Part shown: piece by piece, positions 1-64,000 of the stretch
Layout of the letters: each line of letters starts with the position of its first letter
Position numbering within the stretch: position 1 is the stretch's first letter
Sequence record: MN850633.1
Source of the DNA: Escherichia phage allfine
DNA length: 64,000 nt
Reading direction: 5' to 3' (one strand)
Notes under the pieces: generated by a model
Seen by the model: the letters and a program-made list of their open reading frames with translations, nothing else
Told to the model about the DNA's origin: nothing
Database searches by the model: none
Made by a program: the position numbers and the translations under genes

Positions 1-24
1 ACAAGAACTTATTGACATTGAGTA

Positions 25-258
25 TTGGAGACATCAAAAATGACACTTGCAGACGTTATTCAGCAACTTCACGACAATTGCTACACTCCAGAGATGATTC
101 AGGAGATGCTTATTGTAGTGATGCCTAGTAAGTTCGTAAAAGGTTTTAATAGTGACTCTTTAAGGTCTGCACACATTCTTATTGTTGAAGGGAAGATTGC
201 AAAAGACCGCACTGGAGTCCTTAAGGGTGAACGTATTGATATTGGCTTATCCTTTTAA
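25..258 (+). CDS. hypothetical protein (77 aa)
   Basis: ORF in track; co-oriented with downstream early genes; no recognisable motif. Confidence 0.35.
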   Translation: METSKMTLADVIQQLHDNCYTPEMIQEMLIVVMPSKFVKGFNSDSLRSAHILIVEGKIAKDRTGVLKGERIDIGLSF

Positions 259-267
259 GGGAAAACT

Positions 268-474
268 ATGCAAGTCTTAGTAAACTATACCTATCGTTAT
301 GATGTTGTTCACTCCACTACAACTGTAGCTCAACGTAATCCAATAGTTCCACGAGAAGGTGAGTTTGTTCGCATTGAGGGTTGGACTTACACTGTGGAAA
401 GCATCATTCATAAGTTTGATGTTGCTGGTGATGTTCAAGTTATCGACGTAGAGATTGGTGGTAAGAGAAAATGA
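268..474 (+). CDS. hypothetical protein (68 aa)
   Basis: ORF in track; stop overlaps ligase start (ATGA coupling at 471-474). Confidence 0.4.
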   Translation: MQVLVNYTYRYDVVHSTTTVAQRNPIVPREGEFVRIEGWTYTVESIIHKFDVAGDVQVIDVEIGGKRK

Positions 475-1574
475 CAATTCTGTACAAACAAAATAAAGAT
501 GGTTCCTTCAACGTCTGGTCATGTGTTGCTGTAGGTGACAAAGTTATTACAACCTACGGTAAAGAAAATGGCAAGATGATGTTTGAAGAGTACACAGCAG
601 AACCGAAAAACATCGGTAAAAAGAATGAGCGTAACGCTGAACAGCAAGCTCTCTTTGAAGTTGCTGCTAAGTATAAAAAGCAAGTTGACCGTAAAGGCTA
701 CGCTTACACAAAAGAGTCTGCAAAGAATACTGAGAAGGTAGGTGTACAGCTTGCTCATGATGCTGCAAAGGTTAGCCATGCAAAGTATCTGAAGTTCCCT
801 GCTGATGCTCAACCGAAGCTTGATGGTGTACGTTGTAGGATTTCAAGGCACTTGAGTATTGGAAGTGTATTTACAGCATATTCTCGTGAGAATACTGTTT
901 ACAAAATCCCTACTGAACTAATACCTGACATTATGGCAATGTTAAGGCTCCACAAAGATGTTGATGAATTTGATGGAGAGATTTATGCTCATGGGTGGGA
1001 CTTAGAAGATATTGTATCCATGATTAAAAATGAAGACAATCCTGACAGACACTTACTTAAGTTCTACTGGTATGATATCTGTGACAGTACTAAAACGTGG
1101 CCTGAGCGTAGAGATATTATTGAGACTTCACCATTGAATGACTTTAGAGACGGCTGTAAAGTTGTCCCTGTTAAATCTCGTCGTGTAAATTCTTGGGAAG
1201 AGTTTGATGAAGCTCATGATAAGTGGGTTGAAGCTAAGTTTGAAGGTGCAATGTACCGTTCAATCTCTGAAGAATCTTTCTACGAGTGTGGTCACCGTTC
1301 ATACTTCTTGATTAAACACAAGAAGATGCACACTGAAGAGTTTAAAGTGACTGGTGTAAAGACCGATAAGCGTGGTCATGGCAAGTTCGTTGTAGAGACT
1401 CTTCCTAATGTCTTTGTAGATGTTTCATGGAAAACTACCCATGAGAAGAAGAAGTATCTTGCTGAACATCCTGAAGAGTTTATCGGGAAACCTTTAACGG
1501 TTCAGTTCCAGAAGATGACTCGTAAGGGGTCTTTACAGTTCCCTGTAGGGCTAGTTATTAGGGATTATGAATAA
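471..1574 (+). CDS. ATP-dependent DNA ligase
   Basis: Adenylation motif I KxDGxR present as PKLDGVRC; size 367 aa typical of phage ATP-dependent ligases. Confidence 0.75.
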   Translation: MTILYKQNKDGSFNVWSCVAVGDKVITTYGKENGKMMFEEYTAEPKNIGKKNERNAEQQALFEVAAKYKKQVDRKGYAYTKESAKNTEKVGVQLAHDAAKVSHAKYLKFPADAQPKLDGVRCRISRHLSIGSVFTAYSRENTVYKIPTELIPDIMAMLRLHKDVDEFDGEIYAHGWDLEDIVSMIKNEDNPDRHLLKFYWYDICDSTKTWPERRDIIETSPLNDFRDGCKVVPVKSRRVNSWEEFDEAHDKWVEAKFEGAMYRSISEESFYECGHRSYFLIKHKKMHTEEFKVTGVKTDKRGHGKFVVETLPNVFVDVSWKTTHEKKKYLAEHPEEFIGKPLTVQFQKMTRKGSLQFPVGLVIRDYE

Positions 1575-1577
1575 ACT

Positions 1578-1724
1578 ATGTTCAGTACAGTCATTCTGTT
1601 TATACTGGTTGTCTTTGTATTGTCATACGTTGCAAGTAAGCTTTTGGACACATCTTTTGCAATGGGTGTCTTGTTTACAATCTTTTGTTTCGTGACACAT
1701 ATAGCTATCAGAACTTTTTTATAA
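1578..1724 (+). CDS. small hydrophobic peptide (48 aa, two predicted TM segments)
   Basis: Read by eye: ATG at 1578 directly after ligase stop, translation MFSTVILFILVVFVLSYVAS...; below 60 aa track cutoff; opposite-strand track ORF 1565-1795 considered spurious. Confidence 0.3.
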   Translation: MFSTVILFILVVFVLSYVASKLLDTSFAMGVLFTIFCFVTHIAIRTFL

Positions 1725-1731
1725 AAAGTTG

Positions 1732-1759
1732 TTGACATAGAAAATTTGGTGAGTATACT
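1732..1759 (+). promoter_or_regulatory. sigma70-like promoter TTGACA-16-TATACT
   Basis: TTGACA at 1732-1737, TATACT at 1754-1759, 16 nt spacer. Confidence 0.45.
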
Positions 1760-1789
1760 GAGCAGCATAAACCAACGGGTACTCACCAG

Positions 1790-2150
1790 CATCACTTAAG
1801 AGTCTTCTAAGAGGGTTTTTAAGTGATGTCCGGTAGGGCGAGGTCGGGTTTGGTATTGTCCGGTATGGTCGGGTAAAGTACAGTACGGCAAGGTAAAGTA
1901 GGGTATGGGTAGTTAATCGGAGCTACATTAAAATTCGATTGCATCACTTAAGAGCCTTTAAATTATACTCGATAGGTTATCTCATAGGGTTTTTAAGTAA
2001 TGTTTGGCAAGGCAAGGTGCAGCCCGGTCGGGTAAGGCGCGGTGAGGTATGGTAAAGTGTGGGTGGATGGTAGTAGCCACGTTAAAAATCTACCAAGTTT
2101 CTAAAGAGTCTTCTGTTGAGGGTTCTTTACAAACAACTTAACAATCAACT
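1790..2150 (+). repeat. structured non-coding element, copy 1: hairpin, GGT-periodic tract, conserved ~50 nt box, second hairpin, second GGT tract, hairpin TGGTAG/CTACCA
   Basis: 10 bp inverted repeat CATCACTTAA/TTAAGTGATG at 1790-1828; box 1904-1955 identical to 3313-3363 apart from one substitution; G/T-rich GGT-phased tracts; no ORF. Confidence 0.6.
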
Positions 2151-2152
2151 AA

Positions 2153-2758
<606 letters not shown>

Positions 2759-2760
2759 TT

Positions 2761-3201
2761 ATGAATACAAAAGCATTAGCAGCAAAGTTTAGTTACGGTG
2801 ATACTGTATCACATTCTGAGATGGACACCTTCTTAGGTATTGTGAAGCCAACTTATCAAGGTGACATTGTTAAGTACGAAGATGAAATGAAGGCTTATGC
2901 ACTTACACGTCTAAACCGACTTGAGAAGTTTATTGAAAAGCTTCTTAAAGAAGAGAAGATTTATCTGGTTGCTTCAATGGGTGTTGGTTATCGTGTGGTT
3001 GAACCTAAGCATCAAGCAACTATTGCAAAACGTAAAATGTCTGGTAAGATTGGTCGTGCTTTAAAGCAAGCCACTCAAGCGATTGAGAATGTGAACACTA
3101 TGGCACTTAGTCATCAAGAACGTTCACGACTGATTGAACAGCAAAACCATTTAGCTGCTATGAAAGCTAACATTAACAAGCAACGTAGAAAACCTTTCTA
3201 A
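2761..3201 (+). CDS. hypothetical protein (146 aa)
   Basis: ORF in track, tightly packed with upstream gene. Confidence 0.5.
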   Translation: MNTKALAAKFSYGDTVSHSEMDTFLGIVKPTYQGDIVKYEDEMKAYALTRLNRLEKFIEKLLKEEKIYLVASMGVGYRVVEPKHQATIAKRKMSGKIGRALKQATQAIENVNTMALSHQERSRLIEQQNHLAAMKANINKQRRKPF

Positions 3202-3210
3202 GTTGACTAG

Positions 3211-3236
3211 GAAGCCTCTTCGGAGGCTCCTTTTTA
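3211..3236 (+). terminator. intrinsic terminator
   Basis: Hairpin AGCCTC-TTCG-GAGGCT followed by TTTTT at 3231-3235. Confidence 0.55.
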
Positions 3237-3239
3237 AAA

Positions 3240-3500
3240 GGTCTTTAAACAGGGTCTTTTAATAAGGTAGGATAGGGTGGTGTATGGTTTGGTAAGGTTG
3301 TGTAAGGTAAGGTATGGGTAGTTAATCGGAGCTACATTAAAATTCGATTACATCACTTAAGAGTCTTCTAAGAGGATTTTTAAGTGATGCTCTGTCGGGT
3401 TTGGTCGGGTTTGGTAGGGTGTGGCTCGGTATGGTGTGGTTTGGTGTGGTAAGGTATGGAAGGATGGCAGTAGCCTTATAAAAAATCTGCCAAATAAGCT
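3240..3500 (+). repeat. structured non-coding element, copy 2 (paralog of 1790-2150)
   Basis: Same module order: GGT-periodic tract, conserved box 3313-3363, hairpin 3351-3389, GGT tract, hairpin TGGCAG/CTGCCA 3465-3492 with compensatory change relative to copy 1. Confidence 0.6.
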
Positions 3501-3510
3501 ATAAAATCTG

Positions 3511-3539
3511 TTGACAAGTCAGGTGTTATAGCTTATTTT
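3511..3539 (+). promoter_or_regulatory. candidate sigma70-like promoter TTGACA-17-TATTTT
   Basis: TTGACA at 3511-3516; weak -10 at 3534-3539; RBS GAGG before ATG 3584. Confidence 0.3.
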
Positions 3540-3583
3540 TATACTCAATGTAATACAAAATTTAATATAACTTTGAGGTCATT

Positions 3584-3967
3584 ATGAAAAAGATTTTATT
3601 AGCTGCTGCAATGGTTATGGCAATGAATTTACCAGTCAATGCAACAGAACTCCCAAATGTGGACTTATCAGGTGTTCCAGAAGACACTTGCCAGATTGTT
3701 AAAGGTGTTGCTCTAGCTAATGGTGAGCTACTTAAACCAATCTCTGAAGAGTCTTTGACAGAGATGACTGATAAGGTAACTGACTATCAATATCGCGTTC
3801 TTGCAGAGTATTTCCTGCAATCTGCAAACATTAAAGAGAAACACCATGATGATATTGATGTACAGGCGATGCTCAACCACCGTATCCAGTTTAAAGAAGA
3901 TTTGATGCAAAAAGCTATGTACGGTGTTGAGTATTTCTTAGAAAACAGAAGCTGCACAGGTATTTGA
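3584..3967 (+). CDS. secreted/periplasmic protein with N-terminal signal peptide
   Basis: N-terminus MKKILLAAAMVMAMNLPVNA is signal-peptide-like. Confidence 0.5.
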   Translation: MKKILLAAAMVMAMNLPVNATELPNVDLSGVPEDTCQIVKGVALANGELLKPISEESLTEMTDKVTDYQYRVLAEYFLQSANIKEKHHDDIDVQAMLNHRIQFKEDLMQKAMYGVEYFLENRSCTGI

Positions 3968-3968
3968 T

Positions 3969-4181
3969 ATGGCTCTTAAAAAGTTACATCCCAGAAGCGG
4001 TTATGGTAAGATAATTGACGATACAGATGGCTTTACAGTCTTTACAGTTATCTGTCAAGATGATTCACAGATTGAAAAGGCTCTTGATGATTATCTTAAC
4101 GATGAACGTGAAAAGGTTAGGGCTACAAACATAGATTCATTGATTGACACTTCACGCAAACGGAAGAAGAAAGATGAATGA
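3969..4181 (+). CDS. hypothetical protein (70 aa)
   Basis: ORF in track. Confidence 0.4.
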   Translation: MALKKLHPRSGYGKIIDDTDGFTVFTVICQDDSQIEKALDDYLNDEREKVRATNIDSLIDTSRKRKKKDE

Positions 4182-4473
4182 GGTTTTTGACCCTTATGCC
4201 CCACAAGATGATTGGGAGGCTGATAGAGAGACTGAAATGGAGAGTTATATTTGTCCAATGGATGTAGACGAAATGAGAGGCTTCGTTGCACATCGTTTTA
4301 AGAGAGAGATTAAATCCAGAGGTCTTTCTCAAGAGCAAGTTGCTAAAATTTGTGGTATCTCTCAAGCTCGTGTATCCAACATAATCCACCTCACTGGGAA
4401 TGTTTCTCTTGAGTATATGTTGGAAGTATGTGAAAAATTTGGTGTTAATTTCAATTTAAGGTTGGCAGATTAA
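4174..4473 (+). CDS. helix-turn-helix DNA-binding protein
   Basis: Track ORF 4144-4473, start moved to internal ATG 4174; HTH-like segment LSQEQVAKICGISQARVSNIIHL. Confidence 0.45.
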   Translation: MNEVFDPYAPQDDWEADRETEMESYICPMDVDEMRGFVAHRFKREIKSRGLSQEQVAKICGISQARVSNIIHLTGNVSLEYMLEVCEKFGVNFNLRLAD

Positions 4474-4474
4474 T

Positions 4475-4834
4475 ATGAAACGTGAAAACATTATCCACTC
4501 TGAAAACTTCGCATTAGGCTTTTATGGTGTACCTACTCACCTTGAAAAGTATTATGGTGTAAAGATTCTTTCCAATCTCATTACGGCTTACAAAGATGGT
4601 AAGATTAAGCATACTGAGAAGAAACGTGTCATGGGTTATATGGCTGTAGGTTCAGCAATCTCGAACATTAAGTTGGAAACAACTAGCAGTCAGATTGTAA
4701 AAGACCACTTCATCAAAGAGCTTTACCAAAATCTTGATGGTGTAGATGTTCAGGCTGTTTGGCTGGATGTTGATGGTCATAACTACACAAGTTTTGTTTT
4801 CAAAAACGATGACATTAAGTGCTTGTTCCCATAA
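4475..4834 (+). CDS. hypothetical protein (119 aa)
   Basis: ORF in track. Confidence 0.45.
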   Translation: MKRENIIHSENFALGFYGVPTHLEKYYGVKILSNLITAYKDGKIKHTEKKRVMGYMAVGSAISNIKLETTSSQIVKDHFIKELYQNLDGVDVQAVWLDVDGHNYTSFVFKNDDIKCLFP

Positions 4835-4847
4835 TAGGTGATTAACT

Positions 4848-5363
4848 ATGATTGATATCTTCTTACAAGATGCTCATGCAGATTTCCTTAAAGAGATGCT
4901 TAAAAAGTTTATGGCTTCACAGTATGAGAATGAAGCATCTTTTAAAATAGTTACATGTGGCGATGAAGCTGGTTTTGTTGAGATTGAGCATGAAGGTACT
5001 GGAAAGACTGTTTGTAAGTTACCTGATAGTATGTTCTCTAAAACGTTCTTAACAAAGACTAGTATAAATGTTAAGCTTGTACCACAGATTGAAACATACT
5101 CTGGTACAGATTACCCTAAAGGGTTTAAGTCACTGATGAAGTACTTCTTAGATGACTTTGTGGGTAATCTTCTGAGGGAGGTAAAAGAAAGTCGTACAGT
5201 GTTAACTGTAGAGAACATGGGAGGAACTATAAAGGTTACTTCTGACTGTTTTGTTATGAGCCTCTTCGACTTCGTTCCTAAGAACTTTGATGGTATTCTG
5301 GATGAAGAAGATGACTGTGTAGACTTTATATTGGTTCTTGAGCCAGTTTTTGAGGTTAAATAG
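4848..5363 (+). CDS. hypothetical protein (171 aa)
   Basis: ORF in track. Confidence 0.45.
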   Translation: MIDIFLQDAHADFLKEMLKKFMASQYENEASFKIVTCGDEAGFVEIEHEGTGKTVCKLPDSMFSKTFLTKTSINVKLVPQIETYSGTDYPKGFKSLMKYFLDDFVGNLLREVKESRTVLTVENMGGTIKVTSDCFVMSLFDFVPKNFDGILDEEDDCVDFILVLEPVFEVK

Positions 5364-5624
5364 ATGAAAATTGAACACTGCTATGAGTCTGATGGAACAC
5401 CTATCCGATGCCCACATTGTGGATGTACAGACTTACAAGGTGAAGTTCATGTGATTGTTAATGGTCATATAGCTGAAGAGAGTACAACATGTGTTGGTTG
5501 TGGTGAGCATCTATCATTCTGGGCTTATGGTTCATACCAACCTACACCACACTTAATCTACCATAGCAATAAAGCTGTGAAGAATGTTATCAACTGGTTT
5601 ATTAAGAAAGGATTTACAAAATGA
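5364..5624 (+). CDS. zinc-ribbon protein
   Basis: CPHCGC ... CVGCGEH, two CxxC pairs. Confidence 0.45.
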   Translation: MKIEHCYESDGTPIRCPHCGCTDLQGEVHVIVNGHIAEESTTCVGCGEHLSFWAYGSYQPTPHLIYHSNKAVKNVINWFIKKGFTK

Positions 5625-6166
5625 TTAAATTAATCTTTGCAAGTGGTGAAAATGGTGAGTTTGGTACTCCAACTGGTATGCCGTGGCCTCGACATAAACA
5701 GGACATGCAAGAGTTTAAGAGACTCACTAAAAATAACTTAGTAGTCATGGGTAATGAGACTTTTAAGACTCTGGGTAGTAAACCTTTACCAGAACGTGCA
5801 AACCTCATCTTAACAAATTCTGTACCATACTTAGGCATAGACTTTGGCAAAGATGATGTAATGTATGCTAAAGCCAGTAAAGAGTCATTTGGAGCATTTT
5901 TGAAGTATCTTGATAGCTCTATTGATGAAGATGTCTTTGTAATTGGTGGTGCAGGTATCCTTGTCAATGCTTTACCGTATGCTAGTGTGGTGTTCCATAC
6001 TGTTTTCCATAAAGTTACTGAAGAGGCCACTGTGCATTTACCTTTTGAAAACTTCTTTGAGAAGCTGTATGATAACCGTGTGTTTACAAAGGTACAGTCA
6101 AAACCATCAGAGGATGGTAAAGCAACTTTTGAAATTTATGTTCCACAAGTAAAAGGACACTTTTGA
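5621..6166 (+). CDS. dihydrofolate reductase
   Basis: N-terminal LIFA...MPW signature and length 181 aa typical of DHFR; immediately upstream of thymidylate synthase. Confidence 0.75.
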   Translation: MIKLIFASGENGEFGTPTGMPWPRHKQDMQEFKRLTKNNLVVMGNETFKTLGSKPLPERANLILTNSVPYLGIDFGKDDVMYAKASKESFGAFLKYLDSSIDEDVFVIGGAGILVNALPYASVVFHTVFHKVTEEATVHLPFENFFEKLYDNRVFTKVQSKPSEDGKATFEIYVPQVKGHF

Positions 6167-6167
6167 T

Positions 6168-7067
6168 ATGTCACAAGCAGATACAAGTTACAAAAATATC
6201 CTGAACCATGTTTTATCAGTCGGTGAACTGCGTACTACACGAACTGGGGATGTTATCTCTGCATTTGCTCCACCTAAGTTTCGTTTTGATATGCGAACTG
6301 GTTTCCCGCTCTTAACATCTAAACAGGTGTTTACACGGCAAGTTATTGGGGAAGCTTTATGGTTCCTGAATGGCGAGAATAAACTTGGTGAACTCCGTTA
6401 CCGTACTTGGGGTGAAAATGATGGAGAACGCTGGACTATCTGGTCAGATGATTTTAAACGCTGGTTAAGTTCTAACTATTCTTCTGAACAAGACTGGTTA
6501 GAAGATGCAGGTGGGAGAATCTACGGGGTTCAGTGGAGAAACTTTGAAGGTCATAACGGTTGTGTTGTAGACCAGCTAGAGACCTTAGTAACGAAGATGA
6601 AGGGTGATATCACAGACCGTTACATGCTTGTGAATGCTTGGAATGCAGCAGATATTGCAGCAAACTCAATGGCTCTAGCACCTTGCCATGTTCTGTTTCA
6701 GATTTATATTACTAACGAGGGTGAAGTTGACTTACAGTGGTATCAGCGTTCAGTAGACACCTTTTTAGGACTTCCGTTTAATATTGCATCTTATGGTTTT
6801 ATTCTGGAAGTTCTTTGTAAGATGACTGGATACACTCCACGGTACTTGATAGGTGTCTTTGGAGATACTCAGATTTATCAGAATCATATGAAGCAGGTTT
6901 ATGAACTGATGAACAATGAAGAGTTCCATGCACCAACTTTTGAGATTGGTCTACAACTTAATACTTTAAGTGACCTGAAACATCTTACTGCAAGTGACTT
7001 TATCGGTGGAATTAGTAACTACCAACATGCAGGAAAGATTGAAGCACCTTTGTCAGTAGGCAAGTAG
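6168..7067 (+). CDS. thyA: thymidylate synthase
   Basis: Catalytic-site motifs ALAPCH and RSVDTFLGLPFNIASY. Confidence 0.9.
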   Translation: MSQADTSYKNILNHVLSVGELRTTRTGDVISAFAPPKFRFDMRTGFPLLTSKQVFTRQVIGEALWFLNGENKLGELRYRTWGENDGERWTIWSDDFKRWLSSNYSSEQDWLEDAGGRIYGVQWRNFEGHNGCVVDQLETLVTKMKGDITDRYMLVNAWNAADIAANSMALAPCHVLFQIYITNEGEVDLQWYQRSVDTFLGLPFNIASYGFILEVLCKMTGYTPRYLIGVFGDTQIYQNHMKQVYELMNNEEFHAPTFEIGLQLNTLSDLKHLTASDFIGGISNYQHAGKIEAPLSVGK

Positions 7068-7076
7068 AAACAAAAA

Positions 7077-7096
7077 GGCTCCCGTAAAAAGGAGCC
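7077..7096. terminator. bidirectional intrinsic terminator between convergent gene blocks
   Basis: Hairpin GGCTCC-CGTAAAAA-GGAGCC flanked by A/T runs on both sides. Confidence 0.55.
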
Positions 7097-7104
7097 TTAA
7101 AATT

Positions 7105-7476
7105 TTATTTTTCAGTATTCTTTGTGTTCTTTTCAGTAATAGCTTGGAGGGCTGATACTGATTGAGCCAGATTGTTCACACTATCAGAGAATTTATCAAG
7201 AGTCTTAGTAAGTTTTGCGTTCTCTCCCTTAACATTCTCTAACTGGACTTTCTGGTTCTCCATCCCTAGCTGAAGCAGCCTCATATCAGACTGTAAATCA
7301 CGAATAGCTGAATAATTGCTTTTGGAATAATTATCTAGCTGTTGTAACTTTGTTGTGATAGACACTTCTTGTTTACCATCCGAAACTTGCATGGTGGTAT
7401 ACATCCCAATAACACTAAAAATACCAACTACAATTGCACCAATATTATTTTTAAAAGCTTCCTCCAGCCACTTCAT
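7105..7476 (-). CDS. membrane-anchored coiled-coil protein
   Basis: N-terminal hydrophobic segment IGAIVVGIFSVIGMY then heptad-like region; downstream of tail fibre genes. Confidence 0.4.
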   Translation of the reverse strand: MKWLEEAFKNNIGAIVVGIFSVIGMYTTMQVSDGKQEVSITTKLQQLDNYSKSNYSAIRDLQSDMRLLQLGMENQKVQLENVKGENAKLTKTLDKFSDSVNNLAQSVSALQAITEKNTKNTEK

Positions 7477-7671
7477 TTATTTCTCCCCCTTAAAAGCTTT
7501 TTCTAAGTTATCTACGAACTCATCATCAATAGGTGTGTCTGTCTTACTCGCAAGGTATCTTGCAAGCCTAAAGAACACTTTCTCAATCATGTATTCACTT
7601 AGAAGGGATAAAATGAGTTTCCAGAAGAAGCTACCTAGATTTTTTAGAAGAATTGCTAGGATTGTAGGCAT
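7477..7671 (-). CDS. small membrane protein (64 aa)
   Basis: Hydrophobic N-terminus; abuts next gene. Confidence 0.35.
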   Translation of the reverse strand: MPTILAILLKNLGSFFWKLILSLLSEYMIEKVFFRLARYLASKTDTPIDDEFVDNLEKAFKGEK

Positions 7672-7750
7672 TTAATCACCTCATCAGCCAAGATGGTGAG
7701 AATACCCATAAAGAATATTAACACCATCTTAACAATCAGTCAACAAGGGA

Positions 7751-10090
7751 TTAAGCAGTTCTCACCCAAGCCATTAACTTGTAGAACTGGTTAGTGACAC
7801 TAAATGCTGAACCAGAACCTGTACCACCAGTGTTACCACTAACTGTATGCCTGTGAGCACCAATACCAACACTGTGAGCATGGTTACCAGCAGAAGCAGC
7901 AGTACCACTTACAGAGTGGGTGTGAGCACCGTTAGCATCAGTGTAACCCGGCCCTGAACCAACGTATGCACCACCACCACCAGAATAGTGCTGTGAGTTC
8001 TGACCAATCCACGAAATGGAATGGTTGTGGTTACCAGCAGATGAAGTAGAGCCACTTACAGAGTGTGTGTGAGCACCAGTCGTGTTAGTGTTTTTTGTTC
8101 CGTAGTCAAACGATGAGGTAGTCGCAGAAAAACTGTGAGTGTGTGAAGGTAAGTTACCAACAGCTAACGTCACAGAGTCTGAACCACCAGTTGTAGCAAC
8201 ATCTGAACCGTTTGCTGCTGCAATTCTGATAGTTCTACCAACACCATTGTTCAGATACGTCCAAGTTAGACCAGGCAGTGCTGTATTAGGGTCAACATTA
8301 CTGTTAAACCATGTCACAATACCCACTGGGTAGATTTTATTAAGGTCTGTAGAGTCACTTACCGCCTGTGCAATCTTCTGGTCAGTTTCTGCTTTAGTGT
8401 ATGCACCAAGCTCTGAAGGGGTTGGTTTCTGAGCTTCAGTGTAAACCTTAGACCATTCAACCTCAAAGCCAAGTGTGTCTCTGGCTGACCTGTACCACAT
8501 CCCACCATTTTTCGATTCAAATCTTAATTGTGCAGATGGTGTTAGGGCTTTCGCATTAGAGGCCATGTGCAAGACTAAACGGTTTTGCCCGCTAGATTTT
8601 GTCTCAAGATAGATTCCTGAGGGTTGGTCCCAAGCCACACCACCAGCAGCCTCGGTCTTCGAAGCTCTGAATGCTGACCAGAAATACTTTGAATCGGCTT
8701 CGGCTTTACCGTAATACCTTGCATCAAAGTTTGTGAAGTTGCTAGGTTGTACTTGACCACCAATTACTAAGGTTGCATTAATTGCTACTTCGGAACCAAT
8801 GCTTAGGGTTTTACCAGTTTTATAGTTATATACATTAAGAGTGTCACTCTCACTGTTATTACCAACATACCACCTATTCGTTCCATCATAGTCCTTACCT
8901 CTAATGTAAAGTGCTGCGGTTGTCTTTCCTTGTAACGTAAGAGCTTCACCATCAGTGTTAATAACCTGCTTTGCAGTGAACGTGTTACTTGCATTAGTTC
9001 TTGCAATTGTACTTAATGTTGCTGCTGGAATGTATCTAGAGTCAATGTTAGTCCAATCTGAAGGTTGAACTTGACCAGTGATTTTTAGTGTTGTATTGAT
9101 AGCGGCATTTGAACCAATAGTGAGTTTACCACCAGTTTTGTAATTCTCTAGTGATACATCATCACCGCCGTTGGCGCATCCAACATACCACCTGTTAGCA
9201 CCAGAAGAGTCAATAGCCTTGATGTACAATGGCTGGCTAACTGATGAATTTTGCAACCTTAACACTTCACCATCACGTTTAATTGTGTTAAAGCCATTAA
9301 ACACATTTGCACCACTAAAGGTATTATTACCAGTTAACTGTGCAAATCTCTGATTAGCTGCTGTCTGAGTAAAATATCTAGCATCTAAGTTAGAGAAGTC
9401 AGAGGGTTGAACTTGACCAGTAATAGCAAGGGTTTTATTAATAGCAACACTTGTGCCTAGAGTAATGGTTGAACCTTGTTCACTCTCAATTTGAACATCA
9501 CGGCTGCCTTTAATTAGGTTCCCGATAGCCCAAACTTTTTCATTACTAGCATCCCTAGCTACAACAGCAGTGTATGCCTCACTAGCACTTGCAGGGTTTC
9601 TTAGTGTTAGAATCTCTCCATTTGCTGTAATAGTCTGCTTGACGTTAAACGTGTTTGAGTTAGCCAACCTTGCATACCTTGCATCATTCTCTTCATTAGT
9701 TCTCATCCCAAGTTCATTAGGGCTTGGCTTATTCAAAGTATGGTAAACAGTTGCTGACCTTGAAGCATCTGCAATAGTTAGTTTAAGGCCATTTGCGTTG
9801 ATTTTAAAAGACTTTAAAACATCCCCCATAGTAATCTCAGAAGAGCCTGTAGGGTCAAATACTGCCTTACCACCATAAAGTAACTTGACAATTCCTAAGT
9901 CACCCGTCATAGTGCTACCAGCAATCTGGACAAATCTTTCTAGTTTAAAAGATGCTAAGAAGTCTTGATAGGTCATTCGACGGTCTTCATCACCCAGCAT
10001 TTCAGGTCTCTTTTTAACCCTGACATGAAGAAGGTCGTCTGAACGAATTGTATCAATTGAGTTTAATTCACTCAACTTGTAATCTGCCAT
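7751..10090 (-). CDS. tail fibre protein with His-x-His repeat tip
   Basis: 779 aa; C-terminal repeats GAHTHSVSG / NHNHS / NHAHS like metal-binding HxH tips of myovirus fibres. Confidence 0.7.
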
Positions 10091-10136
10091 TATAAATTTT
10101 CCTCTTAAAAGGGGCTATAAAGCCCCTGTAAAGAAA

Positions 10137-11285
10137 TTAAGCTGTTCTCTGCCATACATACAATACGAAGGATGGCTGTTCAACGCTAAATGCTTGACCA
10201 GAACCAGTTGTGCCAGTTGTGCCAGAGTGCGAATGCTCACCTGCTCCGGTTACTGTTACTGTTGCTGAGTGGTTGTGGGAGCCAATTGCAACAGAATGAC
10301 TGTGAGCACCAATACCAACTGTGTGATTATGCGCACCAATTGCTACAGAGTGAGTGTGGTTGTTAGCTGTTGTCAGCGTAGCTCTTGGGTCATAGCTTGC
10401 CCCCTCAACTGATAAACCTCTCCAACCACCATCAGCATAACCACGATTAATGAATGTTGTTTGTGTTAAACCAGCAGCACTGGTTGTTCTGTTACCATAG
10501 TCATAAGTAGATACAGTCTTTGTTCCATAGTCAAACGTTGTAGTCCCTTTAGTACCGTAGTCAAAAGCACTGATAGAGGCCGTTGCACCGTGTGTGTGAC
10601 CACCACCAGTGACGTATACTGAGTGAGTATGTGCAGGAATGTTGTTAACTGTCAGTGCAGTAGTCTGCGAACCAAACGTTGAGCCAACTGGCCTAGAAGC
10701 ACTATCATAACCTACAAGTGCTCTTCCTTTTGAAACTAACTCCCAAGTACCTCCACAAATTAAATATGTAGAAGGGTTTGCAGGATTCATAGAGAGATGG
10801 ATAGTACCTACTGGATAAGAAGCCTGAACAGCCTTGTACAAGTTATTTACTGCTCTTGCTGTAGCATACTTATCTGCATCCTCGTTATAAAGGTTAGATG
10901 TCACCCAGTTCTGAACATTACTTAACCCAACCTGTGCCTTAGTGGTATTGTGTGGGTTGCTCTTATCATCAATATGTTGTTGAATAAGATTATTAACCTC
11001 TTCTGAAGACATAATCTGTAGATTTGCTCTTGCCTCAGCTACATTAACAATGTCTGATAAGTTATTTTCAGCAACTAACTGGAGAGCATTAATAACGTTA
11101 TCTAGACCAATTTGTGTCTTAGTAACACCATGTGGGTTATTTCTTAGGCTTGAGTGTGGAGCAAGTAATTGCTCAAGAGTACATCTCTTATCCTCGATAC
11201 CCTGTTTAAGATGGAAGATATCACTAAGGTCAATTGGTAAGGCTGCTTGAGGCAAGGCACTGATTTGAATTTCACCTACTGCCAT
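10137..11285 (-). CDS. tail fibre protein (second), same HxH tip type
   Basis: 382 aa; C-terminal HTHS / HNHT / HSHS repeats and ending similar to 7751-10090. Confidence 0.65.
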   Translation of the reverse strand: MAVGEIQISALPQAALPIDLSDIFHLKQGIEDKRCTLEQLLAPHSSLRNNPHGVTKTQIGLDNVINALQLVAENNLSDIVNVAEARANLQIMSSEEVNNLIQQHIDDKSNPHNTTKAQVGLSNVQNWVTSNLYNEDADKYATARAVNNLYKAVQASYPVGTIHLSMNPANPSTYLICGGTWELVSKGRALVGYDSASRPVGSTFGSQTTALTVNNIPAHTHSVYVTGGGHTHGATASISAFDYGTKGTTTFDYGTKTVSTYDYGNRTTSAAGLTQTTFINRGYADGGWRGLSVEGASYDPRATLTTANNHTHSVAIGAHNHTVGIGAHSHSVAIGSHNHSATVTVTGAGEHSHSGTTGTTGSGQAFSVEQPSFVLYVWQRTA

Positions 11286-11287
11286 TA

Positions 11288-19303
<8,016 letters not shown>

Positions 19304-19304
<1 letters not shown>

Positions 19305-19543
19305 TACATTTTTCCTGCTCTTCTAAGTTCGTTGTAAGCAATTTCCTCTTTATACGACCTCTGAATCTCAAGAAATTGTCTCAATGATAATAAATCAGAG
19401 AATGTCATAGCAAAGAGTTGGTCAAGTGTTTCTTTACACCCTTCCATACCATAAATAGCAAGCACAAATTTCATCTCGTCTGCTTCTTCATAGGTTGCCT
19501 CTACAGCAGCATCAGTCAGTGGTGTCTGTAGAGTATTACCCAT
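19304..19543 (-). CDS. tail assembly chaperone
   Basis: Small acidic ORF between tube and tape measure. Confidence 0.4.
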
Positions 19544-19545
19544 GT

Positions 19546-19944
19546 TTACTGAGAAGTTAGGCTTTTGAAAATGCTTGCTTCGAAAAAACTTCCGAAGTTT
19601 GCCTCCAGCGCAAATGCTAAGTAATCAATAAACTCACCGTAGTTTGCTTGGAAGTACGTATCAATATTAAGTGGGAAGTCATCAACAGTTGCCCCTTGAA
19701 ATAACAGGGTTGCCATCTCTTCAAGGTTAATTTCTTCAATTCTGTCAAAACAAGCTTCAACAAGCTCTTTAAATGGAACCATTGGAGCTTCTTTCTTATC
19801 TTTATCCGTAAGACTTGATAGCATCTGTGCAAAGGTTGGGACAACAATCTTACCCAACTTCATAGACATCTTAATACCATCTCTTGCCCCAAGCAGAACG
19901 ATATTTACTTTCTTACCATTAATTACTCTAGATTCTGTTTTCAT
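19546..19944 (-). CDS. tail assembly chaperone
   Basis: Position only. Confidence 0.4.
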   Translation of the reverse strand: MKTESRVINGKKVNIVLLGARDGIKMSMKLGKIVVPTFAQMLSSLTDKDKKEAPMVPFKELVEACFDRIEEINLEEMATLLFQGATVDDFPLNIDTYFQANYGEFIDYLAFALEANFGSFFEASIFKSLTSQ

Positions 19945-19967
19945 TGTGATTCCTTAATACTTTAAAA

Positions 19968-19998
19968 GAAACAAAAAAGGGGAAGACCTTTTAAAGTC
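19968..19998 (-). terminator. intrinsic terminator after tail tube gene
   Basis: Hairpin GGGGAAGAC...GTCTCCCC; on minus strand followed by TTTTTTG. Confidence 0.5.
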
Positions 19999-20016
19999 TC
20001 CCCCTTATAGGATTTA

Positions 20017-20463
20017 TTAAACACTTGACGCTGGAATTGTAGAAGTGTAGTCTAACTTCTCACAACCAAAAATCCAAGTTTTAGAGTTCTGGTCACGACC
20101 AAGTTCAATCTGTGGTAACTCCTGCAACCAAGCGTTAATACCAGTTGCCAGAACAGAGCCTGATGGGTCGTAGATTACGAAGTTAGAAGAGATATCTTCT
20201 TCAAGTTCCATATTGTCTTGTTTAGCTTGAATTGCAGAAAGCATCTGGTTAGAGAGAGAAGTCTGCATTAGCTCAATCTCAATAGTACCTGTCTTGTCTG
20301 CATTTCTTGTCAGAGCCACTTGACCACCTGCACCAACAACTGGTGTTACTAGTGGTGATGTTCTCTGTAGACGTAAGAATGAGTCTGGGGCAAAGCCTTC
20401 AATGGCAATACCATTCCAGCTACATACAACGTCTTTAGGGGAATATTGCTGATACATAGCCAT
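20017..20463 (-). CDS. tail tube protein
   Basis: 148 aa directly downstream of sheath gene. Confidence 0.55.
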   Translation of the reverse strand: MAMYQQYSPKDVVCSWNGIAIEGFAPDSFLRLQRTSPLVTPVVGAGGQVALTRNADKTGTIEIELMQTSLSNQMLSAIQAKQDNMELEEDISSNFVIYDPSGSVLATGINAWLQELPQIELGRDQNSKTWIFGCEKLDYTSTIPASSV

Positions 20464-20478
20464 TCCAATTTACCTCTA

Positions 20479-21831
20479 TTATTCGTAAGCCACTGTACCT
20501 TTCAAGTCAACATCCAAGATAGCCCCTGCTAAGACACCTGCGAAGGTAACATCTTTCAGGATACGTGCTTTCTTGTCTGCTAAAGCAACTTGAGAGGCTT
20601 TAGGAACATTAACTGTGTAAGATGACAGGAAGTTTCTGTTGACTGCTCTTTGCAGAGAGGTTTCAATGACTTGACGAATACGGGTAATACCAGTATCATC
20701 ATAAGTAATCTTACCACCCTTCTGGTTAATTAGCAAGTCTCTCAGAGAAGTTTTCAGGTCTGATTCTAACCAGTCAACACCACGGACGATATCAATCCAT
20801 TCCCCACCAGAAGTAATCCCTCTACGAACCACTGGAACACCACCATCAAGGTCAATAAAGTTACAGTGACGTACATCTAAAGCAGATTTCTGAATACTTG
20901 TCAGAGGTCTCTGATTAGATGGTTGTAGAGAAGCTGCTACGCCAGTTAGCTGAGCATTACCCCAAGCAATTGAACCTGCATCATATGGAGCACCATAAGC
21001 AATGTATGCCATCTCTGGATAATCTTCTGCTGCTGCGTGATGCCACAAGCAAACTGTACGAGTGTACATATTCTTAGCAAGCTGTGCTGGAACATCATTT
21101 GCACTGGCTAATTCTGTACCTTGCAGGGCTGTTACATCGGAGTTAGCCGTAAAGAAGATTTTCTTACGAGCCTGAATCTCAGAAGCCATTGCTAAGACAA
21201 ACTGTTGCGTTCTGTCTTCTGCTGCAATGAAATACCAGTCAGTAGAGTAAGCTTCGATAGCTGCCAGAGCAGTTGCTGCTGTATCGGCAGTTGTACTTGC
21301 AATATATACAGTCTGTGCTGTGGTTGTTACTTTCACAAAGTCATTATCACCAGCTTTGGTAATAATCATTGTGGCAGAGCCATTGCTACCAGTTACATTC
21401 ACAGAAACCTTATCTTTGATTGTTGGGTCAGCTTCAATCTGTGTTTTAAACTGTTGCAACACTACCTCAGCAGTGTCTGAATCTTGTGCTGTGTACTGGT
21501 ATGGTTGAGAAATTCCACCGCCAACAGCTACAGTAATTGAGTAGTCTGTACTTTCGGTAACGGCATCAGGAATTGATACAGTGTACTGCATAGCGCGTCT
21601 ACCGATATAAAGCTGAGTTACTTTAGGAGTCTGACTCCAAAGTTGTTTAGCAGCCTTATATGCAGCAGTATTCTCATCGAAATCTTCAGCAACTTCAGTT
21701 AAGGAAGTGTAACCACGTACTCTTTCTTCAAAGTTATCTGTTGAAGCTAAGAATAGTGGCAAACCAAAACCTTCTCTTGTAGTTCCTGCGGTGTTCAATG
21801 TAATATCTACATTAACAATTGGATTCCACAT
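20479..21831 (-). CDS. tail sheath protein
   Basis: 450 aa upstream of tube, myovirus order. Confidence 0.6.
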   Translation of the reverse strand: MWNPIVNVDITLNTAGTTREGFGLPLFLASTDNFEERVRGYTSLTEVAEDFDENTAAYKAAKQLWSQTPKVTQLYIGRRAMQYTVSIPDAVTESTDYSITVAVGGGISQPYQYTAQDSDTAEVVLQQFKTQIEADPTIKDKVSVNVTGSNGSATMIITKAGDNDFVKVTTTAQTVYIASTTADTAATALAAIEAYSTDWYFIAAEDRTQQFVLAMASEIQARKKIFFTANSDVTALQGTELASANDVPAQLAKNMYTRTVCLWHHAAAEDYPEMAYIAYGAPYDAGSIAWGNAQLTGVAASLQPSNQRPLTSIQKSALDVRHCNFIDLDGGVPVVRRGITSGGEWIDIVRGVDWLESDLKTSLRDLLINQKGGKITYDDTGITRIRQVIETSLQRAVNRNFLSSYTVNVPKASQVALADKKARILKDVTFAGVLAGAILDVDLKGTVAYE

Positions 21832-22431
21832 TTATTTTACCCCTTTGGAGTCTACATCTAGATGGATAGTATATTCTGGTGGCTCTTGTCCTTCTTCATA
21901 AACCAACTCACCATCAACAATGACACGCTCAATAATACTTCCACGTTCATCCTTCAGGACTGAGTTTTTTACAAGAGTTACAACAAGAGGTGCAGAATTT
22001 TCGAAATCTGTATTGAGATAAGTATAGTCATTCGGGATAGCTCCAGTGTCTAGTACTGTAGCTCCTGTTTCTTCAAGGATTAAATCTCTGACTGAACTCA
22101 TCTCTAATCGTTGTTTAAGCTCAAGCATAATACTGTGAGCACCTTTACCATTCACCGTAATTAATACTGGAATCTGAAAAGCAATTCTGTAACAAACTAC
22201 ATCATCCTCAACAAACTTATCAAGAACCCAACCATAAGGTGTTGCAGCATCTTGACAGTATACGGTGATAAATGGTTGGTCAGGTTTTAAACCTTTGTCA
22301 TTTGAGTTATCAGAAGGGTAAGCTCTAATTACGTTTGGCCTATTATTTTTATCACGAGCTAGTCTGTGACCAATAACATCCACTAAGGTTCTAACTAGAC
22401 CTTTTTCAAGTTCTGCTGTTTCTAACTGCAT
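21832..22431 (-). CDS. neck/tail completion protein
   Basis: Position only. Confidence 0.35.
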   Translation of the reverse strand: MQLETAELEKGLVRTLVDVIGHRLARDKNNRPNVIRAYPSDNSNDKGLKPDQPFITVYCQDAATPYGWVLDKFVEDDVVCYRIAFQIPVLITVNGKGAHSIMLELKQRLEMSSVRDLILEETGATVLDTGAIPNDYTYLNTDFENSAPLVVTLVKNSVLKDERGSIIERVIVDGELVYEEGQEPPEYTIHLDVDSKGVK

Positions 22432-22807
22432 TCATTTTATCCCTTCTAATAATGATATATTCATAATGGGACGTGTGGGCTAATTGTTGTGACCAATCCA
22501 TAGTCATAAATACTTCATACTCATGACCATCAATCATAACAATATCAGACTCATTCCACTCTACATCATCTGAAGTTCTAAGTTTATATGTGGTATACAG
22601 GATTCTTGTATCGGTAAGCCTAATACCTTCCGGTAAAGCAATCTGTGTACCATTCTTTACAGAACCTTTGATATATGGCTGAATATTACCTTTACAGTTA
22701 ACCTCTACAATATCTTGTGAAGCTACCCAATCACCATCATCATTATAATAACCATCTTCAGAGACTTTACGCTTTACTACAAAGCTGTGCCTGTTTAAGA
22801 GTCTCAT
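22406..22807 (-). CDS. head-tail joining protein
   Basis: Position only. Confidence 0.35.
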   Translation of the reverse strand: MRLLNRHSFVVKRKVSEDGYYNDDGDWVASQDIVEVNCKGNIQPYIKGSVKNGTQIALPEGIRLTDTRILYTTYKLRTSDDVEWNESDIVMIDGHEYEVFMTMDWSQQLAHTSHYEYIIIRRDKMNAVRNSRT

Positions 22808-23286
22808 TTCTTAATACCCTTCTTAGTAGAAATTTTATAAGCAAGGTTATCCCTTAAGTCACCTGTCTCAACAAGAGGTGCGTTAAAGCCTTTTTTCTTG
22901 ACTGTGGAAGGTGCGTTAGGAGGGAGGATAGCAGAGTTACCAAAGCCCCTTTTAATTGCCTTTTGAGCATTCTTTGCAAATGCTTCTAAGGTATTTGAAG
23001 GGTCTGTGTTGAGACTGCTAAGTTGCTTATATAGATTCTTCTTAGTCTGCTCTAACAAGGTCTGTTTGTTTAGCATCATAGTGATTTCAAACAACCTACG
23101 ATATACTTTACCAGAAGCTGAAGGAACCCCAATAACTTCTTGTAAATACATTAAAGCAGGATAAGAAAAACCAGAGCTATGTTGACCTTGTTCTTGAAAA
23201 TACCCAACTTGAGCATTAGCCGTTTGCAAGTTCTTCATAGCCCCGACTAATTTTGCTCTAGCGGGGTGAATAACCCTTTTAACCAT
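22804..23286 (-). CDS. head-tail joining protein
   Basis: Position only. Confidence 0.35.
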   Translation of the reverse strand: MVKRVIHPARAKLVGAMKNLQTANAQVGYFQEQGQHSSGFSYPALMYLQEVIGVPSASGKVYRRLFEITMMLNKQTLLEQTKKNLYKQLSSLNTDPSNTLEAFAKNAQKAIKRGFGNSAILPPNAPSTVKKKGFNAPLVETGDLRDNLAYKISTKKGIKK

Positions 23287-23735
23287 TATTCATCTCGCTC
23301 GATAATAAATACGCCATTAACACGGTTGCAGTAATCTCTGCCTTCGTATCTGGCAGCATCACCATATTCTGTGTATTTCTTGACAGAGCAAGGATTCTGA
23401 CGACGCATGTCAATATCACACTGATTAATACCACCTGCATAGGGTAGTCCTGAAACAGAGCTTTTAACAAGGTCATCATAAACAGCTTTCAGAGATTTGA
23501 ATCTGGAAGAGTTACGTAAATAAACACCACCAACCTTCTCATCTCCCATCTTGGCTACTTGAAAGAGTAAATATTTAAGAGCTTTGATGGCTGCTTTCTT
23601 TTCATCCTTTCCAGATTCTAGATAGAACCACTCTAGCACAGACTGCTCAATAAGAATTTCATCGTTATTGGTGTCTGTGCAGAGGATTCTTACTCTATCA
23701 AGAGGGTTATTGGCTGGGTCGCCTGTATAACACAT
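23286..23735 (-). CDS. head-tail connector/head completion protein
   Basis: Position only. Confidence 0.35.
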   Translation of the reverse strand: MCYTGDPANNPLDRVRILCTDTNNDEILIEQSVLEWFYLESGKDEKKAAIKALKYLLFQVAKMGDEKVGGVYLRNSSRFKSLKAVYDDLVKSSVSGLPYAGGINQCDIDMRRQNPCSVKKYTEYGDAARYEGRDYCNRVNGVFIIERDE

Positions 23736-23756
23736 TCATAACCCTCCTTAAGAATA

Positions 23757-24863
23757 TTAGTCAGCTTTAGCGTCAGCGCGAACATCTACCAGCAACTGAG
23801 GACGGGTGCAGTATGGCAGCATGTAAGAGTGAGCTTCGAAGTCAATACCTTCGTCACGGTCTTTTTCGTATTCGAATACGTACAGTTCCTGACCAAGTGT
23901 ATTTGCATAACCCATCTTAGGACATGGACCATATGCAACTTCGAAGATGTTGTTTGCTTCACCCAGCATAGAAACGTTAGGGAAAGCATGACCAACACCA
24001 ACAGTGTCTGCTACGCTATCAATGCTCACCAGAGTGTGAACCTTACCACGCTTGTCTTTGAACTTACCGTTGTACTGGACAAACTTAACACCACCGTAGT
24101 AGAAAGTGTTCATATGAGCCTGAACGCCGTCAGTACCACCAGTTCTCAGAGAACCAGTAATCTGTTGCCAAGCCAGTGGAGTCTGCTGTGCAAGATAAGC
24201 GTCACGAATCTTAGGGTGTTTAGTCAGCTTGCTGAAGAACACACGGTCAACAACTACGTGAATTTCTTCACCGTTGATTACAGTGCCAGTCTTAGCTTCA
24301 TCTTCCATGTGCATACGCAGTTCTTCGATAGAAGCGTCGATGTCAGCATTAGGGTTGTCAAGGTCGAAGTAGATAGTCTTCTTAGTTACATCGAACTGTT
24401 TGTACAGGTCTGCGTACAGCGTACCACGAGCATCAACAACTTTACCCTTCAGAGCTTGCATAAATAGGAACTCACGAGTAATATCGAACTTGGTACGAAT
24501 CTTCATCAGCTTCTTAGCACGTACTACAGCTTCAGTAGTCAGTTCGTTTGCAGTGCCTGGCTGACGTACACCCTGAATTTCATCAGGAGTGATGCTTTCA
24601 ACTTCTTTGAAGTACATCATTGGGAAGCTGATTTGACGAACACGCTCAGGTGCGCTAGTCTCTGCTTTACGGCTATCACGGTCTACCGCATCAAGCAAGC
24701 TAACATCCCAATCAGTCAAGTCCATAAGGAAAGTAGTTTGGGTGATTGGTGCTGAACGGAACAGACCTAAGTTGGAAATATACCCATAAGTATTTGGGAT
24801 AGACTGGACTTCACCAGTCAGGTCAGCAAGGAAAAATCTGCTTTTTTCAGAATTAGTCAACAT
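23757..24863 (-). CDS. major capsid protein
   Basis: 368 aa downstream of protease and small head protein; higher GC and codon usage of a highly expressed gene. Confidence 0.6.
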   Translation of the reverse strand: MLTNSEKSRFFLADLTGEVQSIPNTYGYISNLGLFRSAPITQTTFLMDLTDWDVSLLDAVDRDSRKAETSAPERVRQISFPMMYFKEVESITPDEIQGVRQPGTANELTTEAVVRAKKLMKIRTKFDITREFLFMQALKGKVVDARGTLYADLYKQFDVTKKTIYFDLDNPNADIDASIEELRMHMEDEAKTGTVINGEEIHVVVDRVFFSKLTKHPKIRDAYLAQQTPLAWQQITGSLRTGGTDGVQAHMNTFYYGGVKFVQYNGKFKDKRGKVHTLVSIDSVADTVGVGHAFPNVSMLGEANNIFEVAYGPCPKMGYANTLGQELYVFEYEKDRDEGIDFEAHSYMLPYCTRPQLLVDVRADAKAD

Positions 24864-24896
24864 TGTAAAATTCTCCAGAATGTCTTATTATTGTTA

Positions 24897-25274
24897 TTAC
24901 AGGCCAGTTGGTACGAAATCAATACCTTTAGCAGCCAGAGCTTTCTTGACTTCATCAGCATTAACGCTTGATTCAAGAGTTAGCATGTCTTTCAGTTCTG
25001 CGTCACGGTAAATACCAACAACTTTCAACTGACCGTGGTAAGACAGTTGCAGGTCTGCATAAAAGTTAACGATACATACAGAATCAGCCTGAGCTTCTTC
25101 CCCTGCTGCAACTTTAGTACCATCTGCTTTCAGAACTTCACCTACACGATATTCTGTGGATGCCTGTGGAGTGTACTCTTTACGAGAGTGGCCTGTTGGG
25201 GTAACCTGTTCCCAAAGAATGATATCATTCAGAGGTTCTCTTTTACCTAACTTAGTAAAACCTTGATATGCCAT
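24897..25274 (-). CDS. head protein (decoration or minor)
   Basis: Position between protease and major capsid. Confidence 0.35.
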   Translation of the reverse strand: MAYQGFTKLGKREPLNDIILWEQVTPTGHSRKEYTPQASTEYRVGEVLKADGTKVAAGEEAQADSVCIVNFYADLQLSYHGQLKVVGIYRDAELKDMLTLESSVNADEVKKALAAKGIDFVPTGL

Positions 25275-25285
25275 TATTGTGTTCC

Positions 25286-26632
25286 TTATTTGATAAGAGA
25301 TTTTAGAGCATTCTGGAGAGCCAGTTTGCGTTGTTCAGCGGTGTCTTCGGAAGCATTCTTAGCTGGTTCTTTTTCTTCTTCAACCAAATCAGCTTCGCCG
25401 TCATTACCCACTTCTTCCATAGCGTTGGAGTGTTCAAGAACAGCACCAGCAGTTTCTTTCAGCTTGGTAATTTCTGATTCTTTTTCTTCCATTGCAGAAG
25501 CGTGGGATGCGATAGTTTCATTAAGTTTCTGGTTAGCACCTTCCATAGCATTCATAAACAGAACACTCAGAGGGTTATCAAGACCAGCACCTAAAATAGT
25601 CGTTGCAGCTTCTTTTGCATCAAATCCAAAAGCTTCAGCAGAAGCAGAAATCTTATTAGTCAAATCTGACAAAGCAGCTTCCTGTTCTTTAGCTTTCATT
25701 TGAGCAACCTGAAGACGCAAAGCTTCTAGTTCTTGCTTTTCTTGTTCAGTCATTTCTTCACCTGAATTGTTAACGTTTAAACTTACAGGAGCCTCTTCAG
25801 AACCTTGTAAGTAATTTAAGAAATCATCTTGAGACATGATTGAGTTAATTAAACCAAGTTCAAGAGCTTCCTGAGCAGAATAAACATTCGCCTCAGTATT
25901 CTTTACAGCTTCTTCAGAGAGATTACGAGATTCGGCTACAAAACCTGTAAAGGTTGCGTAGGTATCATTAATTCTCTTTTGAAGTCTTTCTTTGCTTTCT
26001 TCTGAAAGTGCTTGGAATGGTGAACCCATACCTTTAAACTCACCAGCTTTAATGACGTTAATTGTTACGCCATTCTTTTCAAATGCCTTAGTTAATTCCT
26101 GATGAACCATGATTACACCAATAGAACCAACATCTGCATCTGGTGATGCAATAATTTCTTCAGCAGAAGATGCAAGAGCGTATGCAGCGGAACAAGCGAA
26201 CTCATCTACATAAGCAATAATTTTCTTTTGGCCTCTTGAAGCCATAATGTGACGTGCTAATTCAAAGCAACCTGAAGCTTCACCACCACCAGAATCAATG
26301 TGCAGAACAATAGTCTTAATTGACTCATCTGCTAAAGCTTCGTCAAAGCCTCTACGCAAACCTTCATAAGAGCTTAAACCACCTGTACACATTGCATCAA
26401 TGAATGTCATACGATGGGTTAAACCACCCATAATAGGGATAATAGCAATGTCATCTTTCACTTTTAAAAGACTTCTTGCTTCACCTTTGGGTTTATCAAA
26501 GTTTACTGCTGCTTGGACATCACCCAGCAATCTGTTATTCACATAAGTTGCTGCTGAGTGAGCTAATGATTCAGTGGCTAGTAAAGGTTGGTTGAACAAT
26601 CTATCAGCAAGTCTGAAGATATTCGAACTCAT
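25286..26632 (-). CDS. prohead protease, S49/ClpP-fold, with C-terminal coiled-coil (scaffold-like) region
   Basis: SppA-like segment HIDSGGGEASG ... EFACSAAYALAS; acidic coiled-coil C-terminus. Confidence 0.7.
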   Translation of the reverse strand: MSSNIFRLADRLFNQPLLATESLAHSAATYVNNRLLGDVQAAVNFDKPKGEARSLLKVKDDIAIIPIMGGLTHRMTFIDAMCTGGLSSYEGLRRGFDEALADESIKTIVLHIDSGGGEASGCFELARHIMASRGQKKIIAYVDEFACSAAYALASSAEEIIASPDADVGSIGVIMVHQELTKAFEKNGVTINVIKAGEFKGMGSPFQALSEESKERLQKRINDTYATFTGFVAESRNLSEEAVKNTEANVYSAQEALELGLINSIMSQDDFLNYLQGSEEAPVSLNVNNSGEEMTEQEKQELEALRLQVAQMKAKEQEAALSDLTNKISASAEAFGFDAKEAATTILGAGLDNPLSVLFMNAMEGANQKLNETIASHASAMEEKESEITKLKETAGAVLEHSNAMEEVGNDGEADLVEEEKEPAKNASEDTAEQRKLALQNALKSLIK

Positions 26633-26643
26633 TTTTACTCACC

Positions 26644-26976
26644 CTATTTGTTTAAATCTACAGAGACTGAAGAGATAACATAGATACCTTCTTCAGCGAA
26701 GAATTGAGGTTTGCTAAGAGCACCAGTTGCCACGCATTTATCGTTAGCATCCCACAAGCTATAGTGTGAGACCGTTGCAGAAGCTGGAACAGTAATATTA
26801 ACTGTGTCTTCTGAGGCAATTAAGCCATTATCCGGTTCAGAAAAATAAATAGCCACTGGCTGAGTAACCTTATTTGCTGTAGGGTCTGCCGTTGGGTCTA
26901 CATTGTGTAAAATAATAGTCGTTGGGGTTAGCGTGGCGAGGATTTTATTCTTACCATCAATAGTTAATGTTCCCAT
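26644..26976 (-). CDS. hypothetical virion protein
   Basis: ORF in track. Confidence 0.35.
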   Translation of the reverse strand: MGTLTIDGKNKILATLTPTTIILHNVDPTADPTANKVTQPVAIYFSEPDNGLIASEDTVNITVPASATVSHYSLWDANDKCVATGALSKPQFFAEEGIYVISSVSVDLNK

Positions 26977-27476
26977 TAATTAAACCTTACTTTTTGTTTA
27001 AGGACTGTTGAATGGTTACCAGATTCATCTACCACATTTACAATCATATCATATACTTTGCCTTTGACAAGTACTTTGTAATCATTTTGTGAAAAAATGT
27101 ATTCAAGTCTGTTTGTTTCTTTATTAACCGTCATTGGAGATTGAAATGCAGTGTCGAGGGTAATGAAAGCGGCTTCAATGCTATTAACATTGATACGTTT
27201 ATTCTCGCAGTTATATAACTTTACACCCAAAAGGCATGAACTGTCAAATGGAATTTTAACAATTTCACTACAATTTCCTGAAATAAACGGTTTTCCACTC
27301 ATTGGTGCATCAAGTAACCTGCAAATAGTGAAAACGTCAGAGGTTCCACCATCACTTACATAACCTGAAAGGCTGACCCTTGAGCCAGCCTCTACAGATA
27401 ACTTGTCAGTAATGATAAGAACACCTCTATACGAATGCACTCGTGTAGCATTTGAAATAGAGATAACTTCAGCCAT
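26976..27476 (-). CDS. hypothetical virion protein
   Basis: ORF in track. Confidence 0.35.
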   Translation of the reverse strand: MAEVISISNATRVHSYRGVLIITDKLSVEAGSRVSLSGYVSDGGTSDVFTICRLLDAPMSGKPFISGNCSEIVKIPFDSSCLLGVKLYNCENKRINVNSIEAAFITLDTAFQSPMTVNKETNRLEYIFSQNDYKVLVKGKVYDMIVNVVDESGNHSTVLKQKVRFN

Positions 27477-35841: not shown

Positions 35842-35918
35842 TGGTCTCTGTTGGAGGACTTGAACCTCCGGCCTTACCGCCCCAAACGGAACGCTCTACC
35901 AAGCTGAGCTAAACAGAG
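35842..35918 (-). tRNA. tRNA-Pro (anticodon UGG)
   Basis: T-arm GGAGG-ACTTGAA-CCTCC, acceptor CTCTGTT/AACAGAG exact, loop UUUGGGG. Confidence 0.55.
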
Positions 35919-36042
35919 ATAAATTTTTCAAACTCTATGTAACCACTTTAACATTATTTTTTAGTGATTGTCAAGAACTTTTTTAAAATATCTTTCAGTA
36001 TCTTAGAAAAGCTCTCGTTTCGTTTCTATGTAGAACATATTA

Positions 36043-36077
36043 AAGGGTATTAAACACATTGTCAATACCCTTTTTAA
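36043..36077. other. perfect 10 bp inverted repeat AAAGGGTATT-N15-AATACCCTTT
   Basis: Immediately 3' of the vWA gene stop; spacer contains TTGTCA. Confidence 0.35.
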
Positions 36078-36083
36078 AACTTT

Positions 36084-37499
36084 TTACCAGATGTAACGGT
36101 CAATCATTACTGCTTTGAGCATTACGCTGATTGGGTCAAACTTCTCACCACCAAGCAGAGCTTTTAAAGTGGCTGGAGAGAACCCTGATACCATTGCTAC
36201 ACCGTTATCCTTAACAGATACTTCGCAAGTACCATTACGGTTTGCTAAGTACCAGAATACCAGTTGTGGCATCTCATATCCAGCTTTTTTGTACTTACTC
36301 TGAATTGCTTCAAAGTTTGTACGACCGTTAGCTCCATCAACCTGATTGAACTCCATATCGGAGAAGATGATAAGCTTACTTGGCATATCTTTCTGAGTCA
36401 AGTTGTTTCTTTTACCTGTTTCAAGAATGCGGTCAAAAGCTGCTTGTAAGTTAGTTGAGCCATATTCAACGTGTCGCATCACCTGACGATGACGGTTTCG
36501 TAAATCACCACTCAGTTCGATGAAGTGAGGGTTTGTTGAGTAAACCATTAACTCATTCTTAAAGCAACCAGTATTGCGTTCTGCTACATACAAGGCAAGT
36601 GATACACCAATATCAAGGGCAGTGATTGAACCAAGATTCACCCAAGACATTGAGCTTGAAACATCGGTCATACACAAGATGTTCTCACCTTCTGCCATCC
36701 AGTTTGGTAGTGCTTTCCACTGCTCATTGGCAACATCTGCATTACCATGCTTGATAGACTTAATCACATCGTATGGGTAAACAGCACCAGCGTTAATCTT
36801 AGCCTCACCCTTTGAGAGTGATTCGATGTAAGCTTTGTAACGTTCTCCATCTTTACGGTTAAAGAGCTTTTGGTAACGTGCAGCAGCGAGTGAAGGAATC
36901 TTGCTGTAGTCAATCTTACCAAACTCATTAGCAGAGATTTTTTGCTCAACTGTATCAGATAGTGCAGACAACAGTGTGCGGTACTCTTTCTCACTCAAGT
37001 TGGCAAACTTGCAGAAACGTTTTATAAACTGCTTATGACGTGGTTTGACTCGTGGTAACCACTTAGCCGCCAAACCTGCTGTTGCAGGGTCTAGTAATGC
37101 TGCTTCTAGATGTTTGAAGGCATCTGTCTCGAAACGAGTACCTACGAAGATTTTGAAGTCATCAAAACGACCAAGTTCTGCAATCTTATCCATAATGCGA
37201 AGAACCTGCGTAGGCTCTAAAACTTTGTCTTCAATCGCTTGAAGTAAAACAGTTCTGAAGGCTTTACGCTCACCCATACCTTCTCGTACATCTCGCATAT
37301 GAAGCAAAATACGAACTGCAACATCAACATCCTCACGCAAAGCTTTGTAGAACAGGTCTGGTAAGATTTCTACGTTGCTACGGCTTGAACCAGCAGCTTT
37401 GTAAAAGTCTACAAGAGCAGACATTGATGAAGTATGGTTTACAGCACCATTTTCAGTTCGACCTGCATGAAGGTGCGCATGTTTAAATAATTCGCTCAT
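36084..37499 (-). CDS. vWA-domain protein with MIDAS motif and N-terminal helical domain (Ro60/TROVE-like or DUF2828-like)
   Basis: MIDAS DxSxS present as MTDVSSSM about residue 278; about 270 aa N-terminal helical region; 471 aa. Confidence 0.55.
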   Translation of the reverse strand: MSELFKHAHLHAGRTENGAVNHTSSMSALVDFYKAAGSSRSNVEILPDLFYKALREDVDVAVRILLHMRDVREGMGERKAFRTVLLQAIEDKVLEPTQVLRIMDKIAELGRFDDFKIFVGTRFETDAFKHLEAALLDPATAGLAAKWLPRVKPRHKQFIKRFCKFANLSEKEYRTLLSALSDTVEQKISANEFGKIDYSKIPSLAAARYQKLFNRKDGERYKAYIESLSKGEAKINAGAVYPYDVIKSIKHGNADVANEQWKALPNWMAEGENILCMTDVSSSMSWVNLGSITALDIGVSLALYVAERNTGCFKNELMVYSTNPHFIELSGDLRNRHRQVMRHVEYGSTNLQAAFDRILETGKRNNLTQKDMPSKLIIFSDMEFNQVDGANGRTNFEAIQSKYKKAGYEMPQLVFWYLANRNGTCEVSVKDNGVAMVSGFSPATLKALLGGEKFDPISVMLKAVMIDRYIW

Positions 37500-37580
37500 A
37501 TTTTACTCTCTTCTCTCATTTGTTTGTTGATGTGACAGACTTTAGAGCAACTTTGTAGAGTCTGTCAACACCTTTTAAAA

Positions 37581-37952
37581 TTATTTTTTGAGAGTCGCTA
37601 CAGCAGAGAACGTTGGTTTGTTATCTGTCTGAGACTGACCACCATTATCAGGGGTCTTCTTAGTGTCTGCTGCAATCGCTTTCATCTCACCTGCTGAGTG
37701 AGTCATGATGGTTTTACCAGCCTCCATCATCGACTTCAGGTTTACATCGTCAGTCGTCAAACCGAACTCTGCAAGCTTAGCAGCATCCCTTGTAACAACC
37801 GCCTCAAACAACTTTGCAGCAAACTCAGCAGAATTATCAATGGTCAGTTGAGCTTTTACAAGTGAGCTTTTGTTACGAGAGCCTTTTGGTCTTCCAGATG
37901 GGTTTCCAGACTGGCCTTTTTTAAACTGGCCTTTGTTTGTTCTGTTTTTCAT
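37581..37952 (-). CDS. basic protein with GNPSGRPKGS motif
   Basis: ORF in track; Lys/Arg-rich N-terminus. Confidence 0.45.
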   Translation of the reverse strand: MKNRTNKGQFKKGQSGNPSGRPKGSRNKSSLVKAQLTIDNSAEFAAKLFEAVVTRDAAKLAEFGLTTDDVNLKSMMEAGKTIMTHSAGEMKAIAADTKKTPDNGGQSQTDNKPTFSAVATLKK

Positions 37953-37989
37953 TGGTATGCCTCTTATAAGACCTCTTAAAAGGCTTTTA

Positions 37990-38020
37990 AGATAAAAGAT
38001 AGATATCCAGAAAGATATCT
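37990..38020. promoter_or_regulatory. palindromic operator-like site in divergent intergenic region
   Basis: AGATATC-CAGAA-AGATATCT centred near 38005, between divergently transcribed genes. Confidence 0.4.
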
Positions 38021-38127
38021 GTTTAAATAGCCTTTTTAGAGGAACCTTTTAAGTTATCTTCTAAGTATTTATAAGCCTACACCTTGTCAAGTACTTTGTC
38101 AACAACTTTTTTAACTTGCAATAGTTC

Positions 38128-38156
38128 TTGACTTGTTGTATGGATTACTGTACCAT
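38128..38156 (+). promoter_or_regulatory. candidate sigma70-like promoter TTGACT-17-TACCAT
   Basis: Hexamers at 38128-38133 and 38151-38156; GGAG RBS before ATG 38203. Confidence 0.35.
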
Positions 38157-38202
38157 CTTACTTAAAGCTGTAGGTCTGCCTTGTTCTACAAAGGAGACTT
38201 AA

Positions 38203-38363
38203 TGAGAAAATCAAACAACCCGAAGAAAGGTAAAAATACCAATCACTGTAAGGAATCAAAAAGGGTAGAGTTACTCTACTATTCATCCTCTGAAATTGGT
38301 CTGTACCTGTTCTTTCAAAATTACAGAAGACAAGAGGATTATCTATGTGTAGTTCCCAATTAG
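38203..38363 (+). CDS. small basic protein (53 aa)
   Basis: Track ORF 38181-38363; ATG 38203 preceded by AAAGGAG. Confidence 0.4.
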
Positions 38364-38578
38364 AAATCGCAGATATTATAGATTTATATCAAACTGCAAA
38401 GAGTCATGGCTATATAACCTCAATTGGAAAGAATAGTCACTATGATGCTTTGACTGGAATGTATTTCAGGGCAATGGCTCAATCTAGTGAACAACACTTA
38501 ATGGTTTCTTCCAGTGAGTTTACTTCGTTTCTCTATTGCAGCAAAATTATAAATCGCAGGAGAACTGAAAAATGTTAA
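38345..38578 (+). CDS. hypothetical protein (77 aa)
   Basis: ORF in track. Confidence 0.4.
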   Translation: MCSSQLEIADIIDLYQTAKSHGYITSIGKNSHYDALTGMYFRAMAQSSEQHLMVSSSEFTSFLYCSKIINRRRTEKC

Positions 38579-39162
38579 CAGTAAGTTTTAATTACAATAG
38601 TGATGGCTCTGTATCAATTAACTCACCTTATGCAAATGACCTACTTAAAGAGCTAGTCAATCAGTGTGAGAGGGGTCTTCACTATGTTCAAAATTCTTTT
38701 AAACAGAAGACTATTGCTAATAACTTGATGCGTGTAACAGTGACGGCATCGAATCCAAATTATGACTTTGATAGCGAAAGTCCGTACTCATTAGTTGCGC
38801 TTGGAGAGAGCAGCCAATTCAAACTTGTTTGCCACGACTCAGAAACATTTCTTAAGGTATTTTCCAACCTTATCCATAATAATAAGTACAGCTACGTTGA
38901 TGGTAGTGTAAACTTCTATCCAGCAAACTATACATGTTTGTTGGTTGATAATATGAGAAAAAGTAAGCAAGAGCCTACAGAAATTTCATTTGATGTGAAC
39001 TCTAGTCCAGACGCAGAAACAAGTAAGAACTTTGATATGAGTTACGCATTGTCACTCAGTAAGAAATCCGAGTTCATTGATTATGTCAATGGATTTGGTT
39101 TTAAGTTTGATGAGAGTATGAATCTTAAAAAACTTAAGAACCTACTTAAGACCAAAGCTTAA
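38572..39162 (+). CDS. hypothetical protein (196 aa)
   Basis: ORF in track. Confidence 0.45.
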   Translation: MLTVSFNYNSDGSVSINSPYANDLLKELVNQCERGLHYVQNSFKQKTIANNLMRVTVTASNPNYDFDSESPYSLVALGESSQFKLVCHDSETFLKVFSNLIHNNKYSYVDGSVNFYPANYTCLLVDNMRKSKQEPTEISFDVNSSPDAETSKNFDMSYALSLSKKSEFIDYVNGFGFKFDESMNLKKLKNLLKTKA

Positions 39163-39209
39163 GTGTGAATAGGGGCTGATGCCCCTTTAACTATTTATAA
39201 GGATATTTA

Positions 39210-39581
39210 ATGAAAGCTAAGAGTGCAAAAGACTTTTATTGCTTCCTACAATCCTATATCAATTCCGTGCAAAATGGTGAAAGGTACAACCTTAATGATG
39301 TTATCCCAACACCTTTGACATGGAGACTCAGTAAATGGCCTGAAGAAGATATTACACCAACAAGCGAACAGCGTACCTACAAACCTGAAATCAATATTCC
39401 AGATTCTGAGAATCTATTATATCCAATGTTCCATATCGTTGGTCTTGGAAGATTCCTTATGGATATCCAGTATGTAATTGGTAAAGGTTATAAGGTTAAA
39501 GTTATTGTTGTTGGTGATGTATCTCCGCATCACAAAGGTTATTTTAGACTAAACGCACATTTAGAGGCTAAAAAGAAATGA
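39210..39581 (+). CDS. hypothetical protein, paralog of N-terminal domain of next gene
   Basis: Alignable by eye to N-terminus of 39578-40462 (shared W-P-E-x-D-I and F-x-M-D-x-Q-Y segments). Confidence 0.45.
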   Translation: MKAKSAKDFYCFLQSYINSVQNGERYNLNDVIPTPLTWRLSKWPEEDITPTSEQRTYKPEINIPDSENLLYPMFHIVGLGRFLMDIQYVIGKGYKVKVIVVGDVSPHHKGYFRLNAHLEAKKK

Positions 39582-40462
39582 TTAAAGCAAAGACTTACCC
39601 AGACTTCAAAGAGTTTGTGAAGGGTTTCATTGCAAATGTAAAGGCTGGTAAGAGATATGATTTTAGAACATATCAAGAGGCTATTTTACCACTTACCTAT
39701 AGTTCATATTGGCCTGAAGCTGATATTGCAGAAGTTGAGAAGTTTGACTACAAACCAGACTACAAAGTTCCATTTAGTGATGAATTGCTTTACAGTGTTG
39801 GTGCACAGATGAGAACTGCTGATTTCTTCATGGATTTGCAGTATGCAATCATCAATGGTAAAGATGTTGACACAATTTACTGTGAATGGTTGGCAAGAGT
39901 TAAGCCGTTCTCAATGTTGAATGCTAAGTTGAAGGATGCTATTAAGCCACCATCAATTACTCAGCAACCAACAGGTCAAACAGTCAATGAGGGTGGCACA
40001 CTTACTCTAAGCATTCTAGCAACTAACGCCACTGGATATCAATGGAAAAAGGATGGTGAGGACATCCCTAGTGCCAATTCTGCAACTTACACAAAACAGT
40101 CAGTAGCACCTTCTGACGCTGGTTCATACACTTGTGTTGTATCTGGAGAGGGTGGAACAAGTGTTACCTCAGATGCAGCAACAGTTACTGTGAATGCACT
40201 TCCAGTAATCACTCAACAGCCAACCAATCAAGAAATCACTGAAGGTGATACCTTAACGCTGAATGTTGTGGCAACAGGTGCAACAAGTTACCAGTGGAAG
40301 AAAGGTGAGGAAGACATCCTCGATGCAACTACTGCAACTTACACCAAAGAAGGTGCAACCGCTGCTGATTCAGGAAGCTACACCTGTGTAGTTACTGGTG
40401 CAGGTGGCTCTGTAACATCTAACGCAGCAACAGTTACAGTTAATCCAGCAGGGGAGGCATAA
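39578..40462 (+). CDS. protein with two tandem Ig-like domains
   Basis: Two ~85 aa repeats each containing ITQQPT...GxTLTL...YQWKK...TATYTK...DSGSYTCVV...ATVTVN, an Ig-like strand pattern. Confidence 0.55.
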   Translation: MIKAKTYPDFKEFVKGFIANVKAGKRYDFRTYQEAILPLTYSSYWPEADIAEVEKFDYKPDYKVPFSDELLYSVGAQMRTADFFMDLQYAIINGKDVDTIYCEWLARVKPFSMLNAKLKDAIKPPSITQQPTGQTVNEGGTLTLSILATNATGYQWKKDGEDIPSANSATYTKQSVAPSDAGSYTCVVSGEGGTSVTSDAATVTVNALPVITQQPTNQEITEGDTLTLNVVATGATSYQWKKGEEDILDATTATYTKEGATAADSGSYTCVVTGAGGSVTSNAATVTVNPAGEA

Positions 40463-40926
40463 TGCAACTCTCAAGAAAAGGTTTAGAGGCTATTAAGTTC
40501 TTTGAAGGTCTGAAGTTAGAGGCTTACGAAGACTCTGCCGGAATCCCAACAATCGGTTATGGAACAATCCGTATTGGTGGGAAGCCTGTTAAGATGGGTA
40601 TGAAAATTACGGCTGAACAAGCTGAACAGTATCTTCTTGCAGATGTTGAAAAATTCGTTGCAGCAGTTAACAAAGCTATCAAGGTTCCAACTTCTCAGAA
40701 TGAGTTTGATGCACTTGTAAGTGAAACATACAACATTGGTATCACGGCTATGCAGGACTCCACATTTATCAAGCGCCACAATGCTGGTAATAAGGTTGGT
40801 TGTGCAGAAGCTATGCAGTGGTGGAACAAGGTCACAGTCAAAGGTAAGAAGGTCACTTCAAACGGCCTGAAAAACAGACGTAGAATGGAAGCTGACATTT
40901 ATCTTGACAGTGTATATCCAAAGTAA
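40462..40926 (+). CDS. endolysin, GH24 (T4-type) lysozyme
   Basis: N-terminal GLKLEAYEDSAGIPTIGYG catalytic region of phage lysozymes. Confidence 0.75.
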   Translation: MQLSRKGLEAIKFFEGLKLEAYEDSAGIPTIGYGTIRIGGKPVKMGMKITAEQAEQYLLADVEKFVAAVNKAIKVPTSQNEFDALVSETYNIGITAMQDSTFIKRHNAGNKVGCAEAMQWWNKVTVKGKKVTSNGLKNRRRMEADIYLDSVYPK

Positions 40927-40935
40927 TATCTTCAT

Positions 40936-40960
40936 AGGCTCCTTCGGGAGCCTTTTTTAT
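40936..40960 (+). terminator. intrinsic terminator after endolysin
   Basis: GGCTCC-TTCG-GGAGCC followed by TTTTTTATTTT. Confidence 0.6.
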
Positions 40961-40977
40961 TTTCTAAGGAGAAAACT

Positions 40978-41376
40978 ATGAAGCTTTGGGCTAGTGACTT
41001 TGGGACTTTTAAGTACACTCGTGATGGTTCAATGGTGAGAATTATTGGCAGCCAGATTGTAGTAATGGGTGATGAGGTTTGTACAAAGTTCACTGTAGAG
41101 TTAGCTGAACTATCACCTATTACCCGTGCTAAGAATGGGTTTTTCAGGTTCGAGACTTACAAAGTAGATGAGTACGGGAGGTTCAACCCTCTTGGAGAGA
41201 GTGGATTAGATATTATTTCTGAACACCCATTGACAGCAGAGCAATTGTCAGGTTATTATAAAACTCTACTTGAAAGAGAGTTAGCAACCCATGAGTGTGA
41301 AGCAAAATACCACATAGAGCGTTGTGAAACTCTCAAAGAAAAGATAAAACTAGCAGAGAGAGGTTTTTATGAATAA
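40978..41376 (+). CDS. hypothetical protein (132 aa)
   Basis: ORF in track. Confidence 0.45.
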   Translation: MKLWASDFGTFKYTRDGSMVRIIGSQIVVMGDEVCTKFTVELAELSPITRAKNGFFRFETYKVDEYGRFNPLGESGLDIISEHPLTAEQLSGYYKTLLERELATHECEAKYHIERCETLKEKIKLAERGFYE

Positions 41377-41764
41377 TAACAGTCATATCCATGTTAAAGT
41401 TGATGTCAGTCGTTACAGCGAAAATGAGGAACTAGACCTGCAAGATGCTCTTCTCTTTGAGAAGAATGGCAATCTTCATTTGCATTTTGAAGGTACGAAT
41501 ACATATCTCCACAGATGCCGAGATGATGCAGACGGTTGTCCTGTTTTTGCTTGGTATAATTTAGAGTTTCCTCTTTATGCAATCCACTATCCAGATGGTG
41601 GAGAAGACTGGACAACTCAATCAATCTTTGATGAGCTTAATGGTGTTCCCGTTGAGCAAGAAGAGCAAGAACCTGTTGAACTTACATTCACTTTTATCAA
41701 AGAAGAGAAAGTAGGTGACTTGTCAGTAACTGAAGCAATTCAAGTCTCACAGGTTATTCGTTAA
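41369..41764 (+). CDS. hypothetical protein (131 aa)
   Basis: ORF in track. Confidence 0.45.
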   Translation: MNNNSHIHVKVDVSRYSENEELDLQDALLFEKNGNLHLHFEGTNTYLHRCRDDADGCPVFAWYNLEFPLYAIHYPDGGEDWTTQSIFDELNGVPVEQEEQEPVELTFTFIKEEKVGDLSVTEAIQVSQVIR

Positions 41765-42057
41765 TGAGTAAATTACAGGTTGTTTTCCCTATTTGTGACT
41801 TCTCACTAGAGCGTGAACTTGACCTGTACGAAGAAATTACTGACGAAATTATCTGGTCTGTTGTAGAAGAGGCTATCAAGAAGCTGTATGGTGGCCTCTT
41901 AAATCCATCAAGTAAGAAGTTAAGCACTAAGCAAGTAGCTGACCCATATATTTCATACGATGCCTACAACAAACCTTTTGAAAATACCTGCTTTGACCTT
42001 ATGGTAGGTAATAACAAAGTCAACTATTTCTTCGTCAGAGAGTTTAACGATGAGTAA
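41764..42057 (+). CDS. hypothetical protein (97 aa)
   Basis: ORF in track. Confidence 0.45.
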   Translation: MSKLQVVFPICDFSLERELDLYEEITDEIIWSVVEEAIKKLYGGLLNPSSKKLSTKQVADPYISYDAYNKPFENTCFDLMVGNNKVNYFFVREFNDE

Positions 42058-42394
42058 GCTCCATGTCACAGTGTACAAAAACTTCTCAGATATTAAAGAG
42101 TCTTTAACAAATAAGCTTGACTTACAACGTAAAAGACTCTTTTTAATGTACGATATAGACAACTACAACCATCCTAAAGAGTTTAACTACAAAGATGGTA
42201 CAAAGGTTGTTGAGTTTGAAGATTCTGTGACGGTATATGTCAAGCATGACTTACCAGCAAAGTACATAGGGATGCTAGAGTACTACATATTCAAACATAC
42301 TGGTATGCGTGGTGAATCTGTCAAGATATCTTCTATAGAAGTTTTTGAGAAACCTAACACACAACTTAAAAAGTATTTAATGAGGAAACTGTAA
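42050..42394 (+). CDS. hypothetical protein (114 aa)
   Basis: ORF in track. Confidence 0.45.
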   Translation: MSKLHVTVYKNFSDIKESLTNKLDLQRKRLFLMYDIDNYNHPKEFNYKDGTKVVEFEDSVTVYVKHDLPAKYIGMLEYYIFKHTGMRGESVKISSIEVFEKPNTQLKKYLMRKL

Positions 42395-42975
42395 TGTCCG
42401 AAGAGCAACAGGATATCATTCCACAAGTAACACTTGTACAACACTTTGGAAATATTGAAGGGTGTGTTGCACTTTTTCAACCAAGCATCAACTCTCCTGC
42501 AAAAGTTTGCAAGCTGACTATGAATGTTAACAACATCAGTGTTTGCCTTGTGGAAGAAGTTCAATATTTCAAGTTTAATGACAGAGAGGTTGATGCTGCA
42601 CTCTTGAAGTATCGAGCAAACCTCGAAAAAGATATTGACCACAAAGAACTTGTAACATTGTTTGGTGACCTTCACAAGCTTCTTGAAAAGGTTATTAAGC
42701 GCACATATTACATGAACAATGGTTCAATCATCACCACTTTGATTTCACCATGTATTTCAGAGCCAATTTTAACTGATGACGGTGGATACTACGTGGTAGC
42801 ATCAGCAGACTCTGATTGGTGGATGAAGAACACAGCACTTAAAACAGTGATTGAGGCTATCCGCGAACATATCCCTTCATTCAGCCCGTGGAAAGGTAAA
42901 AGTGATGATTTCATTGCACTATTGAGTGAAGAGAGTAACAAGCGCAGTGCATTGCTGCCTAAAAAATACTCTTGA
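42394..42975 (+). CDS. hypothetical protein (193 aa)
   Basis: ORF in track. Confidence 0.45.
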   Translation: MSEEQQDIIPQVTLVQHFGNIEGCVALFQPSINSPAKVCKLTMNVNNISVCLVEEVQYFKFNDREVDAALLKYRANLEKDIDHKELVTLFGDLHKLLEKVIKRTYYMNNGSIITTLISPCISEPILTDDGGYYVVASADSDWWMKNTALKTVIEAIREHIPSFSPWKGKSDDFIALLSEESNKRSALLPKKYS

Positions 42976-43058
42976 CCGAGTATACAATATTGACTATGAT
43001 GGGAGCTATCGAGAGGTAGTTCCCTTTTTAGTTTCTAGATAAGAGACATGGTAAAAGA

Positions 43059-43277
43059 ATGAAAAAGTTAACTACAGTTGAAGATTACTACAAACTTTCC
43101 CTGTTAGAACAGTATCGTAGAAGCCAGAATATCAGAAAATGCTACGGTAAACACGCTGAAGGTGACTTTTACCGTTGCTATGATGCAGATTTAAAAGGCG
43201 TAACACCTAGAGGGAAAGTCCTGCAAAGACTTGTTGACCTTGAGTGGAACAAACGATTGAGAGGGGTTGGAAAATGA
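43059..43277 (+). CDS. hypothetical protein (72 aa)
   Basis: ORF in track. Confidence 0.4.
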   Translation: MKKLTTVEDYYKLSLLEQYRRSQNIRKCYGKHAEGDFYRCYDADLKGVTPRGKVLQRLVDLEWNKRLRGVGK

Positions 43278-43777
43278 TTTACGAAGAAAGATACAAGATA
43301 GATTTTCAAGATACTTGCCATCATACTTCTTTAAGAGTGACGAAACCAAATGGAGAGGTTGGTATCATAGCACATTTTGGTGGTGATTATTGGTATGGTA
43401 CAGGTTGCTTTGAAGGCTACACTCAAGAATACCTGAAAGCTTTCTACAGAGACTTTGCAAATGACTACAACAGAGTTGTTGACGAAAAGAATAAGTGCAT
43501 TAAGCATGAACACCATGCCAGAGGCTGCCTAAGTATTGTTATGGTACTGGCGTTCTTCTTAGCAATGCTACTGGCAGTATCAGCAATTAGCTGCATAGCT
43601 CAAGATTTGACAATTACACAGATTACTACAAAGATACACGATATCTGGTACTTGTATGCTGTTCCTTTAGCTGGTATCATCATCTCACTAATAAGGTTCA
43701 GAGTTCATAAGAAACGCCTTAAGGACTCTGAGGTTAAACTTGAAGAGGTAAGTAAAGAATGCAACCTACAATTATAG
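43244..43777 (+). CDS. membrane protein (177 aa)
   Basis: Two hydrophobic segments in C-terminal half (VMVLAFFLAMLLAV, LAGIIISLI). Confidence 0.45.
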   Translation: MEQTIERGWKMIYEERYKIDFQDTCHHTSLRVTKPNGEVGIIAHFGGDYWYGTGCFEGYTQEYLKAFYRDFANDYNRVVDEKNKCIKHEHHARGCLSIVMVLAFFLAMLLAVSAISCIAQDLTITQITTKIHDIWYLYAVPLAGIIISLIRFRVHKKRLKDSEVKLEEVSKECNLQL

Positions 43778-43853
43778 CTGTATGTGTTCGTTTTGCAATC
43801 GCTGAAATGATTAACAAGGCAATCTTAAAAGATGCCTATGGAGAGACTAAGTA

Positions 43854-44078
43854 ATGATTAAAACACCTGTACCAATTTTTGGATTTCCTTCTATAGAAGA
43901 GTTTAAAGTTTATCTTGACAAAAACTTCTACAACGAGCAGCCTGTTACTTTGCTGAAGAGTGACTTATCAGAGCTTCTTGATATGGTTATCAAGGCAACT
44001 CCTGAGAAGGAGCCTGAACAGAAAGCTGAGAAGAAGACTAGTAAGAAATCCGATAAGAAGACTGAAAAGTCTGAGTAG
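43854..44078 (+). CDS. hypothetical protein with Lys/Glu-rich tail (74 aa)
   Basis: ORF in track. Confidence 0.4.
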   Translation: MIKTPVPIFGFPSIEEFKVYLDKNFYNEQPVTLLKSDLSELLDMVIKATPEKEPEQKAEKKTSKKSDKKTEKSE

Positions 44079-44132
44079 TAACTTGAGGGGTTACTTGATA
44101 GCCCCTTTGTAGAAACTTAGAAGGTAGCGAAT

Positions 44133-44684
44133 ATGCAAGTTTTTAAAGATGTAAAAGAGGTTGAAGGTAACTACCTAGTACTTGATTGGAATGATATTCG
44201 GGAAGCACTCTCCGAAGAAAATCTTGACTGGTTTGAACAAATTATCTTTGCAGTACGGCATAACAGAGAAGTTGAAAATGGTAAAGAGCCATTAGAAGGA
44301 ATCTTTGTAGAGAAGTCTTATCAGTTCTATGAAGACACTTTACAGAAAGTTAAAATGTACTTCAGACAGAAGAACCGTAAAGTGGTCACTATGGTGTCTC
44401 TTGGTGGACAGAGTATGTCTATTATGGAAGATATCAACCCTAAGAGGCCGAGTAAAGGTGTCTGTATAAAAATCACAGGCCATGAAGAGTATATCTCAGC
44501 AAGTGATTTTAGTGTATTCTGTAATGGTTCTGCTGTATTTAATGGGTTTCATTATGATATCCGAGTGTACCCAATTAAGGGAGATGATATCATGATGCAG
44601 GTATTCGATAACAACAATGGGTTCACTCATTTTTACCAGACAACTAAGTCATCCTTGAAGACAGTTTTAGAAAGCCTGATTTAA
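44133..44684 (+). CDS. hypothetical protein (183 aa)
   Basis: ORF in track. Confidence 0.45.
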   Translation: MQVFKDVKEVEGNYLVLDWNDIREALSEENLDWFEQIIFAVRHNREVENGKEPLEGIFVEKSYQFYEDTLQKVKMYFRQKNRKVVTMVSLGGQSMSIMEDINPKRPSKGVCIKITGHEEYISASDFSVFCNGSAVFNGFHYDIRVYPIKGDDIMMQVFDNNNGFTHFYQTTKSSLKTVLESLI

Positions 44685-44699
44685 AATATCTTAAGAGCC

Positions 44700-44726
44700 T
44701 CCTTAATTGGGGGTTTTTTAATTTTT
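44700..44726 (+). terminator. intrinsic terminator closing the plus-strand block
   Basis: GC-rich stem then TTTTTTAATTTTTT. Confidence 0.45.
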
Positions 44727-44769
44727 TATAAAATTTTATCGGTTGTCCCAACCTCTGGGTCACCATCAT

Positions 44770-45890
44770 ATGTGAATAAAGTATCTATCCTTTTTAACAA
44801 CCTTCTTAATCTTACTCTCTATATAGTTATATAGTACTATATAGTATCTTAGTATCTATCTAGTGGTCTTAATAGCCCCTCTGTATAACCCTTCTAACAA
44901 GCCCTCTAACAAGCCATCTAAACACTCTTCTAACAAGCCTTCTAAACAACCTATACAATCATCTTAACCATCTCTCTATATCCTCTTAGAAGCTCCTATA
45001 CACCTCTTAATCTCTAGGTTAGCTATGTTACCCTCTATAGGTGTTCACTAGGTACTACTAAGCCTCTATATAGACTGTTTTAACAAACTTAACAGGAATA
45101 TCTTCACAGACCTTATCTCACAAGGTCTAACACGGTACTAACAAGGTATCTTATAAGCCTGTTATTACCTGTATTTTTAAAAGACTGTCTAGGTAATTAT
45201 TCAGAATCTTAAAATTTTTATAAAATAGGACTATCAAGTCATTTTTTAGGGTCTTTGAAGGAACTGAAAAATATCTGATTAGGATGTATATCTGCTTGGT
45301 AGCCCTTAACAGCTCCCTTACAAGTACTTTGCAAAATTTTAAAATATCCTTAACAATTTCTTAACAACTCTCTCAAGCTCTTAACAAATCTTCAAAGGTC
45401 TTAACAGATTCTTAACAGAACTAACAAGGATGTAACAGTTTCTTAACAGTTGATACATAGTCTTTACAGAGTCTTAACAGATGACTAACAAGAGTTAATT
45501 AGTTAATTTTAAAGAGTTATTTTGTTAAGATAATTAACAAGTTCCTAACAAGTGTTTAATCTTTTTAACAAGCTATTAACATGGTCACTATCTCTTGGTC
45601 TATAGTTCCCTTTCCTTCTTAGTGATTCTTTAAACATACCTCTTAAAAGCTCTCTATAGCTCTTCATAGGCTCTTTTAAGTCTCTTCCTAGTAGTTACAC
45701 CCCAACTGTACAGACACCTCTTTATAGGGCTTTACAGGAGCTTTTAAGGCTATGTCAAAGACTCTTACAAGGCTTTTACGTGGTCTTAACAGAGATTTAA
45801 CAAGGGGCTAACAAGTTGCTAACAAGTGCCTTAAAAGCATAACTATGTAGGGATTGTTAAGAAATTGTTAAGAAAATGTTAAGGGGGCTA
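44770..45890. repeat. array of more than 30 TTAACAR / CTAACAAG heptamer motifs, densest at 45349-45590, partly phased at 10-11 bp
   Basis: Direct reading: CTTAACAATTT CTTAACAACTC ... CTTAACAGATT CTTAACAGAA CTAACAAGGA ...; inverted copies TTGTTAAG at 45851-45880; no ORF of 60 aa or more. Confidence 0.6.
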
Positions 45891-45900
45891 GCATTTACGT

Positions 45901-45950
45901 AACTTTTAAACTACTTCAAAATAACTTTTAAACTACTTCAAAATAACTTT
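45901..45950. repeat. 22 bp tandem direct repeat, 2.3 copies
   Basis: AACTTTTAAACTACTTCAAAAT twice, then partial third copy. Confidence 0.6.
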
Positions 45951-46274
45951 ATAGCCCCCTTCTTAGATATTCACAAGATAGCTAACGAGATAATAAAGCT
46001 TACACCCTTATAAGATTCTTTTAAGTCTCTGGGAAGCTTTATAAAGGGCTTTTTAGGGTGAGTTAATGCAATCCCTTAAGTTAGGTTGATAAGGCTGTTA
46101 TAGAGCTTTATAGAGCGTTTAAACGGTTGCCCTTCCCTTTCGGGTTATGGGCTTATATTTAAGTTGATTTGATAAAAGGCTATAGAGTAGACTATAGAGT
46201 TATTGCTTTTTAAGGTCTGATAAGATTCTGGAAAGGAAAGGGAAAGGGTTGTATAAGGGATTTGATAAGACGTA

Positions 46275-46299
46275 AAAAAGCCCCTATGGGAAAGGGGCT
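46275..46299 (-). terminator. intrinsic terminator at end of minus-strand small-gene array
   Basis: AGCCCCT-TTCCCAT-AGGGGCT followed by TTTTTT on minus strand. Confidence 0.55.
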
Positions 46300-46337
46300 G
46301 TAAAGGTATCTGGGGCTATTTAGCCCCGTTGCGGCGT

Positions 46338-46586
46338 TTAGTTAGTGCCTTTTTTGTCGTAGTACAGGGAGACAATTTTTTCACCCCAGTAGTGGTATGT
46401 ATAACCCTCTTTGAGAACTTCCTGTTTTGTTTCTTTCCAGAATTCATCAGAGGGGTTGTAGTCACTGATGGTCTGGCTGATAAGGCCTTTCACCATTTCA
46501 AAGGTGTTATCAGTACCTACAAGGTCAAATTTAACGTCCAGAGAGTAGAAGCCGAATTCGTTAACAGTTGCGCGGATAGTAGCCAT
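46338..46586 (-). CDS. hypothetical small protein (82 aa)
   Basis: ORF preceded by family-A cassette and GGAG RBS. Confidence 0.5.
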   Translation of the reverse strand: MATIRATVNEFGFYSLDVKFDLVGTDNTFEMVKGLISQTISDYNPSDEFWKETKQEVLKEGYTYHYWGEKIVSLYYDKKGTN

Positions 46587-46665
46587 TTTAGAATCTCCAG
46601 TTTAGGAAGTTGATTAAGGGTTTTATTTAGTGGGGAAGGTCATTCCCTCCCCGTTGATTGACAAT
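46587..46665 (-). promoter_or_regulatory. family-A upstream cassette
   Basis: Conserved hairpin GGGGAAGGTCATTCCCTCCCC and shared leader CTAAACTGGAGATTCnAAAATG; copies also at 47197-47290, 47759-47848, 48983-49082, 49847-49933. Confidence 0.5.
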
Positions 46666-47196
46666 TTACAGACTTTTGATTGTCTCGTCAATATCTTTTT
46701 CAATATCTTTTAAAGTTTTTTCTAAGTTCTTGATATTGAAAGATAAGCCCTCTCCTAGTGTCTTAGAGTAACCGCTAGGACGTGAGTTATATAGTTCGAT
46801 TTCTTCCACTTCGAAGAGACTAACCAACTCACCGCTTACACTGTAAGCCATTGAAACAGTATTTACAGGGGCTTTATAAAACTTGTTTAAGGACTTGATA
46901 GAACGTTCATAAGCCATTTTATAACCGTTTAAAAGGTTTTTAACGTGGTTACGAACGTTTTTGCACTCATCTAAGTAAATCTCTAAGAATAACGGTAATA
47001 ATTCCGCTACAGCTTGCATAAAGTGAGAGACTACAACAGTAGAAACATTACGGCGATGAATGTAATAAGCCCCGTTTTCTGACTTAGTGATGGTTGCAAA
47101 GTGTACCCCATTGCAGCGAAATTCGTATGTGTCTTTTACAGGTTTTGACATTACAGCATTTGAACGAATGAAGTTGATAGCTTTAAACTTGTTCAT
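46666..47196 (-). CDS. hypothetical protein (176 aa)
   Basis: ORF preceded by family-A cassette. Confidence 0.5.
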   Translation of the reverse strand: MNKFKAINFIRSNAVMSKPVKDTYEFRCNGVHFATITKSENGAYYIHRRNVSTVVVSHFMQAVAELLPLFLEIYLDECKNVRNHVKNLLNGYKMAYERSIKSLNKFYKAPVNTVSMAYSVSGELVSLFEVEEIELYNSRPSGYSKTLGEGLSFNIKNLEKTLKDIEKDIDETIKSL

Positions 47197-47416
47197 TTTG
47201 ACTCTCCTAGTTTAAGGATTTTATTTAGTGAGGAAGGTCATCCCTCCCGTTGATTAGTAATTTACTTGTTTTGATAGCTGATTGCAAGCAATTTTTTAAG
47301 CTTATCTATAAAGAATCTTTTAAGTGAATCCCTTTTAGATAAACCCCCTCGAACAAAGTTACCAATGTCAAGGGGTATTGTCAACACTTTTTTAAAAGTT
47401 TTTTGTAAGTTATTGA

Positions 47417-47758
47417 TTAACTGATGAATATTTTTTCAGGCTTTACATAGCTGATACGTTGACTTTTTAGAAGGTCATCCCAGATTATCGCGGCAATGTG
47501 ACCATATCCGGCCTCACGTAAGAGCTTCATTGCTTTACTTCTCGTTTCAAAACGGCTTGCGTAGTACTCACTATTCAGAGTTGTTTTCTTCCCTTCATTG
47601 TCTACATGAATAATCTGCATTACGTGAAAGGGGCTTGTGTCCTCGCCTTTGTTCCACTGTTCAAAGTATTTTAGGCACTGCATAGGCGACATCTTATCAC
47701 TAACCTGAGTTGACCAAGATGCGCCAGCTTTATCGGTAATTACGGTTACATAAGCCAT
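47417..47758 (-). CDS. hypothetical protein (113 aa)
   Basis: ORF preceded by family-A cassette. Confidence 0.5.
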   Translation of the reverse strand: MAYVTVITDKAGASWSTQVSDKMSPMQCLKYFEQWNKGEDTSPFHVMQIIHVDNEGKKTTLNSEYYASRFETRSKAMKLLREAGYGHIAAIIWDDLLKSQRISYVKPEKIFIS

Positions 47759-47848
47759 TTTTAGAATCTCCAGTTTAGGACTTCATTTAGTGGGGAAGGT
47801 CATTCCCTCCCCGTTGATTGACAATTTACAGACTTTTATCAGGCTTGT

Positions 47849-48082
47849 CTAGTCTTTTTCAATGATAATTTCATATTGACCGTCAACGCTGTCAAAATAG
47901 ATGCCGTCTTTATCTTCTGTCTTAAAGTAGCATTGTATATCATCACTTGCGGGATAGTCTTGCCGTGCTATCTGGCAAACTTGAATAGCATTTTCTTTAC
48001 TTCCTGTAAACTCTTCAAGCCCTTTAAAATCGCATGAATGACCATTACAGATGGAAAGGATGAGGTAAACGGTTGTAAGCAT
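47849..48082 (-). CDS. hypothetical small Cys-containing protein (77 aa)
   Basis: ORF in track. Confidence 0.4.
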   Translation of the reverse strand: MLTTVYLILSICNGHSCDFKGLEEFTGSKENAIQVCQIARQDYPASDDIQCYFKTEDKDGIYFDSVDGQYEIIIEKD

Positions 48083-48125
48083 GATTTAAGCCCCCTAAAA
48101 GCCCCTACAAGGGGCTGATTAGTGT

Positions 48126-48692
48126 TTATAAGGTGATTGCATAGGTTTTTAAAAAAAAGCTCTTTAAATCCTCTTCTGCGATGTTTCCTGCCAGTGTATC
48201 CATGATGTCACAAAAAACCTGAATGCTGTCCGACTGTTGAACGCTTTTAGCAAGAAGCTCCAGAGACTCATCAAGATAGTTTAAATTTGGGTTATCCAAT
48301 GAAGGAAGACAAAAAGGCGAAAACATCGCATTAAACTCGGTTACGTAAACCTTTTTAATCCAATTTAAATCGAAGTATTCTGTAAAACTTGCTACGCCAG
48401 ACATATTATCACAAGAATAATCATCATTTAATTCGTCCTCTGGAATATCAAGTTCCAAGATAACAATGTTTTGGGTTTTCATCTGGAAAGCTGCCGTGAT
48501 AGTGGCATTTCCTAACGCCTGTTGAATACCTTCGGATACTATCTCTTCCTCATCGTCACCATAGATTTTATTTTCTGGGTATACGTAAAAATTGCCATCC
48601 ATATCCGAACAATTCCATGCACCTGATGGCTTATCACCATTATTAATCAGGTTGATAAAGTTTTCTTGAGTAGTACCGTGAAAGCATTTCAT
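48126..48692 (-). CDS. hypothetical acidic protein (188 aa)
   Basis: ORF preceded by family-B cassette. Confidence 0.5.
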   Translation of the reverse strand: MKCFHGTTQENFINLINNGDKPSGAWNCSDMDGNFYVYPENKIYGDDEEEIVSEGIQQALGNATITAAFQMKTQNIVILELDIPEDELNDDYSCDNMSGVASFTEYFDLNWIKKVYVTEFNAMFSPFCLPSLDNPNLNYLDESLELLAKSVQQSDSIQVFCDIMDTLAGNIAEEDLKSFFLKTYAITL

Positions 48693-48778
48693 TTTTTGAA
48701 TCTCCAGTTTAGGATTTAGTGGTAAAGCTCTTTATCTGGGGCTTACTTTATCGAACTATAAGCCCCTTGTAAAGTACT
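48693..48778 (-). promoter_or_regulatory. family-B upstream cassette with promoter-like TTTACA-17-TAAAGT inside a 29 bp palindrome
   Basis: Minus-sense AGTACTTTACAAGGGGCTTATAGTTCGATAAAGTAAGCCCC...CTAAACTGGAGATTCAAAAATG; copies at 49488-49573, 50557-50648 (variant), 51162-51249, 51523-51596, 51978-52065. Confidence 0.5.
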
Positions 48779-48982
48779 TTATTTGTTATTTTTGACAACT
48801 TTTAAGACTGCAAGATACCCTAAGCAATAAGAATCACCGAAGAGAGTCCTACCCATGAAAGAATCCTCTTTGATATCCTTTGTAGTGACAGTTTTTTCTA
48901 CGCCGTGGGAAAGGACTATATCGCCAACTTTGATATCTTTGATGTGTGTAGTTTCAATGTTTAAGCCGTTAATAATAGCCAT
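48779..48982 (-). CDS. hypothetical small protein (67 aa)
   Basis: ORF preceded by family-A cassette. Confidence 0.45.
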   Translation of the reverse strand: MAIINGLNIETTHIKDIKVGDIVLSHGVEKTVTTKDIKEDSFMGRTLFGDSYCLGYLAVLKVVKNNK

Positions 48983-49082
48983 TTTAGAATCTCCAGTTTA
49001 GGACTTTACTTAGTGGGGAAGGTCATTCCCTCCCCGTTGATGTGTAATTTAATCTATCTAAAAACCGGTGTCAACAAAATTT

Positions 49083-49487
49083 TTAGAGTTCTGCATAAAT
49101 TGCATCACAGACATCACGAAAATCGTGATTTGTCAAATTACGTTGTAACCAAGTGGCAAAGAAATCAGCGATTGCAAAATTAGCGTCATACTCGACGGAT
49201 AGCCATACTTTAACAGCAAATCGAAACATTTTTAAATCAAGCTCTTTATTCATTATCTTTGATTTGCCTAACATGTCAGCCATTTCATATTGTGCGCCGT
49301 CTAGCGTGATACCTGATGCAACGTCAGCCAATGATTTTTTTACGTTTTCAACGTCTAAGATAACGCTTTGAATCTTCCCGATAATGTTGTGCAATGTCTC
49401 ATCAGGCGCTGATGACGTGATAACATTAATCCGGTTAACGGTCAAACGTGCTTTTAAGATTGATAATTCACGGTTATTAATAGCCAT
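49083..49487 (-). CDS. hypothetical protein (134 aa)
   Basis: ORF preceded by family-B cassette. Confidence 0.5.
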   Translation of the reverse strand: MAINNRELSILKARLTVNRINVITSSAPDETLHNIIGKIQSVILDVENVKKSLADVASGITLDGAQYEMADMLGKSKIMNKELDLKMFRFAVKVWLSVEYDANFAIADFFATWLQRNLTNHDFRDVCDAIYAEL

Positions 49488-49573
49488 TTTTAAGTTCTCC
49501 AGTTTAGGATTTAGTGGTAAAGCTCTTTATCTGGGGCTTACTTTATCGAACTATAAGCCCCCTGTAAAGTACT

Positions 49574-49846
49574 TTACACTAAATGCAGCTTTTTACCTTT
49601 TACTATGATGTAACTCGATGCGCTATTGCTTTGCACATCCTGATAAATTCTGCGCAAACGGCCTTCGTAGTATACTTTCCAACTGGTTGGAATCTTTTTC
49701 CCGTATCCTGTAGCAGTTTTTTGTAGTCCTGCAAGTTGCCAATCTAAGATATGTTGTTCGGCTTGTAAATCTTCGAAGTGCATTACACCGTTCACATAGT
49801 GACGAATGGTTACGTTTAAGGTGCGACCGTTGTTAGTAGTGTACAT
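49574..49846 (-). CDS. hypothetical protein (90 aa)
   Basis: ORF preceded by family-A cassette. Confidence 0.5.
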   Translation of the reverse strand: MYTTNNGRTLNVTIRHYVNGVMHFEDLQAEQHILDWQLAGLQKTATGYGKKIPTSWKVYYEGRLRRIYQDVQSNSASSYIIVKGKKLHLV

Positions 49847-49933
49847 TTTGAATCTCCTAGTTTAAGGACTTTACTTAGTGGGGAGGTTATTACCTCCCGT
49901 TGATTAGTAATTTACTTGTTTTAAAAACCAAAA

Positions 49934-50266
49934 TCAAGAGGAATTTTTTCGTTTGCTCAATTCTTGAACAATTACAGCGTAGTAGTCTTTTAAGTCACTG
50001 ACATTTAAAGCATTTATCAGAGAATTATAATCATCGACTAACTGAAAATCATCTTTGAAAATGTCGCTGATTTGATAAGTTTTTGATTGAAATCTGAAGC
50101 TCATTTCTAACCGTTTTATTTGTTCATCACTTAAACGCTCCAGAAAGCTCATTACAAGGCTATTATTGACCTGTTGCGTGATTGCCTTATTTGCTAGATT
50201 ATAGGCTTTATATGCCTTATATAGCGCGAAAATGGCAAGGATTGCGGTGATGCCAGTCATTAACAT
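49934..50266 (-). CDS. membrane-anchored protein (110 aa)
   Basis: N-terminal hydrophobic segment LMTGITAILAIFALY. Confidence 0.45.
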   Translation of the reverse strand: MLMTGITAILAIFALYKAYKAYNLANKAITQQVNNSLVMSFLERLSDEQIKRLEMSFRFQSKTYQISDIFKDDFQLVDDYNSLINALNVSDLKDYYAVIVQELSKRKNSS

Positions 50267-50556
50267 GGTGTTTCCTCTTTACGTGATACTTTGCCATTTA
50301 CAGTTATCTCATAGGATTCTAATAAGTCACTTTTAGACTTTACTGGACTTTTAAAAGTATCATCATAAATATTTACTTGCAATACAGGTTTTTTATACTC
50401 CCTGCAACTATTCCATAAGCAAATCACTACGCGACGGCCTTTTATTTTGCCGTGCAACCATTCCATAACATCATGATTATTTCTTGATGTCTCGATAAAA
50501 TCAATTTTGTTGAGTAATTTGCTCAGATTTTCACGCACTTGATTTGATAATTTCAT
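50260..50556 (-). CDS. hypothetical protein (98 aa)
   Basis: ORF preceded by family-B-variant cassette. Confidence 0.45.
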   Translation of the reverse strand: MKLSNQVRENLSKLLNKIDFIETSRNNHDVMEWLHGKIKGRRVVICLWNSCREYKKPVLQVNIYDDTFKSPVKSKSDLLESYEITVNGKVSRKEETPC

Positions 50557-50648
50557 TTTAGAATCTCCTAGTTTAAGGGCTTTATTTGATAAATCTCTTT
50601 ATCTGGGGCTATCTTACCAGCTTGATAACCCCGTGTAAAGAAATCTAT

Positions 50649-51161
50649 TTAGTTCTTAAAGATATTCATCACTGAGTCTTTCAACGATTCCAAACGTTCT
50701 AATACTTCAGTTTCTGCGTCTGAATTGTTCACCTCTTCTTTTAGTCTATCTTCTAAATCCTCACCGTCACTATAGCACCAATCGAAAGCGTAACCAATAT
50801 AAAAGCTGTCTAAAACCGTTTTACCGTTTGCATCTACAACTTTCGCGGCAATGTTATACTCTGAAGCTTCTAAATCTCTTTCTAGTTCTTTTTGTAAGCT
50901 GATGTAAGCCTCTTTTGATGGATTTTCCCGGCCTTGTTTTGCATAGTCACTTGAAAGCTGTTTAAGGCTGTAATGCAAAGGGATTGCATATTTAAATGCA
51001 TTATGCTGATAGTTAGGATTTTTAACAGTCACGCCGCCTTGATGGTCATCTGTAAACTTCCAATTATCAAGGTTATGGCTTGCTTCGTAGCAATTTACCG
51101 CTTCATAGATAATGGTGAATTTTTCTTTTACAACTTCAAAAGTAGCGTCTACAGTTTTCAT
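50649..51161 (-). CDS. hypothetical protein (170 aa)
   Basis: ORF preceded by family-B cassette. Confidence 0.5.
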   Translation of the reverse strand: MKTVDATFEVVKEKFTIIYEAVNCYEASHNLDNWKFTDDHQGGVTVKNPNYQHNAFKYAIPLHYSLKQLSSDYAKQGRENPSKEAYISLQKELERDLEASEYNIAAKVVDANGKTVLDSFYIGYAFDWCYSDGEDLEDRLKEEVNNSDAETEVLERLESLKDSVMNIFKN

Positions 51162-51249
51162 TTTTGAATCTCCAGTTTAGGATTTAGTGGTAAAGCTCTT
51201 TATCTGGGGCTTAAGATATCAACTTTTAAGCCCCTTGTAAAGTACTTTA

Positions 51250-51522
51250 TCAGATTAAATTGCCAGTTAATGATAAGTGCATTTTATAGCCTTTTTTGGT
51301 AAAGACGTTCACTTTACCGAGTGATTTTACACCTTTAAAAAGGTTGTTTGAACTGCGTTTTAAGGTTAGTTGTTTATCAGCCTTTACTCCCCATCTTACA
51401 GCGGATTGTTTTCCGTTGTCAACCACTTTCCCGCATAACTTTTTAGCCATAACGCGAGCGTCATCACGAGTTTTTGCAGCAATTACAACGTTTTTGATAA
51501 TAGCCATTTTTAAGTTCTCCAA
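51250..51522 (-). CDS. hypothetical basic protein (90 aa)
   Basis: ORF preceded by family-B cassette. Confidence 0.5.
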   Translation of the reverse strand: MENLKMAIIKNVVIAAKTRDDARVMAKKLCGKVVDNGKQSAVRWGVKADKQLTLKRSSNNLFKGVKSLGKVNVFTKKGYKMHLSLTGNLI

Positions 51523-51596
51523 TTTAGGATTTAGTGGTAAAGCTCTTTATCTGGGGCTTACTTTATCGAACTATAAGCCCCTTGTAAAGTACTTTA

Positions 51597-51977
51597 TCAG
51601 TTAATTTTGAAAATTGTCACATAGCCGTCACTGCCGATTATTTGAGACACTCCAGCTTTTTCCACTGAATAGCCCATATTTTCAAGATGATAAACAGCAT
51701 CATCATAACCATATGCGCCACCCTGATAACGTCTCTTATCGCATCTTATCAGGTTTTTACCACGTCCTGCAAGTGCATTCAGTACAGCTTTTTCACTTGA
51801 TAGCGTACCATCTAACATGGTTGCCGTGTAATGGTTGATTTTATTCCCGTTAATATCATACTTAAAATTGAATGCGTGAATAACAATCAATTTGCCGTTA
51901 AATTTTTCATCAAGTGACTTCTCCAGTGCGTTGCGGAAGTTGTCTTTGTTGATGAATTTCGGTGCACGATAAGCCAT
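51597..51977 (-). CDS. hypothetical protein (126 aa)
   Basis: ORF preceded by family-B cassette. Confidence 0.5.
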   Translation of the reverse strand: MAYRAPKFINKDNFRNALEKSLDEKFNGKLIVIHAFNFKYDINGNKINHYTATMLDGTLSSEKAVLNALAGRGKNLIRCDKRRYQGGAYGYDDAVYHLENMGYSVEKAGVSQIIGSDGYVTIFKIN

Positions 51978-52065
51978 TTTTGAATCTCCTAGTTTAAGGT
52001 TAATGTAGTAAAGCTCTTTATCTGGGGCTTACTTTATCGAACTATAAGCCCCTTGTAAAGTACTT

Positions 52066-52287
52066 TTATCTATCGTAATAGTAAACCGCTGTCTGTTTTA
52101 TATGTCGCTTTGTATTCTTCGTAAGGTAGCAATTAGAGTTGATTGCCGTTTCTACATAGTTGCAATAATCAGCTTCTGATATTCTACGCCATGCGCCGCA
52201 CACTTGCATGTAAAAACGTTTTACCTTTGTATTAACGTTGGTTGTAACCATCAATTCACGGCTGTAAATCATTATTTCGCGCTCCAT
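52066..52287 (-). CDS. hypothetical Cys-containing protein (73 aa)
   Basis: ORF in track. Confidence 0.4.
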   Translation of the reverse strand: MEREIMIYSRELMVTTNVNTKVKRFYMQVCGAWRRISEADYCNYVETAINSNCYLTKNTKRHIKQTAVYYYDR

Positions 52288-52460
52288 TTCTCAAAGAGTT
52301 CAGCAGGGAAACGTTCGCTATAACCTTTTAAGGAAAAAGTGTTATCTTTGTGGATAGCTTCCACCTGATAAACCTTATAAGAACGTATAGTTAGCATTTT
52401 GTAAGAGTATTCGTGCTTAATGTTAACCTCATCGCCAACTTTAATTTTTCTTGATGCCAT
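52272..52460 (-). CDS. hypothetical small protein (62 aa)
   Basis: ORF preceded by shared leader GAATCTCCAGTTTAGGAAG. Confidence 0.4.
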   Translation of the reverse strand: MASRKIKVGDEVNIKHEYSYKMLTIRSYKVYQVEAIHKDNTFSLKGYSERFPAELFEKWSAK

Positions 52461-52699
52461 TTCTTAGATTCTCCAGTTTAGGAAGTGGGCTTGATTGCCC
52501 GTCTGATGCAGATATTAGATAACCATACTCAAAGAGTCAATAGGAATTTTAAAAATATTTTTTTTTGCAAAGATTGTAATGAAACGGGTGCGCGCGACTA
52601 CCATAAAACAGAACTACAATCAAGAATTATTTTTCAATCCGCTACAAATTTTTCTGTTGACTTTTATTTCCAGATGTGGTAGCCTTGTGAGAAATGGCG

Positions 52700-52925
52700 A
52701 CATCCCTACCTGCACCCACCTACCTGCACAATTCTAAAATGATTTTTCTTGCCCGACCTGATTTTTCTCTGCACGTTTTGAAAATGAAAAAGCTCTTTGG
52801 AGATTACCTGCACAGTTTGAAAATGAATTTTCCCTTTGGAGTTCAAAATTTTCTCTACAGATTTCTCTACAGAACTCTACCTGCACAATCCTGAAATGAA
52901 AAAGCCCCCCTTACCTGAAAAATTT
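52700..52925. repeat. iteron-like array: four to five copies of TACCTGCACA...AAAATGA units plus 11 bp tandem TTCTCTACAGA
   Basis: TACCTGCAC at 52707, 52721, 52805, 52878 and TTACCTGAAA at 52911; TTCTCTACAGATTTCTCTACAGA at about 52852-52874. Confidence 0.5.
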
Positions 52926-52972
52926 ACCAGATAAGAAAGGCTTAGTCTATTGTGAATACTATACAGAATTTC

Positions 52973-53758
52973 TTAGTTCTTTGCGTCTAAGAAGGTTACT
53001 TCCGGTGAAGAGAAAACCGTCTCGATATCCTCATCATTTCTTGCATAGATGTAAGCATCTGCATCACTGCCAAATGTTACTGCAATTCTGTGATTGCTCT
53101 TCGACAGGTGGGTAACTAGAGCGTTACTTAGAGACATCTTCTCAACCGGAGGGTTACTTTGATGTATCTTACCTTTTCTTCGTCTGAAGAGGGTAACTGT
53201 ATCATCTGTGAACATTACTACACCTGCAAAGTATTCTGGTTCACAGTAGTTATTCCAACCTGAGCGTAACTTGTGGTACATCTCTCCTTCGTAGACATAC
53301 AGATAAACATCTACACTCTTCATCACCTGATTAATGATAACTGTGACGGCTTGAGGGTCTAGCCCACCGATACCTGCACCAATCATAGGTAGACCAACTT
53401 TCTTCAACTGATTGACTTCACAGTATCTGTTAAGCTGTTTCAAAGATGATTCTAAAGCACTGTATCGGGCATCTTTACCAGTCTTAAGCTGAGTGTAAAG
53501 GTTAGCTATTCGACCTTGTTTTAAACGTGCTACAGAGAAATTACCCAGTAAATTTTCACAGGGTTTGTGTCCTATACCACCTGCATATAGATAAACTTCT
53601 GTATCGGTCTCATATGCTTTTGGGTAAAGTTTAGAAATCTTGTCAGCGATACCTGCACCCATTAAATTCATACAGTTGCAACCGTGACCGATGATGTCAA
53701 ACTTACCTTTATCAAATGCGGCAAAGATATCACCATTGATTATTTTTACAATACCCAT
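52973..53758 (-). CDS. macro-domain protein of TARG1/OARD1/DarG type (ADP-ribose hydrolase fold) with about 110 aa C-terminal extension
   Basis: INGDIFAAF ... HGCNCMNLMGAGIA ... LPMIGAGIGGLD parallels TARG1 KGDLFA ... HCISEDCRMGAGIA ... MPRIGCGLD (TARG1 recalled from memory). Confidence 0.6.
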   Translation of the reverse strand: MGIVKIINGDIFAAFDKGKFDIIGHGCNCMNLMGAGIADKISKLYPKAYETDTEVYLYAGGIGHKPCENLLGNFSVARLKQGRIANLYTQLKTGKDARYSALESSLKQLNRYCEVNQLKKVGLPMIGAGIGGLDPQAVTVIINQVMKSVDVYLYVYEGEMYHKLRSGWNNYCEPEYFAGVVMFTDDTVTLFRRRKGKIHQSNPPVEKMSLSNALVTHLSKSNHRIAVTFGSDADAYIYARNDEDIETVFSSPEVTFLDAKN

Positions 53759-53959
53759 TTAACATCTCTCCCAAGATTCTTTATCTTCTGAAGGTTTTAC
53801 ACGTTGTCCTTCGTGGTCTACCCAGATACATCCACAACCTTCACAGATTACTGGCATTGCATAGCCAGCTTTAAAGTCATCTTCAGTGATAAGACCTTTT
53901 AAGTCACCTGTATCACGTCCGAACATTTCGATAGAACAGTCTTTGCAGAAGTCAGCCAT
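53759..53959 (-). CDS. small zinc-ribbon protein (66 aa)
   Basis: Track ORF 53759-54049 truncated to MADFCKDCS start preceded by AGAGG; CxxC ... CxGC pairs. Confidence 0.4.
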   Translation of the reverse strand: MADFCKDCSIEMFGRDTGDLKGLITEDDFKAGYAMPVICEGCGCIWVDHEGQRVKPSEDKESWERC

Positions 53960-54179
53960 GAATAATTGCCTCTTGAATGATGATGCCTTTACCACAACGA
54001 CTTTTAAAGTCTTCCAACGGTTGGGAGATGAAGCCGCGCAAGCAATCACTAAATACTAAGTTTTTCCTGTAAGCTATCACAAAGTTTGTTGTAAACGGGA
54101 TGACTTCATTTCTTCCAATGAATACTGCTGACCGGATGAGTTTCCGTGTCTTTTTATCTCTGGCTAGAATTACTCTCAT
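53952..54179 (-). CDS. hypothetical protein (75 aa)
   Basis: ORF fills otherwise empty interval; start uncertain. Confidence 0.3.
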   Translation of the reverse strand: MRVILARDKKTRKLIRSAVFIGRNEVIPFTTNFVIAYRKNLVFSDCLRGFISQPLEDFKSRCGKGIIIQEAIIHG

Positions 54180-54480
54180 AATTTACCTTCTCAGTTAGCT
54201 CATATAAATCAACATGCTCAATACTATCAATGTTGATATCAATCTTTTTGAAACGTTCCATCACTTCATTGTCAGTCATCCATATCAGACACCAATGATT
54301 GTGGATGGATTCTTCAAGAAGGTCAACACAATCTTTAAAAGTTTTTGTATCACTTCTTGTTCCTACTACTGCGATTGTTCCATATAGCCACTTACCATTG
54401 CCATAGGTTACCTGTGCTACACCAACTTCTTTATTGTTATCATAGTAAACGGCTACAAAGTCTCTTCCATTAATCTGCAT
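54154..54480 (-). CDS. hypothetical protein (108 aa)
   Basis: ORF in track. Confidence 0.45.
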   Translation of the reverse strand: MQINGRDFVAVYYDNNKEVGVAQVTYGNGKWLYGTIAVVGTRSDTKTFKDCVDLLEESIHNHWCLIWMTDNEVMERFKKIDINIDSIEHVDLYELTEKVNYESNSSQR

Positions 54481-54482
54481 AG

Positions 54483-54752
54483 CTACTTCCTCGTTTTAAG
54501 AACTGCTAAGATTTCTTTAGAATCTGGTAAGAACCATGTGTAGTGATTCTCTTTGATTTCTGGATGAGTGTCAACCTTTATTTTGCACTCTTTGCCAACA
54601 TGCTTAAGTTGTGCTGTGACACCTTGCATAAAGATATGACACATCACGTTATCCATAATGGTTGGTGAGAAATCAATTCGCATATAAGTCTCTTTTGGTC
54701 GTGGTAGCAGTAAGTACCCTTCTACGTAAAAAGTATCTTGATTCTCTGTCAT
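54483..54752 (-). CDS. hypothetical protein (89 aa)
   Basis: ORF in track. Confidence 0.45.
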   Translation of the reverse strand: MTENQDTFYVEGYLLLPRPKETYMRIDFSPTIMDNVMCHIFMQGVTAQLKHVGKECKIKVDTHPEIKENHYTWFLPDSKEILAVLKTRK

Positions 54753-55018
54753 TGCTGCTTATTCCCTAATAAAATCATGTCAATAAGGTTATTAGCTTTG
54801 ATTGTACACTGGTAAAATCCGTCACGGTAGAACTCAAGTGCTGCTGCTACATCACTACCTGTGTTGCCTTTGATGATATACCGTGATTCTTCTTGAGTGT
54901 ACTTATCACTCTCACTTACTTGGGAGTTTTTGAATGTACTGCTCACTTTGTTCGTTGAACACCCTGACATAATTATCAGTAACACAAACATTATAAAACT
55001 CTGGCTTAGTCTTTTCAT
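54749..55018 (-). CDS. lipoprotein, candidate o-spanin
   Basis: Lipobox-like LLIIMSGC; overlaps 3' end of upstream membrane protein gene in another frame. Confidence 0.4.
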   Translation of the reverse strand: MKRLSQSFIMFVLLIIMSGCSTNKVSSTFKNSQVSESDKYTQEESRYIIKGNTGSDVAAALEFYRDGFYQCTIKANNLIDMILLGNKQQ

Positions 55019-55259
55019 ACGTTAGTACCTCTTTTGTATGCTTATTCTTAGCAAGCACATCTTTCAAATCATTTTTGTAATTGGTGCTCAGTGTGGCTAA
55101 ACCTTCCTGATAAGCATCTTTGGCAACACTTATTAGTTTCTCATTATTTAGCTCAGTTTCAGCAACTTGATAGTCTCTGTAAGAGTATCCTCCCCAGACA
55201 CCTGCACCAACTAAGAAAACAATTATGAAAGTAGCTTGACAGAACTCTTTAAATGTCAT
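54912..55259 (-). CDS. type-II membrane protein, candidate i-spanin
   Basis: N-terminal TM FIIVFLVGAGVWGGY then helical periplasmic domain; overlapped by lipoprotein gene. Confidence 0.4.
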   Translation of the reverse strand: MTFKEFCQATFIIVFLVGAGVWGGYSYRDYQVAETELNNEKLISVAKDAYQEGLATLSTNYKNDLKDVLAKNKHTKEVLTYEKTKPEFYNVCVTDNYVRVFNEQSEQYIQKLPSK

Positions 55260-55283
55260 TTAACAATCTCCTAAAATGAAAAA

Positions 55284-55299
55284 GGCTCCCGAAGGAGCC
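55284..55299 (-). terminator. intrinsic terminator
   Basis: GGCTCC-CGAA-GGAGCC; minus strand followed by TTTTTCATTTT. Confidence 0.5.
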
Positions 55300-55311
55300 T
55301 GTATCTTAACC

Positions 55312-55776
55312 TTAACCGAGGACTTTAGCAAGGATATTCGCAGCCATCGAAGAAGCTTTTGCAGCAGCAACTACGCCAGCTTTGACAGTGCTATCCTTAA
55401 TAGCAGATACCGTTGCAGCATCAGTAAAGAGATAAGTGATTGTTTTAGAACCACTTGTAAAGGAAAGCATAAGAGTAGTTTCCAGATTGAAAGAGCGATA
55501 CGGAGCACCTTCTTTAACGATACCTTCAGCACCTAACTCTGAAGCCTTGCCCATATCATAGATAGTCATCAGGTTTTCTTTGTGTGCAGTCGTTGAACCA
55601 GCACCTTTGACGTGTTTCTTAACATTTAAAAGAGCACGATACTCCCGAATGTTACCGTCTGCTTTTACATTGACAGCACGGAAGATTTTACCCTCAAAGT
55701 TGCTCTTGATAATGTTACGAACTACTTCAGATTTGTTTGCTGTAACGTCCAGTGCTACCGTGATAATGTTGTTCAT
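55312..55776 (-). CDS. hypothetical protein (154 aa)
   Basis: ORF in track. Confidence 0.45.
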   Translation of the reverse strand: MNNIITVALDVTANKSEVVRNIIKSNFEGKIFRAVNVKADGNIREYRALLNVKKHVKGAGSTTAHKENLMTIYDMGKASELGAEGIVKEGAPYRSFNLETTLMLSFTSGSKTITYLFTDAATVSAIKDSTVKAGVVAAAKASSMAANILAKVLG

Positions 55777-55786
55777 AAGTTTTCTC

Positions 55787-56482
55787 TCAATGTTTAACTA
55801 ACATGGTTTTGATGTGTGGAAGGATTCTATTCACCTTCTGCACATTCTTCTCTGTATCTTCTATAAAACATACTATATTAAAGTAAGGCAGAATGCAAGA
55901 CTGAATCATCCTCACTTTCAAACTTTCTGCACTTATAGAGTTAGTCCCAAAACCACGCATAAAAAGCATGTAGTCATGCTCTGTGTTATGCCTTAAAAAC
56001 ATCTCAGTAGGTATTCTCTGAGATTCGCCTCTCGCTGTCAAGAGTCCAACGGCAGCATGATTAGCAATTGCATCAATGATATTGAAAACATACGTTGGTT
56101 TTGCTCTTACAGAGTCAAGAAGATTAGTGTACTGTGAAAATGAACCATCAGTCAGTTCCGTTGAACAATCTTCGTGATTAAAATTTGTAAGAACACCATC
56201 AATATCTGCTAAGATGAGATTCCCTTTTTCTATAAGGTCTTTATTGACTATGACTAAACTATCACGTTTTACACCTATGGATTGTCCAGTCTTTTTGTCC
56301 ACAACGTTCACAATTGGTTCTGACGTGTGGAACTCTTCAAGTGAACATACAACTTCTCTTGCGGTGTCTTCAAAGTCTCTACACTGTTCTGGAGTCCATA
56401 CACAGGAATCAAGACCTAACTCATGAGGATGTAAGTCATAAGCATGACACAGTACTTCATCAGACTTTTTTAATTTTTTCAT
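55787..56482 (-). CDS. HAD-superfamily phosphatase/nucleotidase-like protein with N-terminal extra domain
   Basis: HAD motif I DxDG present as LADIDGVLT. Confidence 0.5.
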   Translation of the reverse strand: MKKLKKSDEVLCHAYDLHPHELGLDSCVWTPEQCRDFEDTAREVVCSLEEFHTSEPIVNVVDKKTGQSIGVKRDSLVIVNKDLIEKGNLILADIDGVLTNFNHEDCSTELTDGSFSQYTNLLDSVRAKPTYVFNIIDAIANHAAVGLLTARGESQRIPTEMFLRHNTEHDYMLFMRGFGTNSISAESLKVRMIQSCILPYFNIVCFIEDTEKNVQKVNRILPHIKTMLVKH

Positions 56483-57008
56483 GGTTTACCTTAGAAATGT
56501 TTGTTGCAAATTCACATTGAGCAATAACTTTCATGTTGTTATAGACATCTTGAGAATATTTCTTAGCTTTAGGGATTTTGTACGAATACCCAGCATTATA
56601 TGATGCTAAAACTTTTTGTAAAGTCTTCTTTGACTTTGGCTGACCATGCACCTTTGTCCAAAACTCAAGCTCTTTGTGAGTTTCCTTCGCAGCATAATCA
56701 AAGTCTCTTAAGAGTTTCTTTTTAGCCACATTAGGACTAATTTTGTTACGCTTTACAACAGTCTTCAAGTGATTCTGGAAGATACCATAATCATGTGTCT
56801 TTTTATTCTCTACCTTCAGACCTAACTCTGACTCTTGTAAGGCTATAGCAGCTAGAGTGATACCCCAACCTTTACCCATGTTATTCTCACCATACTGGTA
56901 AGCTTTTAACATGTTTACTTTTTGGCTAATTGATAGCTCTGGGCAGTCAACTGCATAAGATAAGTGTGCTGTAAACATTAAGCACAAACCTAGAATCAAT
57001 TTCTTCAT
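56460..57008 (-). CDS. secreted lytic transglycosylase-like protein
   Basis: Signal peptide MKKLILGLCLMFTAHLSYA; QESELG and YGIFQ resemble SLT-domain catalytic region. Confidence 0.45.
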   Translation of the reverse strand: MKKLILGLCLMFTAHLSYAVDCPELSISQKVNMLKAYQYGENNMGKGWGITLAAIALQESELGLKVENKKTHDYGIFQNHLKTVVKRNKISPNVAKKKLLRDFDYAAKETHKELEFWTKVHGQPKSKKTLQKVLASYNAGYSYKIPKAKKYSQDVYNNMKVIAQCEFATNISKVNHEKIKKV

Positions 57009-57075
57009 TGGTTCTCCTGTTTAGTTTATCGTGACAACAATTATACAGCACTCTGCACAAAATACAAATAAAAAA

Positions 57076-57091
57076 GGCCGCCGAAGCAGCC
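57076..57091 (-). terminator. intrinsic terminator
   Basis: GGCCGCCGAAGCAGCC hairpin; minus strand followed by TTTTTTATTT. Confidence 0.5.
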
Positions 57092-57108
57092 TTTTAAGAA
57101 ATTACTTA

Positions 57109-58218
57109 TTAGATTTCACGTTTACGTTGGGAGATTAGTTCACCAGCAGTGCCAACGATGACATGCAAAGCTTCAGTCTTGCCATCCCATTCTTTCAGCA
57201 CTTTACGTTGATTATCAACGATTGCTGCAACTTCATAACGAGACGAACGCATCTTCATATCGTTGTAATCAGTTGGAACAGATACAACATCTCGTGGATG
57301 GACACGAACCTTCAGGATTGTATCACCTGAGAAGCAACGAACATAATCCCAAGCACCAACGTGAAGACCCTGAGAGCAAGTCACGTTACGGTTATTATCA
57401 ACCATCCAACGTGGCATTTCTACAATGTTACCCAAATCATTAGGTACTCTGTAGGTGTGGGAGTCAACCAGCTTGCCTTCATGAGTAGAGACTTTCTTCC
57501 AACCAATGATGTAGCCTTCTTCATCAATTTCAACATCAAGGTGAGATACGAATCCCCAAAGTTGTTCTACAGAGTCTTTAGATGGGTTTTCCATCAGTTT
57601 TTCGAAGAACATCACAAGGCGTTCAAAACCCTTATCTCCAGTCTTCATCATGTGAAGAATACGGTCAACCAGAGTAGAACGCATCTCAACAGCACCGTAG
57701 AATAACTTGTCACCTTTGATGGTGATAGCACCCTGAGTGAAGTTTTCGATAGACTTACGAATGTTCATCAGTTCGAAAGCTTTCTTATACTCACCGGATA
57801 CAACAGCCATCACGATTTCTTTGTAGTTCGGATGGGTAGATTCAACGATTTCAGAATCTGCACCGAAAGTCATGATAACAGAGTCGCCAGTAATCATGTA
57901 CTCAATCTGGTTGCCATTCTGCATAGCTTCATGCAGTTTATTTACCGGAGCTTTCTGTACATCCTCGTTAACAGCCTTTTTAACTGGCTTGTCAGCTTTC
58001 TTTTTAACTGATTTAGCAACTTGCTTCAAAGTCTTCGTAGCTGGTTTAGAAGCTACCTTTTTCTTACCTTTTAAGGTTGCTTCATGACGCTCTACAGCAC
58101 GACCAACTGAACGGGTTGAGGTGTTAAATTTCTGTGCAATAGCTGTTTTAGTCAGCTTACCCTCTTTAACCAGTTTGTAAATTTCTGCGTCAATCTGTGC
58201 TTTAGTTTTAGTAGTCAT
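57109..58218 (-). CDS. rIIB: rIIB-like protein
   Basis: Immediately downstream of rIIA-like gene; N-terminal HTH-like region; assignment rests mainly on synteny. Confidence 0.4.
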   Translation of the reverse strand: MTTKTKAQIDAEIYKLVKEGKLTKTAIAQKFNTSTRSVGRAVERHEATLKGKKKVASKPATKTLKQVAKSVKKKADKPVKKAVNEDVQKAPVNKLHEAMQNGNQIEYMITGDSVIMTFGADSEIVESTHPNYKEIVMAVVSGEYKKAFELMNIRKSIENFTQGAITIKGDKLFYGAVEMRSTLVDRILHMMKTGDKGFERLVMFFEKLMENPSKDSVEQLWGFVSHLDVEIDEEGYIIGWKKVSTHEGKLVDSHTYRVPNDLGNIVEMPRWMVDNNRNVTCSQGLHVGAWDYVRCFSGDTILKVRVHPRDVVSVPTDYNDMKMRSSRYEVAAIVDNQRKVLKEWDGKTEALHVIVGTAGELISQRKREI

Positions 58219-58262
58219 CTTATTACTCTCTCTTGTTAGTTAATAAATCATTTTGTGAGACT

Positions 58263-58292
58263 ATTCTAAGGGGCTTCAAAGCCCCTTGTCAA
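58263..58292 (-). promoter_or_regulatory. sigma70-like promoter TTGACA-18-TAGAAT with spacer forming a hairpin
   Basis: Minus-sense TTGACA (rc of 58287-58292) and TAGAAT (rc of 58263-58268); spacer is palindrome AGGGGCTTTGAAGCCCCT. Confidence 0.45.
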
Positions 58293-58297
58293 ACACT

Positions 58298-60664
58298 TTA
58301 ATCGTAAATTGTAGTCCCTTCTGGAACACACTTCACATCAAAGCCCAAGAACTTACTCACTTCGATGGGTGACACTTTATTCCAATCTAAATGAGAAAGC
58401 AAGAAGTTTTCTTGTTTCCTTTTTGAGAAGTAGTTTGTCACCTTAATAAACATACGGTCACCAGCTTTCTTAATTTTCTTGTAAAGCTTTGTATCATTAT
58501 CAAGACACCTTTTCAAATCTTGCAACACACTAATAGTGTAAGTGTATGCAAATTGTGCAGCAATGTATTGGATTTTACCGAACATTGCCTCAACAGCATC
58601 TTCATTACCTTCTAGGAAGATAGTTTTGTTTGTATCCCGTGAATAGCAATAACCATCAGAAATCTTCCTGTTATTGAACGTAAAGTTTCTGGTAATAATC
58701 CAACAGCTTGTAAGGTCTAGGACACCACGCATACAGACGCGTGTCATATACCTGTTATGATTAATCCAATGAACATCAGTTAAGCTGTCGTTCAAGAGCT
58801 TCTCATCTACTTCAATCCAGTCTTCTGGTATCTTTTTCCAATTTGCTTTTCGGAAAACATAGACTGTCTTTCCAATGACATTGGCAACTGACTTAGCTAC
58901 ATCATCTGGAGATGAGCAAAAACATTCGCCATCAACTGTGTCACCTACTGCCTTAATATAAAGCTGAGGCTCTTCAATCGTGTCTAAGTCTTCTGACACC
59001 TCTGTGTATGAGGCTACACCTTCTGCTGGAACAGCTTTCCAGAGTTTTACAACACCTCTTACAGCTTCTTTACGCTGATAGTGATGTTCCTTATCAGACA
59101 TCTTCACAATCTTTAACAAGCTTTTATCAAGTTTGTGTAGGTTGATTAAGTCATCTAGCTCTTTTTCAGTCGAGAATACAAACACAATACCATTATATCT
59201 GTGAAACAGACTTGACTCACTGGCGTAATCTCGACATGCACCACGCAGAATCTGATTGCGGCCTACAGTCTTCTCAGTGCCATTTTTATTACGACGGTCA
59301 TTAATCACGAACAAAAACTGTTCAATTTGGCTTTTACGCATTGCACCAAAGATATTGAACATACTTGCCTCTTGAGTGTAGGAAAGTGCTGTTGCACGAA
59401 TCTTACTCTCTAAAGAGTTGAACTTGACATAAGCAACTGGATTATAAAGATAATCCACTTTAGGGATATTGTTCCCGTTCCTATCAACCTTGATATTACC
59501 TTTACCGTCACGTTCATAAATGACTGAGCCGTCTTCTGCGTAGATAATCCCACGACGGATGTTTAGTAATTCTACTTCCAGAGAATCAAGCTTAACGCCT
59601 CCCCACTCTAGCTTTGGACACACAACATTAAACATCTCTCGTGAGTTCAAACGTAACTCAGCATAAGCCTGTGCAGCATCCATGAGTGTAGGTTGGCTGT
59701 TAACTTTCTTGATAACATCCTTTGTAATGGCTTCAGTTATCTTTTTAGTAGCCTCAATGATAACATTTTTTGTCGTATCATTCATCTGCAATGCTTCACG
59801 AGAAGCTGCAATAGCAACTGAACCAATAGGCATGTAAATGTTTACAAGGTCTACGCTCCTACGGAAAAACTCTGGCAAGACTTTGAAGAAATCATCACCA
59901 AGTAATGCTTCCATATTAACTGGATAGGCAATATTACCCATCACCACATTAAACTCTGTCCTGTTACCACTAGAACGCCAGCTTTGCTTATGAATCATAG
60001 CGTCATAAACACCTTCTTCACGAGCAATGACATTCATGTCTGCTAACACGTCATCATATACAATATTACTTTCTGGTTTTACAGCAAAGTATGAGTATAC
60101 GTGACCAGCCTCTTCAAAGAACTTTGAAATACGGTGGTCAGCAACTGCCACACGTACAGCTAAACCATTAGGTTCTTTTGTTGGGTTAGTGGTCAGCTTA
60201 GTTACTTGAGGGATACCATTCTCAAGGTAAACAGAGTACTTATTAACAACACCATCAACATAGCTAGATACTGTGAATGACTGAGCAATTGCAAATGGAG
60301 ATTTTGAACCGATACCCATTGCACCAATGTAATCATTAGAGTCATTCTTCGTAGAAGCCCCGTAGTTTAGGTACAAACTCATAACTTTATCATGAGTCAA
60401 TCCAGTTCCAAAATCACGGACTTCAAAGTAAGGCTCAAAACGAGTAGGTAAATGCACATGGAACGGGATATTCTCTTTTCCAGCTTCTTTCTGAGCATCT
60501 ACTGCGTTACATGACAGTTCACGAATCACTGCCCTTTCTTTAAAGGTATATACACCAGAACTCAAAAGGCTGAACATTTCAGGTGTCATTGTAATCTGTG
60601 CTTGAGATGTCTCCAAAGAAGTTGAACTCTTAATCACTTCTGCGTGGTCATTTACCATGCGCAT
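58298..60664 (-). CDS. rIIA: rIIA-like protein with GHKL/Bergerat ATPase fold
   Basis: N-box-like ELSCNAVDA and G1-box-like DFGTGLTHD near N-terminus; 788 aa. Confidence 0.6.
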   Translation of the reverse strand: MRMVNDHAEVIKSSTSLETSQAQITMTPEMFSLLSSGVYTFKERAVIRELSCNAVDAQKEAGKENIPFHVHLPTRFEPYFEVRDFGTGLTHDKVMSLYLNYGASTKNDSNDYIGAMGIGSKSPFAIAQSFTVSSYVDGVVNKYSVYLENGIPQVTKLTTNPTKEPNGLAVRVAVADHRISKFFEEAGHVYSYFAVKPESNIVYDDVLADMNVIAREEGVYDAMIHKQSWRSSGNRTEFNVVMGNIAYPVNMEALLGDDFFKVLPEFFRRSVDLVNIYMPIGSVAIAASREALQMNDTTKNVIIEATKKITEAITKDVIKKVNSQPTLMDAAQAYAELRLNSREMFNVVCPKLEWGGVKLDSLEVELLNIRRGIIYAEDGSVIYERDGKGNIKVDRNGNNIPKVDYLYNPVAYVKFNSLESKIRATALSYTQEASMFNIFGAMRKSQIEQFLFVINDRRNKNGTEKTVGRNQILRGACRDYASESSLFHRYNGIVFVFSTEKELDDLINLHKLDKSLLKIVKMSDKEHHYQRKEAVRGVVKLWKAVPAEGVASYTEVSEDLDTIEEPQLYIKAVGDTVDGECFCSSPDDVAKSVANVIGKTVYVFRKANWKKIPEDWIEVDEKLLNDSLTDVHWINHNRYMTRVCMRGVLDLTSCWIITRNFTFNNRKISDGYCYSRDTNKTIFLEGNEDAVEAMFGKIQYIAAQFAYTYTISVLQDLKRCLDNDTKLYKKIKKAGDRMFIKVTNYFSKRKQENFLLSHLDWNKVSPIEVSKFLGFDVKCVPEGTTIYD

Positions 60665-60692
60665 AATACTTTCCTCTTAGTTTACTGTTAAA

Positions 60693-60869
60693 TTACTTAT
60701 TAAACATTTTACCAGAACCACCACACATAGGGCAACAACCTGCTCTTGTATACCCTTCCCCATTGCAGTAATCACACTTCTTGTACTCTGCATAGTACTT
60801 GCAAAGAAGGTAAACAAAAACTGCTACACTACTAAGTGACAGTAAAATTTCTATCCAATATGCTTGCAT
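60693..60869 (-). CDS. small membrane-anchored zinc-ribbon protein (58 aa)
   Basis: Read by eye: MQAYWIEILLSLSSVAVFVYLLCKYYAEYKKCDYCNGEGYTRAGCCPMCGGSGKMFNK; below track cutoff. Confidence 0.4.
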   Translation of the reverse strand: MQAYWIEILLSLSSVAVFVYLLCKYYAEYKKCDYCNGEGYTRAGCCPMCGGSGKMFNK

Positions 60870-61186
60870 GACTCACCTCTCATATTTTTGTAAAGGATAA
60901 AGCTTCTGTCATGGACGATACTTGTAGATACTGCAAAGTTACTTTCAAGCATCTGTTTGTTTGGATTGTAGAAGCTTTCTTTAAACTCGTCAAGCGCAAA
61001 TTGGTGATGTTGTGGAAGACCTTTTACACATATTTTTATTGTGATTGCTGCTGCAATCTTGCCAGTCAGTTCTTCTTTAGCTGCTACTAGAATTTTGCTA
61101 AGGAACTTTTTACCATCTTCAGGTTTCTTAATGTTCTCCCAACGTTCTTCTAAGACAATGTTGATATTCATCTCTTTGATTTTCAT
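60851..61186 (-). CDS. hypothetical protein (111 aa)
   Basis: ORF in track. Confidence 0.45.
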   Translation of the reverse strand: MKIKEMNINIVLEERWENIKKPEDGKKFLSKILVAAKEELTGKIAAAITIKICVKGLPQHHQFALDEFKESFYNPNKQMLESNFAVSTSIVHDRSFILYKNMRGESCKHIG

Positions 61187-61207
61187 AGTTTTCTCCAGAA
61201 ATTAAAA

Positions 61208-61225
61208 AGGCTCCCGTAGGAGCCT
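61208..61225 (-). terminator. intrinsic terminator
   Basis: AGGCTCC-CGT-AGGAGCCT; minus strand followed by TTTTTAAT. Confidence 0.5.
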
Positions 61226-61239
61226 CTTATCATATACTT

Positions 61240-63021
61240 TTAAAGCTGCTTGTCAATATTATTTCGAATATCACCAAGAGTTGTGTAACCGAACTGTTCA
61301 GAGTCACTAAAAATTAAGCGTAGAGCACAAGCTGGGTGGTCAAGTGCATCTGCAAAGCTCTGGAATCCATAGCCATCTACAGCTTTCAGCTTCTCACCAT
61401 CCCACATAGGTGCTACACCACCAAAGGCAGATTTCTTAACACCACTATCTGTTTTAGGGTCTTTTGCAAGCATAATCTCTTTACCACCAATGCTTGCAAG
61501 AGTTGCTTTGACAGCAAATGCAAAGGTGTCACGAGTCATGTACTGGTAAGTGTAAGAACCTACGCCAAACACTACGTTAGAGCTTGCAAAACCCATTTCA
61601 TACAGACGCTTCAGGATTTCGTTTGCACGTTCCAGCGTGATAGAGTCACCATAGATAAGTCCGATATGCTCATCCAGTACCTTAAACCCTTTAGAGTTAA
61701 TAGTTCCCCCAAAGATGTTGTACAGTGTCTTAATAGCTCCATCAATCTCAGCTACAGGACGTGTTACAACGTTTGCAGAACCAACCATATAAGCATTTTT
61801 CAACAGCACTGTATCAGCAACTTCAAAGTCTTCTCTGTCAACAACCATTTCGTAGCCTTCTGACAGTAGCCATCCAGCAATACCATAATTGATGTTTTCA
61901 AGCTTCATGTTCAGGACAGAGTTCAGCATTGTGTCACTTGCCTCTAGCTTGCTTAGGTGCTCGTAATAAGCCTTCTTAGCACACTCTAAGTGGATTGCTT
62001 TATAGCCTGTGACAATATGTACAGGGTCTCCAGAGTCAGGACGAATTACCAGTTTGCCATCACGTTCCATAATTTCTTTACGGAGTGCTGGTAAGATTTC
62101 TGACACAGTTCTCCAGAAGTTATAAGTATCTGAAACAATACTTACAATACCAGTTGGGTAAGTTTCTGTTAAGAAACGACGGAAGGTTTGTAACTCACCT
62201 TTAAAGCGTCTTTCTTCTTCAATCAGTTCATTACCACCTTCCCAAGCAATGTTTGCACACATTACAGAGTGTTCAGTGGCTGGTACAGAACTACCAATAT
62301 CAGAAATTGGGTAAGACTGTCCATAGATGCGTTTAGCCGTGTATACAGCAGGGAAACTATCAGTTCCTTTAAAGCTGGTTAAGTGACCTACAGCATTAAA
62401 TGCGTCATCGGTAAAGCCGGACATACCACGCATAGCAAAGTCATGGCACTGATAAGGTAAATGTAAGTCGTTATCGCAAGTAAGGTCAGCCCACTTCTTA
62501 CAGATACGTTTGTAGTGCAATGCGATAGTTGCAATGGTGCAAGCCTTCCAAATCTCAGCAGAGAAAGCATCTTCCAGATAACCTGCTACCCAATGGAAAC
62601 CTGAAACAGTGTTCTGGAAGACAATCATTGGGACACGCATCGGGACAACTGTGCCTTCTTCTACAGCGTATACTTCAACTGGCAGATAACCTAAGTCGTG
62701 AAGTGCTTCCCAATGCTCTCGACCGATAGCATCTTTACCCAGAACACCATTCATGACTTCTAAGATTTCGTCAATTGCTTCTTTTTTATCACGTTCAAAG
62801 AAAGTGGCGTTCCAGTGGTCTATCAAGTAATCTTTAACAAAACGTTGAATACCAAAAGCCACTACACCATCAATTGCTAAAGGGCTGTTAAACCATTTGT
62901 CGCTACGTGGTGTCAGGTTGAACATCAAGTACTCTGTTGCACTAGGATACTGGTAAACATGACCAGATTTGTAAGCATCTGCGTTTAAACCTGCTGGTAC
63001 TGCATAAAGCGATTTAGTCAT
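61240..63021 (-). CDS. nadV: nicotinamide/nicotinate phosphoribosyltransferase family protein (NAMPT/NadV-like)
   Basis: Type-II PRTase signature HDFxxRG present as HDFAMRGMSG; 593 aa; adjacent to PRPP synthetase. Confidence 0.75.
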   Translation of the reverse strand: MTKSLYAVPAGLNADAYKSGHVYQYPSATEYLMFNLTPRSDKWFNSPLAIDGVVAFGIQRFVKDYLIDHWNATFFERDKKEAIDEILEVMNGVLGKDAIGREHWEALHDLGYLPVEVYAVEEGTVVPMRVPMIVFQNTVSGFHWVAGYLEDAFSAEIWKACTIATIALHYKRICKKWADLTCDNDLHLPYQCHDFAMRGMSGFTDDAFNAVGHLTSFKGTDSFPAVYTAKRIYGQSYPISDIGSSVPATEHSVMCANIAWEGGNELIEEERRFKGELQTFRRFLTETYPTGIVSIVSDTYNFWRTVSEILPALRKEIMERDGKLVIRPDSGDPVHIVTGYKAIHLECAKKAYYEHLSKLEASDTMLNSVLNMKLENINYGIAGWLLSEGYEMVVDREDFEVADTVLLKNAYMVGSANVVTRPVAEIDGAIKTLYNIFGGTINSKGFKVLDEHIGLIYGDSITLERANEILKRLYEMGFASSNVVFGVGSYTYQYMTRDTFAFAVKATLASIGGKEIMLAKDPKTDSGVKKSAFGGVAPMWDGEKLKAVDGYGFQSFADALDHPACALRLIFSDSEQFGYTTLGDIRNNIDKQL

Positions 63022-63041
63022 CTTTTAATCTCTCTCAAAAT

Positions 63042-63058
63042 GGGGCTTAAAAGCCCCC
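63042..63058 (-). terminator. hairpin, weak terminator candidate
   Basis: GGGGCTT-AA-AAGCCCC between prs and NAMPT genes; T-run weak. Confidence 0.3.
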
Positions 63059-63067
63059 TATAAAGTT

Positions 63068-63967
63068 TTAATCAAGGTTTGCTACAGTAACTTGACCATA
63101 ATGTGTTAAGCCACGGTCTTTAGCTTCCCCTAAAGAGTTTGTAGTGTAAATGTGGTCAATACCATTGTCAAGAAGGTTTTCAACACCTTTAGAGAAGATA
63201 CCATGTGTTACATAGAGTTCCACACGTTTTGCACCTGCTTCACGAAGATGTTTAGCTGCTTCTATGAATGTTCGACCACCATCACAGATATCGTCGAGAA
63301 TCATAACAGTTTTATCGGTCAAATCAACATCATCAAGGATTCGCATACCAGTAATTTCACCAGTCTTAAGGTTACGTACTTTAGACATTGTGATGTATGG
63401 TTTATCCACCTCTTTAGCAGTCTCTGCAATCTTCTTAGAAGCACCTGCATCTGGGGCTACTAAGTAATCAACCAGAGGGTCATTCGCATAGTGAACTGCG
63501 ACTTCCTTTTGAGGAATGCTTTGGAAGCAGTTAAATAGGTTGTCTGGTACATAACTGTGAGGGTCAACTGCACAGACTGCACCAAACCCCATTGCATTAA
63601 CCTGTTTAGCAAAAACCTTCAAAGCTGCTGCATCACCTTTAAACATGTGACGGTCATATCGTGCATTTGGTAAGTAGTAAAAAATGACAGTCTTTAAGGC
63701 ATATTCATGAGGAACTAAATCATCAATTGCTTCTTTAGCAAGTGCCACAGCAAACAATGTGTCTTTATCATAACCTTTTACAATCATAATCACATTGTTG
63801 ATGGATGATGCTGCGTGAGCAGTAAAGTCAACAAGCTCTTGTGAAAAGTGTCCACCAATCTCACCAGAAGGGAACTGGATGAGGTTAAACTCTTCTTCAT
63901 GAGACCCTTTTGTCGGTGAATGAATTATAACACGGATAGATGTTTTCATAGTTTTACTCTCAATCAA
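63068..63967 (-). CDS. prs: ribose-phosphate pyrophosphokinase (PRPP synthetase)
   Basis: PRPP-binding loop VMILDDICDGGRTF; about 299 aa; true start may be internal Met. Confidence 0.75.
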   Translation of the reverse strand: MIESKTMKTSIRVIIHSPTKGSHEEEFNLIQFPSGEIGGHFSQELVDFTAHAASSINNVIMIVKGYDKDTLFAVALAKEAIDDLVPHEYALKTVIFYYLPNARYDRHMFKGDAAALKVFAKQVNAMGFGAVCAVDPHSYVPDNLFNCFQSIPQKEVAVHYANDPLVDYLVAPDAGASKKIAETAKEVDKPYITMSKVRNLKTGEITGMRILDDVDLTDKTVMILDDICDGGRTFIEAAKHLREAGAKRVELYVTHGIFSKGVENLLDNGIDHIYTTNSLGEAKDRGLTHYGQVTVANLD

Positions 63968-64000
63968 AAGTCACGAATGTCACAGCCATAGCTGTTTTGC

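Follow-up and report, generated by a model that had tools for sequence, protein, structure and literature searches.

A conserved four-unit repeat array in a gene-free gap of Felix O1-like phages, a putative iteron-like protein-binding DNA element

We analyzed a 64-kb stretch of the genome of Escherichia phage allfine (64,000 nucleotides of sequence record MN850633.1; hereafter, the window) and found that a gene-free gap at positions 52461-52972 carries four direct copies of a bipartite repeat. Each copy consists of TGCAC and AAATGA held apart by seven nucleotides and followed by a 5-nt A/T tract; the copies are each ~40 bp long and together span 52725-52904. The array is found at a single locus, is conserved between genera and kept by purifying selection, is non-coding, lacks a conserved RNA fold, and is flanked by a terminator and by promoters. 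We provisionally assign it as a putative iteron-like element that would act as DNA, would be bound by a protein, and would exert its role through the resulting complex.

Anatomy of the gap and its repeats

The window derives from a Felixounavirus: the 2-kb stretch around the array shares 99.6% identity with Escherichia phage momo and 91-96% with numerous other Felixounavirus genomes. Between ~46 and 64 kb of the window all genes lie on the minus strand, and since this includes both genes that flank the gap, the array is situated past the 3' end of the macro-domain gene, hence downstream of it, and upstream of a gene for a 62-aa protein (Table 1). The initial annotation had placed the array upstream of the macro-domain gene in a gap of ~470 bp. 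Both points need correction: the array follows the terminator of the macro gene, and the gap measures 512 bp. Residues 5-167 of the macro protein match macrodomains in the PDB, while no sequence match to any solved structure was obtained for its C-terminal 95 residues. No match to a Rep or DNA-binding family was found for the proteins flanking the array, i.e., the macro-domain protein and small proteins without a known function. Elsewhere, the phage encodes a T7-type primase-helicase and a PolA-type polymerase. Its other early intergenic regions are ~90 bp long and contain no such array.

Table 1. Features of the gap and its flanks (window coordinates; a dot marks features without strand)
Feature	Position	Strand	Basis
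62-aa gene, left flank of the gap	52272-52460	-	
Sigma-70-type early promoter, TTGACT-17-TAATAT	52512-52540	-	Promoter scan; annotated promoter in ASO1A
Conserved non-coding A/T-rich block with AATCAAGAATTATTTTTCAATCCGCTACAAATTTTTCT, between the two promoters	52576-52663	.	Diversity 0.054; alignment
Candidate promoter, TTGACT, 17 nt, TGgTAGCCT (extended -10)	52657-52685	+	Read from sequence
Haplotype-variable segment, 52 bp, two haplotypes	52666-52717	.	Alignment; nucleotide diversity 0.32
Extra left half-site, CCTACCTGCAC	52705-52715	+	Found only in the window-type haplotype
Repeat unit a, TACC-TGCAC-AATTCTA-AAATGA-TTTTT	52721-52747	+	Repeat and motif searches, alignment
Repeat unit b, TCTC-TGCAC-GTTTTGA-AAATGA-AAAAA	52766-52792	+	Repeat and motif searches, alignment
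Repeat unit c, TACC-TGCAC-AGTTTGA-AAATGA-ATTTT	52805-52831	+	Repeat and motif searches, alignment
12-bp tandem, TTTCTCTACAGA x2, half-site-like	52850-52873	+	TRF, repeat search
Repeat unit d, TACC-TGCAC-AATCCTG-AAATGA-AAAAA	52878-52904	+	Repeat and motif searches, alignment
Intrinsic terminator of the macro gene, 17-bp stem (52943-52902) and T-rich tail	52892-52943	-	Terminator scan
Macro-domain ("phosphatase") gene	52973-53758	-	ORF; Pfam Macro E=1e-7; PHROG 335 "phosphatase"

In the order of transcription, the conserved gene-free module runs from the macro gene through its terminator, the four sites, and a variable or G-rich segment to a pair of back-to-back promoters. The terminator, which is strong and is annotated in KhF2, ASO1A, Barry, and wV8, is the sole helix with compensatory changes across genera when the alignment is folded. 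Its T-tract and tail belong to repeat unit d, which is followed on the minus strand by units c, b, and a. The minus-strand promoter is conserved in all genera (the same element is present in L002, L008, and L010) and is predicted to drive the terminal block of small genes, ~6 kb in length.

The candidate promoter on the plus strand has its -35 hexamer at 52657-52662 and its extended -10 at 52680-52685; transcription is predicted to start at ~52692 and is aimed into the array. The -35 element and the A/T block upstream of it are conserved, and the -10 element falls below the threshold of the promoter scan. In most relatives, the place of the variable segment is taken by a perfect mirror repeat rich in G, GGGGAGAGGGGGAG-TAA-GAGGGGGAGAGGGG, which the window lacks; in this common haplotype, the plus strand offers only TAAGAG, a poor -10. 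At the equivalent place, Kolesnikvirus genomes have a good plus-strand promoter (TTGACG-18-TATACT) back-to-back with the minus-strand one.

A repeat search of the locus returned families of 34, 28, and 11 nt. Together with a motif scan, it bore out the repeated units first noticed in the initial annotation, yielding four full copies and one extra half-site. A search for exact matches to the composite motif CTGCACNNTNNNRAAATGA located four, all on the plus strand (at 52724, 52769, 52808, and 52881, hence spaced by 45, 39, and 73 nt), and no other in the 64-kb window. With up to two mismatches allowed, seven matches were detected compared with 1.73 +/- 1.30 in shuffled sequences, and 0/100 shuffles reached seven. 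TACCTGCAC alone is not over-represented across the window (17 matches versus 12.3 expected); the signal is carried by the composite motif and its clustering. TRF additionally reported 2.0 copies of TTTCTCTACAGA with a score of 48; the direct tandem described at the outset is therefore real, but its unit is 12 bp and not 11 bp long. This tandem resembles the left half of unit b, TTTCTCTGCACG, and in the alignment two CTnTnCAGA copies are retained in Susp, Moogle, and Si3. The tail of unit a, TTTTTCTTGCC(C/A)GACC, is kept even in Erwinia phages. The view that the array is distinct from the TTAACAR array of the same genome was upheld.

Conservation and nucleotide diversity

The gap matched 288 phage records. 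Suspvirus and Mooglevirus can be aligned with it at ~70% identity over ~450 bp, a level of between-genus conservation equal to that of the adjacent coding sequence. In Erwinia and Salmonella Kolesnikvirus, the match is confined to the repeat units (query 265-367). An alignment of 16 representatives showed the four-unit array behind the macro gene, its invariant upstream neighbor, in all four genera: Felixounavirus, Suspvirus, Mooglevirus, and Kolesnikvirus. The exception is Si3, which has three units. Spacings between units are 45/39/73 in Felixounavirus, 45/41/75 in Suspvirus and Mooglevirus, and 39/37/37 in Kolesnikvirus. Conservation in related genomes, on which the initial annotation had staked its proposal, is thus strong and extends over four genera.

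Of the 63 units retrieved, nearly all have a distance of 7 nt from TGCAC to AAATGA, and these seven nucleotides vary freely. The TGCAC block and, within AAATGA, the AAAT and the final A hardly vary; deviations are rare, and now and then an A takes the penultimate position (AAATAA). The tract that follows is A5, T5, or A2T4, depending on the unit.

Nucleotide diversity was computed among 18 distinct Felixounavirus sequences. It amounts to 0.045 for the array as a whole (0.025 for the cores and 0.057 for the non-core sequence), and to 0.121 at codon position 3 of the macro gene (0.024 and 0.014 at positions 1 and 2, respectively). Because array diversity is lower than that of codon position 3 of the macro gene, we conclude that the array is under purifying selection, the inter-core sequence included. 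Values for the rest of the gap are 0.054 for the conserved block, 0.027 for the terminator, and 0.32 for the two-haplotype segment.

When IMG/VR was scanned for the two-unit motif at periods of 33-48 bp, it was found only in contigs of 52-94 kb, sizes that are consistent with whole or partial Ounavirinae genomes; at periods of 24-32 bp, the motif was not found. A BLAST of the array against 5,426 E. coli genomes and the PLSDB plasmids gave no match. A scan of bacterial genomes with a three-unit pattern had unrelated tandem repeats among the matches listed, and a metagenome scan with a two-unit pattern returned mostly unrelated satellites and coding repeats.

Candidate functions of the array

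Binding of a protein to duplex DNA is the account that we prefer, albeit tentatively. The rigid bipartite core, the variable W5 tract, the half-sites, the single locus, and the lack of an RNA fold together favor recognition of double-stranded DNA. In particular, A5, T5, and A2T4 tracts are alike as duplex DNA but unlike as RNA, which argues for the DNA reading. The units would then be four direct, asymmetric, bipartite sites for a putative sequence-specific protein, with the conserved TGCAC and AAATGA blocks lying about one helical turn apart on either side of a free 7-bp spacer and the extra half-sites CTACCTGCAC and CTCTACAGA adding contacts. A phage or host protein would load onto the four sites to form a nucleoprotein complex, and this complex would either mark a transcription-activated origin of replication or act as a control point where two early transcription units meet. 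Of these roles we favor the origin, since the locus is unique in the genome, A/T-rich, and flanked by a promoter, and since the replisome is of the T7-type primase-helicase/PolA kind; control of the boundary between the two early transcription units would be nearly as plausible. The promoters and terminator that flank the array also speak for a DNA element.

Several observations weigh against protein binding to DNA, among them the irregular spacing of the units, the lack of a DNA-binding family match for the flanking proteins, and a predicted curvature that averages out as ordinary over the array. The inter-core sequence is constrained as well (diversity 0.057), and simple 18-bp binding sites need no such constraint. 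A plausible plus-strand promoter directed into the array and a hairpin at its end would suit an RNA gene as well. With regard to an origin, GC skew shows no switch at the array, but the skew follows transcription and is hence uninformative on this point. The other non-coding region, with the TTAACA array and DTR near 45.9 kb, would serve just as well as a candidate origin.

The closest parallels are the iteron arrays of lambda ori, P1 oriR, R6K, and RK2, which likewise have at least three direct, asymmetric repeats with a conserved core of ~18-23 bp and share with the phage array a single, non-coding locus in A/T-rich surroundings with a potentially activating promoter nearby. Classical iterons are 19-22-bp. 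The phage array differs in that its spacing of 37-45 and 73 bp is irregular, not helically phased, and longer than the ~22 bp of iteron origins; in that no Rep/O-type initiator gene is adjacent; in that the sequence between cores is constrained; and in that good DnaA boxes are absent from the arrays of E. coli and Salmonella phages. The iteron-like organization proposed in the initial annotation therefore holds for the direct and asymmetric arrangement of the repeats, whereas their spacing and the inter-core constraint are atypical.

A second set of parallels is provided by T7 phi1.1A/B with its AT-rich region and by the T4 R-loop origins oriF and oriG. As in these systems, a host-type promoter is directed into an A/T-rich gene-free stretch, and the replication proteins of the phage include a primase-helicase and a PolA-type polymerase. 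In most relatives, a G-rich (RNA-like strand), R-loop-favoring segment comes right after the promoter; such a segment suits R-loop or G4 formation in those lineages. Unlike in T7 and T4, four sequence-specific repeats are present; furthermore, the lineage of the window lacks the G-rich segment, and the -10 is weak in the haplotype that has it.

The main alternative, that the array works as RNA, is unlikely in our estimation, but this would be the most consequential of the readings if true. The plus-strand promoter would transcribe an RNA of ~250 nt that contains four ~40-nt repeats, each with an invariant AAAUGA, and ends at the shared hairpin. As a decoy or pseudo-antitoxin, this RNA would target a defense toxin of the endoribonuclease kind, either ToxN-like (type III) or another with A-rich specificity, or it would sequester another RNA-binding factor. 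In a wider form of this reading, a promoter-driven repeat RNA without a toxin partner would be present in all Ounavirinae and would work as decoy or pseudo-antitoxin against A-rich-specific abortive-infection endoribonucleases (ToxN-like or other); this we consider a somewhat poorer prospect still. If the decoy RNA is real, the subfamily would possess an RNA-based anti-defense element beside a macro-domain gene that may also be counter-defense, and if the RNA acts in anti-defense, type III antitoxin RNA mimicry would extend from one laboratory example to a whole subfamily.

A number of features are in line with an antitoxin-like RNA. ToxI, CptI, and TenpI arrays and the pseudo-ToxI of PhiTE resemble the phage array in their units of ~36-45 nt, in the presence of AAAU, in the putative promoter before the repeats, and in the hairpin after them; PhiTE pseudo-ToxI is, moreover, a toxin-free copy in a lytic phage. 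The pseudo-ToxI of this Pectobacterium phage is said to be an established counter-defense. The period of 37-45 nt is within the type III antitoxin range, true loci having 36-38 nt. AAAU is present in every unit and GAAAU in unit d, and the cleavage sites of ToxN are AA^AU and GAA^AU (PMC8860590). The promoter upstream of the array is good in Kolesnikvirus (TTGACG-18-TATACT) and plausible in the window (TTGACT-17-TGgTAGCCT), the hairpin directly follows the last unit, and the inter-core sequence is under constraint. ToxN homologues are common on plasmids of E. coli, Salmonella, Enterobacter, and Klebsiella. Finally, when metagenomes were scanned with the core motif, the matches included true toxIN loci in which the 37-nt ToxI repeat, AGGTGATGCACAGCCTTTAAATGAGCGAGTTATAAGT, has TGCAC-N7-AAATGA, although this recovery was partly forced by the search pattern.

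Direct comparison with antitoxin repeats was less favorable. An nhmmer profile of four enterobacterial ToxI families found no match in the array even at E<=1000, and these four plasmid families have only short ordered motifs in common with the phage units (CTACC ... TGC ... GAAAT). That BLAST gave no match in E. coli genomes and PLSDB plasmids likewise tells against the RNA reading. When judged as ToxI repeats, the phage units have a fitting period but share only an 18-nt core and the W5 tract. They are heterogeneous within the array (A5 versus U5, differing tails, one 73-nt spacing), whereas ToxI repeats are near-identical, and, unlike type III antitoxin arrays, the phage array is fixed at four units across the subfamily and does not expand under selection. 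The poor -10 (TAAGAG) of the common G-rich haplotype and the weak plus-strand U-tract after the hairpin are further points against an RNA gene. There is also no toxin gene: no plus-strand gene lies downstream, the next gene being the antisense macro gene. However, the absence of a toxin is expected for a solitary phage mimic and is thus compatible with an RNA that works like an antitoxin.

Nor did folding favor an RNA. Folded as a single sequence, the plus strand did no better than its shuffled versions (z=+0.78); the minus strand gave z=-2.05, a signal that stems from the terminator. Consistently, when the alignment was folded, the plus strand reached -3.3 kcal/mol with no supported helix, and on the minus strand the terminator alone was supported. 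Neither conserved stems nor ToxI-like pseudoknot stems were seen with the fold methods used, which cannot predict pseudoknots. An Rfam search returned no family at gathering score (E<=10); in a control, Rfam also missed genuine ToxI, so it is uninformative on ToxI likeness.

We regard it as improbable that the array is a transcription-boundary element, in which the units, as degenerate terminator tails and/or weak sigma-70-like sites, would insulate the early promoter from read-through or titrate RNA polymerase. The array does lie exactly between terminator and promoters, and unit d physically forms the T-tract of the macro terminator together with its downstream flank. The minus strand of the A5 units reads GCTTTTTCATTTTC, resembling a terminator tail, and two units of Kolesnikvirus are promoter-like, TTGCCA-17-(G/T)(A/G)AAAT (one was scored, the other read by eye). 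However, a G+C-rich stem is present in unit d alone, and in E. coli-type units a promoter-like -35 is absent or wrongly spaced. Elsewhere among its early intergenic regions, the phage gets by with ~90 bp and no array, and the invariant TGCAC would be left unexplained.

Another proposal, a cis site for DNA entry or an end-related process, depends on the location of the genome end, which we infer to be at window 45888/45889. At this point, inside the TTAACA-repeat region, the record of H12 opens, which comes from a study reporting direct terminal repeats by PhageTerm. Short exact terminal repeats are a trait of Felix O1-like phages and measure 608 bp in UAB_Phi87 (PMC4837284) and 581 bp in Pr103Blw (PMC8303462). 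The Bal31-sensitive SpeI fragments of UAB_Phi87 (4322 + 2819 bp; PMC4837284) agree with a 6568-bp SpeI fragment of JN225449 (13014-19582), with 6533 bp expected versus 6568 bp and a discrepancy of 34 bp. That fragment excludes the gap (21883-22403 of JN225449) and is ~6 kb away from it. The Bal31/SpeI data and the opening point of H12 thus indicate an end near 45889, so the array is not the terminus. The gap lies 6.6-7.1 kb from the genome end, i.e., at 7.4-8.0% of the genome, and is separated from it by ~15 small genes of unknown function that are transcribed towards the end.

An element like the injection-stop site (iss) of T5, which would mark the inner edge of a terminal gene block devoted to host takeover, would agree with this end, with the UAB_Phi87 SpeI/Bal31 data (PMC4837284), and with the small genes in between, and the position of the gap is close to that of T5 iss (7.9%; bioRxiv 10.1101/866236). 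We nevertheless judge it very unlikely. T5 iss similarly consists of highly conserved untranslated repeats ~8% from the genome end at the inner edge of small early genes, and some array units resemble DnaA boxes. The Kolesnikvirus units, CTATGCACA, match the DnaA box TTATNCACA at 8/9 positions, and TTATGCACA is among the DnaA boxes of T5 iss (bioRxiv 10.1101/866236); in E. coli and Salmonella phages, in contrast, ACCTGCACA matches a DnaA box at only 6/9 positions. The T5 model is itself in silico only, and the T5 dmp/A1/A2 genes (positions 1-6022) run rightward, whereas the small-gene block is transcribed towards the end (bioRxiv 10.1101/866236). Unlike T5 iss, the array is located outside the terminal repeat, and a repeat search detected in it no T5-type paired boxes, inverted repeats, or palindromes. 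We are aware of no report of two-step injection in Felix O1-like phages.

Least probable of all is a small repetitive ORF or a neutral relic of decayed, functionless duplications: open frames do cross the repeats (66 aa at 52694-52894 on the plus strand; 50 aa at 52734-52886 on the minus strand), and hypothetical proteins are annotated over them in several GenBank records (Felix O1 ORF31, wV8 gp13, Meda_119), but the strand, frame, and length of these ORFs vary between records, most of them begin at TTG or GTG with no ribosome-binding site, the 37- and 41-nt spacings shift the frame in Kolesnik, Susp, and Moogle, and array diversity 2.7-5x lower than that of synonymous-type sites argues against neutrality. 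Hence the region is non-coding, as the initial annotation had it, with no ORF over the repeats conserved in strand, frame, or start; the "hypothetical proteins" that GenBank records place inside the array are probably spurious, and their annotation is affected accordingly.

Significance, earlier descriptions, and other sequence classes

Felix O1 and related phages are classics of phage typing and find wide use in biocontrol and therapy. The array provides a testable handle on the replication origin or the temporal control of transcription of Felix O1-type phages, being gene-free, ~200 bp in size, and present at one locus in four genera. Should it be an origin or a master regulatory site, it would matter for the engineering of Felix O1-like phages.

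The 2010 genome paper on Felix O1 lists other direct repeats but not the array and states that transcriptional control is not understood. Neither the Felix O1 and wV8 papers and annotations that we consulted, nor the PhageMaP study of Bas63, nor a search for transcriptome studies yielded a description of the array. The wV8 record has nine dispersed repeat families and, over the array, no repeat feature and one dubious ORF. The intergenic repeats DR_1 to DR_9 of wV8 and the T4-type promoter/stem-loop cassettes are comparable to the array as repeated, regulatory-looking sequences between small early genes; DR_1 to DR_9, however, are dispersed over many intergenic regions, while the array motif is found at one locus. 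The array is best filed as a new instance within the class of iteron-like/cis-acting repeats, conserved across the subfamily.

A CRISPR or mini-CRISPR was considered and rejected: the repeats are not identical but degenerate, the would-be "spacers" are kept from genus to genus, and there was no Rfam CRISPR match. A by-eye check against consensus sites for sigma-70, sigma-54, sigma-E, CRP, IHF, Fis, LexA, PhoB, NtrC, and DnaA revealed none that fits all units. Predicted intrinsic curvature, for which a wedge model was used, has local peaks at the 99th percentile, and the mean over the array is ordinary.

Four IMG/VR contigs, all from one sample, start or end inside the gap, some of them fused to Nextera adapters. 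These breaks do not identify the array as a genome terminus or DTR: they share a 9-bp overlap typical of Tn5 and vary by 6-12 nt. Nor do they qualify as physical ends, being located in the G-rich homopurine mirror repeat that is missing from the window. We read them as an artefact of tagmentation or assembly at an unusual DNA structure.

Early genes behind a constant promoter

In the window, and likewise in momo and ASO1A, the gene-free gap that holds the repeat array is followed by a 62-aa gene of PHROG 15633, which is missing from most relatives. Most relatives have instead, directly after the gap, either a 68-aa PHROG 5293 gene or a 126-aa PHROG 4495 gene. The comparison shows that early genes are modularly shuffled behind a constant promoter. 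Further along, between 47.2 and 52.0 kb of the window, short intergenic sequences recur many times between small early genes. Probably promoter or terminator cassettes, they correspond to the DR features of the wV8 annotation. On the other side of the array lies the macro-domain gene, upstream of which (window 53759-54049 and onward, minus strand) spanins and rIIA/rIIB are among the genes found in relatives. The C-terminal region of the macro protein (~95 residues) matched no family and no solved structure.

Coordinates of genes and repeats; L-numbers are sequences retrieved for comparison, in their own numbering
Feature	Sequence	Coordinates	Strand
62-aa gene (PHROG 15633)	window	52272-52460	-
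Recurrent intergenic sequences (examples)	window	51973-52009; 50554-50587; 49844-49916; 47754-47863	
Mirror repeat (example)	L002	2640-2690	
Mirror repeat (example)	L156	10097-10130	
32-bp x4.5 tandem repeat CCGATTGACCCCTTGCACAAATGGAAAATGAG	L169 (Ignavibacteria MAG, CAVVVP010000010.1)	1290-1440	
Genuine toxIN type III toxin-antitoxin locus, metagenome	L320	2259-2848	-
Genuine toxIN loci, metagenomes	L285, L304, L317, L344		

A mirror repeat and a repeat-derived ORF

In most Ounavirinae, the stretch equivalent to window 52666-52717 contains a perfect 31-bp homopurine mirror repeat, GGGGAGAGGGGGAG-TAA-GAGGGGGAGAGGGG, which qualifies as a canonical G4 motif as well as an H-DNA motif. It is immediately preceded by the conserved TTGACT, the -35 element of the candidate plus-strand promoter aimed into the array. 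In the window, momo, Barry and Meda, the mirror repeat is replaced by an unrelated sequence of equal length. With the window haplotype, transcription of the plus strand is predicted to start 1-2 nt ahead of the ATG of a 66-aa ORF (predicted start and ORF together, 52692-52894, +), and the message of this ORF would therefore be leaderless. The ORF is derived from the repeats, and its conservation is absent in other haplotypes.

Contig breaks and the genome terminus

Four independent metagenome contigs of IMG/VR sample 3300045988 break at the centre of the mirror repeat (the ends of L020 and L026, the starts of L049 and L081). Nextera adapters are fused to some of these contigs, and the junctions share a 9-nt overlap, CTCTTACTC. 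The breaks look like a Tn5 super-hotspot, or a gap in the assembly, where the DNA has a non-B structure, rather than like a genome end.

The end of another contig (L031, IMGVR_UViG_3300045988_004180) is chimeric: phage sequence stops within the array, between units b and a, after ...CAGGTCGGG, and is followed by unrelated sequence, possibly of bacterial origin. GU169904.1, labelled as the 147-kb Staphylococcus phage SA1, contains a Felix-O1-type region of the array locus (127.6-129.6 kb, 91% identity); the assembly behind this record is probably mixed or chimeric.

The H12 genome record, from a study reporting termini by PhageTerm, starts exactly at window 45888/45889, within the TTAACA-repeat region (44.8-46.3 kb). 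Bal31/SpeI data for UAB_Phi87 indicate the same place (window ~45889). The TTAACA repeats, the other array of the initial annotation, therefore probably overlap a direct terminal repeat boundary.

Similar repeats outside Ounavirinae

The core of the tandem repeat in the Ignavibacteria MAG matches the Erwinia-phage unit at 17/20 positions; the repeat adjoins Mu Gam-like and DUF932 genes in a mobile-element-like region. The metagenome toxIN loci have two 37-nt ToxI repeats, which contain TGCAC-N7-AAATGA, upstream of a ToxN/AbiQ homologue with 31-39% identity to plasmid ToxN.

Follow-up and report, generated by a model that had tools for sequence, protein, structure and literature searches.

A Tk.4-family macrodomain protein with a fast-evolving C-terminal domain in a Felixounavirus, a candidate DNA de-ADP-ribosylase against DarT2-type toxins

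Within its rII/lysin/spanin block, a phage of Escherichia coli encodes a macrodomain fused to a second domain. Which ADP-ribose linkage would such a protein act upon, and what would the second domain add to it? We addressed these questions in the 64,000-nucleotide stretch of Escherichia phage allfine (MN850633.1) that is referred to here as the window, starting from a sequence-only reading that had proposed a TARG1/DarG-type enzyme reversing ADP-ribosylation. The fold of the protein, its family membership, the correspondences of its residues, the distribution of its C-terminal domain and the replacement of its allele are established here. On these grounds we favour, with moderate confidence, the view that the gene product is an anti-DarT2 DNA de-ADP-ribosylase of the AdfM type, the family of T4 Tk.4. 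The N-terminal macrodomain would bind ADP-ribose and hydrolyse the ADP-ribose-thymine bond that DarT2-type toxins set on single-stranded phage DNA, and the removal of ADP-ribose would restore phage replication.

The locus and the class of its macrodomain

The window derives from a Felixounavirus (Ounavirinae), a Felix-O1-like myovirus. Over 3 kb around the macro gene it shares 98.4% identity with Escherichia phage momo, and the protein is the orthologue of momo gp74, with 100% amino acid identity and the annotation "putative phosphatase". Other orthologues are labelled in GenBank as macro domain protein, phosphatase, O-acetyl-ADP-ribose deacetylase or 'Poa1p-like'. The macro nature of the gene had already been recognised in these annotations, and the sequence-only reading overstated its novelty in this respect; what is new here is a Tk.4/AdfM member with SCO6735-type residues, an orphan and fast-evolving C-terminal domain, and a cassette-like exchange of alleles. 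The gene (Table 1) has a Shine-Dalgarno-like GGGAGAG upstream of its start codon, as read from the sequence, and this ATG is directly adjoined by the TAA stop (53759-53761) of the upstream 66-aa gene, an arrangement that suggests translational coupling of the two.

Table 1. Features of the macro locus and of the NAD-salvage genes, in window coordinates
Feature	Position	Strand	Remarks
Complete ORF	52973..53758	minus	261 aa + stop; ATG start, TAA stop
N-terminal macrodomain, residues 1-157	53288..53758	minus	ALC1-like/TARG1-like class, phage Tk.4 (AdfM) family
Asn28 codon AAC, HGCNC motif	53675..53677	minus	SCO6735 Asn27 by motif position
Gln90 codon CAG, invariant NLYTQ motif	53489..53491	minus	opposite catalytic Lys of TARG1 (K84) and DarG (K80)
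C-terminal domain, residues 158-261 (104 aa)	52976..53287	minus	no family or known fold matched
66-aa Cys-rich gene, upstream of macro gene	53759..53959	minus	C5, C8, C39, C42, C44; PHROG 2210, function unknown
Terminator-like hairpin + T-run	52902..52943	minus	~30 nt 3' of macro stop; 3' limit of exchangeable allele cassette
NAMPT/NadV	61240-63021	minus	NAD-salvage gene, within window
Prs	63068-63967	minus	within window, beside NadV

The three macro signature segments that had been read from the letters alone are all present and in the order given: GDIFA at residues 9-13, HGCNCMNLMGAGIA at 25-38 and LPMIGAGIGGLD at 123-134. The profile and structure searches that had been proposed as a check bear them out. 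Pfam Macro (PF01661) aligns residues 25-141 to profile positions 2-117/118 at E=1.1e-7, its 32.3 bits exceeding the cut-off of 22. When a profile built from 30 family members was run against PDB sequences, it retrieved TARG1 (3.9e-17), Mycobacterium tuberculosis DarG (4.5e-16), SCO6735 (2.7e-15) and Poa1p (4.1e-15), with further matches to the uncharacterised BT1257 (2afc/2fg1) and to Thermus aquaticus DarG; TARG1 is also found by a single-sequence search, at E=1e-5 and 24-25% identity. The AlphaFold2 model of the full-length protein (pLDDT 90.1, pTM 0.88) leads to the same proteins in Foldseek, where TARG1 comes first (target-normalised TM 0.82-0.86, probability 1.00), followed by DarG (TM 0.78-0.80) and Poa1p (TM 0.76), and where macrodomains make up nearly all of the best 50 of 241 PDB matches at E<=1e-3. 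Most top ranks in both the profile search and Foldseek are held by TARG1, DarG, SCO6735 and Poa1p, joined by BT1257 in the profile search, and the viral MacroD-type Mac1 domains rank below those four. From the HMM, profile and fold matches we therefore assign the N-terminal domain to the ALC1-like/TARG1-like class of macrodomains.

Within this class, the comparison with individual members is uneven. Human TARG1/OARD1 (PDB 4J5Q/R/S) is, among solved structures, the one that matches best in both sequence and structure, and it has the GDxFA and MGAGIA motifs in common with the phage protein, but both residues of its catalytic dyad are replaced here. DarG2 (T. aquaticus and M. tuberculosis; PDB 5M31, 5M3E, 5M3I) resembles it in fold class and in joining an N-terminal macrodomain to a C-terminal domain, and the second loop, of the form G-x-G-x-G-G-L-D, is nearer to that of DarG (GVGNGGLDW) than to that of TARG1. 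Unlike DarG2, the phage protein has Gln90 in the place of Lys80, shows no match to the DarT-binding C-terminal part and has no DarT gene beside it. The NCBIfam and PADLOC models for DarG hit nothing beyond the macro part (~1e-12 to 4e-13), and the NCBIfam equivalog, whose cut-off is 250 bits, scores 47.7 over HMM positions 4-153 of 338.

The phage family and the nature of the substrate

The closest functional evidence comes from the phage relatives of the protein. It belongs to PHROG 335 (E=7.6e-113) and has the motifs HGCNC, NLYTQ and IGAGIG in common with T4 Tk.4 (NP_049723; 161 aa aligned, E=3e-24), the two proteins falling in the same PHROG 335/'phosphatase' annotation group and both carrying Gln at the position of the lysine. 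Macrodomains of similar sequence may differ in substrate, and identity to Tk.4 is only 35%. The two also differ in that Tk.4 is a single domain of 155 aa, to which the window protein adds its C-terminal domain, and in that tk.4 lies among tk, vs and regB, as opposed to the rII/lysin/spanin block that surrounds the gene here. By tblastn, the macro part is present in 2,793 phage records, including those of T4-like phages, in which the gene is tk.4.

That T4 holds a further factor against DarTG2 had been predicted from the resistance that it retains without AdfA and AdfN (PMC11825919). In the HIDEN-SEQ screen of T4 under DarTG2 (preprint of November 2025, 10.1101/2025.11.20.689424), tk.4 was the sole significant hit; a clean knockout of it renders T4 sensitive to DarTG2, and the authors called the gene adfM. 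The evidence for Tk.4 is genetic only, and its hydrolase activity is an assumption of that study (10.1101/2025.11.20.689424). The same name has been given to PhiKZ gp104, a phage macrodomain that also counters DarTG2 and that strips DarT2-made ADP-ribose off a TNTC oligonucleotide in vitro (PMC13309987). It belongs, however, to another subfamily, DarG-like and with the FPTK lysine retained, and is 23% identical to the window protein (pairwise E=3e-4). The idea that the gene is a counter-measure to DarT-like toxins thus finds backing in a homologue, through the DarTG2 sensitivity of the T4 knockout (10.1101/2025.11.20.689424). Counter-defence by macrodomains against DarTG2 in phages was established only in 2025-2026, for T4 Tk.4 and PhiKZ gp104, and the present assignment extends the Tk.4-type AdfM family to the Felix-O1-like phages of E. 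coli and Salmonella, which are in therapeutic use.

The residues of the active site demand a more careful reading. In phmmer and profile alignments, at high posterior confidence, TARG1 Lys84 falls on Gln90 and TARG1 Asp125 on Gly131. Gln90 also lies opposite the FPTK lysine of PhiKZ gp104, which aligns with the FPTKK lysine (Lys80) of DarG, so that three independent alignments place Gln90 opposite the catalytic lysine. By alignment, then, the TARG1 dyad and the lysine of DarG2 are both absent. The label 'TARG1/DarG-type' stands for the fold class, on which Pfam, profile and Foldseek agree, but does not extend to the catalytic residues; the sequence-only reading had itself named the loss of Lys84/Asp125 equivalents as an observation that would count against it, and in formal terms this is what the alignments return.

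The bacterial macrodomain SCO6735 of Streptomyces coelicolor (PDB 5E3B) shows how such a site can work. This enzyme cleaves ADP-ribose from thymidine in DNA and confers protection against DarT (PMC9411070; PMC12879935). At the Lys84/Lys80 position it carries Gln85, and its activity is abolished in both Q85A and Q85E; Asn27 holds this glutamine in place, N27S being almost inactive (PMC9411070), and the same conserved asparagine is important in DarG. Since Gln85 is essential at that position, the missing TARG1/DarG lysine is no argument against catalysis in the phage protein. SCO6735 is also ALC1-like, has Gln for Lys and Gly for Asp, and matches the phage protein at the conserved His, Asn, Gln and Gly-x-Gly positions, the sequence relation being distant and the residue match indirect: Gln90 would equal Gln85 by transitivity of the alignments, as opposed to a direct alignment or a superposition of coordinates. 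Asn28 lies opposite the first Asn of the VNVVG segment of PhiKZ AdfM in BLASTP, and in that protein one Asn has been mutated (N23A; PMC13309987). Among the 30 family members, HGCNC, NLYTQ and IGAGIG are invariant or almost so, and the invariant residues include H25, G26, N28, C29, N86, L87, T89, Q90, P124, G127 and G129. SCO6735 differs in being bacterial, DNA-damage-inducible and single-domain, and its DNA-positioning lysine K34 appears, from motif positions, to have no evident counterpart here.

From these correspondences we infer that the Tk.4 family, this protein included, consists of Gln-type ALC1-like hydrolases. The TARG1/DarG lysine would go unused, and Gln90, held by Asn28, would position the distal ribose for water-mediated cleavage, as has been proposed for SCO6735. 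Given that the Tk.4-type family, T4 Tk.4 included, has the SCO6735-type glutamine in lieu of the DarG/TARG1 lysine, it probably uses this less understood, water-mediated mechanism.

The replacement of Lys84/Lys80 by Gln and of Asp125 by Gly could also be taken to mean that the protein is not an enzyme, and that the macrodomain serves only as a reader or sponge of ADP-ribose, or that the C-terminal domain neutralises a toxin stoichiometrically. There are precedents for protection without catalysis, as DarT is still inhibited, through interaction, by catalytically dead forms of SCO6735, DarG and TARG1 (PMC9411070) and the phage factors AdfA and AdfB work by binding DarT; the fast evolution of the C-terminal domain, described below, would also fit. 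But Asn28, Gln90 and Gly129, at positions essential to SCO6735 catalysis, are invariant across the 30 family members, and T4 Tk.4 protects against DarTG2 with no C-terminal domain at all. We regard a non-enzymatic role as very improbable.

Even for an enzyme, DNA is not the only conceivable substrate. TARG1-like macrodomains, bacterial ones included, are efficient in removing uracil-linked ADP-ribose from RNA (PMC13036486), SCO6735 is also active on a protein substrate (PMC9411070), and membership in the TARG1-like class is established for the window protein; it could then reverse ADP-ribosylation of RNA (uracil-linked) or of protein (glutamate-linked, the work of other host toxins), instead of DNA or besides it. 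Against this speaks the fact that tk.4 was the single significant hit when T4 was screened under DarTG2, and we hold such a target to be unlikely.

The 'phosphatase' annotation points in yet another direction. It originates in yeast Poa1p (PDB 6LFQ-6LFU), an ADP-ribose-1''-phosphate phosphatase that is among the best PDB matches in both the profile search and Foldseek, at the values given above, and that has in common with the phage protein the motif HxCNC, followed by GxGIA. When a T4-type Tk.4 is taken as the query (the near-identical copy of phage AR1), its closest PDB sequences are BT1257 and Poa1p and not DarG, Poa1p ranking above both TARG1 and DarG. A survey of viral NAD/ADP-ribose systems argues, moreover, that ADP-ribose derivatives of low molecular weight are the main targets of phage macrodomains (PMC9503650), and the synteny with a HAD-type 'polynucleotide kinase' phosphatase gene a few genes off could be read in the same sense. 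The target would then be soluble, such as ADP-ribose-1''-phosphate, O-acetyl-ADP-ribose, or ADP-ribose-based defence signals or toxic metabolites. Yet the Poa1p residues that have been mutated in PDB entries are only partly kept: H23 is conserved as H25, but S30 and F152 are replaced by L32 and G131, and Poa1p has Ser (LFTS) where the Tk.4 family has Gln (LYTQ). No KptA/Tpt1 or 2H partner was found adjoining the macro gene, and the only functional data for the Tk.4 family, those from T4, point to the DNA-modifying DarTG2. A soluble target seems to us improbable, and hydrolysis of the ADP-ribose-thymine bond on phage DNA remains the reading that we prefer.

An orphan C-terminal domain

The sequence-only reading could not place the C-terminal domain, and neither could our searches: against Pfam, NCBIfam and PADLOC it gives nothing significant, the best Pfam scores, for PH (E=0.16) and NAC (E=0.13), being below cut-off, and, searched alone, it is not hit by the DarG models of the latter two databases. 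In the full-length model it is folded with confidence (block pLDDT 84-94) and is mainly beta, with six strands next to a short helix and a terminal one. By tblastn it occurs only in 255 Ounavirinae-type records, in every case inside the macro gene. A profile of the domain returned nothing but a 54-aa fragment from an indexed protein search, and an exhaustive HMMER search of 1.84 billion representative proteins recovered two-domain macro proteins and fragments, together with six repeat-rich proteins. These six, four of them of 2,000-2,900 aa and the others a PQQ-repeat protein of 434 aa and a tandem-repeat protein of 376 aa, were rejected as spurious, their scores being the sum of several weak stretches; among the repeat-rich matches that we checked were propellers of the PQQ and sortilin kinds, YDG/MBG repeats and an artefact from a retroelement.

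More distant relatives exist in metagenomes. Proteins of ~250 aa there carry a homologous but very divergent C-terminal domain (hhalign probability 96.6%, 20% identity), and their genes keep the same synteny, with rIIA, rIIB, lysin, a HAD-type phosphatase, a small gene and the macro gene. Comparison of orthologues shows that the C-terminal domain has diverged at two to three times the pace of the macrodomain, with identities of 82% in the macro part versus 53% in the C-terminal domain, 76% versus 44%, 53% versus 22%, and 43% versus 15%. Its net charge is unconserved, from -4 in some orthologues to +5 in others, which argues against generic DNA-binding, and a general role in binding DNA or other nucleic acids finds no support.

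Other relatives have other tails or none. The orthologue of Erwinia phage phiEa104 has 260 aa, and its last 105 residues show no detectable homology to the C-terminal domain of the window protein, hhalign rejecting the relation with a probability of 0.06%. In one metagenomic member the macrodomain is fused to a cREC_REC domain, and T4 Tk.4 has no C-terminal extension. With tails that differ or are missing, the macro core is the constant part of these proteins and the tail a variable module.

We infer from this pattern that the C-terminal domain could be a lineage-specific, fast-evolving accessory module, either a targeting adaptor or a toxin binder. A bolder version, which we consider rather doubtful, is that it recognises the toxin itself, binding DarT2 or another host ADP-ribosyltransferase, so that the phage would have built its own functional counterpart of full-length DarG2. 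If this were true, enzymatic reversal and stoichiometric neutralisation would be combined in one protein, and the divergent cassettes (those of the window and of BPS17L1, and the non-homologous tail of phiEa104) would be specificity variants for different variants of the host toxin.

Allele replacement and genomic context

In Salmonella phage BPS17L1, of the same genus, the locus is occupied by an allele of 259 aa that is 42% identical to the window protein. The boundaries of the difference are sharp on the upstream side: between the window and BPS17L1, the 66-aa upstream gene is 97.5% identical in nucleotide sequence and the 17 nt over the stop/start junction are 100% identical, whereas identity within the macro ORF is 53-57%. 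On the 3' side of the terminator identity returns unevenly, in stretches of 80-88%. Alleles of the BPS17L1 type are found at >=95% identity (at least 95%) in 13 Felixounavirus-type records, 251 records lie below 60%, and none falls between. Bimodal alleles between near-identical flanks indicate cassette-like recombination and not gradual drift. Such an exchange would fit the pattern of genes under defence and counter-defence selection, and the whole ORF may accordingly be viewed as an allele cassette exchangeable among Felixounaviruses, as expected in an arms race. The combination in Ounavirinae of a fast-evolving orphan domain with the exchange of whole alleles could offer a natural system for the study of anti-DarT specificity, and allele exchange may affect the host range of therapeutic Felixounaviruses.

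The gene sits in the rII/lysin/spanin block, and a PHROG scan of its ten nearest neighbours returns only unknown functions or 'polynucleotide kinase'. There is no DarT among the annotated neighbours in the record of phage momo, and the 510-bp gap downstream of the macro gene gave no Rfam match to an RNA gene. The proximity of NAD-salvage genes, to which the sequence-only reading had linked the macro gene, is real in that these genes do lie in the window, but they are ~7.5 kb away, with rIIA/rIIB, lysis genes and several unknown genes in between; nothing ties them to the macro gene, and genes of this kind are absent around tk.4 in T4. The NAD-synthesis genes of Bas63, a related phage, act against Sir2-HerA (preprint 10.1101/2024.10.10.617714); the PhageMaP gene-essentiality screen of that phage, reported in the same preprint, did not include DarTG and makes no mention of the macro gene. 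Synteny with the macro gene is kept by the HAD-type 'polynucleotide kinase' phosphatase gene, which lies a few genes away.

Exchange at the macro locus

VpaE1_ev035 (LR699048), by its name a derivative of VpaE1, carries a macro allele of the type found in the Salmonella phage BPS17L1 (95.8% identity), whereas VpaE1 itself (KM657822) carries the window-type allele, which is 41.9% identical to the BPS17L1 type. This difference suggests a recent exchange of the macro locus by recombination. The 75-aa ORF region (see table) is only 52.5% identical between the window and BPS17L1, against 89-98% for the flanking genes on either side. Since this segment has been replaced between well-kept flanks, the block has at least two cassettes that can be exchanged independently.

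Features at and around the macro locus, with positions in the window unless another locus is named
Feature	Position	Strand	Remark
Direct-repeat array	52700-52915		Intergenic, downstream of macro gene
Cys-rich 66-aa protein gene	53759-53959	-	PHROG 2210, function unknown
Second replaced segment, 75-aa ORF	53952-54179	-	Identity drop vs BPS17L1
231-aa protein, annotated 'polynucleotide kinase'	55787-56482	-	PHROG 3970
Macro orthologue	L005 (Erwinia phage phiEa104) 2498-3280		

Variation around the macrodomain core

The phiEa104 orthologue reads AQGCNC where the family has HGCNC, so that Gln replaces the family-conserved His, and no homology was detectable between its C-terminal 105 aa and the Felix-type C-terminal domain. 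The metagenomic protein P0026 (339 aa), in which a cREC_REC domain (PF20274) is fused to a Tk.4-type macrodomain, is a further case of a variable C-terminal module on this core. cREC_REC is a cyclic-phosphate processing receiver domain, predicted to process ADP-ribose derivatives.

In the literature, the name AdfM has been given both to T4 Tk.4 and to PhiKZ gp104, which belong to unrelated subfamilies. Of these two phage macrodomains, the former is of the Gln type (NLYTQ) and the latter of the DarG-like Lys type (FPTK). The shared name is a collision, and it masks what is likely a mechanistic difference between the two proteins.

Genes and repeats flanking the macro gene

The 66-aa protein is zinc-ribbon-like (C5, C8, C39, C42, C44 and H49), and in the window the stop codon of its gene directly adjoins the macro start codon. 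Every relative examined has a small gene directly 5' of the macro gene, abutting or overlapping the macro start in BPS17L1 and in the related loci L003 and L004, and separated from it by 7 nt in phiEa104. Among these relatives, its sequence is kept only inside Felixounavirus.

Downstream lies a gene-free gap of 510 bp in which a 28-34 nt motif, TACCTGCACA(A/G)TT..AAAATGA, is directly repeated, with three to four copies (at about 52721, 52769, 52805 and 52878), and in which TTTCTCTACAGA stands twice in tandem (52850-52873). The repeat region had no matches in Rfam. Copy number is unequal between the window and BPS17L1, which has a 31-nt deletion. Possibly the repeats serve the next minus-strand gene block as phage promoters or regulatory elements.

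The annotated 'polynucleotide kinase' gave no match in Pfam, and for its metagenomic homologues the only matches were weak ones to the HAD_PNKP phosphatase domain. It contains ADIDGVLT, a DxDxT-like motif, and may be a phosphatase instead of a kinase. In metagenomic relatives, its gene and the macro gene are kept in synteny.

Follow-up and report, generated by a model that had tools for sequence, protein, structure and literature searches.

The window, i.e., the whole stretch of 64,000 nucleotides of Escherichia phage allfine (MN850633.1), belongs to Felixounavirus, with 97.5% identity to Escherichia Felixounavirus genomes, and carries on its minus strand two neighboring genes that are labeled rIIA and rIIB in relatives. 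The gap between them is 79 nt long and runs from the rIIA stop codon (TAA-AGTGT-TTGACA) through AGAGAGAG to the rIIB ATG. Read in minus sense, the rIIA TAA (58300-58298) is followed by AGTGT, TTGACA (58292-58287), AGGGGCTTTGAAGCCCCT (58286-58269), TAGAAT (58268-58263) and, at 58218, the rIIB ATG. The −35 hexamer begins 5 nt past the rIIA stop codon and the −10 hexamer ends 44 nt short of the rIIB ATG. The features of the junction are as follows:

58298..60664, minus strand: rIIA-like gene (788 aa) from the list of open reading frames, annotated rIIA in relatives; the cassette opens with its TAA stop codon (58300-58298).
58293..58305, minus strand: A/T-rich stretch ACGATTAAAGTGT, directly 5′ of the −35 hexamer, resembling the AAAGT(T)G context of the other early promoters of the window and of the RB49 PeSLs discussed below.
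58287..58292, minus strand: −35 hexamer TTGACA, 6/6 in the consensus scan.
58269..58286, minus strand: spacer AGGGGCTTTGAAGCCCCT, 18 nt, a perfect palindrome with 8-nt arms AGGGGCTT/AAGCCCCT and a 2-nt center.
58263..58268, minus strand: −10 hexamer TAGAAT, 5/6 in the consensus scan, with A2 and T6 present.
58254..58258, minus strand: putative transcription start zone, about 7 nt past the −10 hexamer (A at 58256), placed by promoter geometry; the most variable stretch of the gap.
58226..58233, minus strand: Shine-Dalgarno-like AGAGAGAG 5′ of the rIIB ATG (58218-58216), recognized in the sequence and conserved in relatives.
57109..58218, minus strand: rIIB-like gene (369 aa) from the list of open reading frames, annotated rIIB in relatives, which the promoter would serve.

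The earlier note had described an intergenic TTGACA-palindromic spacer-TAGAAT arrangement in minus sense, and this was confirmed at 58292..58263, where the sequence reads TTGACA-AGGGGCTTTGAAGCCCCT-TAGAAT with perfect 8-nt arms, an 18-nt spacer and a score of 11/12 in the consensus scan. Seven sites on the two strands of the window reach at least 11/12. At a given site, a perfect palindrome with 8-bp arms is expected by chance with a probability of about 4^-8, and the coincidence of promoter and palindrome is therefore not attributable to chance. Moreover, the rIIB site alone has a spacer stem of at least 7 bp among the 152 promoter-like sites of the window. Throughout the window, the transcribed strand has 11 occurrences of a −35-like hexamer with a GC-rich hairpin beginning 0-3 nt behind it and the other strand has none, and dinucleotide shuffles gave 1.9 ± 1.4 such patterns (maximum 5) for both strands together. 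In RNA, the predicted stem AAGGGGCU/AGCCCCUU with its UUGA loop spans 58287-58268 (predicted ΔG of −13.3 kcal/mol, z = −3.4). No U-tract lies 3′ of this hairpin, where the RNA reads UUAGAAU (tails UUAGAAUA / TTAGAATA), and the intrinsic-terminator scan of the window did not call it. The Rfam scan of the 46-64 kb region of the window gave no meaningful match.

Conservation was followed over 31 loci, including 29 IMG/VR loci and Citrobacter phage Mordin, down to 77% rIIB identity. In these relatives, the junction forms a near-invariant block, TTGACA(A)GGGGCT....AGCCCCTTA(G/A)AATA. The −35 TTGACA is unchanged in 30 of the 31 relatives, the exception being TTGACT, changed at position 6 (L024), and the −10 hexamer varies at position 3 only (TAAAAT in L014, L026, and L029). 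Both stem arms are nearly invariant over the 31 loci and the loop center toggles between TG and CA. In the divergent Mooglevirus-like group, the spacer is N17, one base being lost from N18, and the loops are of the GNRA type (GAAA, GCAA) in sense orientation. The 7 nt past the −10 hexamer are the most variable bases of the gap (GTCTCAC, GCCTTAC, ACCTCAC, GCATCAC, TCCTCAC, CGAACCAC). Such conservation of hexamers and spacing beside a variable start region is what a working sigma70 promoter should show. Two relatives (L004 and L029) carry a stem-weakening G>A change, lowering the predicted stability to a ΔG of −8.8, which indicates that a strong hairpin is not indispensable. The arrangement with the hairpin as spacer occurs at one orthologous site per genome, between conserved genes, and is not repeated within a genome.

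Independent indications come from the literature. In the Felixounavirus UAB_Phi87, a BPROM prediction was reported at 27,984 (TTGACA / CCTTAGAAT), rIIB starting there at 27,947 (PMC4837284, supplement). In Felix O1, RT-PCR placed the peak of ORF2 (rIIB) at 10 min and that of ORF1 (rIIA) at 25 min (PMC3185647), which assigns the two genes to different temporal classes. The same study entered neither a promoter nor a terminator at the rIIA-rIIB gap (PMC3185647), and the literature search found no mapped transcription start or 3′ end for any Felix O1-like phage. Taken together, the hexamers and spacing kept beside varying bases, the BPROM match, and the Felix O1 timing support the earlier proposal of a promoter for rIIB, and TTGACA-N18-TAGAAT looks like a genuine sigma70-type promoter of this gene.

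The same arms recur in the small-gene array of the window (47-52.5 kb), which holds two cassette families, A and B, with a common 3′ part (at least four copies of family A and at least six of family B). The six family-B copies have −35 hexamers starting at 52059, 51588, 51241, 50639, 49568, and 48773, and follow the layout TAAAGTAC-TTTACA-A-GGGGCTTAT-agttcgataaa-GTAAGCCCC-AGATAAAG, in which a 9-bp hairpin encloses the −10 of TTTACA-N17-TAAAGT in its loop. Their cores are:

52016..52059, minus strand: TTTACA-N17-TAAAGT, the −10 lying in the loop of GGGGCTTAT/GTAAGCCCC, followed by AGATAAAG.
51545..51588, minus strand: family-B core of the same type as 52016..52059.
51198..51241, minus strand: family-B core with −10 TATCTT and arms GGGGCTTAA/TTAAGCCCC.
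50597..50639, minus strand: family-B core with −10 TAAGAT and arms GGGGTTATC/GATAGCCCC, including one T.G wobble.
49525..49568, minus strand: family-B core.
48730..48773, minus strand: family-B core.

[quoted passage not shown] TAAAGTacTTtACAAGGGGCTT), and the 3′ arm AAGCCCC is common to both; it stands before the −10 hexamer at the rIIB site and after it in family B. The kinship with the family-B cassettes proposed previously therefore holds. In a set of 20 distinct family-B cores, taken from the window as well as the fetched relatives, the −10 keeps T1, A2, and T6 at N17/N18 (TAAAGT, TAAGAT, TATCTT, TAGTAT, TATGAT). Compensatory double changes occur at stem pairs 7-9 of the same cores, in step with the final bases of the −10, and pair 5 toggles between C-G and T.G. 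Pairs were counted end-anchored by script and not on the MAFFT alignment, which had put an indel inside the stem. Pairing occurs in 98 of 100 cells of stem pairs 5-9, compared with a mean of 72 and a maximum of 93 when the 3′ arms were permuted; none of 5000 permutations reached 98, a figure that overstates independence since the copies are interrelated. On the sense strand, 178 of 180 cells pair, and on the antisense strand, 163 of 180. The direction of this evidence is clear: because the wobbles favor the sense strand and the changes are compensatory, selection on the family-B stem acts on its structure and on the transcribed strand, i.e., in RNA.

A described precedent exists for such composite cassettes. 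The promoter-early stem-loops (PeSLs) of the T4-type phages RB49 and phi1 run from an upstream stop codon to SD and ATG and fall into five subclasses according to the position of the stem-loop, one of them having it between −35 and −10 (PMC2839356; see also Comeau et al., 2014, PMC4122927). PeSL206/205 and PeSL193/192 are very strong promoters, almost all of their clones having −35 or −10 mutations and 206/205 not being clonable intact, and the reduction of lacZ expression caused by the stem-loop of PeSL211/210 was comparable to that caused by rrnB T1 (PMC2839356). In the RB49 genome, PeSL211/210 reads ...AAAGTTG-TTGACA-GGGGATCACGTATCCCC-TATACT and PeSL206/205 reads TAAAGTTG-TTGACA-GGGGATCGGTGATCCCC-TATAAT, both lacking a U-tract. 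The window sequence TAAAGTGT-TTGACA-AGGGGCTTTGAAGCCCCT-TAGAAT has the same layout as these two cassettes and a similar upstream context, and both RB49 cassettes have a start region similar to the GGAGAATCAAAAATG of the rIIB site. More generally, the rIIB site shares with the RB49 PeSLs the stop-codon start, the A/T-rich AAAGT(T)G context, TTGACA, a 17-18 nt spacer formed by a G-run/C-run stem-loop, the −10 hexamer, SD, and ATG. A scan of RB49 1-50 kb revealed all the geometries of the window (hairpin in the spacer, −10 in the loop, hairpin just past the −10), and upstream of its own rIIB, RB49 has a promoter-like TTGTAG-N17-TATAAT with a hairpin behind it.

To this can be added a covariance model built on six RB49 spacer-hairpin PeSLs only. 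In a search of 128 kb, 58302..58253 (minus strand) was the second-best match in the window, with 22.3 bits and an E-value of ~0.02 that is borderline and roughly calibrated, and it was the sole top match with the stem aligned. The other top matches share the extended RB49 promoter context, e.g., AAAAAAGTTGTTGACA at 38112 (16/16). Besides, the window cassettes and the RB49 PeSLs have in common TAAAGT(T)G before the −35, GGGG...CCCC stems, ACACATCA past the −10, and GGAGA(A/T)TCnAAAATG at the start codon, and these shared flanks give a hint of cassette exchange over convergence between coliphage families. BLASTP of the rIIB N-terminus against RB49p274 returned no match, and Smith-Waterman comparison with shuffles gave modest support only.

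Several differences from the RB49/phi1 elements should be considered. The host genome is a Felixounavirus (Ounavirinae) and not a T4-type myovirus, and the stem is GGGGCTT in the window instead of GGGGATC in RB49. The rIIB copy is single, orthologous across genera, and located between conserved genes, whereas PeSLs are clustered and flank ORFans in hyperplastic regions. In this respect, it is the family-A and family-B copies that behave like classical PeSLs: they delimit small genes in an array that is mosaic and varies in content from one relative to another. Promoter, terminator, and mini-circle activities are described for PeSLs and would be putative for the window cassette. The literature search on PeSLs found none on Felix O1-like phages. 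The possibility that the spacer hairpin represents a new PeSL variant was rejected, as the spacer subclass has already been described (PMC2839356) and is present in the RB49 genome. By its sequence, the rIIB site fits the PeSL kind and would thus be a new example, outside T4-like phages, of a known mechanism. The earlier note had seen in this repeated design a possible mark of a co-regulated gene class; what recurs is an early promoter for the host RNA polymerase combined with a stem-loop (PeSL-type), the exact hairpin-as-spacer layout not being repeated in the genome. A broader and rather speculative extension is that PeSL-type cassettes occur beyond T4-like phages, as a pool of mobile regulatory modules that the unrelated coliphage families of Krischvirus (RB49/phi1) and Felixounavirus share by descent or exchange, one module having become fixed at the rIIA-rIIB junction. 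There, the hairpin could perhaps serve as a point of DNA fold-back or recombination, as hinted by the TG<->CA inversion of its center.

From these elements, the junction is probably a PeSL-type composite cassette, in which a sigma70 promoter of rIIB and an RNA stem-loop acting on rIIA read-through share 30 bp. At the DNA level, TTGACA-N18-TAGAAT would act as an early-class promoter recognized by host sigma70, the rIIB transcript beginning around 58256, ~38 nt 5′ of the ATG. At the RNA level, the 18-nt spacer and one base on each side would fold into the 8-bp GC-rich stem-loop. Since this stem-loop lies upstream of the start of its own promoter, it would be present only in transcripts coming from rIIA, where it would most likely attenuate or terminate the read-through, or protect the rIIA message as a 3′ hairpin. 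The expression of rIIB would then be set by its own promoter. We infer both activities at the rIIB site, as well as the start position, the promoter and termination activities being those of RB49/phi1 cassettes of the same layout; termination at the rIIB site with no U-tract is suggested by analogy with one RB49 construct.

The hairpin of the gap extends beyond the close relatives. In six Ounavirinae lineages it is kept with a predicted stability of −12.1 to −15.9 kcal/mol and unrelated arms, rIIB identity among the lineages with different arms being 41-61%:

Window: AAGGGGCU/AGCCCCUU, −13.3 kcal/mol.
Mordin: GGGGCU-GAAA-AGCCCC, −13.5 kcal/mol.
phiEa21-4: GGGCUG-GAAA-CAGCCC, −12.6 kcal/mol.
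Arno162: UGGUGGC/GCCACCA, −13.0 kcal/mol.
L030: AAGUGGUC/GGCCACUU, −12.1 kcal/mol.
L066: GGCGGGG/CCCCGUC, −15.9 kcal/mol.

A U-tract behind the hairpin was found in none of the six lineages. The position of the promoter-like hexamers varies: they flank the hairpin in Felixounavirus and Mooglevirus; in L065/L066, TTGACA-N18-TAATAT has its −10 in the hairpin loop; in Arno162, they stand ~10 nt 5′ of the hairpin; and in phiEa21-4-type phages, none surround it, promoter-like hexamers being found ~40 nt upstream, inside rIIA. As the registers differ by lineage while the hairpin is constant, promoter and hairpin are separable. The literature search on promoter stem-loops of phiEa21-4 found nothing useful.

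This distribution could also be read as that of an RNA signal at the end of rIIA only, a weak terminator or 3′ stabilizer, the hexamers then being no working promoter and rIIB being expressed by read-through. Indeed, the hairpin is the sole feature of the gap kept in all Ounavirinae lineages, phiEa21-4-type phages do without hexamers around it, and the spacer of the window, being 18 nt long and GC-rich, is suboptimal for sigma70. Such a reading is nevertheless unlikely, because both hexamers persist in DNA that is not translated, changing at tolerated positions only and amid varying neighbors, and because family-B paralogues retain T1, A2, and T6 of the −10 despite the turnover of their sequence. 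In addition, the rIIB peak precedes that of rIIA in Felix O1, and the RB49 cassette of the same layout is a very strong promoter.

Compared with the composite cassette, an explanation in which the promoter is real and the palindrome is a functionless relic of recombination or gene conversion between cassettes would account for the 5′ half common to the family-B cassettes, for the mosaicism of the array between relatives, and for the stem mismatch tolerated in two of them. We consider it quite improbable, given that both arms hardly vary over the 31 loci while the loop changes, that a hairpin of equal stability is built from different arms at 41-61% rIIB identity, and that the related family-B stems covary.

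The composite cassette also has to be weighed against the proposal of the earlier note that the palindrome is a site for a phage-encoded regulator, i.e., a DNA operator on which a dimeric protein, either a regulator shutting off early promoters or a recombination protein, would bind GGGGCTT/AAGCCCC half-sites at the rIIB and family-B promoters. The rIIB site and six family-B cassettes carry the same arm at an equal distance from the −35, Arbiol et al. speculated that GGGG...CCCC is a possible protein target (PMC2839356), and the rIIB N-terminus gives a weak HTH match in Pfam (18.5 bits against a cutoff of 27.4). However, identical arms are separated by different center gaps, of 2 nt at the rIIB site, 11-13 nt in family B, and 4 nt in the T-run terminators at 10127 and 63057, and they are replaced by unrelated arms of maintained stability in other lineages. 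The family-B stems, with T.G wobbles tolerated in sense only, compensatory swaps, and better sense-strand pairing, speak for RNA instead of a protein-binding DNA site. The proposal is therefore not supported by our analysis, and the chance that an operator lies here appears slim. A self-regulation of rIIB through an N-terminal HTH was likewise rejected, as the Pfam match is below threshold and the HTH-like segment is conserved across lineages in which the arms are not.

Least probable of all, and very unlikely, is a supercoiling-sensitive promoter with cruciform extrusion between −35 and −10 as an off switch. A perfect 8+8 palindrome does fill the spacer, and in close relatives the two bases of its TG<->CA center flip together, as an occasional DNA fold-back would predict. 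But 8-bp arms are short for in vivo extrusion, and the family-B wobbles become C.A mismatches on the opposite strand. Family B and distant relatives also have the hairpin in different registers, in which the effect of extrusion would not be the same, and the flip is no more homoplasious than ordinary SNPs given the mosaicism. On this last point, the TG/CA state is incompatible with 4 of the 6 informative sites within 25 nt (background of 0.26) and ranks 35th of 197 sites. A recurrent loop inversion was consequently rejected, mosaic recombination explaining the flip equally well.

With the composite cassette as the favored reading, its hairpin can be compared to other known structures. Like intrinsic terminators, e.g., t2 after rIIB in Felix O1 (Table 2, PMC3185647), it has a GC-rich stem of 6-8 bp and a 4-nt loop, and stands a few bases past a stop codon. 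The T-run terminators at 10127 and 63057 of the window use the same GGGGCT/AGCCCC arms. Unlike intrinsic terminators, the rIIB site has no U-tract, its tail UUAGAAUA holding the −10 of the promoter, and its hairpin is absent from the Felix O1 terminator table (PMC3185647). In their loops, the T-run terminators of the window have UUCG. Stable intergenic hairpins are known to protect the ends of phage and bacterial mRNAs, and C(UUCG)G hairpins were first noted in intergenic regions of T4. The hairpin of the gap resembles such protecting structures in being short, very stable, and located at the 3′ end of a coding region, with GNRA tetraloops in relatives; it differs from hairpins with special tetraloops in that the loop of the window is UUGA or UCAA, and a stabilizing role would be a presumed one. 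Palindromes within or at a promoter also have precedents. The virion RNA polymerase of phage N4 uses hairpin promoters formed by DNA hairpin extrusion, and a promoter engineered by Horwitz and Loeb (1988) was reportedly shut by cruciform extrusion between −35 and −10. In those two systems it is DNA that is extruded, whereas the evidence at the rIIB site favors a stem at the RNA level. Moreover, Felix O1-type phages encode no RNA polymerase, while N4 uses its own (PMC3185647 for the Felix O1-type phages).

Felix O1-like phages are in wide use for typing and biocontrol of Salmonella and E. coli, and these results give their rIIA-rIIB junction and small-gene array a concrete regulatory annotation that can be tested. 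In the Felix O1 genome paper, the way in which many terminators are passed (read-through or downstream secondary promoters) and the timing were given as not known (PMC3185647). To a specialist, the rIIB site would be neat but unsurprising. The PeSL idea, in which an early promoter overlaps a stem-loop and may contribute to gene shuffling, would extend to a second, unrelated group of myoviruses. For phage engineering, the 30 bp before rIIB would hold two superimposed signals, so that edits can alter both the ends of the rIIA message and the initiation of rIIB. Finally, a collection-wide search for the narrow GGGG-N3-7-CCCC spacer pattern showed that the layout exists elsewhere, though in just 7 scattered phage contigs.

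The region at 47–52.5 kb is a hyperplastic small-gene region in which repeated cassettes form the borders. Indeed, the order and number of family-A and family-B promoter-hairpin cassettes found 3' of rIIB vary among relatives, when the window is compared with the corresponding loci L068, L070, L073, L086, L087 and L092. This is illustrated by the following arrangements downstream of rIIB:

Window: B B B B A B A B A A A
Locus L070: A B A B A B A
Locus L068: 10 B
Locus L073: 3 B

Within the array, a small reading frame and an additional cassette were identified:

51250-51510, minus strand: small ORF of ~85 aa (ATGGCTATTATCAAAAAC...TGA), flanked by the family-B cassettes at 51588 and 51241
47384-47340, minus strand: extra cassette of family-B layout with unrelated arms (TTGACA-ata-CCCCTTGA-cattggtaactttgt-TCGAGGGG)

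The minus-strand ORF was absent from the crude gene calls, where an overlapping plus-strand ORF (51296-51604) was called instead. The former, rather than the latter, is probably the real small gene. In the extra cassette, the C-rich arm leads, a polarity opposite to that of the other cassettes.

Family-A cassettes were located at four positions:

47248, minus strand: family-A cassette
47812, minus strand: family-A cassette
49035, minus strand: family-A cassette
49898, minus strand: family-A cassette

Their layout consists of a TTGACA-like -35, N17, TAAATT, 10 nt and the hairpin GGGGAGG-gaatga-CCTTCCCC, which is not followed by a T-run. According to this layout, the hairpin would be located at the extreme 5' end of the transcript, a position that makes it a candidate 5' stabiliser, and it may act as such. 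The ...TACACATCA plus SD context of the promoter-early stem-loop cassettes (PeSLs) of phage RB49 is common to the family-A cassettes of the window.

An association between promoters and hairpins was also observed at four ordinary T-run terminators of the window, where the hairpin starts 0-3 nt past the -10 of a sigma70-like promoter:

40936-40953, plus strand: T-run terminator hairpin right after a promoter -10
43001-43024, plus strand: T-run terminator hairpin right after a promoter -10
55300-55283, minus strand: T-run terminator hairpin right after a promoter -10
61228-61205, minus strand: T-run terminator hairpin right after a promoter -10

The promoters read TTGACA-N17-TATCTT, TTGACC-N17-TATGAT, TTGCTA-N17-TAAGAT and TTGACA-N16-TATGAT, and the chance probability is ~2e-7. 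This spacing places each promoter upstream of a terminator, and transcription would be expected to begin within or at the hairpin's 5' arm. The arrangement matches the PeSL subclass whose stem-loop lies downstream of the -10.

At the rIIB site, 14 close relatives have TG and 9 have CA as the 2-nt centre of the palindrome (58277-58278; loci L001-L029), and none has TA or CG; the centre is thus inverted as one unit. All four combinations of the centre with flanking SNPs are present within 20 nt on both sides. Because the site ranks 35/197 among SNPs and is no outlier, recurrent inversion and recombination are indistinguishable as its cause. In the phiEa21-4-type loci L033, L062 and L067 and in L030, L031, L065 and L066, the rIIA-rIIB hairpin is followed by (C)TTAAAC or ACTAAAC. 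As in these several Ounavirinae lineages, this short motif also occurs 3' of some RB49 PeSL hairpins (38220, 36985), and may be a shared leader element upstream of the SD.

The rIIB N-terminus (residues ~2-43; 58099-58218, minus strand) gave a sub-threshold HTH match (HTH_Tnp_ISL3, 18.5 bits). In RB49, a separate 43-aa ORF, RB49p274, lies between rIIA and rIIB (1277-1408 of locus L102). Smith-Waterman alignment of the two scored 46 versus 24.9 +/- 4.7 for shuffled sequences, with 4/2000 shuffles reaching 46; BLASTP between them returned no match. This sequence likeness may stem from genes having fused, or from one having split, at the rII locus.

Finally, spaced repeats were found in a gene-free gap:

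52461-52972, minus strand: 512-nt gene-free gap holding spaced tcattttcaaaNTGTGCAGGTA repeats

Copies of tcattttcaaaNTGTGCAGGTA lie at 52879, 52806 and 52722 (spacing ~75-85 nt), and the similar TTGTGCAGAG (57051-57060, minus strand) is located ~9 nt 5' of a TATAAT ahead of the gene after rIIB. A phage-specific promoter box is one possible role for such repeats, and iterons are another. With at most one mismatch, TTGTGCAGRT occurs 23 times, versus 10.8 +/- 3.7 expected.

Follow-up and report, generated by a model that had tools for sequence, protein, structure and literature searches.

What do the adjacent NAMPT-like and Prs-like genes of Escherichia phage allfine make? The pair lies in the 64,000-nucleotide stretch of record MN850633.1 that we analysed (the window), which is Felixounavirus sequence and matches phages Barry, EC106 and HY02 at 95% of nucleotides. 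A preliminary description of the sequence proposed that the two enzymes convert ribose-5-phosphate to PRPP and then to NMN, rebuilding NAD after NAD-depleting host immunity, with the last step left to an NMNAT from another part of the phage genome or from the host. We propose, with high confidence, that the pair is instead the Felixounavirus NARP1 operon (NAD+ reconstitution pathway 1), encoding Adps and Namat. NARP1 was discovered in the genes 79-80 operon of Bas63 (Escherichia phage JohannRWettstein, MZ501086) (Osterman et al., 2024; bioRxiv 10.1101/2024.02.11.579819). The Felixounavirus pair is this already published system, present as near-identical copies of the known pair, and is not new.

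Gene content and layout of the operon

The features of the locus, in window coordinates, are:

63068..63949, minus strand: adps, Prs-like, predicted ADP-ribose pyrophosphate synthetase, 293 aa from ATG (Bas63 gp79 identity, TIGR01251, catalytic residues)
61240..63021, minus strand: namat, NAMPT-like, predicted nicotinamide ADP-ribose transferase, 593 aa (Bas63 gp80 identity, clamp motif, catalytic core)
63042..63057, minus strand: intergenic hairpin GGGGCU-UUUA-AGCCCC, then AUUUU, in the gap that separates adps from namat (RNA fold, conservation)
61205..61228, minus strand: intrinsic-terminator-like hairpin closing the operon (stem and T-run, Barry annotation)
61738..61974, minus strand: segment coding for a Namat insertion, approximately residues 351-427 (alignment, tblastn)
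52973..53758, minus strand: Macro-domain protein, 261 aa, unlinked and outside the operon; possible Adpp-like accessory, unproven (Pfam Macro, 32 bits)

An ORF check placed the 593-aa ORF at 61240-63021, exactly where the preliminary description had it, and a 299-aa ORF, opening at a TTG, at 63068-63967, both on the minus strand. The 299-aa Prs-like ORF is thus present as described, but its true start is most likely the ATG at 63949 (293 aa) rather than the TTG at 63967, because a GAGAG Shine-Dalgarno sequence lies upstream of this ATG, the alignment to Bas63 gp79 starts there, and an 882-nt adps gene is annotated in both Bas63 and Barry. The two genes are indeed adjacent and co-oriented, with a gap of 46 nt. 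Plus-strand ORFs that overlap them (61336-61863 and 63152-63463) are taken to be antisense shadows of these two strongly supported genes.

The hairpin in the gap has a local fold of -14.1 kcal/mol (z = -2.2), and its stem is unchanged across the window, Bas63 and Barry, with variation confined to loop bases; we infer that it may be a weak terminator or an RNA-stability element. The terminator-like hairpin, 12 nt past the namat stop, has a stem of 10 pairs, including five G-C pairs, with a T-run after it; Barry carries an annotated terminator at the equivalent position. A sigma-70 promoter scan around the operon returned 15 matches against 7.8 expected, none of them convincing, and we assign no promoter because the 5' end of the operon is beyond the window edge.

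Family membership, and what it cannot distinguish

The family assignments of the preliminary description hold, with scores far beyond chance. The 593-aa protein matches Pfam NAPRTase at 121 bits (cutoff 20.8) and also NAMPT_N, the NAMPT equivalog model NF006629 of NCBIfam at 470 bits (cutoff 405), and PHROG 448 (E 3e-202). The Prs-like protein matches Pfam Pribosyltran and Pribosyl_synth, the broad subfamily model TIGR01251 at 118.8 bits (cutoff 113), and PHROG 619 (E 9e-97); it falls under every Prs equivalog cutoff (score/cutoff of 103/296 for PRK00934, 90/297 for PRK01259 and 63/438 for PRK03092). The preliminary description had staked its reading on HMM placement of the larger protein in the NAMPT family and on an intact PRPP loop in the smaller one. 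Both are found, but tests of this kind cannot expose NARP1 chemistry, because Namat and Adps pass at the family level. Nearly all of the 259 related GenBank records label the proteins "nicotinamide/nicotinate phosphoribosyltransferase" and "ribose-phosphate pyrophosphokinase", and the Pfam, NCBIfam, PHROG and GenBank labels alone would suggest an incomplete NMN pathway.

The pair is orthologous to the Bas63 NARP1 operon

Both phages belong to Felixounavirus, and the window shares with Bas63 the orientation of the two genes, the gene order (adps, namat, small ORFs, rIIA, rIIB), the intergenic hairpin and the downstream terminator. They differ in that a small ORF that follows namat in Bas63, bas63_0081, is absent from the window, and in the N-terminal allele of adps. 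Namat is identical to Bas63 gp80 at 583 of 593 residues (98%), with nucleotide identity of 94-98% across the gene, and has the same catalytic and clamp residues. Adps aligns to Bas63 gp79 without gaps, with 229 of 293 residues identical (78%).

The identity between the two Adps proteins is unevenly distributed: their C-terminal halves are near-identical, the first ~90 residues are 53-67% identical, and the first ~270 nt of the gene have 56-64% nucleotide identity. Relative to Bas63, the window has a divergent allele of the N-terminal third of Adps.

Among solved structures, the best relative of the window Namat is SpbetaL1 Namat (PDB 9W5W/9W5X; 433 bits), followed by PDB 9KE8 (354 bits), Xanthomonas Nampt (181 bits) and human NAMPT (145 bits); 9KE8, a Nampt-labelled homolog without the clamp aromatic residues, serves as an unlabelled comparator only. 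The Nampt-like catalytic core is intact, comprising D15, Y17, F195, R198, D221, H251, R327, D329 and G458-D459, with SpbetaL1 counterparts, in order, of D13, Y15, F189, R192, D215, the catalytic His, R306, D308 and G360-D361. The SCH clamp motif, GSYTYQYMTRD at residues 488-498, contributes the aromatic residues Y490 and Y494, and its counterparts are GSFTYQYNTRD in SpbetaL1 and GSYTYQYVTRD in Vibrio phage ICP1; in Xanthomonas Nampt and 9KE8 the same stretch reads GGALLQKVDRD and GAQTYQRNTRD, respectively. At clamp position phi3 the window has Met, as does Bas63, in place of the usual Asn or Val. The published rule for the SCL loop is that an adenine-stacking R, K or Y occupies the third position and that, if this residue is K or Y, the next one stacks, with Bas63 given as the example. 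The window loop, TPRSDKWFNSPLAID, is identical to that of Bas63 and has K42 followed by W43; its alignment to the SpbetaL1 loop is approximate.

Two insertions, of ~15 aa (residues 258-272) and ~77 aa (residues 351-427), set the window Namat apart from the SpbetaL1 and ICP1 proteins, which lack both; the 77-aa insertion is shared with Bas63. With tblastn, matches to the 77-aa insertion are confined to the Namat genes of 253 Felixounavirus/Mooglevirus-type records, and on this evidence the insertion is specific to Ounavirinae. Neither residues 351-427 of Namat nor the C-terminal extension of the macro protein (see below) has a meaningful Pfam or PDB sequence match (best E 0.12-0.87), and the single-sequence AlphaFold2 models of both proteins are unusable (mean pLDDT ~33).

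For the window Adps, the match to ICP1 Adps has a score of 119 bits, and no solved Prs exceeds 67 bits. The catalytic lysine (Lys190) and six acceptor-site residues (R97, H131, D167, D219, D220 and D223) are kept, in columns that are invariant in a three-way alignment; their ICP1 equivalents are the catalytic K185 and, in the acceptor groove, R87, H121, D161, D212, D213 and D216 (PMC13586617). ICP1 Adps has a remodelled PP loop (C215-S220) and four aromatic residues that contact adenine (F18, F92, F221 and F223), and is described in the ICP1 structure paper as being without the regulatory elements of Prs. The window PP loop keeps the DDICDG with which the ICP1 loop begins and then reads GRT where ICP1 reads AAS. 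Of the aromatic contacts, F228 is conserved, E230 lies opposite ICP1 F223, and Met102 lies opposite ICP1 Phe92, with Phe103 adjacent; for ICP1 Phe18 the N-terminal alignment is unreliable, such that F26, in FPSGE, is a motif-based guess at the counterpart. Unlike the Bas63 proteins, those of ICP1 are distant from the window pair, at just 47% identity for Namat (NrsB) and 32% for Adps (NrsA).

Orthology and synteny are therefore established and the published catalytic and specificity residues conserved, while the adenine-contact aromatics and the tail of the PP loop of Adps differ in part. By analogy, the window enzymes probably act like their characterised orthologs.

A probable route to NAD+ that bypasses NMN

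If they do, the pathway would run as follows. NAD-depleting defences (SIR2-HerA, type I Thoeris, DSR1/2, SEFIR) split NAD+ into ADP-ribose and nicotinamide; Adps would move the beta,gamma-diphosphate of ATP to the 1'' hydroxyl of ADP-ribose, giving ADPR-pyrophosphate (ADPR-PP); and Namat would exchange the pyrophosphate of ADPR-PP for nicotinamide, giving NAD+ in one step. NAD+ would thus be rebuilt without an NMN intermediate, an NMNAT or a host salvage enzyme. NARP1 shares with cellular Prs and NAMPT both the folds and the chemistry, in which a diphosphoryl group is transferred and pyrophosphate displaced, but it uses ADP-ribose as acceptor in place of ribose-5-phosphate and yields NAD+ in place of NMN.

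Published work on the orthologs supports both the chemistry and the protective role in this scheme. Deleting genes 79-80 renders Bas63 sensitive to SIR2-HerA, with a drop in NAD+, and Bas63-infected cells contain ADPR-PP in an operon-dependent manner (Osterman et al., 2024). The protective role that the preliminary description gave the pair is thus borne out through its ortholog. In an independent screen each of the two genes was singly required, with plating efficiency reduced 1e4- to 1e6-fold; the operon is dispensable in hosts without a defence system and required in hosts with one. The Bas63 protein purified poorly, and the enzymes characterised in vitro are the SpbetaL1 and ICP1 homologs: the purified SpbetaL1 enzymes convert ADPR and ATP to ADPR-PP, and ADPR-PP and nicotinamide to NAD+ (Osterman et al., 2024).

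The principal alternative is the classical salvage route of the preliminary description, in which Prs would make PRPP and NAMPT would make NMN, with NAD+ completed by an NMNAT elsewhere in the phage or by host NadR or PncC/NadD. The database labels agree with it, and without ADPR-PP the SpbetaL1 Namat is able to turn PRPP into NMN. Indeed, Osterman et al. (2024) first assumed a PRPP/NMN route for the Bas63 operon, but then refuted it: Bas63 overcomes SIR2-HerA even in a host lacking both pncC and nadR, SpbetaL1 Namat favours ADPR-PP over PRPP, and SpbetaL1 Adps gave no product from the canonical Prs substrate. For the Bas63 ortholog the model is largely refuted, and the window proteins, at 98% and 78% identity to those of Bas63, carry the same signature residues, among them the clamp that selects for ADPR-PP. 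Gene associations point the same way, since 94% of true phage Nampt genes are found together with an Nmnat and none of them with Adps. We consider the salvage route very unlikely for the window pair, although a minor NMN route may coexist with NARP1 because Namat homologs make NMN from PRPP in vitro.

The preliminary description saw no NMNAT in the window, and we concur: a Pfam scan of 62 window ORFs returned no NMNAT/cytidylyltransferase, Nudix, PnuC or NadR, and no NMNAT emerged from the final ~23 kb of the genome either, which was covered only by the annotations of Bas63 and Barry and by selected ORFs. The absence needs no explanation by a second phage gene or a host enzyme, because the NARP1 pathway uses no NMNAT. 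We also considered as the missing NMNAT a "putative NAD synthase" annotated in Barry and Alf5 (bas63_0057 in Bas63, outside the window); this protein matches SegE GIY-YIG (PF19835, 97 bits), and the label is, on the strength of this match, evidently a legacy misannotation.

Other phage pathways for NAD+ reconstitution fit less well. NARP2 of Vibrio phage KVP40 (NadV-NatV, a Nampt and a bifunctional Nmnat) likewise uses a NAMPT-fold enzyme and nicotinamide to counter NAD-depleting defence, but it runs through PRPP and NMN, needs the Nmnat and has no Adps, whereas the window encodes Adps and a Namat with the clamp but lacks Nmnat; NARP1 and NARP2 are reported to be mutually exclusive. NARP3, defined by PnuC-like transporter and NadR-like enzyme genes (PMC13464706), was rejected, as neither family is present among the 62 ORFs scanned.

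It is less likely still that the pair is a nucleotide-supply module, in which the Prs-like enzyme would provide additional PRPP for making phage nucleotides, with only an incidental link to immunity: in relatives the pair is directly downstream of the ribonucleotide reductase (nrd) cluster, and the window also encodes thymidylate synthase and DHFR, but the operon is needed only when a defence system is present, Adps scores far under the Prs equivalog cutoffs, and such a module does not account for the 97% of Adps-clade genes that adjoin a Namat.

A distant macro-domain gene and a possible split NARP1-AP system

The preliminary description placed the NARP1 pair next to a macro-domain block. A macro gene does exist, but it is a single gene, the window's sole Pfam Macro match, and it lies ~7.5 kb and 14 ORFs downstream of the pair, beyond rIIA and rIIB; the operon neighbours (Bas63 gp77, gp78 and gp81, and the 111-aa and 58-aa ORFs of the window) have no Macro match. 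In the NARP1-AP system of Vibrio phage Gary (Adps-Adpp-Namat; Osterman et al., 2026 preprint) a macro protein is part of the operon. The window likewise encodes Adps, Namat and a macro protein, although its macro gene is outside the operon and the protein has an extra C-terminal region of ~105 aa.

The window macro protein shares 30% identity (E 1e-21) with a Pakpunavirus protein of the same kind, encoded two genes past Namat, and 28% identity (E 5e-14) with gp167 of Thalassavirus Brizo, which is encoded between Adps and Namat in a phage of the same genus as Gary. Over the whole macro domain it is homologous to these operon-embedded proteins, and its relationship to Adpp through them is at the family level only. 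A profile of the three macro proteins matches both TARG1/OARD1 (E 3e-15) and yeast Poa1p (E 5e-9) over their full length, and the family is equally near to both. Members occur in ~2,800 phage records, some of them from T-even phages that have no NARP1.

A tentative extension of the NARP1 reading is that Felixounaviruses have a split NARP1-AP system, in which the unlinked 261-aa macro protein would be an Adpp-type ADPR-1''-phosphate phosphatase that feeds ADP-ribose to Adps and Namat, allowing the phage to escape NAD+ phosphorolysis by aRES (RES-domain) defences. We think this possible, though on balance doubtful. A split system would have escaped the published NARP1-AP survey, because that survey counted a macro gene only if it lay no more than two genes from NARP1. 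As a weaker companion idea, the 77-aa Namat insertion and the divergent N-terminal allele of Adps may be adaptations to host counter-measures.

Implications

The case is mainly a lesson in annotation. Identifying the pair as NARP1 predicts that the phage resists NAD+ depletion by SIR2-, TIR- and SEFIR-based defences without help from host salvage enzymes, and this predicted resistance bears on the choice of therapeutic Felixounaviruses. The sole forward-looking element is the distant macro gene, which may widen the range of protection: if the split NARP1-AP idea is true, the protection that NARP1 gives to these phages of E. coli and Salmonella would extend to aRES.

The published NARP1 pair

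The two adjacent minus-strand genes are NAD+ reconstitution pathway 1 (NARP1), already published and found here within the genus of its discovery. The phage is a Felixounavirus (Ounavirinae), as is the BASEL phage Bas63 (JohannRWettstein), from whose Prs-like/NAMPT-like operon, genes 79-80, NARP1 was described (bioRxiv 10.1101/2024.02.11.579819). The features discussed are as follows; L004 and L005 are the records of phages Bas63 and Barry.

61240-63021, minus strand: namat, NAMPT-like ORF, 593 aa
61738-61974, minus strand: ~77-aa Namat insertion, residues ~351-427 (alignment with SpbetaL1 and ICP1 Namat)
Namat residues 258-272, minus strand: ~15-aa insertion (same alignment)
63068-63967, minus strand: adps as an ORF of 299 aa; 293 aa from the likelier ATG at 63949
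63680-63949, minus strand: first ~270 nt of adps, ending in a sharp mosaic boundary (nucleotide identity to Bas63)
63042-63057, minus strand: intergenic hairpin GGGGCU/AGCCCC, between the adps stop and the namat start
61205-61228, minus strand: strong terminator-like hairpin downstream of namat
52973-53758, minus strand: Macro-domain protein, 261 aa, Macro domain at residues 25-141
L004 344-841 (Bas63 gp57) and L005 14901-15303 (Barry_0104): SegE-type GIY-YIG protein (Pfam)

Both ORFs have the coordinates and lengths reported in the preliminary description, and its family calls (NAMPT/NAPRTase and Prs) are borne out by database matches: the 593-aa protein to Pfam NAPRTase (121 bits) and NAMPT_N, NCBIfam NF006629 (470 bits; cutoff 405) and PHROG 448 (E 3e-202), and the 299-aa protein to Pfam Pribosyltran and Pribosyl_synth, TIGR01251 (118.8 bits; cutoff 113) and PHROG 619. 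We consider the ATG at 63949 the likelier adps start because GAGAG lies just upstream and the 293-aa Bas63 protein aligns from this codon onward. Bas63 (MZ501086) gp80 is identical to the window Namat at 583 of 593 positions and gp79 to the window Adps at 229 of 293; both alignments are gapless, and the syntenic slot is shared. The window proteins are thus NARP1 orthologs, with determinants conserved as detailed below.

Once a defence system has split NAD+ into ADPR and nicotinamide, Adps would convert ADPR and ATP to ADPR-PP, and Namat would combine ADPR-PP with nicotinamide to restore NAD+. Published work on orthologs and homologs has demonstrated all three steps, and the allfine enzymes presumably carry out the same reactions. 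The pair had instead been read as a Prs supplying PRPP for NMN synthesis, chemistry that is contradicted by experiments on the Bas63 ortholog. Indeed, Osterman et al. initially assumed this route, and later abandoned it because Bas63 still defeated SIR2-HerA in a host lacking pncC and nadR; ADPR-pyrophosphate, moreover, was detected only when wild-type phage infected cells carrying the defence (bioRxiv 10.1101/2024.02.11.579819). Purified SpbetaL1 Adps made ADPR-PP from ADPR and ATP, with no product from the canonical substrate, and purified SpbetaL1 Namat made NAD+ from ADPR-PP and nicotinamide, preferring ADPR-PP over PRPP (bioRxiv 10.1101/2024.02.11.579819). An independent gene-essentiality screen found g79 and g80 each to be required against Sir2-HerA.

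The observation that no NMNAT is visible in the window stands: a Pfam scan of 62 ORFs in the window gave no match to an NMNAT, Nudix, PnuC or NadR family. Since NARP1 works without NMNAT, the puzzle of the missing enzyme disappears. The gene content of these ORFs and the clamp motif rule out NARP2 (Nampt + Nmnat) and NARP3 (PnuC + NadR). The "putative NAD synthase" of relatives, which lies outside the window, is really the SegE-type GIY-YIG protein (PF19835, 97 bits); the NAD synthase/synthetase label, found in several Felixounavirus records and PHROG 447, is a propagated misannotation.

Conservation of Namat and Adps

The Namat structure (PDB 9W5W/9W5X) combines a Nampt-like catalytic core with an adenine "selectivity clamp", and the structure paper names a Bas63-type loop arrangement (PMC12774641). 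The window Namat has this arrangement, with K42-W43 in its loop, and GSYTYQYMTRD at residues 488-498, a stretch that reads GAQTYQRNTRD in PDB 9KE8 and GGALLQKVDRD in Xanthomonas Nampt. All core residues are present (D15, Y17, F195, R198, D221, H251, R327, D329), and no clamp or core residue is among the ten positions at which the protein differs from Bas63. SpbetaL1 and ICP1 Namat lack both the ~77-aa and the ~15-aa insertions. The longer insertion is confined to Namat genes, in 253 Ounavirinae records, with 41-50% identity between genera; Pfam and PDB sequence searches gave no match to it, and we found no discussion of it in the NARP1 papers cited.

Structures of ICP1 Adps define a catalytic Lys185, acceptor residues R87, H121, D161, D212, D213 and D216, and a remodelled PP loop (PMC13586617). 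We retrieved ICP1 ORF228/229 for alignment with the window proteins; K190, R97, H131, D167, D219, D220, D223 and DDICDG of the window Adps are invariant. The PP-loop tail differs (GRT in the window, AAS in ICP1), ICP1 F92 and F223 correspond to Met102 (with Phe103 adjacent) and Glu230, and the counterpart of Phe18 could not be placed, the N-terminal alignment being too weak. The window Adps scores 119 bits against ICP1 Adps (tblastn) and at most 67 bits against solved Prs, and falls below the cutoff of every Prs equivalog model.

Compared with Bas63, adps has 56-64% nucleotide identity in its first 270 nt and 79-92% thereafter, whereas namat is 94-98% identical throughout. This pattern suggests that the Adps N-terminal domain was replaced by recombination. 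Felixounaviruses have two Adps allele groups, with at least 90% or 76-79% identity to the window.

A distant macro-domain gene

The pair had been described as adjacent to a "macro-domain block". A Macro gene exists, but it is a single gene, 7.5 kb and 14 ORFs away, past rIIA and rIIB; its product has an orphan C-terminal extension of ~105 aa. The aRES defence yields ADPR-1''-phosphate, which NARP1 cannot use; in a survey covering only genes at most two positions from NARP1, 15% of NARP1 operons had an embedded macro-domain phosphatase, named Adpp and verified for Vibrio phage Gary (10.64898/2026.01.28.702374). Two operon-linked proteins share homology with the window protein along the entire macro domain: one is encoded two genes after Namat in a Pakpunavirus (30% identity, E 1e-21), and the other, Thalassavirus Brizo gp167, by a gene flanked by Adps and Namat in a phage of Gary's genus (28%, E 5e-14). 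A profile built from all three retrieves TARG1/OARD1 (E 3e-15) as well as yeast Poa1p (E 5e-9), both at full length. The catalytic residues of TARG1 are K84 and D125; at what we take to be these sites, the window protein apparently has Gln90 and Gly. Two points speak against a dedicated role: the macro gene sits outside the NARP1 operon, and its family is spread over ~2,800 phage records, some of them from T-even phages that have no NARP1. That this gene and adps-namat constitute a "split NARP1-AP" is possible but rather unlikely.

Genomic setting

The transcription unit of adps-namat extends upstream past the window edge. The intergenic hairpin has the same stem in the window, Bas63 and Barry, with variation confined to the loop, and may be a weak attenuator or RNA-stability element tuning the Adps:Namat ratio. 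Downstream of the terminator-like hairpin, on the same strand, are two small ORFs, rIIA, rIIB and more early genes. Bas63 and several relatives have an extra 114-aa ORF, bas63_0081 (PHROG 20372), directly after the namat terminator; its absence here (window 61187-61239 versus L004 15509-15853) is a ~350 bp presence/absence polymorphism. According to the PhageMaP preprint, Bas63 gp77 acts against the Ec67 retron; its gene is the second one upstream of adps, and NARP1 therefore ends a small anti-defence gene cluster that is cut by the window; gp77 is at L004 11949-12464, and its equivalent falls just past the right edge.

Elsewhere, a 231-aa protein (55787-56482, minus strand) labelled "polynucleotide kinase" (PHROG 3970) has no Pfam match; it has a HAD-type DxDGV motif (LILADIDGVL), so a phosphatase-domain protein is more likely. 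A 294-aa protein (39578-40462, plus strand) has strong immunoglobulin-domain matches (Ig_3, 84 bits; Ig_2; I-set), and a phage lysozyme gene (40462-40926) lies directly downstream.

The 2.7-kb region of the pair is ~95% identical to that of Escherichia phages Barry, EC106 and HY02, and matches 259 phage records, almost all of which label the genes "nicotinamide phosphoribosyltransferase" and "ribose-phosphate pyrophosphokinase". The misreading of adps-namat chemistry is the one that database labels invite.
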